Below the pieces are notes generated by a model. That model was not told the DNA's origin. It saw only the letters and a list, made by a program, of their open reading frames with translations, and ran no database searches. The position numbers and the translations under genes are program-made. Of a DNA stretch of 63,689 nucleotides, positions 1 through 63,689 are shown one piece after another. The DNA is from Clostridia bacterium (GTDB lineage: Bacteria > Bacillota > Clostridia > TANB77 > CAG-508): NCBI GenBank assembly GCA_017511265.1, contig JAFWKV010000022.1:1-63689 (forward strand), written 5' to 3'. Positions within the stretch are counted from its first letter, which is position 1. Each line of letters opens with the position of its first letter.

Positions 1-11596: not shown

Positions 11597-12286
11597 TTGA
11601 AAAAATTAAATAAAAGGAAAATAATAATAGGAAGTATTTTAATAGTAACAGGCATAGTATTAACAATAATATTGCTTAAAAACAATGAAGTGGAAGCACT
11701 TTCAAAATATGGTTCAAGAGGAAGTGAAGTAAAAACTATACAAGATAAATTAAAAAGATGGGGATATTATAATGGTAGTGTAGACGGAATTTATGGTTCT
11801 AAAACAGTAGCAGCTGTAAAAAAATTTCAACAGAAAAACGGATTAACTGTAGATGGAATTGCAGGACCTAAGACCCTTGCAGCAATGGGAATAAATTCAA
11901 GTAGTTCAGGAAGCAGTGGTAGCTCTGGAAGTAATGCTTCTGATATTACACTACTTAGTAAGCTTATTTATGGAGAAGCAAGAGGAGAGCCATATACAGG
12001 ACAAGTTGCTGTTGGTGCTGTAATAATGAATAGAGTAAAAAGTAGTTCTTTTCCTAATACTATTGCTGGGGTAATATATCAACCTGGTGCATTTGATGCT
12101 GTTTCTGATGGACAAATTAATATGACTGCAAATAGTACTGCAAAAAAAGCTGCACAAGATGCAATGAATGGATGGGATCCTTCTTATGGAGCGATTTATT
12201 ATTTTAATCCGAGTACAGCAACTAATAAGTGGATTTGGTCAAGGCCTATGACTGTAACTATTGGAAAACACAGATTTTGCAAGTAA
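11597..12286 (+). CDS. sleB: spore cortex-lytic enzyme SleB-like (PG-binding + Hydrolase_2)
   Basis: PG_binding repeats (DGIYGSKT, VDGIAGPKT), GEARGEPYTGQVAVGAV, IGKHRFC; TTG start after AAGGTGA. Confidence 0.85.
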   Translation: MKKLNKRKIIIGSILIVTGIVLTIILLKNNEVEALSKYGSRGSEVKTIQDKLKRWGYYNGSVDGIYGSKTVAAVKKFQQKNGLTVDGIAGPKTLAAMGINSSSSGSSGSSGSNASDITLLSKLIYGEARGEPYTGQVAVGAVIMNRVKSSSFPNTIAGVIYQPGAFDAVSDGQINMTANSTAKKAAQDAMNGWDPSYGAIYYFNPSTATNKWIWSRPMTVTIGKHRFCK

Positions 12287-12334
12287 AACTAAATAAAAAA
12301 TAGTATAATTGCTTTTTTATAATGTTTATATAAA

Positions 12335-12493
12335 ATAACTTAAGGTTGATATTATAAATAAAGAAAATCTGCGTAAGCGACCAAACGAGCGAAGCGAGTG
12401 CGATTGGAGCAAGCTACAGACTAGTGATTTTTTAGTTCGTAGCTTGCGACACACAAAGATTTTCGTATTTATAATATCAACACTTAAGTTATA
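12335..12493. repeat. long-armed palindromic element between convergent genes
   Basis: ataacttaaggttgatattataaata...aaatct / agattt...tatttataatatcaacacttaagttat; inner gcaagctac/gtagcttgc stem; core cgagcgaagcgag. Confidence 0.85.
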
Positions 12494-12521
12494 ATGATAA
12501 TTTAGTAAAAAAGCAATTATA

Positions 12522-13259
12522 CTATTTTTTATTTAGTTCTACGGCACTTTCTAGTGCTAACTTAATCATATTGTTTAAGCCTTTTTCACGTTCTTCAGCA
12601 GTAGCTTGAACAGGCTTATCAGAATTTAAATCGACAACACTCATTAAGCAAGCAGCTTTTTTGTCAAGAACTTTAGCTGTATAAAATAAAGCAAAAGCTT
12701 CCATTTCTACACCTGATATTGTAAGCTCATTAGGAACTCTCTTTAAAAGTTCATTAGAACCAGTAGTGATATATGAATCAAAACAATCTGTACATAAAGT
12801 AGTACCATTTAATAATTTAATATTCATTTCATTTGAAGTAGCTGAAATTATATTATTTAGGTTTGAATCAGACTGTACTAGATGACAATCTTCATTATTC
12901 ATTGTTAAAGCAAAATTGCTTTCTGAATAAGTCTGCTCAGATAATATAATATCAAATAATTTTAAACTAGTGTCATAACCACCACATGAACCAATACGGA
13001 TTATATTTTCTACATTATAAAATTTATATAATTCATAACAATATATACCCATGCTAGGCATTCCCATCCCAGATGCCATAACTGTTAATTCAGTTCCTTT
13101 ATAAGTTCCTGTATAAGCATAGATATTTCTAACAGAATTTACTAATTTATAGTTGTCCAAAAAATTTTCTGCAATATATTTTGCTCGCAATGGGTCACCT
13201 GGCATAATTACAGTTCTTGAAATATCTCCCAAATTTGCTTGATTGTGAGGAGTAGACAT
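12522..13259 (-). CDS. deoD: purine nucleoside phosphorylase DeoD-type
   Basis: MSTPHN, PGDPLRAKYIAE, GMGMPS, IRIGSCG, VEMEA motifs. Confidence 0.93.
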   Translation of the reverse strand: MSTPHNQANLGDISRTVIMPGDPLRAKYIAENFLDNYKLVNSVRNIYAYTGTYKGTELTVMASGMGMPSMGIYCYELYKFYNVENIIRIGSCGGYDTSLKLFDIILSEQTYSESNFALTMNNEDCHLVQSDSNLNNIISATSNEMNIKLLNGTTLCTDCFDSYITTGSNELLKRVPNELTISGVEMEAFALFYTAKVLDKKAACLMSVVDLNSDKPVQATAEEREKGLNNMIKLALESAVELNKK

Positions 13260-13278
13260 AACAACCATTCCTTTCATT

Positions 13279-14094
13279 TTAATTACATCTGTAAAATGTG
13301 TAATTAGTATTATTTTTTAATAAAACTTTTCCATCATATATAGAAGCACCATCCTGTGATTCTAAAGGTATTTCAAAGTAAATAGGACATACAAATTGCT
13401 GATCTAAATTATTTGTAATATGTATATCAAAAGATACAGAACTTGCAATTGAACTTAAGGTTACAGCACATCTTTTTAATAGTGAACCATCATATGCAAT
13501 TTGACTAAATGCGTCTGGCAATGTGTAATCAATTTTTATATTATTATTTACATAGCCTAAAGTAAGTGGATTGGCACAATTATTAAATAAAGTTGGAGTA
13601 GTTAAATCATTAGTATCTTCAGATGAGATATTAAAATGTAAATCATTTTCAATTTTGTTTTCTTCTATATGCTTTGAAGTGGCAAAGTCATTTAAACTTT
13701 TGTAATATAAGTTTGGTGTTCCAGCTTCAGGCTTTTTTACAAAGTTTATATTATCTATATATACATCTTTTAGAGTGTTTTTATATGTTAACTCTTCTTG
13801 CACTGGCCTTAAAAATATTGCTATATCGGTATATTGATACAAATTATGTATGTTTAGAGTAGAGTTTTGCATTACTTCTGCATTGCTATCAGCACTGCTA
13901 AATAGTGTGATATCATTTATTGTGAATATCTTTTCTTCATTTTTATTTGCTATTTCAAGTATTTGCTTTTCAAAGTTGCTTTTATTAATATAACCTCTAG
14001 ATACGGTATAGCTTAAAAATGTAAAAATCAATACCAATATGGCTAGTACAAATATGCGCTTTATTTCTGGTAATGGCGTAATCTTTTTATCCAT
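13279..14094 (-). CDS. hypothetical membrane-anchored protein
   Basis: 271-aa ORF, GGAGG SD, single N-terminal TM. Confidence 0.75.
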   Translation of the reverse strand: MDKKITPLPEIKRIFVLAILVLIFTFLSYTVSRGYINKSNFEKQILEIANKNEEKIFTINDITLFSSADSNAEVMQNSTLNIHNLYQYTDIAIFLRPVQEELTYKNTLKDVYIDNINFVKKPEAGTPNLYYKSLNDFATSKHIEENKIENDLHFNISSEDTNDLTTPTLFNNCANPLTLGYVNNNIKIDYTLPDAFSQIAYDGSLLKRCAVTLSSIASSVSFDIHITNNLDQQFVCPIYFEIPLESQDGASIYDGKVLLKNNTNYTFYRCN

Positions 14095-14219
14095 TTTTTC
14101 CTCCTATGTAATACATATATTATATTATTATATTTTATTAATTAAATCAAGCATATATACTTGATTTTTTTAAGATTTTGAAATAAAATATAAACAATGT
14201 AAAAGCAAGGAGAGTAGAA

Positions 14220-15464
14220 ATGTTAATAGAACAAATAATATTTGCAGTAATAGCTTTGAGTCTACTTGTAATGATAGTTATGAAGATGATAAAAAATAAT
14301 GACAAAAGTTATATTGCAATAATAATTATATCCATAATTGGAATTTTAATTGATTGTATTGAACTTATATTTAATATTCAAATGCCTATAATACTTATAA
14401 TTATAAGGTATGTGCTTTCTATAGTGATACCTATAGTATTAATTGGGATTGAAAAAAGAGGGACATGCTTTCTAGAATTGAAAAATATATTTAAAGCAAA
14501 ATTTTATTTACATATAGGAAATACTAAAGCTGCAAAAGATGCTTTAATTGTAATAACAAATAAATATCAAAATAATTATTCTGCACATAAAATGCTAGCT
14601 GAAATTTACGAATTAGAAGGCGGGATGAGAAAAGCAATAGATGAATATGTACAAGCTATAGACATAAATAAAAAAGACTATGACTCTTATTATCAAATTG
14701 CAAACCTGTTAACACAATTTGATAAAAAAGAAGAAGCACAAGAAATGTTGACAAATTTATTACAAAAAAAACCAGATTATAGCAAAGCCACAGAATTATT
14801 AGGAGAACTATTAATAGAAAAAGAATTATATAAAGAAGCGGTAAGTGTATATACAGAAGGTTTAAAATATAATCCAACTAGTTTTGATTTAAACTATAAT
14901 CTAGGTATAGCATTTACAATGTTAAATGATTTTCAAAGTGCAAAGTTATATTATGAAAAAGCTGCAGAGTTTAATTCACTTGCCTATAACACAAAATATA
15001 GTTTAGCTGAAATTGCAATGATTTTTAAAGAACTTGATGAGGCTGAAAAATATTTTTTAGAAGTGCTTGAAGAAGAAAATAGCGAATTAGAGGCTGATAC
15101 CTACTATGAACTTGCAAAAATTAATATTATAAAAGGAGAAAAAGAAAAGGCGATATATTATGCAAACATTGCAATAGAAGTTGATGCAAGAAAAATTGTT
15201 CAAAAAATAAAAAATGAAGATGTATTTATACCTATAATTGCAAAAATTAATATACCATTTAATTTAGATGCTCTTAATGATAATGAGAAAAAAGCAAAAT
15301 TAACGCCAAAAGATATTATGGCTAAAGAACACTTGGAGGAAATGGTTGATAAAACTAGAAAACTAGGATATAGTGACATTGAAATTTTAAATAGAAATAA
15401 AAAAAGAGAACAAAATGAATTAGAAAGTGATGAATTCATAGAAAACAAAGAAAGGGATACATAA
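14220..15464 (+). CDS. membrane-anchored tetratricopeptide-repeat protein
   Basis: Three N-terminal TM helices, then repeated A..Y..A...P/N TPR pattern. Confidence 0.85.
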   Translation: MLIEQIIFAVIALSLLVMIVMKMIKNNDKSYIAIIIISIIGILIDCIELIFNIQMPIILIIIRYVLSIVIPIVLIGIEKRGTCFLELKNIFKAKFYLHIGNTKAAKDALIVITNKYQNNYSAHKMLAEIYELEGGMRKAIDEYVQAIDINKKDYDSYYQIANLLTQFDKKEEAQEMLTNLLQKKPDYSKATELLGELLIEKELYKEAVSVYTEGLKYNPTSFDLNYNLGIAFTMLNDFQSAKLYYEKAAEFNSLAYNTKYSLAEIAMIFKELDEAEKYFLEVLEEENSELEADTYYELAKINIIKGEKEKAIYYANIAIEVDARKIVQKIKNEDVFIPIIAKINIPFNLDALNDNEKKAKLTPKDIMAKEHLEEMVDKTRKLGYSDIEILNRNKKREQNELESDEFIENKERDT

Positions 15465-16798
15465 TGAAAAGAATAAAAGAAAAGCATCTAAAAATAATAT
15501 ACATTATTCTAATAACGAGTATTGCAATTGCCTTTGCAATACTTATGCCAATAAATTCAGGTCCTGACGAAATTATGAAAATGGATATTTGCAAATTTAT
15601 TGCAGAGCACAACAGTTTGCCACACGGAGGAGAAGATGCAGTACGAGACGCAACATGGGGAATTTCGTATGGATTTACGCCAATTCTTTCATATATTATT
15701 GGTGGAATATTTATGAAGATAACAGGAATATTTACTCAAGATATTCATGCTTTATATGTTTCAGCGCGTTTGGTTAGTTGTATATGTTATTCTATAATGG
15801 GAATATTTGTTATAAAAATTGGAGACAAACTTTTCAAAAATAAATACTGTAAATGGATATTTATTACATTTACTACAATGCTTCCACAAGTATTATTTTT
15901 AGGTTCATACATAAATAATGATGCCTTAGCGTTAATGTCAATAGCAATTATAGTATATGCTTGGATATTAGGGCTAGAGAGTAAATGGAGTATAAAATCG
16001 TCTATTACTTTAGCAATTGGAATTGGATTATGTGCATTATCATATTACAATGCTTATGGTTACATATTAACAAGCATGATAATTTTCGTAGTTTATTATG
16101 CAGTAAATAAAATAAACTATAAAGAATTTTTAAAAAAAGGAATATTAATTTCATTTATAACACTTGCAATATGTGGGTGGTGGTTTGTAAGAAGCTATAT
16201 TATATATAATGGTGACATTTTAGGAATGAGAACAACTGACGAATATGCTGAAAAATATGCAATAGAAGAATTAAAACCATCAAATAGATCAACTCCACAA
16301 AATACTGGGATGAGTTTATATACAATGTTAATAAAAGAAAAATGGATATATATGACATTAAAGAGCTTTATCGCTGTATTTGGTGGAATGGAAATAGGTA
16401 TGCCAACATATATATATGCACTATTTTTATTAGCATTTTTAATAGGATTCATAAGCTATGCAATTAAATTCTTCAAAAAAGGACACTTTAAAAATATGGA
16501 TACAAACAAAAAAATATTAGAATTTGCATTTATATTCAATATATTTCTTCCAATAGGATTAAGTTTTTACTATTCATATTTTAGTGATTTTCAGCCACAA
16601 GGAAGATACATAATGCCTATGTTAATTCCATTTATGTGTTTTATAACATTAGGAATATCAAATGCTATAGAAAAATATATAAAACAAGATAAAACAAAAA
16701 GAATAATACAAATAATAATAGCAATTATGCCTGTAATGCTAACAATAAACTGTGTTATTCATTCAATACTTTATTATGCAAGTATAAAAGGAGAGTAA
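15464..16798 (+). CDS. polytopic GT-C-like (ArnT/PMT/DUF2142-type) membrane glycosyltransferase
   Basis: PDE motif in first external loop, YINND, QPQGRY; about 10 TM helices. Confidence 0.65.
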   Translation: MKRIKEKHLKIIYIILITSIAIAFAILMPINSGPDEIMKMDICKFIAEHNSLPHGGEDAVRDATWGISYGFTPILSYIIGGIFMKITGIFTQDIHALYVSARLVSCICYSIMGIFVIKIGDKLFKNKYCKWIFITFTTMLPQVLFLGSYINNDALALMSIAIIVYAWILGLESKWSIKSSITLAIGIGLCALSYYNAYGYILTSMIIFVVYYAVNKINYKEFLKKGILISFITLAICGWWFVRSYIIYNGDILGMRTTDEYAEKYAIEELKPSNRSTPQNTGMSLYTMLIKEKWIYMTLKSFIAVFGGMEIGMPTYIYALFLLAFLIGFISYAIKFFKKGHFKNMDTNKKILEFAFIFNIFLPIGLSFYYSYFSDFQPQGRYIMPMLIPFMCFITLGISNAIEKYIKQDKTKRIIQIIIAIMPVMLTINCVIHSILYYASIKGE

Positions 16799-16800
16799 AT

Positions 16801-17928
16801 ATGATAGGATTTAATGTACCACCAGTAATAGGAACAGAAGAAAAATATGTAAAAGAAGCAATAGCAAGCCACAAGATTTGTGGAGATGGAGAATTTACAA
16901 AAAAATGCAGTAAATGGATGAAAAATAAGTTTAATGCAAAAGAAGTATTACTTACAACTTCATGTAGCTCTGCTCTTGAAATGGCAGCTCTTTTATCTGA
17001 CATACAACCAGGGGACGAAGTAATAATGCCTGCATATACTTTTGTATCTACAGCAAATGCTTTTGTATTAAGAGGAGCAAAAATTGTATTTGTTGACATT
17101 AGACCAGACACGATGAATATAGATGAAAAATTAATAGAAGCTGCTATAACAGATAAAACAAAAGCAATTGTACCAGTCCACTATGCTGGTGTAAGCTGTG
17201 AGATGGATACAATTATGGATATTGCTAAAAGACATAATTTAAAAGTTATAGAAGATGCAGCACAAGGAGTTATGGCAAAATATAAAGACAAGTATTTAGG
17301 AACAATAGGAGATATTGGATGTTATAGCTTTCACGAAACTAAAAATTATAGCATGGGTGAAGGTGGTGCAGTAGTTTTTAAAAATAATGATTATACTGAA
17401 CTTGCAGAAATAATTAGAGAAAAGGGAACAAATAGAAGCAAATTTTATAGAGGAGAAATAGATAAATATACATGGGTTGAATATGGCTCATCATATTTGC
17501 CTAGTGATATTAATGCAGCATATTTGTGGGCAGAACTTGAAAAAGCAGATGAAATTAATAATAATAGATTAGCAACTTGGAGTTTTTATAATGACAATTT
17601 GAAGGAGCTTGAAGATAAAGGATATATTGAAAGACAATTTATTCCTAAAGAATGTACACATAATGCTCATATGTATTATATAAAGACTAAAGATTTGGAT
17701 GAGAGAACAAATTTAATTAAGTTTTTAAAAGAGCATGGTGTACAGGCTGTATTCCATTATGTACCTTTACATACTGCTCCAGCAGGAATAAAGTATGCCA
17801 GATTCTTTGGTGAAGATAAGTATACAACCAAGGAAAGTGAGAGATTACTTCGATTACCTATGTACTATGGATTAAAGCAAGAGGATAAGGAAAAAGTTGT
17901 TGAGTTAGTTAAGAGTTTTTATATGTGA
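16801..17928 (+). CDS. wecE: dTDP-4-amino-4,6-dideoxygalactose transaminase (DegT/DnrJ family)
   Basis: ICGDGEFT, TFVSTANAF, EDAAQG, SFHETKN, REKGTNRS motifs. Confidence 0.88.
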   Translation: MIGFNVPPVIGTEEKYVKEAIASHKICGDGEFTKKCSKWMKNKFNAKEVLLTTSCSSALEMAALLSDIQPGDEVIMPAYTFVSTANAFVLRGAKIVFVDIRPDTMNIDEKLIEAAITDKTKAIVPVHYAGVSCEMDTIMDIAKRHNLKVIEDAAQGVMAKYKDKYLGTIGDIGCYSFHETKNYSMGEGGAVVFKNNDYTELAEIIREKGTNRSKFYRGEIDKYTWVEYGSSYLPSDINAAYLWAELEKADEINNNRLATWSFYNDNLKELEDKGYIERQFIPKECTHNAHMYYIKTKDLDERTNLIKFLKEHGVQAVFHYVPLHTAPAGIKYARFFGEDKYTTKESERLLRLPMYYGLKQEDKEKVVELVKSFYM

Positions 17929-17934
17929 TACTTT

Positions 17935-18008
17935 GGGGACGGAGAAAAAAGTATCACTTGAGGAGAAAGAAAAATGAAGTTGTCAATTAGAACCGTCCCC
18001 ATTGACAA
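17935..18008. repeat. degenerate REP-family copy
   Basis: ggggacgg at 17935 and ttgtcaat-tagaaccgtcccc-attgacaa at about 17990-18008. Confidence 0.65.
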
Positions 18009-18025
18009 TTTCAAGGAGGCAAGTG

Positions 18026-19171
18026 GTGAAAAAGCTAGCAATAATTGGAGCAAATGATTTTCAAAATCCTTTAATTCTAAAAGCAAAAGAATTAGGTTAT
18101 GAAACCCATGTATTTGCTTGGAAAGATGGAAGTATTGGAGAAAAAACGGCAGACTATTTCTATCCAATAAGCATTGTTGAGAAAGAACAAATTTTAGAAC
18201 AATGCAGAAAAATAGGAATAGATGGAATTACAACAATTGCATCAGATTTAGCAACTGTTACAGTAAACTATGTTGCAAAAGAAATGGATTTACCAGGGAA
18301 TAGCTTGGAATGTAATAAAAAGTCAACAAATAAATATGAGATGAGAAAAGCCTTTAGAGATGCAGGAGTTCAAACATTAAAATTTCAAAAGGTACAATCC
18401 ATAAATGACATAGATAAATTAGAAAATATGGAATATCCACTTATAGTTAAACCTACAGATAGATCTGGAAGTAGAGCCATAACAAAGGTTTATGGTAAAA
18501 CTGAATTACAAGAGGCCATAAATAAAGCCTTAGAGAATTCATTTGAAAAAGGAGCAATTGTAGAAGAATACATTGAAGGACAAGAATACAGTGCTGAAGG
18601 AATAACATATAATGGTAAGCATAAATTTTTAGCTATAACAAAAAAAGCAACAACTGGAGCACCACATTTTATAGAGACTGGACATATTGAACCAGCAGGA
18701 TTGAGCAATGAATTGGAGCAAAAGGTATATAAAGAACTAGAAAAAGCATTAACAGCATTGGAAATTACCAACAGTGCAACACACTCTGAATTTAAAATAA
18801 ATAACAAAGGTGAAGTAAAAATAATTGAAATAGGTGCACGTATGGGAGGAGACTGCATAGGCTCAGATTTAGTACAAATATCAACTGGCTATGATTTTAT
18901 AAAAATGGTTATAGATGTAGCTGTTGGAAATGAGCCAGTATTTGAAAAAATAACGCAACCTAAAGTAGCTTCTATAAAGTTCATTTTTAATGAAAAAGAT
19001 ATGCAAGATTTTGAGAAAATTCAAAGAAAAATGCCAGACATAATATACAGAACAAGTAAAATAGAACCAATAGGAACACGAAAAGTAGTTGATAGCTCAA
19101 CAAGATTTGGCTTTTATATAATGGCAACTGATACTGTAGATGAAATAAGGTGGTTATTTAATAATGAATGA
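18026..19171 (+). CDS. ATP-grasp domain protein
   Basis: NKYEMR, VKPTDRSGSRAI, EEYIEGQEYS, IEIGARMGG; GTG start after AAGGAGG. Confidence 0.88.
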   Translation: MKKLAIIGANDFQNPLILKAKELGYETHVFAWKDGSIGEKTADYFYPISIVEKEQILEQCRKIGIDGITTIASDLATVTVNYVAKEMDLPGNSLECNKKSTNKYEMRKAFRDAGVQTLKFQKVQSINDIDKLENMEYPLIVKPTDRSGSRAITKVYGKTELQEAINKALENSFEKGAIVEEYIEGQEYSAEGITYNGKHKFLAITKKATTGAPHFIETGHIEPAGLSNELEQKVYKELEKALTALEITNSATHSEFKINNKGEVKIIEIGARMGGDCIGSDLVQISTGYDFIKMVIDVAVGNEPVFEKITQPKVASIKFIFNEKDMQDFEKIQRKMPDIIYRTSKIEPIGTRKVVDSSTRFGFYIMATDTVDEIRWLFNNE

Positions 19172-19556
19172 AGAAAACAATGTAGTAAAGCAAAAAACGA
19201 CTGAAAGAAAAAGTAAAAAAAATTTAGTAAAAAATATTATAATTTTACAAGCAATAATTTTAGTATATACATTAGCATCAGTTGCAGCAAAATTTGCATC
19301 AGGTGAAGAATTTTTAAGTTTTAAATTTATAGTGTTTTATGGTTTAGAAATTTTTATACTTGGAGTTTATGCAATTTTGTGGCAACAGATTATAAAAAAA
19401 TTTGAAATCTCCATTGCTTATGCGAACAGGGCAATGGCGCTTCTTTGGTCACTTGTATGGGCTGTTGTGTTTTTCCATGAGACAATAACAATAAAAAATG
19501 TAATAGGAGTAATAATTGTTGTTATAGGCACAATTATAGTAAATAGTGATGAATAG
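19164..19556 (+). CDS. EamA/SMR-type small transporter (ArnE/F-like)
   Basis: Four TM helices, YAILWQQIIK, ISIAY motif. Confidence 0.75.
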   Translation: MNEENNVVKQKTTERKSKKNLVKNIIILQAIILVYTLASVAAKFASGEEFLSFKFIVFYGLEIFILGVYAILWQQIIKKFEISIAYANRAMALLWSLVWAVVFFHETITIKNVIGVIIVVIGTIIVNSDE

Positions 19557-19881
19557 TTATTTAATATTAATATTTTCTGTTTTAATTTCTACCTGTTCGC
19601 AAATATTACTGAAAAAGGCAAGTAACATTGAATATAGTACAAAAATAAGAGAATATTTAAATTGGAGAGTAATTGTAGGCTATATAATAATGGTAATTTC
19701 TACAATTCTAACTATTATAGCATTTAAAGGCTTAGACTATAAAAATGGACCAATCATTGAGTCTTTGGGATATGTGTTTATTTTATTTTTAGGTAAATGG
19801 TTTTTACAAGAAAAAATCACAAAGAAAAAAATTATAGGCAACGGATTGATTTTATTTGGAATTCTTGTGTTTTATATATAA
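19546..19881 (+). CDS. EamA/SMR-type small transporter (ArnE/F-like), partner subunit
   Basis: Four TM helices, SQILLKK, FLQEKIT motif; overlaps preceding paralog. Confidence 0.75.
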   Translation: MMNSYLILIFSVLISTCSQILLKKASNIEYSTKIREYLNWRVIVGYIIMVISTILTIIAFKGLDYKNGPIIESLGYVFILFLGKWFLQEKITKKKIIGNGLILFGILVFYI

Positions 19882-19914
19882 TTACAACTATTAATATATA
19901 AAATTTTGAAATAA

Positions 19915-19974
19915 GAAGACGGGTAGAGGCGACCCTAGCTATGTTTTGATGCGAAGCATCAAGACCCAGTCTTC
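19915..19974. repeat. small structured intergenic element with GCGAAGC-capped hairpin
   Basis: gaagac...gtcttc outer stem enclosing ttgatgc-gaa-gcatcaa. Confidence 0.5.
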
Positions 19975-20037
19975 ACAATAAAAAATTTCTATATATTAAT
20001 AGTTAAAATAAAAAAATAAAAGAAAGGAAGAGCGTGT

Positions 20038-20934
20038 ATGAAAGACAAAGTTAAAGTATTTTTTACAAAGGAGATAACTCCAGAAAGTTTAGTGAAAATT
20101 TATGAAGCTGTTGGAAAAGAACTTCCAGGAAATGTAGGTGTAAAAATTTCAACAGGAGAACCAGGAGGGCATAATTACTTAAAACCAGAGTTAATAAAAG
20201 ATATAGTAAACAAATTAAACGGAACAATAGTAGAAAATTGTACAGCATATGGAGGTAAAAGACAAAAATTAGAAGACCATTTAAAATGTGTTGAAGACCA
20301 TGGATTCACTAAAATTGCAAAAGTGGACATATTAGATAGTGAAGGAGAATTTTCAATTCCAACAATAGAAGGAAGTAAACACCTAAAAGAAGATATAGTA
20401 GGTTCACATTTAGAAAACTATGATTCAATATTAATGCTTTCACACTTTAAAGGACATGCAATGGGTGGATTTGGTGGAGCATTAAAGAATATGTCAATTG
20501 GTGTTGCTTCAACAAAAGGAAAGCTAAATATACACTCAGCAGGAGCTGAAAATCAAGAACAAGCTCACGTATGGTCACATTTACCAGCACAAGATGACTT
20601 CTTAGAATCAATGGCAGAAGCATGTAGTGCTGTAATGAAATATTATGATGATAAAGGTGGCATTGTCTATATAAATGTAATAAATAATTTATCAGTAGAC
20701 TGTGACTGTGACTCAAACCCAGAAGAACCATGTATGCAAGATATAGGAATAGTAGCATCGCTAGATCCAGTTGCAATTGATAGAGCATCTTTAGACTTAA
20801 TTTACAAATCACAAGATCCAGGAAGAGAACATTTCTTAGAAAGAGTTGAAACAAGACATGGAGCACATACAATTGAACACGCTGTAACATTAGGGCTAGG
20901 TACGACTTTCTATGAATTAGTGAATTTAGATTAA
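20038..20934 (+). CDS. DUF362 family Fe-S protein
   Basis: KISTGEPG, NCTAYGGKR, SHFKGHAMGGFGGALKNMSIG, DCDC, DPVAID. Confidence 0.85.
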   Translation: MKDKVKVFFTKEITPESLVKIYEAVGKELPGNVGVKISTGEPGGHNYLKPELIKDIVNKLNGTIVENCTAYGGKRQKLEDHLKCVEDHGFTKIAKVDILDSEGEFSIPTIEGSKHLKEDIVGSHLENYDSILMLSHFKGHAMGGFGGALKNMSIGVASTKGKLNIHSAGAENQEQAHVWSHLPAQDDFLESMAEACSAVMKYYDDKGGIVYINVINNLSVDCDCDSNPEEPCMQDIGIVASLDPVAIDRASLDLIYKSQDPGREHFLERVETRHGAHTIEHAVTLGLGTTFYELVNLD

Positions 20935-20964
20935 ACCGTCCCAATTGACAACCCGTCCCCAAAA
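20935..20964. repeat. degenerate REP-family copy
   Basis: ccgtcccaattgacaacccgtccccaaaa right after the stop codon. Confidence 0.6.
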
Positions 20965-20991
20965 TATCAATAAATAAAGGAGGTATTTATA

Positions 20992-21531
20992 ATGTCAATT
21001 TATGATTACACAGTAAAAAATAGAAAAGGAGAAGATATTTCTATTTCAGAATTTAAGGAAAAGGTGTTACTAATAGTAAATACAGCCACAGGTTGTGGAT
21101 TTACGCCACAATATGAAGGTTTAGAAAAATTATACAAAGAATATCATGACAAAGGTCTAGAAATATTAGATTTTCCATGTAACCAATTTGGAAATCAAGC
21201 ACCAGGAAGTGATGATGAAATACACGAATTTTGTACATTAAAATATAATACAACATTTGATCAATTTGCTAAAATAGATGTAAATGGAGAAAATGAATCA
21301 CCATTATTTACTTTTTTAAAAAAAGAAGCACCAGCTGAAGAAGTTTCAGGATTAAAAAACAAAATGGCTATGAAAGCAATTGAAAAAATAAGTACTACAG
21401 CTAAAAATGAAAATGATGTAAAATGGAACTTTACAAAATTTTTAGTTGATAAAGAAGGAAAAGTTGTAGGAAGATTTGCACCAACAGATACACCTGAAAA
21501 AATTGAAGAATCAATCAAAGAATTGCTATAA
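20992..21531 (+). CDS. glutathione peroxidase family protein (Cys type)
   Basis: NTATGCG, FPCNQF, WNFTKF motifs. Confidence 0.95.
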   Translation: MSIYDYTVKNRKGEDISISEFKEKVLLIVNTATGCGFTPQYEGLEKLYKEYHDKGLEILDFPCNQFGNQAPGSDDEIHEFCTLKYNTTFDQFAKIDVNGENESPLFTFLKKEAPAEEVSGLKNKMAMKAIEKISTTAKNENDVKWNFTKFLVDKEGKVVGRFAPTDTPEKIEESIKELL

Positions 21532-21542
21532 TTAAAGTAAGT

Positions 21543-21577
21543 CAAAGGTATGCAATCAATTTATTGCATACTTTTTG
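21543..21577 (+). terminator. rho-independent terminator
   Basis: caaaggtatgcaat...attgcatactttttg. Confidence 0.65.
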
Positions 21578-21613
21578 CCTTTGGGCTATCATATTACCAT
21601 AAAGAGGTGAAAA

Positions 21614-32463: not shown

Positions 32464-32485
32464 AACAAAAGAAACTTTACATAAA

Positions 32486-32514
32486 TTGACTTTTCTCTAA
32501 AAGTTTAGTATAAT
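32486..32514 (+). promoter_or_regulatory. SigA-like promoter
   Basis: TTGACT-N17-TATAAT. Confidence 0.6.
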
Positions 32515-32598
32515 TTAAATATGCAATTTGTTTTACTCCTATTCATTATTATTGTAAACATCTAAGGACAGTGCGAATGCACAGGGAGGAAAATTATC

Positions 32599-33081
32599 AT
32601 GATGGACTTTGGCAAAATGAAAATGACCCACGAGCAAATTGGTGACCAAAAGTATCGGATTAGAGTTGGAAATGATATAATTGAAGTTGAGCTATACTTC
32701 GATTTTCATGGCTACTTCCGTGTAGCTACACTTAATCACTATATCAAGCATCCAGGTAACAAACCTACAAATCCAAACAGGACTCAAGTTCTAGAAGTGT
32801 ATGTAGATGAATACCTGGAAACGCTTTATCTGAAAGAGCTTGAAGAAGACCTGCGAGAAATTGCAGCATTTCCAAATGCTAGTTGCCTAAAAGAAGATTA
32901 CAATGGACATTGGCTTAGGTTCTATAAAGGAACAAGTGCTGACCAAGTCATTCGAGAGTTCGAAAATGCATATAATGCATGTGTTGTTATAGGTGGCGAT
33001 ACTTATTTTATTCTAAAAGAATTGTCACAGATGCCTGATGGGTTCCTGTCAGAAAAATTAGAGGAAATGTTTAACTTCTGA
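32599..33081 (+). CDS. hypothetical protein (stand-alone unit, atypical codon usage, in-frame CGG at 32656)
   Basis: GGGAGG SD, own promoter and terminator; no family recognised. Confidence 0.75.
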   Translation: MMDFGKMKMTHEQIGDQKYRIRVGNDIIEVELYFDFHGYFRVATLNHYIKHPGNKPTNPNRTQVLEVYVDEYLETLYLKELEEDLREIAAFPNASCLKEDYNGHWLRFYKGTSADQVIREFENAYNACVVIGGDTYFILKELSQMPDGFLSEKLEEMFNF

Positions 33082-33090
33082 TTTGTGACA

Positions 33091-33136
33091 ACAACAATAA
33101 AGGCTATCTATAGTTTTAGGTAGCCTTTATTGTTGT
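33091..33136. terminator. bidirectional terminator hairpin
   Basis: acaacaataaaggctatcta / taggtagcctttattgttgt between convergent genes. Confidence 0.8.
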
Positions 33137-33176
33137 ATAAATAGAAAATAAAAAGAATCACTTTAGTAAGTGATTC

Positions 33177-33368
33177 TTAAGCTTCTTCATTTTCTTTTTT
33201 TGCTACTATTTCTTTTCCATTGTAGTAACCACAGTTTGAACAAACTCTGTGTGGCATAATTGGTTCATGACAACGTGGACAAGTTCCTAATGTAGCCTCT
33301 TCTAATTTCCAAGTAGATCTTCTTTTATGTGTTCTTGCTTTTGACCATCTTCTTTTTGGTTGTGCCAT
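33177..33368 (-). CDS. rpmF: 50S ribosomal protein L32 (Zn-ribbon type)
   Basis: MAQPKRRWSKART, CPRC...PHRVCSNCGYY. Confidence 0.97.
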   Translation of the reverse strand: MAQPKRRWSKARTHKRRSTWKLEEATLGTCPRCHEPIMPHRVCSNCGYYNGKEIVAKKENEEA

Positions 33369-33648
33369 CTTTATCCCTCCTTGTATAGATATGAATGTAT
33401 ATCTTTTTTATTTTTAACTTTTTAGTCACTATAAAATTATACATTGTTTTTTTTACTTTGTCAACTGTTTAAGGATTAAAAACGTGTAATAGTTCTGTAA
33501 TACTCTTGTAACACAAATGTAATATTTCTTCAAACCCCTTTTGGGATAAGCACCTCCAAATCCACCTTAAAAACTTGTTGCAATTGCAACAGTTTTTTCT
33601 TTTTTGTATATCTATAATCTAATCGAACTAGAGAGGAGGATATGTGCC

Positions 33649-35844
33649 ATGAAAATAATAAAAAGAGATGGGACAATAGTTGATTTTGATGCTGATAAAA
33701 TAAGAACAGCAATTCAAAAAGCAAATGGAGAAGTAAATGGAAGGGAAAAAATTTCAAAAGAGAAAATTGAGGAAATAATAAAATATATAAAAGACCTCAA
33801 TAAATCGAGAATGTTAGTTGAAGATATTCAAGATATAATTGAACAAAAATTAATGGAATATCAAAAATATAATTTAGCAAAGGCATATATTACATATAGA
33901 TATACAAGAGAACTAATTAGAAAAGCAAATACAACAGACCAATCAATAAAAGAGTTAATTGAAGGTGAAAGTGATTATTGGAATAGTGAAAATTCAAACA
34001 AAAATGCTAAAGTAGTAACAACACAAAGAGATTATTTAGCAGGAATTACAAGTACAGATATAACAAGAAGATTTTTACTTCCAGAAGATATAGTAAAGGC
34101 ACATGACAACGGAATTATTCATTTTCATGATGCAGATTACTTTGCTCAAAATGCATTACACAATTGTGAATTAATTAACTTAGATGATATGCTACAAAAT
34201 GGAACAGTAATAAATGGTGTTATGATAGAGAAGCCACATAGATTTATCACAGCAGCAACAATAGCTACACAAATAATATTAGCAGTAACATCATCAAGTT
34301 ATGGAGGAGCAACAGTTTCTCTAACACATTTGGCACCATTTGCAAGAGCAAGTTATGAAAAATATTATGAAAAATATAAAGAAAGAAATTTAAAAGAAGC
34401 AGACTGTAAAAAGTTTGCTAAACAAGATATGAAAAAAGAAATTGCAGATGGAGTACAAACATTTAACTATCAAGTAAATTCAATGACAAACACAAATGGA
34501 CAAGCACCATTTTTATCAGTTGCTATGTACTTAGGTGAAACTGACGAATATAAAGAAGAACTTGCAATGATTATAGAAGAATTTTTAAATCAAAGAATAT
34601 TAGGATTTAAAAATGAAAAGGGTGTATATATTACACCAGCATTTCCAAAGCTACTATATGTTCTTGAAGAAGATAATATTCATGAAAATAGCAAATACTG
34701 GTACTTAACAGAGCTTGCAGCAAAATGCACAGCTAAAAGAATGGTTCCAGATTACATTTCAGAAAAAGTTATGAAAGAATTAAAGAAAAATGAAATGGGA
34801 GATGGAGAATGTTATCCTTGTATGGGATGCAGATCATTCCTAACACCAGACAGAACAATGAGTAAAGGAAATATTGCAAAAGCTAAAAACTATGTAGAAG
34901 GCAAAGGAAAATATTATGGAAGATTCAATCAAGGTGTTGTTACAATAAATCTTCCAGATGTTGCATTAACAGCAGATAAAAATATGGATTTATTCTGGGA
35001 AATATTTGAAGATAGACTTGAATTATGCCATAAAGCCCTAAAATTAAGACACAACAGATTAGCAAGAGCAACAAGCAATGTAGCGCCAATTTTATGGCAA
35101 CATGGAGCATTAGCAAGACTAGATAAAGATGAATCAATTCATGAATTATTACACAATGGATATTCAACAATTTCTCTAGGATATGCAGGATTGTATGAAT
35201 GTGTTAAATATATGACAGGACATAGCCATACAGATAATGGCAAAGGAAAAGAATTTGCATTAAAAGTAATGCAAAGAATGAATGATAAATGCAAAGAATG
35301 GAAAGAAGAAGAGAACATCGATTACAGTGTATATGGAACTCCAATAGAATCTACAACATACAAATTTGCAAAATGTTTAAGAGATAGATTTGGAGTTGTA
35401 AAAGGTATAACAGATAGAGATTATATTACAAATTCATATCATGTTCCAGTATTTGAAGAAATTGATGCATTTTCAAAACTAAAATTGGAAAGTGAATTCC
35501 AAATGCTAAGTCCTGGTGGAGCTATATCTTATATAGAAACACCAAATTTACAAAATAACTTAGAGTCAGTAATTCAAGTAATTAAGTTTATATATGACAA
35601 CATAATGTATGCTGAATTAAACACAAAATCTGACTATTGCCAAGAATGTGGTTTTGATGGAGAAATATTAATAGATGACAATATGGAATGGTATTGCCCA
35701 AATTGTGGAAATAGAAATCACGACACATTAAATGTAGCAAGAAGAACTTGCGGTTATATAGGAAGTAATTTCTGGAACAGGGGAAGAACGCAAGAAATAA
35801 AAGAAAGAGTTATACATTTAGATAATAAAGATTTAGAAGAATAA
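33649..35844 (+). CDS. nrdD: anaerobic ribonucleoside-triphosphate reductase (class III) with ATP cone
   Basis: MKIIKRDG ATP cone, MGCRSF, CQEC/CPNC, RRTCGY glycyl-radical motif. Confidence 0.96.
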   Translation: MKIIKRDGTIVDFDADKIRTAIQKANGEVNGREKISKEKIEEIIKYIKDLNKSRMLVEDIQDIIEQKLMEYQKYNLAKAYITYRYTRELIRKANTTDQSIKELIEGESDYWNSENSNKNAKVVTTQRDYLAGITSTDITRRFLLPEDIVKAHDNGIIHFHDADYFAQNALHNCELINLDDMLQNGTVINGVMIEKPHRFITAATIATQIILAVTSSSYGGATVSLTHLAPFARASYEKYYEKYKERNLKEADCKKFAKQDMKKEIADGVQTFNYQVNSMTNTNGQAPFLSVAMYLGETDEYKEELAMIIEEFLNQRILGFKNEKGVYITPAFPKLLYVLEEDNIHENSKYWYLTELAAKCTAKRMVPDYISEKVMKELKKNEMGDGECYPCMGCRSFLTPDRTMSKGNIAKAKNYVEGKGKYYGRFNQGVVTINLPDVALTADKNMDLFWEIFEDRLELCHKALKLRHNRLARATSNVAPILWQHGALARLDKDESIHELLHNGYSTISLGYAGLYECVKYMTGHSHTDNGKGKEFALKVMQRMNDKCKEWKEEENIDYSVYGTPIESTTYKFAKCLRDRFGVVKGITDRDYITNSYHVPVFEEIDAFSKLKLESEFQMLSPGGAISYIETPNLQNNLESVIQVIKFIYDNIMYAELNTKSDYCQECGFDGEILIDDNMEWYCPNCGNRNHDTLNVARRTCGYIGSNFWNRGRTQEIKERVIHLDNKDLEE

Positions 35845-35863
35845 ATTTTATTATTTAGATAGT

Positions 35864-35957
35864 CTAAGTGTAGATATATAAATATATTTTGAACAAAACA
35901 TAGCTGGGGTCTTCCTATGGGTCTTGTTCTTAAATATATTTATATATCTACACTTAG
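35864..35957. repeat. palindromic element with 26-bp perfect arms between nrdD and nrdG
   Basis: ctaagtgtagatatataaatatattt / aaatatatttatatatctacacttag. Confidence 0.88.
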
Positions 35958-35998
35958 AATTCTCAATATTAAAATTAAAAAAGGAATGAATAATAAAA

Positions 35999-36487
35999 AT
36001 GAGATACAATAAGATTAGAAAAATGGATATATCAAATGGACCTGGGGTTAGAGTTTCAATTTTTACGCAAGGGTGTGCGTTTAATTGCCCTAATTGCTTT
36101 AATCCTGAAACACATGATTTTACAGCTGGTAAAGAGTTTACAGATGAAACTATGAACAAAATATTAGATTTATGTGATAATGAAAATATTGAGGGACTTT
36201 CAATTTTAGGAGGAGAGCCAATGCATCCAAATAATATTGAAGGAACAACAAAACTTGCAAAAGCCTTTAAAGAAAGATTTCCAAATAAAGATTTATGGGC
36301 ATGGTCTGGATATAAGTTTGATGAGTACATTAAGGATAAGGATATTACTAAATATTTAGATGTTGTCGTAGATGGACAATTTGTTGAAGCAGAGAAAAAT
36401 CCAACACTTAAATGGAAGGGCTCTGGAAATCAAAGAGTAATTGATGTACAGAAGTCCATTGAAACAAATAGAATTGTTTTAAAATGA
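35999..36487 (+). CDS. nrdG: anaerobic RNR activating enzyme
   Basis: NGPGVR, CAFNCPNC, GGEP, WKGSGNQRVID. Confidence 0.96.
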   Translation: MRYNKIRKMDISNGPGVRVSIFTQGCAFNCPNCFNPETHDFTAGKEFTDETMNKILDLCDNENIEGLSILGGEPMHPNNIEGTTKLAKAFKERFPNKDLWAWSGYKFDEYIKDKDITKYLDVVVDGQFVEAEKNPTLKWKGSGNQRVIDVQKSIETNRIVLK

Positions 36488-36656
36488 TTATGCTAGAAAT
36501 AATACCAGAAAAGCTGTTAAGATTACAATACGCAGATGCTAAGTCACATCATCCAGAATATGTTATAATTATACTGATTTAATTATTAAAAAAATTGACA
36601 AGATGTAATCAATAATTTCGTCAACACTAAATTTATAAAGAGAAGGAAAAAATAGC

Positions 36657-38651
36657 ATGAAAAATAAGAATTTAAAAGTATTTTTATCAGTAATAATTAC
36701 TGTATTATTAACATTAATAATTACTAATTCAACTGTAAAGGCAAATAATGAACCTACATATTTACCTAAGGATATAACAGCTTATTCTTTTGGATTAGAA
36801 AACTCGAATACATTTACATGTTTATTTAGAGACGATTTGCCAGAAGTTCCATTTGTCAATGTCGAAAATTTTTTAGAAGAATTATATACATTAAATTATA
36901 CAACCACAAAACAATCAAACGATATTTATATAGTATCATGTGAAAATGGAGAAATGGAAATAGATGTAGAAAACGATAAAATTCACTTTGATGCATTTGA
37001 ATCATTTGTCTATAATAATATAAAGTATCAACTAGAACCAAGTTCATTTGTAAAAGAACATAAACTTGAATATGATGGCTTAAATAATTCAGTAAATTTA
37101 GATTTAAAAAAATATAATATGGATATTGTAGAATACAATGGAAATGTATACATGCCTTTACCAGTTATAAATGATATAACTATGACAACATATTCATCAG
37201 GAATATATTTAGATGACAAAATTTATATTGTTGGATATAACGACGATTACTATTTTGATATAACTCCAATATATGAAAATATGACTAGAAGTCAAGCCTT
37301 GGCAGATTTTTCTTATGATGAATTATGCTTTGCCATTGACTACTTTTATGGAAGACCATCACATGCCCAAATATCTGATGGAATAAAGGAAAAAGGTTTA
37401 GACTTAGCAATTAATGAGTATTCTTTTAACCCTGAATTAGTAAAGCGATTATTAAAATCAACAGACAATGTTGACTATTTCTATGGCTTAGCTGGATTAG
37501 ATCCTATATTTGAAGATGGCGGACATACAAGTTTTACAGCTAAGTTGTACATGGAAATTGATGAAAAATTCAAAGATTCTCCACTGTTTCAAAATATTCA
37601 AGCAGTAAAGACAGATGTTACTGATGAAAGATATCAGATTATTGAACAACCTAATTCTCTTTTTAAAATGATGTCAGATTTTTCTGATTTATCTTATTAT
37701 ATTGCTAAAGAAGATGCATATAAAAACTATACAAATATAAAAAACTGGAAAGATAATTCAGACAATACTATTGCATCTTTATATAAGTACAAAGAGTCGA
37801 CAATTTTTAGCTTTGATAGTTTTGATGATAAAGGAGTTTATGCATTTAAAGAAGCACTAGATTATGCTGAAGAACTGGGCTTGAAAAATTTTATTATTGA
37901 TTTAAGCACTAATGGTGGAGGAAATGACACAATGGTTTCTTATATGATGTCAATAATGACAGAAGATGATATGGTTTTTAAAACTACAAGTGTTATTTCA
38001 AATAGTAAAATGAAAAAACTAATTGAAGTAGACAAAAATTTAGATGGCGTTTTTGATGAGAAAGATAAAGAAGTCAAATATGATTTTAATTTTGCAATTT
38101 TAGAATCAAAGGTATCATTTTCCTGTGGTAATTTATTACCTTGTCTAGCAAAAGATAATGGAATAGCTGTTGTAGGCGAAAATTCTGGCGGAGGCTCATG
38201 TGCTGTTAGCTTAAATTTTACTCCTAATAATTATTTATACTGTATGTCTGGAATTAATAAATTAGTAATGGCTGACGGACAAGATGTAGATTTAGGTGCA
38301 ACACCTGACTTAGTTTTAAAGGATGCTGATGAAGATGATTGTAGTGGCTTATACGATTTTGACTCAATCAATGCATTTTTAAAAGAATTTTATAAAGCTA
38401 ATGAGGAACCAGAAAAAATAGTTAATGAAATTTCAAAAGAAAAAAATCAAGTAGAATCAACTGCAGAAACAAATGAAGATACTCAAGAAAACGAAATATT
38501 TATTACTGAAGCTACAGAAAAAGAAACACAAAACTCAAAAGTAAACAACCCAAAAACAGGAGACAATATTGTAATATGGATTAGTTTAATGGTAACTTCA
38601 ATTTTAGGAGCTATAGGAACAGCATTATATGTAAAGAGGGAAGAGATATAA
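36657..38651 (+). CDS. sortase-anchored S41-family peptidase-like surface protein
   Basis: Signal peptide; IIDLSTNGGG and SFSCGN S41 motifs; NPKTG + TM + basic tail. Confidence 0.75.
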   Translation: MKNKNLKVFLSVIITVLLTLIITNSTVKANNEPTYLPKDITAYSFGLENSNTFTCLFRDDLPEVPFVNVENFLEELYTLNYTTTKQSNDIYIVSCENGEMEIDVENDKIHFDAFESFVYNNIKYQLEPSSFVKEHKLEYDGLNNSVNLDLKKYNMDIVEYNGNVYMPLPVINDITMTTYSSGIYLDDKIYIVGYNDDYYFDITPIYENMTRSQALADFSYDELCFAIDYFYGRPSHAQISDGIKEKGLDLAINEYSFNPELVKRLLKSTDNVDYFYGLAGLDPIFEDGGHTSFTAKLYMEIDEKFKDSPLFQNIQAVKTDVTDERYQIIEQPNSLFKMMSDFSDLSYYIAKEDAYKNYTNIKNWKDNSDNTIASLYKYKESTIFSFDSFDDKGVYAFKEALDYAEELGLKNFIIDLSTNGGGNDTMVSYMMSIMTEDDMVFKTTSVISNSKMKKLIEVDKNLDGVFDEKDKEVKYDFNFAILESKVSFSCGNLLPCLAKDNGIAVVGENSGGGSCAVSLNFTPNNYLYCMSGINKLVMADGQDVDLGATPDLVLKDADEDDCSGLYDFDSINAFLKEFYKANEEPEKIVNEISKEKNQVESTAETNEDTQENEIFITEATEKETQNSKVNNPKTGDNIVIWISLMVTSILGAIGTALYVKREEI

Positions 38652-38758
38652 TTAGTAAAAATGAAAATGTGCTATCTTTGTGAGGCAATTTTTTAATTTG
38701 ATTAATAGCAAAAGCTTATCATCCTGCATATTATGTAATTAGGGAGGCAAAAGGAAAA

Positions 38759-39120
38759 ATGAACAATACATTATATAGTATAGCAGGAATTTTAATACCT
38801 TTTTTAGGTACAACTTTTGGTAGTGGATTTGTATTATTTTTAAAAAAGAACTTGAATGGAAAAATACAAAAGTTAATTGTTGGATTTGCGGCAGGTGTTA
38901 TGATAGCTGCAAGTATATGGTCATTAATACTTCCATCTGCAGAGCTTGCAGAAGAACAAGGAGTTGTGGGATGGCTACCACCAGCTATTGGATTTATATT
39001 AGGAATAGTGTTTTTGATTATAACAAATTATATTGCAGATAAAATTGCAAAAAGAAAAAGCGGAAAAAAACTTAATATGCTTATGTTTTCGGTTACACTA
39101 CATAACATTCCAGAAGGAAT
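38759..39120 (+). pseudogene. ZIP (ZupT/GufA-like) metal transporter, 5' part, interrupted by integrative element
   Basis: GFAAGVMIAASIWSLI, TLHNIPEG; similarity stops at 39120. Confidence 0.92.
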
Positions 39121-39557
39121 TGCCCTAATTAGAGTGAAGCCAGTTTTTGCAAGGCTTTGAGGTGCTATAAGGAATTGCCCAAATTAGAGTGTAAATTGAA
39201 ATTGCTTGGAAAATAGTTTGGATTTACAAAAAGGACATGTAATGGAAAATACAAAACATAAAAACTTATACTGCAGTCTATGTTTTTAGAGACGAAAATG
39301 CTGAATTGGATGAGTGAAATCCAAAATTTGGAGGCTTTAACACATCCAAAATGGCATTTTTTTTATACTTTTGTTTTGGAGGTTTTAGTAGCATTCAAAA
39401 TACTAAAAAATAAACAAAAGCTCAAAAAACATTGTTTCTTGTTTAAAGGATAAGATACAACAAAAGAAAAAGCAGTGCAAAAAGTACATATTTTTATGTA
39501 TATTACCGGAATTTACTTTTATATTTAAGGGGTGAATACAAATTTTTGTAAAAAACA

Positions 39558-39586
39558 TTGACATAATACAAATCACATGATATTAT
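39558..39586 (+). promoter_or_regulatory. SigA promoter with extended -10 driving precursor peptide
   Basis: TTGACA-N17 (with TG)-TATTAT. Confidence 0.7.
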
Positions 39587-39621
39587 AAGAGCGTAAAATC
39601 TTAGTAAGGAGGAAACTTATT

Positions 39622-39702
39622 ATGAGAGAAAACGATAACGAAAACCAAAATGAACTTGAAGAAATCACATCTGTAAGCTGCGGAACATGTGATATTAATT
39701 AA
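39622..39702 (+). CDS. putative RiPP precursor peptide, 26 aa MRENDNENQNELEEITSVSCGTCDIN
   Basis: AAGGAGG SD, promoter upstream, hairpin downstream, acidic leader + CxxC core; first gene of rSAM cluster; below ORF-track cutoff. Confidence 0.8.
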   Translation: MRENDNENQNELEEITSVSCGTCDIN

Positions 39703-39708
39703 TTATGG

Positions 39709-39754
39709 AGATACCTATAATTTTGATGTTTAAATTATAGGTATCTAATTTTTT
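39709..39754 (+). terminator. hairpin/attenuating terminator after precursor gene
   Basis: agatacctataattt-8nt-aaattataggtatct followed by a T-run. Confidence 0.75.
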
Positions 39755-39764
39755 AGGATGGTAA

Positions 39765-40349
39765 ATGTATATGAATATTATACTAAATTTAGATAATTTA
39801 CTAAAAAGTGATGAAACGAACCAATTAATTTCTGTAAAAATTCTAATAACTCATAATAAAATTTCATCAGAGTATAAAGGAATTTTCAAATCAACAGATA
39901 TAAATTTAAAGACAGATATTGAATTTGCTGAAAATGAAAAATACAGTATAGTTTTTAGCATAGTTATTTTAGGAAAGCAAATTGTTAAAGAAAAATATTC
40001 TTTTGTTTATAAAGAAAACCTAAGCTATCAAATTAAAGATGGAAAAATAAATCTTAAAATTATGAATAAAAATATGGAAAACAGTATAAAACCAATTTTT
40101 AATATAACTTATAGAACATATAATAATTATAATTTTAAAATTAATCCACTAGCAATTATTAGAAAAGAAGATGATAATAAAGAAACCATTTTTTTTAGTG
40201 ATAATGTTTATATTATAAGAGACAAGCTCATGGAAATAATTAATAAAATACATTATAATAATAAATTTAAAGAAGACATTGAAAAATATAAAAAAATTGA
40301 ATCAATCAATTTATTAATATCGAAAGGGTGCATTATTTGTTATGAATAG
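39765..40349 (+). CDS. hypothetical protein, C-terminus possibly RRE/PqqD-like
   Basis: Overlaps next gene; C-terminal strand-strand-strand/helix pattern ending LLISKGCI resembles RRE folds (inference). Confidence 0.6.
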   Translation: MYMNIILNLDNLLKSDETNQLISVKILITHNKISSEYKGIFKSTDINLKTDIEFAENEKYSIVFSIVILGKQIVKEKYSFVYKENLSYQIKDGKINLKIMNKNMENSIKPIFNITYRTYNNYNFKINPLAIIRKEDDNKETIFFSDNVYIIRDKLMEIINKIHYNNKFKEDIEKYKKIESINLLISKGCIICYE

Positions 40350-41346
40350 TGATTTGATTATAAATACTTCAAATTATCCATTTTCTGTAGGATGGGCAAT
40401 TACTAATAAATGTAATCTACATTGTATACATTGTAATATGAATAGCGGAAGTGCATTAGAAAATGAGTTAACAAAAGAAGAATGCTTTAGAATTATTGAT
40501 GAATTAAGTTTTAACAATGTTCAAAAAATTTGCTTTTTTGGAGGAGAGCCTTTAGTAAGAAATGATTTTTTTGAAATAGCAAATTATGCAGGAAAAAAAG
40601 GAATATTTGTAAGCTTTACAACAAATGGATTATTAATTGATGAAAATATGATTGATAATGAATTATATAAATTTGAACTTATAAGAGTTAGTTTAGATGG
40701 ACCAACGCCAGAAACACATGAGTTTATTAGAAATTTAAAAGGTTGCTTTGATATAACAGTAAATAATGTAAAAAAAATGACAGAAAAAGGTATTAGTGTT
40801 GGGATAGTTACTTGTATTTCACATAAAAATATAAATTATATTGAAGAAATGATTAGCTTTTTAGAAACTTTAAAAATAAAAAGATGGTTTATACCTATAT
40901 TATCTGCTGCTGGGAGAGGAAGCAATATTGAAAAAGAAATTCTTACTCCAGAAGAGGTAAAACAATTGTTAATAAAACTTGAAAAAATAGCTATAGATAT
41001 AGACTTTTCGATAAACTTAGATTTACCATATTCAACATTACTAAAGGATAAAAATAATAAAATAAAAGCTTCTTGCCCAGCTGCTACAACAGAATTAGCT
41101 ATTTTTGCCAATGGAGATGTTTCACCATGTTGTGAAATTCCTATAATGGGGGGAAATTTAAGGACAAAATCTATATCTGAAATTTGGAATAAAAGTAAAG
41201 TGTTTGTAGACTTCAGAAATAGAAATTTAATAAAGGGTAAGTGCAAAAATTGTAAATATATTAAAAATTGTGGTGGATGCAGAGCAAATGCATACATAAA
41301 ATACGGAGACTATATGCAGGGAGATGATGTATGTTGGAAAGAATAA
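40342..41346 (+). CDS. radical SAM/SPASM domain protein 1
   Basis: CNLHCIHC, GGEPL, TTNG, SLDG; SPASM CPAA..GDVSPC..CKNC...CGGCRA..C. Confidence 0.95.
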   Translation: MNSDLIINTSNYPFSVGWAITNKCNLHCIHCNMNSGSALENELTKEECFRIIDELSFNNVQKICFFGGEPLVRNDFFEIANYAGKKGIFVSFTTNGLLIDENMIDNELYKFELIRVSLDGPTPETHEFIRNLKGCFDITVNNVKKMTEKGISVGIVTCISHKNINYIEEMISFLETLKIKRWFIPILSAAGRGSNIEKEILTPEEVKQLLIKLEKIAIDIDFSINLDLPYSTLLKDKNNKIKASCPAATTELAIFANGDVSPCCEIPIMGGNLRTKSISEIWNKSKVFVDFRNRNLIKGKCKNCKYIKNCGGCRANAYIKYGDYMQGDDVCWKE

Positions 41347-41546
41347 ATATTGAAGAATACAGATTTAGAGAAGAAGGAGAGAATTTATTATTAGCTTTTA
41401 ATGTTATAACATCAGAAATGTTCTTTTTAAAAGGCAAAAGCAAAGACTATATTATTTCATTGTTAAATAACAGCAAATACGATGGAAAAATCAATAGAAA
41501 AAATCTTGAAATGTTAAAAGACAAAAAAATAATCTTAGGAGGATAA
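41331..41546 (+). CDS. small PqqD/RRE-like peptide-binding protein
   Basis: 71 aa, FREEG..LLAFNVITSEMFFL...LKDKKII pattern; wedged between rSAM genes. Confidence 0.6.
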   Translation: MLERINIEEYRFREEGENLLLAFNVITSEMFFLKGKSKDYIISLLNNSKYDGKINRKNLEMLKDKKIILGG

Positions 41547-41548
41547 AA

Positions 41549-42547
41549 ATGGAGTACAAGAATATGAATGTTACGATTGATGTAACTTCAAGATGTAATT
41601 TAAGATGTAAACATTGTAGGGTTAATGAAATTGAATATGATATGACATTAGATGAAATTGAACAAGTTTTTAAAAAGCTAAATAATTTTAAACCTAGAGG
41701 TGTATTCATAAGTGGTGGTGAACCATTAATTAGAGATGATATAGCTGAAATTGTAAAAAAATCAAAAAAATTAGCTCCAGTTACAGTTTTAAATACAAAT
41801 TCATTGCTATTAACAGAGAATAAACTAAAAGAATTAATTGATGCAGGACTGAATTATATTCAAGTTAGTTTAGATGGTATTGAGGAATTACATGATTATA
41901 TTAGAGGAAATGGAACATATAGAGAAACTATATCAAAAATGAAAATGATAAATAAATATTCTGGACAAATAAATTTGCATATTAGCAGTGTTGTATCACT
42001 AAAAAATATAGATTTTATGGAAGAATTTGCTCGACAAATTCTTGAAGTTGAAAAAATAAATGTGCAAATTTTAGGTTTTAAACGCTTTATACCTAATAAT
42101 GTGCTAAGAGATAGTGCATCATTAGGAAAAGATGGACTAAAGAAATTGTATCAAAACCTTGAATTACTGCAAGAAAAATATGAAGGAAAAACAATAATTG
42201 CATCAGATATGCCAATGAAGAATGTTTTTAATGAAAAAAAAGCGCATGAAATTATGGAAAAATATAATTTAGATTGTGTAGGGTGTTCTGCTGGAGTAAA
42301 TGGAATAAGTATTAGAAATGATGGAACTGTAACTCCTTGTACATTGTTATATATATCATGTGGAAATATATTAAAACAAAATTTAGATAAAATAATGCAG
42401 AATGCAGACATGATTAAAATAAAAGAACGTGAATTAAAAGGTAGATGCGGAAAGTGTAAATATAAGCAGCTTTGTGGTGGCTGCAGAGCTGCTGCATATC
42501 AAATATCAGGAGATTTTTTAGAAGAGGATTCGGAGTGTTTTATATGA
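41549..42547 (+). CDS. radical SAM/SPASM domain protein 2
   Basis: CNLRCKHC, SGGEPL, NTNS, SLDG; CSAG...GTVTPC...CGKC...CGGCRA..C. Confidence 0.95.
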   Translation: MEYKNMNVTIDVTSRCNLRCKHCRVNEIEYDMTLDEIEQVFKKLNNFKPRGVFISGGEPLIRDDIAEIVKKSKKLAPVTVLNTNSLLLTENKLKELIDAGLNYIQVSLDGIEELHDYIRGNGTYRETISKMKMINKYSGQINLHISSVVSLKNIDFMEEFARQILEVEKINVQILGFKRFIPNNVLRDSASLGKDGLKKLYQNLELLQEKYEGKTIIASDMPMKNVFNEKKAHEIMEKYNLDCVGCSAGVNGISIRNDGTVTPCTLLYISCGNILKQNLDKIMQNADMIKIKERELKGRCGKCKYKQLCGGCRAAAYQISGDFLEEDSECFI

Positions 42548-43491
42548 TAGAATTAAGTGCACCAATTTCTGTAGTTTGGGAAATTACAAATAATTGCAAT
42601 TATAAATGCCCTCATTGCAGAGCATATCAAGAATATAATAAAGAAAATAAGAAAATAGAAGATAGTATTATTAAGGATTTGATAGATTCCAAAGTTATGT
42701 TTGTTAACTTGTCCGGAGGTGAGCCTCTATTAAATCCAAGAATCTTTGAAATAGCAAAAAAATTATATAGTAACAATATATATATTGCATTATCAACTAA
42801 TGGATCACTTTACTCAAAATATAGAGAAAAAATTGTCAATTCGGGAATAAAACTTATACAAGTATCTTTGGATGGTAAGAAAGAATTGCATGAAAAATTT
42901 AGAGGGATAGAAGGATCATATGAAAAAGCTATAGAAGCATTAAAAATGGCTAAAGAGGATGGATTAAGAACTCAAATGAATGTTACGATTACATCAAGTA
43001 ATATTAATGATTTAAAATGGAATTATGAAAAAGCAAAAGAATTACATATTGATAAAGTATTTTATAGAAGAGTTGTACCATACGGCAAAGCTAAAATAAA
43101 TAAATATGTTTTACCTGAAAAAAGATTATACTATGATAAAATAAAAGAATTGTCTGAACTTGATTGCGAAGATTTAAATGTATCAATAGATGATCCTATC
43201 TTAAATGTCTTAAATAACAAAGAAAACATAGAGTATATTGCGTGTGGCGCAGGGATTAATAATTTAGGAATATCAAGCGAAGGAGACATATATCCTTGCA
43301 TTTTTTTAAGAGAAAGATTAGGAAATATAAAAACAGAGAAATTAAAGGATATTTGGAATAATAGTGATATTTTAAAAAAATTAAGAAATAGAGATATAGA
43401 AAAATGCGGAGAATGTGAATATAAGTATAGTTGTGGTGGTTGTCGAGCTTTTTCTGGAATTAATAAAAAAGACGAGTTTTGTCCGCTTTAA
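42544..43491 (+). CDS. radical SAM/SPASM domain protein 3
   Basis: ATGA overlap; CNYKCPHC, SGGEPL, STNG, SLDG; CGAG...GDIYPC...CGEC...CGGCRA..C. Confidence 0.95.
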   Translation: MIELSAPISVVWEITNNCNYKCPHCRAYQEYNKENKKIEDSIIKDLIDSKVMFVNLSGGEPLLNPRIFEIAKKLYSNNIYIALSTNGSLYSKYREKIVNSGIKLIQVSLDGKKELHEKFRGIEGSYEKAIEALKMAKEDGLRTQMNVTITSSNINDLKWNYEKAKELHIDKVFYRRVVPYGKAKINKYVLPEKRLYYDKIKELSELDCEDLNVSIDDPILNVLNNKENIEYIACGAGINNLGISSEGDIYPCIFLRERLGNIKTEKLKDIWNNSDILKKLRNRDIEKCGECEYKYSCGGCRAFSGINKKDEFCPL

Positions 43492-43510
43492 TTTATGGAG
43501 GTTATAGAAA

Positions 43511-44020
43511 ATGTCAATTTATCCTAAAAATATTAGTAATGGTGAAAATGTAATAATTCATTTAAGATTTTCTAATAAAAGCAAAATAATCCAAAAGATT
43601 AGATATGTACTATCTGTTATAGATCCTGATGAAAATCAAGTGTTTTTAAAGGAAGATAATTTAGTTTTGGGTGTAGAAAAAGAGGAATTTGTAAAACAAT
43701 TATATTATTCTTTAGAAATAGATGGAAATTTTAAACCAGGAAAATATATTGTACAGTTTTATCTTGTTTGTAAGGGACATATTATAGAGTCAGTTACTAA
43801 AGATAATGATTTCTTTTTTGTAGAGAAACTTGAGTACTATTACTCCAATGAAAAAACAGTTATAACAAATATTTCTAATGAAAAAATTAAATTTAAATTG
43901 CATGAAGGATTAAATATAGAAGAATTAACAATTAATGGTAAAGAAAAAATTGAATTAGAAGGAAAATATGATTATATTGAATATGCAAATAATAAAATTG
44001 ATTTAATAGAAGAAAAGTAG
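43511..44020 (+). CDS. hypothetical beta-rich protein in rSAM cluster
   Basis: GGAGG SD; alternating strand pattern, PGKYIVQ; no family recognised. Confidence 0.7.
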   Translation: MSIYPKNISNGENVIIHLRFSNKSKIIQKIRYVLSVIDPDENQVFLKEDNLVLGVEKEEFVKQLYYSLEIDGNFKPGKYIVQFYLVCKGHIIESVTKDNDFFFVEKLEYYYSNEKTVITNISNEKIKFKLHEGLNIEELTINGKEKIELEGKYDYIEYANNKIDLIEEK

Positions 44021-44059
44021 AAATTTAGTTAAATTTTAATTTTTAAGGGAGATAAAAAT

Positions 44060-44884
44060 ATGCTTATTGATTCACATATTCATCTTGGAAACAAAAAAGA
44101 ATGTGAAGAGATTATTAATAATTCAAGATATAAAAATAAATATAAAATATACTCTTGCATTAATCCTAAGACAATTGATGGAACAGATATTTTTTTAAGA
44201 GATGTTGATGGTTTTTTCGCAATTCCATTGTTTTTCTGTGAGACTGATATAGAAAAAGCAAATACAGAGTTGATTAATCGTGTAGAAAACGATTCTAGGG
44301 CAATACCTATTTTATTAATGTGTAAAAATGAAAATTTAAATAATTTAATTTTTTTATTAAATTATAATATACTTAAAGAACATTTTACATTACACAATCC
44401 TCATGATATTTCAGATAGAAATGAAACATATGATTATTTAAATAGTAAAGGTGGATTTTTATTATTACATACATTGTCAAGTAGTACATATCAACATGTT
44501 ATTACTTTGCGAAAGCAATATCCAAAAATGAAAATAATTGTTGCACATTTAGGCAGAGATGGAAAATGTGATTACGATTTTACAACTGATATGATTGATA
44601 AATTACATTCTGATGAAAATATTTATACTGATATATCAACTATTCAAAATCCTAAATTGATAAGGTATGCATTTAAAAGGTTTGGAAGTTCGAGAATTCT
44701 ATATGGATCTGATTTTCCATTTGAAAGAACTCCCGGTATAAAAGAAGAAGACTATATTCAACCTGCTATAAAAGCGAATTTAAAAGGCTATGAATATGAT
44801 GACTTATTTTATAGAAATGCAGAAGAAATTATAAGAACAGCTTATATAGAAAAAGGGAGGGATAAGGATGGAATGGAACATTGA
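44060..44884 (+). CDS. metal-dependent amidohydrolase (TIM barrel, Amidohydro_2-like)
   Basis: IDSHIH, LLH, VAHLG, YGSDFP. Confidence 0.9.
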   Translation: MLIDSHIHLGNKKECEEIINNSRYKNKYKIYSCINPKTIDGTDIFLRDVDGFFAIPLFFCETDIEKANTELINRVENDSRAIPILLMCKNENLNNLIFLLNYNILKEHFTLHNPHDISDRNETYDYLNSKGGFLLLHTLSSSTYQHVITLRKQYPKMKIIVAHLGRDGKCDYDFTTDMIDKLHSDENIYTDISTIQNPKLIRYAFKRFGSSRILYGSDFPFERTPGIKEEDYIQPAIKANLKGYEYDDLFYRNAEEIIRTAYIEKGRDKDGMEH

Positions 44885-45371
44885 AAAAAGTAAAAAGGAG
44901 GATTGTAAATTAATTGTAGAGTTTATAACAAAAGTATGGAGCGAAACTTATAGAGGCATTATAAATGATAATTTCCTTGATAGTTTAAAGCAGACAGAAG
45001 AAGATAGATATATTAATGCAATTAATAAATTTGATGAAAAAAATAATATGGAATATATAATAAAGGAAAATAATGAAATAATTGCTTTCTCAAAATTAGC
45101 TAAAACAAACGATATGCACGGAAAAAATATAGAGTTACAATCACTTTATGTTTTAAAGGAATATCAAAACAGAGGAATAGGAAAAAAATTAATACAAAAT
45201 GCTTTTAAAAAAGCAAAAAAGTTAGGATACAAAAAAATTATAGTAGGATGTTTAGAGAATAATAAATCAAATGATTTCTATAAGAAAATCAATGGAAAAT
45301 ATATTGGCAAAAGAGAATTTAAGTTGCCAAATCAAACTTTATACGAGAATGTATATGAATATAATATATAA
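44868..45371 (+). CDS. GNAT family N-acetyltransferase
   Basis: LYVLKEYQNRGIGKKLI acetyl-CoA motif, N..FYKK. Confidence 0.92.
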   Translation: MEWNIEKSKKEDCKLIVEFITKVWSETYRGIINDNFLDSLKQTEEDRYINAINKFDEKNNMEYIIKENNEIIAFSKLAKTNDMHGKNIELQSLYVLKEYQNRGIGKKLIQNAFKKAKKLGYKKIIVGCLENNKSNDFYKKINGKYIGKREFKLPNQTLYENVYEYNI

Positions 45372-45401
45372 ATATAAAAGTATTATTGGAGGAAAATTAA
45401 G

Positions 45402-46319
45402 TTGTCTAATTTATTTAGAGTTGCTTTGTTACAATTAAATAGAACAAATAATGAGCAAGATTCTTTAATAAAAGGAGTAGAGTACTGCAGAAAAGCAAAA
45501 ACATTAGGTGCTGATATTGCTGTATTTCCTGAATCATGGAATAATGGTTATGAAATGTTATTTGAAGGTTTTGCTAAGAAAAATATGAATGTTTCAAAAG
45601 ATACTTTTGATAAATGGAGAGGTAAAGCAATTGATGAAAACAGTACTTATATAAATACTTTTAGAAGTTTAGCCAAAGAATTAGATATGGCTATTGCAAT
45701 TACATTTCTGGAAAAAGGCAATTATTTACCTAAAAATAGTGTCATTATTATTGATAGGTTTGGTAATAAGGTTTTAAAATATTCTAAGGTACATACAGTT
45801 GATTTAAAAATGGAAATGTTTGTAGAGCCAGGAAAAGAATTTAAAGTTTGTGATTTGAATTATAAAAATGGTATTATTAAATTGGGCACAATGATCTGCT
45901 TTGATAGAGCTTTTCCTGAAAGTGCAAGAATTCTAATGATAAAAGGTGCTGAAATAATATTAGTTCCAAATGCTAGTGTACTAACCAAAATTAGATTAAA
46001 TCAGTTGAAAGTAAGAGCTTACGAAAATGTAACTGGAATAGTAACTGTAAATTATGCTAATTATGGTGGTAAGTCGTCTGCTTTTAGTCCTATAGTTAAA
46101 GATGATGAACTTAATGATGTTAATAGTGAATTATTGATTATGGATTATAAAGAAAAAATAGAAGTGGTTGATTTTAATATGGATGAAATAAGAGAATATA
46201 GAAGCAGAGAGCCTCTTGGTGATGCATATAGAAAACCTTATGCATATAAAGAAATATTAAGCAAAGAAGCAAAAGAACCATTTATAAGAGATGATTCAAG
46301 AAGAAATTATTTCAATTAA
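45402..46319 (+). CDS. carbon-nitrogen hydrolase (nitrilase superfamily)
   Basis: VFPE, YSKVH, ICFD catalytic Glu-Lys-Cys triad. Confidence 0.93.
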   Translation: MSNLFRVALLQLNRTNNEQDSLIKGVEYCRKAKTLGADIAVFPESWNNGYEMLFEGFAKKNMNVSKDTFDKWRGKAIDENSTYINTFRSLAKELDMAIAITFLEKGNYLPKNSVIIIDRFGNKVLKYSKVHTVDLKMEMFVEPGKEFKVCDLNYKNGIIKLGTMICFDRAFPESARILMIKGAEIILVPNASVLTKIRLNQLKVRAYENVTGIVTVNYANYGGKSSAFSPIVKDDELNDVNSELLIMDYKEKIEVVDFNMDEIREYRSREPLGDAYRKPYAYKEILSKEAKEPFIRDDSRRNYFN

Positions 46320-46320
46320 G

Positions 46321-46356
46321 TTTTAGGATATACTGTAAACAGTATATCCTAAAAAA
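46321..46356 (+). terminator. terminator ending the cargo operon
   Basis: ttttaggatatactgt-aa-acagtatatcctaaaa. Confidence 0.75.
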
Positions 46357-46675
46357 TGTACCTAATGTTAGAGAATTCTTCATCAAAATATATAATTGAT
46401 ATCCAACTATTATATTTTTATGCCAAAATCTGCCTAAATAAAAAAGTCAAGTATGCAAAATTACCTTGTGTTCTTGATTTTTTTATTATCATAAGTGATA
46501 GTGCAAAATTAAAAAATGTAAAAAAGTTTGAAACTATGAAAAAAAGTTTTTTTAAAATAAGGGGGGGACAAAATTGACTTTTGTGAGCAATTAAGTGAGG
46601 GAGATAAAATATACAATTGGATAGTAATATTTATGTAACTATAAAATATATATCAAATAGGAAGGCAGGTTTTTT

Positions 46676-46783
46676 ATGGAGAATGAATTCAAAATTAATG
46701 TGTTTTTTTGCAATGATGGTGAAAAATTAGAAAAACTATTGGCAGATTACTTGTTTTCTGTTATTAAGACAAAGATTAAATAA
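46676..46783 (+). CDS. putative 35-aa protein upstream of recombinase
   Basis: GGAAGG/AGGT SD-like then MENEFKINVFFCNDGEKLEKLLADYLFSVIKTKIK. Confidence 0.4.
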   Translation: MENEFKINVFFCNDGEKLEKLLADYLFSVIKTKIK

Positions 46784-46895
46784 TATTTATGCTTAAAAAT
46801 TTGAATTTATGATAAAACAATTGATATTTTAATAAAGAAAAGTTATAACAACATTATGAATTCAAATTATTTTTTCAAGCATGGAAGGAGGAAAA

Positions 46896-48464
46896 ATGCT
46901 TGAAGAAATTATTAGAAAAACATATAAAATAGCCATATATATAAGACTATCAAAAGAAGATGAAGATAGAGGATACGATGAAAGTGAAAGCATAACAAAC
47001 CAAAAAACATTATTATTAGAATACGTTGAAAAACTTGGACCCAATTATGAACTTGTTGATGTTTATACTGATCCAGGATATACAGGAACAAATTTTAATA
47101 GACCAGATTTTAAAAGAATGATAAATGATATTAATTTAGGAAAAGTAAATATGGTCATCACAAAGGACTTATCTCGTTTAGGACGTGATTACATAGAAAC
47201 AGGAGAATACATTGAAAAATGGTTTCCAGAAAATAATATAAGGTATGTTTCTGTAACAGATGGAATTGACACGTTTTCAGAAAATAATGGAAACAACGAT
47301 ATAGCACCTTTTAAGTCAATTCTAAATGATATGTATTCTAAAGACTTATCTAAAAAAATAAAAACTGCTTTACATACTATGCAAGCTCAAGGCAAGTGGG
47401 TAGGGGCTAAAACCCCATTAGGTTATATAAAAGATCCTAATGACAAAAATAAACTTATAATTTGTGAAGAAGAGAGCAAAATTGTAAAAATAATTTTTGA
47501 TATGGCTTATTCTGGAAAGAATATAGGTAAAATTAAAAATTATCTAAATGATAATAATGTTCCTACTGCATATCAGTTAAGATATAACAAATTTACATAT
47601 TGGAATAGTAAAACAATAAAAAGAATGTTAACTAATCCTGTATATAAAGGAGTTACAGTTCAAAACAAAATGAGTAGAATAAGCTATAAAAATAGAAAAA
47701 TTCGTCCTAATCCCGAAGAACAATGGTTTATAGTAGAAAATACACATGAGCCAATTATAGAACCTTCAAAATTTGATAGCATACAAAAAATGAGGATAGC
47801 TCAAAACTATGGTAGAGCAGAAAAGAAAAACTACTTTTTATTAGAGGGATTAATGATTTGCTATGAGTGTAAACATAAAATTGGAGTAAAAAAAGATAGA
47901 AATACTTGGGAAATGATGTGTAATAATTATCGCAGATTTTCAAAACTAAAAGTTTGTACTGCTCATGGATTTAGTTATATAAAATTTGAAGAGTTGATTC
48001 TAAGATACTTAAAGAAAATTTTTGAAAATATTGATAATGATAAAATTGAATCAAGTATTAAAAATAGCAAATCCTCAATAGATTATACTAAAATGCAAGA
48101 AAAAATAAAAAAAGATATAGTCGTGATGAATGGCAATATTGATAAAATGTATATGGATAAGCTTAATAATAAAATAACTGAAGAAATGTATGAAAGATTA
48201 TATAACAAGATACAGAGAGGTATAAAACTAAAAGAAAAAGAATATTTAGACTTAGAAAAAACAAAAAACAATTCATTAAAAGACAAAGATGAAGATATAA
48301 AAAAATTAGTTAAGGAATATCTTTCACTAGAAAAACCAAAGCCAGAACTAATGAAACTACTTATTAATAGAATTGAAATACATCAAGACAAGCAGATAGA
48401 TATATATTTTAATTTTAAAAAATTAAATGAACTTAAGGAAAATTACACTCTAAATCAGACATAA
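46896..48464 (+). CDS. large serine recombinase (resolvase + recombinase + Zn ribbon + coiled coil)
   Basis: AIYIRLS catalytic Ser, KDLSRLGRDY, GLMICYEC; stop codon abuts attR. Confidence 0.95.
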   Translation: MLEEIIRKTYKIAIYIRLSKEDEDRGYDESESITNQKTLLLEYVEKLGPNYELVDVYTDPGYTGTNFNRPDFKRMINDINLGKVNMVITKDLSRLGRDYIETGEYIEKWFPENNIRYVSVTDGIDTFSENNGNNDIAPFKSILNDMYSKDLSKKIKTALHTMQAQGKWVGAKTPLGYIKDPNDKNKLIICEEESKIVKIIFDMAYSGKNIGKIKNYLNDNNVPTAYQLRYNKFTYWNSKTIKRMLTNPVYKGVTVQNKMSRISYKNRKIRPNPEEQWFIVENTHEPIIEPSKFDSIQKMRIAQNYGRAEKKNYFLLEGLMICYECKHKIGVKKDRNTWEMMCNNYRRFSKLKVCTAHGFSYIKFEELILRYLKKIFENIDNDKIESSIKNSKSSIDYTKMQEKIKKDIVVMNGNIDKMYMDKLNNKITEEMYERLYNKIQRGIKLKEKEYLDLEKTKNNSLKDKDEDIKKLVKEYLSLEKPKPELMKLLINRIEIHQDKQIDIYFNFKKLNELKENYTLNQT

Positions 48465-48473
48465 CCAGAAGGA

Positions 48474-48875
48474 ATGGCAGTAGGTGTATGTTTTGCTGGA
48501 TTTTTATCAGGAAATACAGGAATAACATTAATGTCAGCAATGGCATTATCAATTGGAATAGGACTCCAAAATATACCAGAAGGAGCAATTATTTCTATAC
48601 CTCTAAAATTACAAGGAATGAATAAAGGAAGAGCGTTATTATATGGGATTTTGTCAGGGATAGTTGAACCAATTGCAGCATTTATTACAATATTATTGTT
48701 AAATATTGTAGTACCACTATTACCTTATTTATTATCATTTGCAGCAGGTGCAATGATTTATGTAGTAGTAGAAGAACTAGTTCCAGAAATGCACGAAAAA
48801 AACAAATCAATTTTAGGCGTAGTAGGTGTAACGATAGGATTTGTTGTTATGATGGTTATGGATATGGCACTGTAA
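48474..48875 (+). pseudogene. ZIP metal transporter, 3' part
   Basis: (PEG)MAVGV...IGLQNIPEGAII...FAAGAMIYVVVEELVPE; in frame with the 5' part after excision. Confidence 0.92.
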
Positions 48876-48916
48876 AAAAATTGTGCTGTCTTTTGCTCCG
48901 TCCCAAAAGCAGCACC

Positions 48917-50011
48917 TTACTGCTGGAATAAACTCATTAAAAACTTATTATTAAATATGCTCAAATCAATATATTTATCGATGCCACTTTTTTTTGCACC
49001 ACTTTCAGTAAATTGCCACCCAATAACTTTATCTAAATACTCGTCAGAGTAGGTAACTGTCTGAGTTTCTGACTTATTTAAGTCTGAATTAAGAACCGAA
49101 TCATTTATAGATTCTTGCAATGTTCTTATTTTGGCTTCTTCTTCCACAATAAAACTTTTGTAATCTTTACTAGGTACTTCATCATTTTCAGGGTACATAG
49201 CAGACCAAAACTTACAATTTGCACTTTTTAAATAAGTTTCAATTCGTGCACCATTTGCATATAAAATTGTGGGAATATTATTTTTATTAAATTCATCAAC
49301 TAAAGCATTAACTAAAGTAACACGAGAATCCCACATATCGTCAGTTCTTCCTTTACCGTGCTGATATTCTAAATCTAAAGCTAGAGGCAAAACATTCATA
49401 GATAAATTTTTTCCGTTTAACAATTTTTTTACATAATTTACTTCTTCTAAGACTTCATCATTATTTTTAGCTTCTTCTATATAATAAAATCCATAAGGAA
49501 TTTTTAAGTATTCACACATTTCAGCATAATCAAAAGCATATTCATCATCATACATAGTGCCTTTTTCGCCCCAACCTCTGCCACAAAGCCTAATATATGT
49601 GTAATTAATTTTATTATCTACAATGAATTTCGCAAATTCGACAAAATCTTTTAAATTTTTATTTATAATATTAAATTTTGATACATCCAAAACTAAAGAA
49701 TACTCTTCTTCTGAATTGAATTTAAAATATGTCAATTTATCTTTTTCAACATATCCTTGCTTATTATCTGCCTCTATAAAAAAGGCATCATTGTTTTTTT
49801 CAATAATAGTTATTTTACTTCCTTTAGAAAGAGAAAAATTTTCATTACTCCCTTTAATTTTAAATTCAACATTATCAGAATTTATTATTGCAGGAATTTG
49901 CAAAGAAGGAGATTTATTACTATTTGCAAAAATTATAATTAATAATATAATAAGTAAAATAGGCGATAAAATTAAAATCCATTTTTTATTATTCATATTT
50001 TCATTATTCAT
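48917..50011 (-). CDS. membrane-anchored GH25 lysozyme-like protein (possible SH3 domain)
   Basis: LDVSKF, YIR..GRG, LDLE, WQFT, DLS motifs; N-terminal TM. Confidence 0.8.
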   Translation of the reverse strand: MNNENMNNKKWILILSPILLIILLIIIFANSNKSPSLQIPAIINSDNVEFKIKGSNENFSLSKGSKITIIEKNNDAFFIEADNKQGYVEKDKLTYFKFNSEEEYSLVLDVSKFNIINKNLKDFVEFAKFIVDNKINYTYIRLCGRGWGEKGTMYDDEYAFDYAEMCEYLKIPYGFYYIEEAKNNDEVLEEVNYVKKLLNGKNLSMNVLPLALDLEYQHGKGRTDDMWDSRVTLVNALVDEFNKNNIPTILYANGARIETYLKSANCKFWSAMYPENDEVPSKDYKSFIVEEEAKIRTLQESINDSVLNSDLNKSETQTVTYSDEYLDKVIGWQFTESGAKKSGIDKYIDLSIFNNKFLMSLFQQ

Positions 50012-50199
50012 AATTAACCTCTTTTCGACTTAATTTTACAACAGAGGACACAGATAATCAAGAAAAAAGATTATATATTATAAATAAAAAACTTTATTGG
50101 AATTTTTATAAAAAGTAAGAAGCAGATGAAAAAAATTCTATTGACAACAAAATAAAATAAATGTAAAATTATATTAAACAGAAGAAAAGGAGCGAAAAG

Positions 50200-51015
50200 A
50201 TGAAAAATGAAAAAGGATCAATAACATTGTTTACATTAATAGCAATGATATTTTTATTAACAATAGCATTTACTGCATACACGTCAGCAATGATAAAACT
50301 ACAAGCACAAAATGAAGACTTAGATAGAATAAAAGCAAGTTACCAACAGGACTTAACACAAGAAGGATTAACAACCTTATATGAAGAAGCTACTATGAAT
50401 AAACCATATACAGTAACTTTTGATGCAAATGGCGGCAATGTTGGATTGGCAAGTAAAGAAGTAAAATATGGCAGAGATTATGGAAATTTACCAATGCCAA
50501 CAAGAGAAGGTTATAAATTCTTGGGATGGAATGGAAAAAATCTTTTAAATTTAGAAAATGTATCAGATATTATGCATACAACTATTAATTACAATAAAGT
50601 TATTTTTGATAGTTACTCAGAAAATGGCAATATTAGTACTGACATTCAACTACAAAAATGGAACGGAAGCACATATTTAGGTTATATTAATTATAATAAT
50701 TCTACTTCAGGGAAAAACAGCTTTTCATTTACTAAAGATTCTAGTTTTAATATACTTAGATTTAAATTGAATGGAACGAAAAATGATGCTAGTTTCAAGT
50801 TTCAACCTATGCTTGAAGATGGAAAAACATATAACTTTTCATATAATATAGAATCTGCAAATTATCAATTATGTAAGGCAACTATTAATAATATTCAACT
50901 TGAAGAAGGAGACACAGCCACAGAATATGAGCCATACTATGTTACCTCTGACACAAAAGTAACTCAAAAGAATGACCATACACTAAAAGCGATATGGGAA
51001 GAAATAAAACCATAA
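50200..51015 (+). CDS. pilin-like leader + InlB B-repeat/flg_new-type surface protein
   Basis: MKNEKG-SITLFTLIAM hydrophobic helix; YTVTFDANGG...YGNLPMPTREGYKFLGW...TLKAIW repeat split by a beta insert. Confidence 0.6.
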   Translation: MKNEKGSITLFTLIAMIFLLTIAFTAYTSAMIKLQAQNEDLDRIKASYQQDLTQEGLTTLYEEATMNKPYTVTFDANGGNVGLASKEVKYGRDYGNLPMPTREGYKFLGWNGKNLLNLENVSDIMHTTINYNKVIFDSYSENGNISTDIQLQKWNGSTYLGYINYNNSTSGKNSFSFTKDSSFNILRFKLNGTKNDASFKFQPMLEDGKTYNFSYNIESANYQLCKATINNIQLEEGDTATEYEPYYVTSDTKVTQKNDHTLKAIWEEIKP

Positions 51016-51031
51016 CCCTAAAACTAATCAA

Positions 51032-51062
51032 AAAAGGTTTGAATTTATTCAAACCTTTTTTC
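51032..51062 (+). terminator. rho-independent terminator
   Basis: aaaaaggtttgaa-ttta-ttcaaacctttttt. Confidence 0.8.
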
Positions 51063-51170
51063 TTTTAAATATTCATTAATAAAATATCCACTACTAAACA
51101 ATAAAAAATGTTGAAAAAAAGAAAAATATGTTATAGAATTGTATAGTAAAATAAAAAAAGGGGAAAATCT

Positions 51171-63689: not shown

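Follow-up and report, generated by a model that had tools for sequence, protein, structure and literature searches.

The closest described relatives of the locus analysed here are systems in which radical SAM enzymes with a SPASM domain (rSAMs) accompany short precursor peptides. Ranthipeptide clusters (PapB/PapA for freyrasin, QhpD/QhpC, NxxcB and CteB/SCIFF) combine one such enzyme with a short, cysteine-containing precursor, and those of the SCIFF type lack an exporter and a protease. The mycofactocin system (MftA/B/C/E) modifies the extreme C-terminus of a short precursor, pairs the rSAM with a discrete small protein, encodes a hydrolase downstream and has no exporter. The PQQ system (PqqA/D/E) likewise has a stand-alone small partner gene. 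The sactipeptide clusters of gut and soil Firmicutes, namely thuricin CD (TrnC/TrnD) and ruminococcin C (RumMC1/MC2), carry more than one SPASM rSAM; their two enzymes are RRE-fused, their cores are Cys-rich and 30-50 aa long, and they have dedicated exporters and proteases.

The window, by which we mean the whole 63,689-nt stretch of DNA that was analysed, belongs to an uncultured gut Clostridia genome and contains a compact operon that resembles each of these systems in part. All features claimed in a preliminary description of the operon were found where it had placed them, the genes being intact, on the plus strand and tightly packed:

39558..39586, plus strand: sigma-70-type promoter TTGACA-17-TATTAT with an extended -10 TG (sequence match)
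39622..39702, plus strand: precursor peptide gene, 26 aa (ORF and homologue conservation)
39709..39746, plus strand: stem-loop, 15 bp with a T-run (folding, z = -4.0)
39771..40349, plus strand: ORF194, 192 aa from the ATG at 39771 (alternative start at 39765)
40342..41346, plus strand: rSAM1, radical SAM/SPASM (Pfam Radical_SAM and SPASM)
41331..41546, plus strand: ORF71, small stand-alone protein (paralogue of the ORF194 C-terminal domain)
41549..42547, plus strand: rSAM2, radical SAM/SPASM (Pfam Radical_SAM and SPASM)
42544..43491, plus strand: rSAM3, radical SAM/SPASM (Pfam Radical_SAM and SPASM)
43511..44020, plus strand: ORF169, accessory component (two tandem Ig/FnIII-like beta-sandwich domains)
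44060..44884, plus strand: Amidohydro_2 hydrolase (Pfam PF04909)
44868..45371, plus strand: GNAT acetyltransferase (Pfam PF00583)
45402..46319, plus strand: CN_hydrolase, nitrilase superfamily (Pfam PF00795)
46321..46354, plus strand: operon-closing hairpin, 15 bp (folding, z = -7.0)

Genes overlap by 4-17 nt at four junctions, and the ATG of rSAM3 overlaps the stop codon of rSAM2. The promoter, an 11/12 match, is the top-scoring one between 38.6 and 49.0 kb, and AAGGAGG at 39606-39612 lies 9 nt 5' of the precursor's ATG, for which strong expression is predicted. A similar TTGACA...TATTAT promoter occurs at a homologous cassette, L012. The hairpin claimed after the precursor is present; every one of the 11 three-rSAM loci that were folded has a hairpin after the precursor's stop codon, with unrelated stem sequences, and in the window it is probably a partial terminator or an mRNA-stabilising element. 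The terminator claimed for the operon's end held up in part: the hairpin is there, but the U-tract is missing 3' of it.

Within the core of the peptide, Cys20 and Asp24 keep the invariant CX3D spacing that PapB cross-links. In contrast to ranthipeptide clusters, the cassette has three stand-alone rSAMs, none of them RRE-fused, a peptide of 22-26 aa with only two cysteines, and partners (ORF194, ORF71, ORF169 and Amidohydro_2) unknown there; its rSAMs reach 74-103 bits with the PapB model (cut-off 340). Modification at the extreme C-terminus, as in mycofactocin, is predicted for the cassette peptide. However, this peptide lacks the C-terminal Val-Tyr, the hydrolase belongs to PF04909 rather than to the creatininase family of MftE, MftD, MftF and linked dehydrogenases are missing, the distribution is patchy and mobile, and the MftC model reaches 79-142 bits (cut-off 265). 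The precursor length resembles that of PQQ, ORF71 sits between rSAM genes, and the nearest solved structures to rSAM1 are PqqE and SkfB, PqqE being the closest; yet the Glu/Tyr pair, PqqB and PqqC are missing, ORF71 gives no PF05402 match, and the PqqE model scores 100-111 bits (cut-off 381). Compared with thuricin CD and ruminococcin C, the cassette devotes three compact enzymes to a core of about 10 aa. Our literature search found no published description of it.

The evidence for a RiPP rests foremost on the precursor. The peptide, MRENDNENQNELEEITSVSCGTCDIN, has an acidic leader with ELEEI and a core, SVSCGTCDIN, directly followed by the stop codon. Homologous neighbourhoods were searched for a conserved precursor, and one was found in 12 loci. 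The motif LEE..V.C..CD.N-stop is unchanged in all 12: the leader keeps LEE, and the core, V-x-C-x-x-C-D-x-N, occupies the 9-10 C-terminal residues. Codons vary synonymously at the invariant L, V, C, C, D and N and at one Glu (at the other Glu they do not), and the motif stayed constant while the cassette proteins diverged to 33-87% identity. The motif's invariance and the synonymous variation indicate that the 26-aa ORF is genuine and encodes a precursor under purifying selection, in line with the earlier proposal of an unrecognised RiPP-type cluster. Near-invariant cores are commoner in cofactors or signals than in bacteriocins, a point against the RiPP reading favoured below.

Gene order and peptide recur together in at least 10 other loci, more than chance would explain, and synteny is kept across at least nine different genomic contexts. 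The conserved unit comprises the peptide, ORF194, rSAM1, ORF71, rSAM2, rSAM3 and Amidohydro_2. As the preliminary description had noted, the window's cassette lacks an exporter, a C39 peptidase and any obvious immunity gene; a protease is missing as well. In one clade, a PepF-like M3B HExxH oligopeptidase is inserted in the cassette (PDB 3ce2, 8.6e-22; TIGR00181, 1.9e-28), which fits peptide processing; PepF was not found in the window's own genome (86% complete). Directly upstream of the L042 cassette are genes for an MFS transporter and an RRNPP-like regulator, the former hinting at export, and a permease is linked to the L035 cassette.

All three rSAMs contain Radical_SAM and SPASM domains, with CX3CX2C, GGEPL and seven conserved SPASM cysteines in each. 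They are paralogues (31-32% identical), and rSAM2 is the best-conserved cassette protein (70-87% identity). Since the radical-SAM domain begins at residue 12-20 in every one, none carries a fused RRE, as had been proposed. The claim of separate RRE-like proteins was sustained in predicted topology: ORF71 is homologous to residues 131-194 of ORF194 (hhalign 85%, E 6.6e-6), and the AlphaFold model of ORF194 (pLDDT 93) has an N-terminal beta-sandwich and an RRE-like C-terminal domain of three strands, then three helices. The PqqD resemblance was not: neither protein is significantly similar to PqqD, ORF71 does not match PF05402, and a Foldseek search of the PDB with the ORF194 model gave nothing significant, with no RRE match for the whole model. 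ORF194 belongs to a small family without Pfam assignment, and ORF71 is a candidate leader-binding protein. ORF169, without a catalytic motif, is present in most cassettes and missing from L035 and L041.

The Amidohydro_2 protein is a metal-dependent TIM-barrel hydrolase with an intact HxH...H...H...D motif; it occurs in every complete cassette and matches the rSAMs in conservation. Most PF04909 enzymes are decarboxylases, hydratases or lactonases, and none is known to be a peptidase. A precedent exists in BotAH/PurAH of bottromycin biosynthesis, a metal-dependent TIM-barrel RiPP peptidase of the amidohydrolase superfamily, although it belongs to another Pfam family and to a YcaO rather than an rSAM pathway. 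The GNAT protein, which has the acetyl-CoA motif QNRGIGKKL, is kept in most cassettes and missing from some variants. In a distant relative, L036, an Amidohydro_2::GNAT fusion lies within an operon of an rSAM, a genuine PqqD protein and a 40-aa Cys-rich peptide, and L034 is a minimal rSAM-Amidohydro_2-GNAT operon with a peptide ending in SCSTCGSWD. Such arrangements indicate that the two enzymes are coupled, and the earlier suggestion that the trailing genes might be unrelated cargo does not hold for GNAT.

We consider it likely that the locus is a working biosynthetic cassette for a RiPP of an undescribed radical-SAM family, whose product would be a secreted accessory compound, serving as a signal or an antimicrobial, rather than a housekeeping cofactor. 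Judging from the sequences, the three rSAMs most likely cross-link the tiny, near-invariant peptide, and the family's cross-links are probably thioethers. ORF71 and the C-terminal domain of ORF194 would bind the leader like discrete RREs and offer the core to the three rSAMs, each making one modification. The two invariant cysteines would most likely form the thioether rings: Cys20 may be linked to Asp24, at a CX3D spacing like that on which PapB-type ranthipeptide synthases act, and Cys23 may join the C-terminal Asn26. PapB is reported to form Cys-Asp thioethers (PMC9413430). Because two cysteines face three rSAMs, at least one reaction is expected not to yield a thioether, and the remaining enzyme may catalyse another, for instance an epimerisation or the formation of an ether or C-C bond. 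Once the peptide is modified, Amidohydro_2 would remove its leader or perform a different hydrolytic or decarboxylative reaction on it, and GNAT may acetylate or detoxify the product. The cassette is thus a good target for new peptide chemistry.

The preliminary description had favoured an analogy to mycofactocin and PQQ, in which the peptide is a scaffold from which the rSAMs build an intracellular small molecule, excised by Amidohydro_2 and tailored by GNAT. The short precursor, with its near-invariant core exactly at the C-terminus, would suit this, as would a hydrolase conserved like the rSAMs, the lack of exporter, immunity gene and protease in most cassettes, and the very small host genomes (1.1-1.4 Mb), where several copies lie among housekeeping genes. 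We nevertheless regard it as unlikely, and the analogy was not supported. Only 1 of 151 genomes of the family and 2 of the 401 sampled from the order carry the cassette, which counts against a housekeeping cofactor; in the window it sits on a mobile island; neither a dehydrogenase nor any other partner that would use a cofactor is linked to it; both the MftA and PqqA motifs are missing and the MftC and PqqE scores fall far short; and L042 and L035 have the transporter, regulator and permease described above. Still less probable is that no RiPP is made, the small ORF being an attenuation leader peptide at the hairpin and the rSAMs using a tetrapyrrole-like or other metabolite, which we consider extremely improbable. 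A terminator-like hairpin does directly follow the ORF, and the top curated matches of the three rSAMs are AhbD, NirJ2 and TIGR04053, not peptide maturases. These matches were checked as a possible heme d1/Ahb pathway: all fall 2-3 fold under their cut-offs (206 bits against 500 for rSAM1 with AhbD), every cassette gene stays below the cut-offs of all curated family models, and other Ahb or Nir genes are absent. Moreover, an attenuator requires regulatory codons only, yet LEE and six residues of the core do not vary between lineages, one clade has the PepF-like peptidase, and the distant Amidohydro_2/GNAT relatives accompany a genuine PqqD protein and Cys-rich peptides.

A microcin-C-like product, whose C-terminal Asp-x-Asn would become a warhead against an aminoacyl-tRNA synthetase, with GNAT and the amidohydrolase giving self-immunity like MccE/MccF instead of being biosynthetic, is very unlikely, even though the C-terminal Asn is invariant and some variants do without GNAT. 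Synthetase genes recur nearby: thrS adjoins three differently arranged cassette types (downstream in L016, between amidohydrolase and GNAT in L019-21, upstream in L041), ileS adjoins L012, asnA adjoins L035, and L036 encodes an AsnRS-like catalytic core that lacks an anticodon domain and is translationally coupled to the fusion. However, the synthetase varies by locus (Ile, Thr, Pro), no such neighbour is found at the window, G230 and L001/L022 cassettes, and the adjoining ThrRS is the sole copy in the one genome checked, so a resistant second copy is not evidenced. An MccB/ThiF-like adenylyltransferase is absent, and the amidohydrolase gene is never missing from a complete cassette and frequently overlaps the one before it, as a biosynthetic gene would.

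The mobile island has the following further features:

39110..39120, no strand: attL core, left 11-bp direct repeat CCAGAAGGAAT, inside a ZIP transporter gene
46881..48464, plus strand: large serine recombinase with Resolvase, Recombinase and Zn_ribbon_recom domains
48466..48476, no strand: attR core, right 11-bp direct repeat, followed by the C-terminal half of the ZIP gene

In ZIP relatives, HN[IL]PEGMAVGV is uninterrupted at the insertion site. The cassette and the nitrilase gene are cargo of a 9.35-kb serine-recombinase island within the ZIP transporter gene. For the nitrilase, the earlier suggestion of unrelated cargo proved apt: no other cassette has it, nor does any of 25 genomes from the same genus, and in a MAG of gut Bacilli a 75% identical copy adjoins a serine recombinase, with the cassette missing there. 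Such a pattern marks the nitrilase as independent mobile cargo appended to the window's operon.

The operon at 39558-46356 is a real cassette of RiPP type, complete in its genes, and falls within the known kind of radical-SAM RiPPs. Lying in a region of ~26-28% G+C, it is a single, tightly packed operon on the + strand, with four gene junctions that overlap by 4-17 nt. The genes 3' of the first hairpin are, in order, ORF194, rSAM1, ORF71, rSAM2, rSAM3, ORF169, a PF04909 amidohydrolase, a GNAT and a CN_hydrolase. Pfam recovered Radical_SAM and SPASM domains in all three rSAMs and the expected families for the last three enzymes. The operon, peptide, hairpins and three radical SAM/SPASM genes of the preliminary description are all borne out. 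None of the cluster genes contains an in-frame CGG codon, so the CGG frame-breaks in this genome leave the cluster untouched. The cassette is distinguished by three compact SPASM paralogues for a single core of ~10 residues, by novel partner domains and by a PF04909-GNAT module; its family has no match in curated models and no description in the searchable literature.

Features of the operon and its island in the window
39110-39120 and 48466-48476: 11-bp direct repeat CCAGAAGGAAT, at both island junctions
39558-39586, + strand: promoter TTGACA-17-TATTAT with upstream TG, the top sigma-70-like match of the 10-kb neighbourhood
9 nt ahead of the precursor ATG, + strand: AAGGAGG sequence motif
39622-39702, + strand: precursor ORF of 26 codons, MRENDNENQNELEEITSVSCGTCDIN
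39709-39746: 15-bp hairpin and T-run, 3' of the precursor
46321-46354: strong hairpin at the operon end, without a U-tract after it
46881-48464: large serine recombinase, abutting the right island end

Related cassettes were collected from species-representative genomes (loci L001-L003 and L042), from a same-genus genome (L033) and from metagenome contigs (L012-L022, L035 and L041), the last found via homologues of ORF194, ORF71 and the amidohydrolase. A scan of genome contigs with an rSAM2 alignment returned mostly archaeal TIGR04053-like enzymes and L042 as the sole useful locus. Each homologous cassette carries a small ORF at the equivalent position, and 12 sequences have in common ...LEE[IV]xx[V]xCxxCDxN-stop. 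Across these 12 loci, the N-terminal part differs in both length and sequence and residue 25 is variable (I/V/T/S/C), while the invariant residues L, E, E, V, C, C, D and N show synonymous codon variation at all except one Glu. The cassette proteins have meanwhile diverged to 33-87% identity. All 11 three-rSAM loci that were folded have a stem-loop 3' of the stop codon, with stems unrelated between clades. Judged from sequence, invariant residues with synonymous codons, together with the recurrent stem-loop, are characteristic of a precursor peptide that has a leader motif and a core under constraint. That the small ORF is instead an attenuation leader peptide is much harder to reconcile with these observations.

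Every complete variant contains the peptide, an ORF194-like protein, rSAM1, an ORF71-like protein, rSAM2, rSAM3 and Amidohydro_2. Conservation is highest for the rSAMs (64-87% identity) and the amidohydrolase (54-82%) and lowest for ORF194 and ORF71 (33-71%). The remaining genes are accessory: an ORF169-like protein is absent from L035 and L041, and the GNAT from these two loci and from the IS-truncated L042. Some additions are specific to a lineage. L019-L021 have a PepF-like M3B HExxH oligopeptidase (a PepF-type enzyme was not detected in the window's own genome, which is 86% complete). L035 adds a methyltransferase, a permease and a Lactamase_B protein, L041 has a fourth rSAM, this one with an RRE, and an MFS transporter and an HTH/RNPP_C-like regulator lie immediately upstream of the L042 cassette. 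Among the cassettes compared, the CN_hydrolase occurs in that of the window only; 25 same-genus genomes hold no homologue, and its closest relative lies on a contig that has no cassette. The suspicion that this nitrilase-family gene might be unrelated cargo was thus justified, and we regard it as independent mobile cargo. The gene in the related contig, L123, likewise seems to circulate as mobile-element cargo.

Features of related loci
L123, 141-4763: closest CN_hydrolase relative (75% identity), next to a large serine recombinase-like gene; uncultured gut Bacilli MAG, no cassette
L034, 7404-10501: minimal three-gene version, with MKKVNTKKTVKKVVVVKDSCSTCGSWD peptide (...KDSCSTCGSWD), one SPASM rSAM, amidohydrolase (36% identity) and GNAT
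L036, 839-4173: HTH protein, SPASM rSAM, PqqD (PF05402, 1.5e-8), 40-aa peptide ending ...WCFGCTNCNCN, Amidohydro_2::GNAT fusion
L016, 10876-12834; L019, 10855-12591; L020, 14423-16165; L041, 2-1354; L012, 6842-9610; L035, 3982-4950: aminoacyl-tRNA synthetase (aaRS) or aaRS-like genes

The three rSAMs are paralogues, 31-32% identical to each other, and each has CX3CX2C, GGEPL and seven conserved SPASM cysteines. Their radical-SAM domains start at residue 12-20, and none therefore carries a fused RiPP recognition element (RRE). ORF194 and ORF71 gave no Pfam, NCBIfam or PDB sequence match and form small families restricted to these cassettes. The AlphaFold model (pLDDT 93) divides ORF194 into a beta-sandwich at the N-terminus (residues 1-100) and a C-terminal domain made of strands (131-152), helices (153-186) and a final strand. 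A 28-sequence ORF71 profile aligned to residues 131-194 of ORF194 (hhalign 85% probability, E 6.6e-6). According to this alignment and model, the cassette encodes two paralogous copies of a predicted domain with three strands and three helices, the topology of an RRE. The proteins had been called RRE-like, and the label is only partly upheld: strand and helix topology in the ORF194 model and the homology of ORF71 agree with it, but similarity to PqqD was not significant in Pfam, PDB-profile or hhalign comparisons with PqqD sets, including bona fide and weak PqqD proteins from other loci, and Foldseek with the whole ORF194 model found no RRE, returning weak C2/Ig-like matches only. That ORF71 and the ORF194 C-terminal domain are RRE-like is accordingly no more than plausible. 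The ORF169 model (pLDDT 86) comprises two tandem Ig/FnIII-like sandwiches resembling RbmA and transglutaminase C-terminal barrels, and the protein is probably a non-catalytic scaffold. PDB profile searches with ORF71, ORF194 and ORF169 gave no useful match. In other clades, ORF169 homologues have a 68-aa C-terminal extension, which we considered as a third RRE-like domain and rejected, its hhalign comparison with ORF71 and ORF194 not being significant. The cassette thus supplies two unannotated protein families, ORF194/ORF71 and ORF169.

The amidohydrolase retains the HxH...H...H...D metal ligands, and the only relatives with solved structures are aromatic-acid decarboxylases and PF04909 hydrolases that are themselves uncharacterised. 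Distant relatives sit in simpler operons of similar flavour, L034 and L036. In L036, the Amidohydro_2::GNAT fusion is followed by an AsnRS-like catalytic core without an anticodon domain, whose translation is coupled to that of the fusion. Both this fusion and the recurrent pairing of the two enzymes indicate, at the level of gene content, that amidohydrolase and GNAT work together on Cys-rich rSAM peptides. The module may serve either peptide maturation or immunity of the producer. The L034 operon lies just downstream of a tRNA gene.

An integrative island of 9.35 kb carries the cassette as its principal cargo. The island interrupts a ZIP (ZupT-like) transporter gene at HNIPEG|MAVGV, leaving parts at 38759-39160 and 48474-48875, the 11-bp repeat marks both junctions, the recombinase abuts the right end, and same-genus genomes carry an uninterrupted ZIP gene of 263-271 aa. 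The window genome has a second, intact ZIP paralogue on another contig (C39, 44204-44599). Using an ORF194 profile, we detected the cassette in 1 of 151 family genomes and 2 of 401 order genomes sampled; at least eight further genomic settings hold it with no recombinase alongside. The cassette is an accessory trait that is rare and moves horizontally. The host genome is very small, measuring 1.13 Mb, and those of its relatives 1.2-2.4 Mb. The producers are uncultured, small-genome gut Clostridia, and this minimal integrative island shows how such organisms exchange specialised metabolism. Inside the left end, a 23-bp direct repeat, AAGGAATTGCCC[T/A]AATTAGAGTG, occurs at 39113-39136 and 39168-39191, a spacing of 55 bp; its AATTAGAGTG part has an inverted counterpart, CACTCTAAAT, at 48447-48456, near the right end. 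These repeats may be sites bound by the recombinase, or what is left of a second att site. The ~500 bp from the operon-end hairpin to the recombinase (46356-46880) hold short ORFs only, of 73 and 35 aa and with no family match, which might encode a recombination directionality factor or be the debris of a pseudogene.

We compared the cassette with known radical SAM systems. Ranthipeptides are defined by a thioether from a Cys sulfur to a non-alpha carbon. The CX3D/E motif of PapB-type ranthipeptides is present in the core, where Cys and Asp at X3 spacing are invariant in 12 loci, whereas the rSAMs fell below the cut-off of the PapB model NF047865 (80.3, 73.8 and 102.7 bits for rSAM1, rSAM2 and rSAM3; cut-off 340). 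Sactipeptide membership was rejected, since the sactisynthase models were missed (StsB 144/625, SkfB 84/300 and AlbA 81/850 bits) and there is no N-terminal RRE. The top-scoring curated models were AhbD, NirJ2 and TIGR04053, each 2-3 fold under its cut-off; the best heme-model score was 206 bits, against cut-offs of 500-515 for AhbD, NirJ and NirJ2. With no tetrapyrrole genes present in the cassette, and with a peptide, unknown small proteins, a hydrolase and a GNAT as neighbours, the rSAMs do not match heme d1 or alternative heme synthesis (NirJ, AhbC/D), a non-RiPP pathway that the first reading had given as an example of a match that would refute it. SCIFF precursors of ~45 aa have six Cys and a single maturase, ScfB; the cassette peptides have two Cys in 22-26 aa and three maturases, and do not fit. 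In microcin C-like peptidyl-nucleotides, the ThiF/E1-like adenylyltransferase MccB acts on a C-terminal Asn. The C-terminal Asn of the cassette peptide is likewise invariant in 12 loci, but a ThiF-like gene is absent from every cassette examined. The Melainabacteria loci L004-L006 proved to be another system, in which only one rSAM occurs, accompanied by a PqqD protein.

The cofactor-type RiPP initially proposed, by analogy with mycofactocin and PQQ, can draw on the invariant core and on most copies lacking an exporter. Membership in either named pathway failed. For mycofactocin, the MftC equivalog TIGR03962 scored 142, 79 and 118 bits against a cut-off of 265, and the peptide ends in Asp-x-Asn rather than the expected Val-Tyr. 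For PQQ, the PqqE equivalog TIGR02109 reached 100-111 bits against 381, six ORF71 members gave no PF05402 match, and Pfam found neither PqqB nor PqqC in the operon. The broader analogy loses weight because the cassette is sparsely distributed and mobile, because no partner oxidoreductases are present, and because L042 has a transporter and a regulator; we consider a cofactor product unlikely.

For the peptide-modifying cassette that we favour, ORF71 and the ORF194 C-terminal domain would recognise the leader through the LEE motif, and each rSAM would perform one modification. PapB is reported to form thioethers on CX3D spacing (PMC9413430), and the same spacing would here yield a Cys20-Asp24 thioether. 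Cys23 may be linked to Asn26, and the third reaction would be other than a thioether. The PF04909 enzyme would carry out hydrolytic or decarboxylative processing, and the GNAT would acetylate the product. New peptide chemistry currently comes chiefly from radical SAM/SPASM enzymes, and the cassette offers three uncharacterised paralogues on one defined substrate of ~10 residues, so that each reaction should be assignable by simple co-expression and mass spectrometry.

Aminoacyl-tRNA synthetase genes border related cassettes unusually often. For example, thrS lies downstream of the cassette in L016, between amidohydrolase and GNAT in L019-L021 and upstream in L041; ileS adjoins the cassette in L012, proS in L019-L021 and asnA in L035, and L036 contains the AsnRS-like core. 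The variable residue 25 does not follow the type of the neighbouring aaRS. Self-resistance is unsupported as an explanation, since in the one genome checked, of the L003/L019 clade, the only ThrRS found is that next to the cassette, and no T-box was detected. The linkage may be ancestral synteny or a functional tie; in the latter case, the cassette might lead to an antibacterial mode of action that is new. The boldest reading would have a new RiPP class of reduced-genome gut Firmicutes, in which three compact SPASM enzymes, guided by a new type of discrete leader-binding domain, densely cross-link the invariant C-terminal V-x-C-x-x-C-D-x-N with at least one non-thioether reaction, the PF04909 step is new to peptide natural products and the aaRS tie is real, for instance through a Trojan-horse inhibitor with GNAT/hydrolase immunity; taken as a whole, we regard this as a long shot. 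In the genome that holds L001, a further contig (C17, 14204-17119; loci L023 and L027) encodes a full-length thrS of 652 aa; directly after it comes a ThrRS-like ORF of 394 aa that is truncated at its N-terminus and spans model positions 172-564.

Follow-up and report, generated by a model that had tools for sequence, protein, structure and literature searches.

Ranthipeptides, represented by freyrasin (PapA/PapB) and SCIFF (SCIFF/CteB), derive from small Cys-bearing precursors with an acidic leader that are modified by SPASM maturases; in freyrasin, PapB joins a Cys sulfur to the beta-carbon of Asp within a C-X3-D motif. The mycofactocin (MftA/MftB/MftC) and PQQ (PqqA/PqqD/PqqE) pathways combine a short peptide that is conserved at its extreme C-terminus with a stand-alone RRE protein and a SPASM enzyme of about 330 aa without a fused RRE. 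Multi-maturase sactipeptide systems, including those for thuricin CD (TrnC/D) and ruminococcin C (RumMc1/2) as well as StsB, contain several SPASM genes per operon and are found in gut Firmicutes. Additionally, the borrelidin, obafluorin and microcin C clusters offer a comparison for the accessory genes discussed below. BorO and ObaO are second ThrRS copies in the borrelidin and obafluorin clusters, and both compounds inhibit ThrRS. Microcin C targets AspRS, and immunity is conferred by the GNAT enzyme MccE and likewise by MccF.

The window analyzed here, 63,689 nt of contig sequence, carries a cassette that resembles each of these systems in part. With the ranthipeptides it shares the small Cys-bearing precursor with an acidic leader, SPASM maturases and a C-X3-D motif, and a carboxylate-bearing acceptor, the free C-terminus included, would be possible. 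In contrast to them, its enzymes fall under the PapB cut-off, its peptide matches neither SCIFF nor another NCBIfam model, a single 7-residue core with a non-invariant Asp takes the place of repeated motifs, and three paralogous enzymes are accompanied by three discrete proteins of predicted RRE type. The short peptide with a conserved extreme C-terminus, the stand-alone RRE and the enzymes of about 330 aa recall mycofactocin and PQQ, and a downstream hydrolase could release the product. Unlike these pathways, the cassette has a CxxC[D]xN core instead of GVY or E..Y, three enzymes with scores under the cut-offs, a GNAT or an MFS/PP-loop pair instead of MftD/E/F or PqqB/C, and a sporadic, mobile distribution. 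As in the multi-maturase sactipeptides, Cys is the likely donor, and rSAM1 matches the StsB model at 144 bits (cut-off 625); whereas those systems use one enzyme per peptide, long multi-Cys cores, fused RREs and dedicated proteases and ABC exporters, the cassette pairs one tiny peptide with three enzymes. Finally, several lineages have an extra ThrRS gene that accompanies the cassette, the conserved GNAT and hydrolase recall microcin C immunity, and the peptide ends in an invariant Asn, as does MccA. However, the island on the source contig has no ThrRS, an MccB-type adenylating enzyme is missing, and the link to ThrRS is correlative.

The small putative precursor gene and its homologues

An earlier note on this DNA had proposed a hidden 26-aa precursor peptide with CxxC and C-X3-D motifs, preceded by an AAGGAGG Shine-Dalgarno sequence and an extended -10 SigA promoter and followed by a 15-bp stem. 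The ORF is present exactly as claimed, and all of the accompanying signals were located in the sequence:

39558-39586, plus strand: sigma-70/SigA-type promoter, a consensus match only (-35 TTGACA at 39558-39563, 17-nt spacer, TG at 39578-39579, extended -10 TATTAT at 39581-39586)
39606-39612, plus strand: Shine-Dalgarno sequence AAGGAGG, 9 nt 5' of the precursor ATG; comparably strong sequences precede the homologous ORFs
39622-39702, plus strand: putative precursor peptide gene, from ATG 39622 to TAA 39702, 26 aa, MRENDNENQNELEEITSVSCGTCDIN
39652-39666, plus strand: conserved ELEEI within the putative leader (approximately residues 1-16)
39670-39699, plus strand: putative core (approximately residues 17-26), SVSCGTCDIN, with Cys20 at 39679-39681, Cys23 at 39688-39690, Asp24 at 39691-39693 and the invariant C-terminal Asn26 at 39697-39699
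39709-39754, plus strand: terminator-like hairpin and T-run, between the precursor and the enzyme genes

The segment C20-G-T-C23-D24 contains CxxC as well as C-X3-D, and the peptide is encoded in a single copy across its own genome. The promoter agrees with the consensus at 11 of 12 positions and carries the TG element; it is the sole strong site within 39100-40000 in a motif scan of these 900 nt, in which promoter-like matches as a class numbered 5 against 5.6 expected from shuffles. The 15-bp stem of the hairpin (39709-39746) starts 7 nt past the stop codon and is followed by AA and TTTTTT (39749-39754). It folds at -18 kcal/mol (z -3.8), and none of 200 shuffled sequences was equally stable.

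For comparison, DNA around rSAM1, the first enzyme gene of the cassette, was collected from relatives in species genomes (L001-L023) and metagenomes (L024-L056). About 64 clusters with 42-100% identity make up the rSAM1 family, a compact group that a gap separates from the next proteins, which are archaeal, at most 38% identical and of different length. Conservation of the peptide ORF beside orthologous rSAM genes had been named beforehand as a test, and it holds: in 26 orthologous loci, a homologous small ORF with a strong Shine-Dalgarno sequence occupies the same place, some 600-700 nt upstream of rSAM1. These loci encode 21 distinct peptides, for example MEEKELEEVVSVSCGTCDIN, MQNNAEKVKAQEEQELKEICAINCGTCDVN, MTEDKKVEEQKLLEEIEEISKVVCMKCDVN and MNDKNLAIKFEEKESKNEEKELLDQIEELARLQCEKCDVN. 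The small ORF occurs in all orthologous loci with enough upstream DNA, Tepidibacter thalassicus alone excepted.

The homologues share the motif EE[IVL]-x2-[VIL]-x-C-x2-C-[D>N,S]-x-N-stop and support the division of the peptide that the earlier note had drawn, with an acidic leader followed by a C-terminal core rich in Cys. Their N-terminal part varies freely in length and sequence while retaining its acidity, and conservation is focused on the last seven residues, at a fixed distance to the stop codon. The two Cys residues and the terminal Asn are invariant, and so is the distance of each from the free C-terminus. C-X3-D is retained in 24 of the 26 loci; Asp24 is replaced by Ser in L005 and by Asn in L035, in cassettes that are otherwise intact. 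At the invariant or conserved residues, synonymous codons alternate (TGC and TGT for both Cys, AAT and AAC for Asn, GAT and GAC for Asp), and the Leu, Ser and Val codons likewise vary with the residue unchanged, which shows that selection acts on the protein sequence. It is this conservation, and not the motif scans, that marks the ORF as more than a chance reading frame, and the alignment of its homologues confirms 39622-39702 as a genuine, conserved gene.

The layout around the stop codon is conserved as well. Of 21 related loci, 19 have a stable hairpin (z < -2) at this position, its sequence being unrelated from locus to locus, so that the order of promoter, precursor, hairpin and enzyme genes is a trait of the family. 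The proposal of the earlier note that such an arrangement serves to make more precursor than enzyme mRNA fits this positional conservation.

Public data already list longer variants of the peptide as 'hypothetical protein'; one of them occurs on over 1000 contigs. For rSAM2, a single variant appears in 1154 index blocks, and the cassette as such is frequent in gut metagenomes and gut bacteria. The precursor gene of the source contig is below the length that gene callers find. Without it the operon would read as three anonymous 'radical SAM proteins', and with it as a testable RiPP pathway.

The most distant cassette, in Tepidibacter thalassicus DSM 15285 (L014), stands apart: an ORF of the CxxC...N type is absent from both the locus and the genome. 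An ORF with a leader-like start (MSSELEEM...) is found at 4611-4736 of that locus, lacking a Shine-Dalgarno sequence and Cys residues, and the region 5141-12880 encodes a p169-like protein with an RRE tail, three rSAM enzymes, an MFS transporter, AsnB and a GNAT.

Cassette genes and the island that carries them

A conserved gene order was obtained by tblastn searches of the proteins against the loci, namely peptide, p194, rSAM1, p71, rSAM2, rSAM3 and p169, usually followed by the amidohydrolase and the GNAT, and it is kept across loci at 42-86% identity. On the source contig, the cassette and its surroundings comprise the following features:

39110-39120, plus strand: left 11-bp direct repeat CCAGAAGGAAT, where the 5' half of the ZIP/ZupT gene (38759-39160) meets the island
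39771-40349, plus strand: p194, with an N-terminal beta-sandwich and a C-terminal RRE-like domain (both predicted); overlaps rSAM1 by 8 nt
40342-41346, plus strand: rSAM1, radical SAM/SPASM enzyme with CX3CX2C at C24/C28/C31 and seven SPASM Cys
41331-41546, plus strand: p71, stand-alone RRE of PqqD-like fold (predicted model)
41549-42547, plus strand: rSAM2, radical SAM/SPASM enzyme
42541-43491, plus strand: rSAM3, radical SAM/SPASM enzyme; ATG 42541 fits the homologues, and the ORF is open from TTG 42472
43511-44020, plus strand: p169, conserved beta-rich protein, here in a short form
44060-44884, plus strand: amidohydrolase (Amidohydrolase_2-type metal hydrolase by Pfam)
44868-45371, plus strand: GNAT acetyltransferase, kept in most cassettes
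45402-46319, plus strand: carbon-nitrogen hydrolase of the nitrilase family, island cargo found in no other cassette locus
46881-48464, plus strand: large serine recombinase, not conserved among cassette loci
48465-48475, plus strand: right 11-bp direct repeat CCAGAAGGAAT, where the island gives way to the 3' half of the ZIP/ZupT gene (48474-48875)

The three rSAM proteins are paralogues with about 30% mutual identity, and in all of them the Pfam Radical_SAM and SPASM models score above cut-off. The ten Cys of CX3CX2C and the seven SPASM positions are invariant in 14-15 orthologues of each enzyme, so that each of the three would seem capable of catalysis. An N-terminal RRE is missing from all of them, and docking domains come as separate proteins. 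One of these is p71. Leader-binding RREs are the best PDB fold matches of its AF2 model (pLDDT 93), namely TbiB1 in complex with a leader peptide (TMq 0.73-0.75, prob 1.0), the LynD and TruD RRE domains, CteB and TigE; the p71 family showed no match to PqqD in Pfam at E<=10. For p194, whose ORF is open from ATG 39765 and whose homologues begin at MNI... (39771), Pfam and NCBIfam searches gave no match. It is present in all orthologous loci, and its AF2 model (pLDDT 92) has a C-terminus of beta3-alpha3 topology. The C-terminal 70 or so residues align to p71 with an hhalign probability of 87%, and the alignment of p194 with long p169 reached 52%. A fold search with full-length p194 was set aside, as it returned weak Ig/Fn3-like matches to the N-terminal sandwich that are uninformative on the RRE part. 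Homologues of p169 in seven loci have an additional RRE-like C-terminus of about 70 aa, which p169 of the source contig lacks. The models therefore suggest up to three RRE-type domains for the three enzymes, each encoded by a gene that adjoins or overlaps that of 'its' enzyme, and the N-terminal halves of p194 and p169 are predicted to be beta-sandwiches.

The accessory genes differ more between lineages. In the amidohydrolase, H6, H8, H137, H163, D218 and other residues are invariant in nine orthologues. In L013, L034 and L080-L083, the place of the amidohydrolase and GNAT is taken by a PP-loop/Asn-synthase-like ATPase with an MFS transporter, and the Tepidibacter cassette has its MFS, AsnB and GNAT genes in their stead. 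The cassette of the source contig itself contains neither a protease nor an exporter. L080-L083 (7923-15417), with a 42-aa peptide on more than 1000 contigs, represent the commonest human-gut version; a QueC/Asn-synthase-like PP-loop ATPase and the MFS gene lie upstream of the peptide, amidohydrolase and GNAT are absent, and the locus adjoins a type I restriction-modification locus and remnants of transposases or recombinases. In three lineages, a protein of 460-485 aa is inserted between p169 and the amidohydrolase (L005, 9675-11057; L007, 8044-9501; L086, 10677-12119); Pfam gives no match for it, and between L005 and L007 its identity is about 40%. Three tandem SPASM genes with about 25-30% identity were also seen in distant loci from the Defluviitaleaceae (L016, 300-3100) and Omnitrophica (L020, 2756-6753), perhaps sister systems in which the precursors differ.

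The cassette lies on a serine-recombinase element of about 9.4 kb (39121-48475) that is inserted in a ZupT/ZIP transporter gene and bounded by the repeat CCAGAAGGAAT, for which 0.02 matches are expected by chance. None of 60 species genomes of the same genus or order carries the cassette, which indicates horizontal acquisition; in this genome, it was acquired on the serine-recombinase island. The island has a GC content of 25.4%, compared with 28.2% for the whole window, and a CGG codon in frame is absent from all eleven island genes. A 23-nt sequence, AAGGAATTGCCCTAATTAGAGTG, starts inside the left att repeat (39114-39136) and recurs 55 nt further in (39169-39191) with 96% identity; it may be a binding site of the recombinase or the trace of an earlier junction. 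The source assembly measures 1.13 Mb in 42 contigs at 86% completeness, and the carriers found are mostly uncultured gut Clostridia and Bacilli with small genomes (0.8-1.5 Mb).

Pathway assignment and possible chemistry

Two generic features of RiPP pathways are present, namely a conserved leader-plus-core precursor beside enzyme genes and an RRE fold (p71). Membership in described families was assessed with curated models. The three enzymes score 80.3, 73.8 and 102.7 bits with the PapB model NF047865 (cut-off 340), 141.9, 78.6 and 118.1 bits with MftC TIGR03962 (cut-off 265) and 111.5, 103.1 and 99.9 bits with PqqE TIGR02109 (cut-off 381); in addition, the peptide ends in CDIN and not in the GVY of MftA. 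The WgkB score of 131 bits is, like the StsB score, far below the cut-off. The best HMM matches are AhbD (206 bits), NirJ2 (200 bits) and TIGR04053 (about 200 bits), with cut-offs of 395-500. An identity as heme or heme d1 enzymes of the AhbD/NirJ2 type was rejected, as the scores remain below the 500-bit equivalog cut-off and no tetrapyrrole genes occur in the cassette. Likewise, membership in PapB, SCIFF, MftC, PqqE, StsB, WgkB, AhbD or NirJ was discarded, all scores being far under the curated cut-offs, as was an assignment to prokaryotic viperins and defence (PADLOC pVip), where 61-91 bits reflect the radical SAM core only and a SPASM domain is present. The nearest solved structures are those of PqqE and SkfB at about 59 bits, PqqE being the best. 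The peptide matched no family in NCBIfam at E<=0.01, SCIFF and other precursor models included; Rfam searches around the peptide and the linked ThrRS genes gave tRNA genes only and neither a riboswitch nor a T-box; and no description of this family was found in the part of the full-text literature that was covered, core sequences included. As judged from these comparisons, the cassette is a putative RRE-dependent radical SAM pathway of RiPP type, undescribed and belonging to no curated family tested. What appears to be new is the precursor family, the architecture of three enzymes and three RREs, and the tiny C-terminal core of about seven residues.

A leader-plus-core peptide, RRE domains and SPASM enzymes together constitute a RiPP signature, and for this reason the ORF at 39622-39702 is read as a substrate: very probably, it encodes the peptide on which a RiPP-type maturation cassette acts. 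Counterpoints to this reading are that the best HMM matches are tetrapyrrole enzymes and not peptide maturases, that every enzyme stays below the curated cut-offs, that three enzymes face two Cys, that the cassette of the source contig has neither protease nor exporter, that its p169 lacks the RRE-like tail and that Tepidibacter has a cassette without the peptide. In the proposed mechanism, promoter, strong Shine-Dalgarno sequence and a leaky hairpin would make a short precursor mRNA abundant and let part of the transcription continue into the enzyme genes. The RRE proteins would hold the acidic leader (...ELEEI...) and present the C-x2-C-[D]-x-N-COOH core to the three enzymes, perhaps with one RRE partner per enzyme, and the reactions would take place at or near the two invariant Cys and the C-terminal tail. 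The preferred guess, with somewhat less than an even chance, is that sulfur-to-carbon (thioether) bridges join Cys20 and Cys23 to residues of the tail (Asp24 and/or Asn26) and that one further modification is added, and the cross-linked product would be very small and compact. The amidohydrolase and GNAT, or elsewhere the PP-loop ATPase and MFS exporter, could then trim, tailor, export or detoxify it. The cassette is an attractive place to look for radical SAM chemistry that is new and acts on Cys or a C-terminal Asn.

The readings of this chemistry and of the ORF itself differ in how well they account for these observations. The earlier note had guessed at a ranthipeptide of PapB type; one of the enzymes would then couple Cys20, through its sulfur, to the Asp24 beta-carbon across C-X3-D. 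The retention of this motif in nearly all loci and the full SPASM domains agree with such a reaction, and in enzymes of PapB type the attacked carbon neighbors a carboxylate, with a free C-terminal residue also being accepted (PMC12373016), a chemistry that would suit the invariant Asn at a fixed C-x2-N-COOH spacing and, with the free C-terminus as acceptor, would explain why the stop codon always directly follows Asn. However, a C-terminal Asn of L-configuration was not processed by PapB in vitro (PMC12373016), the scores with NF047865 are less than a third of the cut-off, a single motif contrasts with six in PapA, and three enzymes are available for two Cys. The natural Ser and Asn variants at position 24 further weaken the Cys-Asp reading, and this chemistry remains a guess because no curated family claims the enzymes; the PapB-type link is thus rather unlikely. 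A product of mycofactocin or PQQ kind, to which only the last few residues of the peptide contribute, is a serious alternative, though rather unlikely too. Here, the RRE and the short SPASM enzymes would modify the C-terminus, the amidohydrolase would excise a piece and the GNAT would acetylate the freed amine, giving a cofactor or small antimetabolite and not a peptide antibiotic. In its favor are the stand-alone RRE with enzymes that lack a fused RRE, as in PqqD/PqqE and MftB/MftC, the MftC and PqqE scores of rSAM1 together with the PqqE structure match, the confinement of conservation to the end of the peptide, a conserved metal hydrolase and GNAT unaccompanied by a protease or ABC exporter, and, in other lineages, MFS transporters, which are typical for small molecules, with PP-loop/Asn-synthase-like enzymes. 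Against it, the same MftC and PqqE scores stay under their cut-offs, no dependent oxidoreductases were seen nearby, the sporadic, island-borne distribution better suits an accessory trait than a cofactor, and the roles of amidohydrolase and GNAT are inferences. A route of this kind and thioether formation are compatible with each other and not exclusive.

Two further readings deny that the peptide is modified. An unmodified metal- or Fe-S-binding accessory subunit, with the enzymes acting on another substrate, would be in keeping with CxxC as a common metal-binding motif, with the non-peptide (tetrapyrrole) SPASM enzymes among the best HMM matches and with the Tepidibacter enzymes that occur without this peptide; since RRE domains point to peptide substrates, the acidic leader and short core have the classic shape of a precursor and tetrapyrrole genes are missing nearby, it is highly improbable. 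Equally, a short ORF with a terminator directly behind it is the layout of an attenuator, in which a ribosome that has reached the stop codon would sit on the 5' arm of the stem. Nevertheless, a regulatory leader peptide with attenuation at the hairpin, or a chance ORF, is extremely improbable: conservation is seen at the amino acid level with synonymous changes, CxxC and the terminal Asn hold while nucleotides and hairpins differ, RRE-type docking domains are encoded alongside, and no alternative antiterminator was seen.

ThrRS genes linked to the cassette

In several lineages, the immediate neighbor of the cassette is a ThrRS gene of the same orientation, located either downstream of the amidohydrolase (L007, L009 and L011) or just upstream of the peptide (L012, L028 and L031). 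The loci L086-L088, from a very common organism of L031 type, contain both arrangements in the order RelA, ThrRS#1, peptide, p182, rSAM1, p74, rSAM2, rSAM3, p240, p480, amidohydrolase, ThrRS#2 and GNAT, so that ThrRS#1 flanks the cassette and ThrRS#2 is embedded between two cassette genes. The positions of linked ThrRS genes within their loci are:

L086-L088, 4325-6079 and 13193-14938: ThrRS#1 and ThrRS#2
L007, from 10488: ThrRS downstream of the amidohydrolase
L009, 10224-12017: ThrRS downstream of the amidohydrolase
L012, 93-1847: ThrRS upstream of the peptide
L031, 528-2282: ThrRS upstream of the peptide

In L003, a ThrRS of housekeeping type is found downstream of the cassette with a tRNA gene between the GNAT and ThrRS, and adjacency there may be coincidence. 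Among 61 relatives of the L009 genome, a second ThrRS occurs only in the two cassette carriers, and the extra copy is the adjacent one. Trees place the linked copies in two lineages that are separate from the housekeeping ThrRS of their own genomes, one of canonical appearance and the other long-branched. The long-branched lineage keeps the invariant catalytic Cys/His/His and has lost editing-domain residues that are invariant elsewhere. The idea that GNAT and ThrRS are mutually exclusive alternatives was abandoned, given that L086-L088 carry amidohydrolase, ThrRS and GNAT in a row. The source genome has a single housekeeping ThrRS, and its island has none.

We know of no RiPP-derived inhibitor of ThrRS. 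The pattern of linked ThrRS genes is that of target-copy resistance, which suggests that the product may target ThrRS. On this analogy, the cassette would make a very small, sulfur-cross-linked, peptide-derived molecule that inhibits ThrRS or is mistaken by it, with the linked genes as self-resistance copies, a speculative and rather unlikely proposal. In versions without ThrRS, such as the source island, immunity would fall to the GNAT and the amidohydrolase, by analogy with MccE and MccF for microcin C. If the proposal is true, the product would be the first RiPP-derived antimetabolite directed at ThrRS, and would come from abundant gut commensals; the co-travelling ThrRS offers a concrete target hypothesis and suits resistance-guided discovery. 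Alternatively, the linked ThrRS could protect against a Thr mimic (compare PMC13149037), have a biosynthetic role or be a hitch-hiking neighbor gene. A divergent ThrRS-like gene of 393 aa, without the N-terminal domains and with a branch length of 2.8, was also observed in the L004 genome (L066, G003:C17, 1948-3129), where it lies next to the housekeeping ThrRS and away from the cassette.
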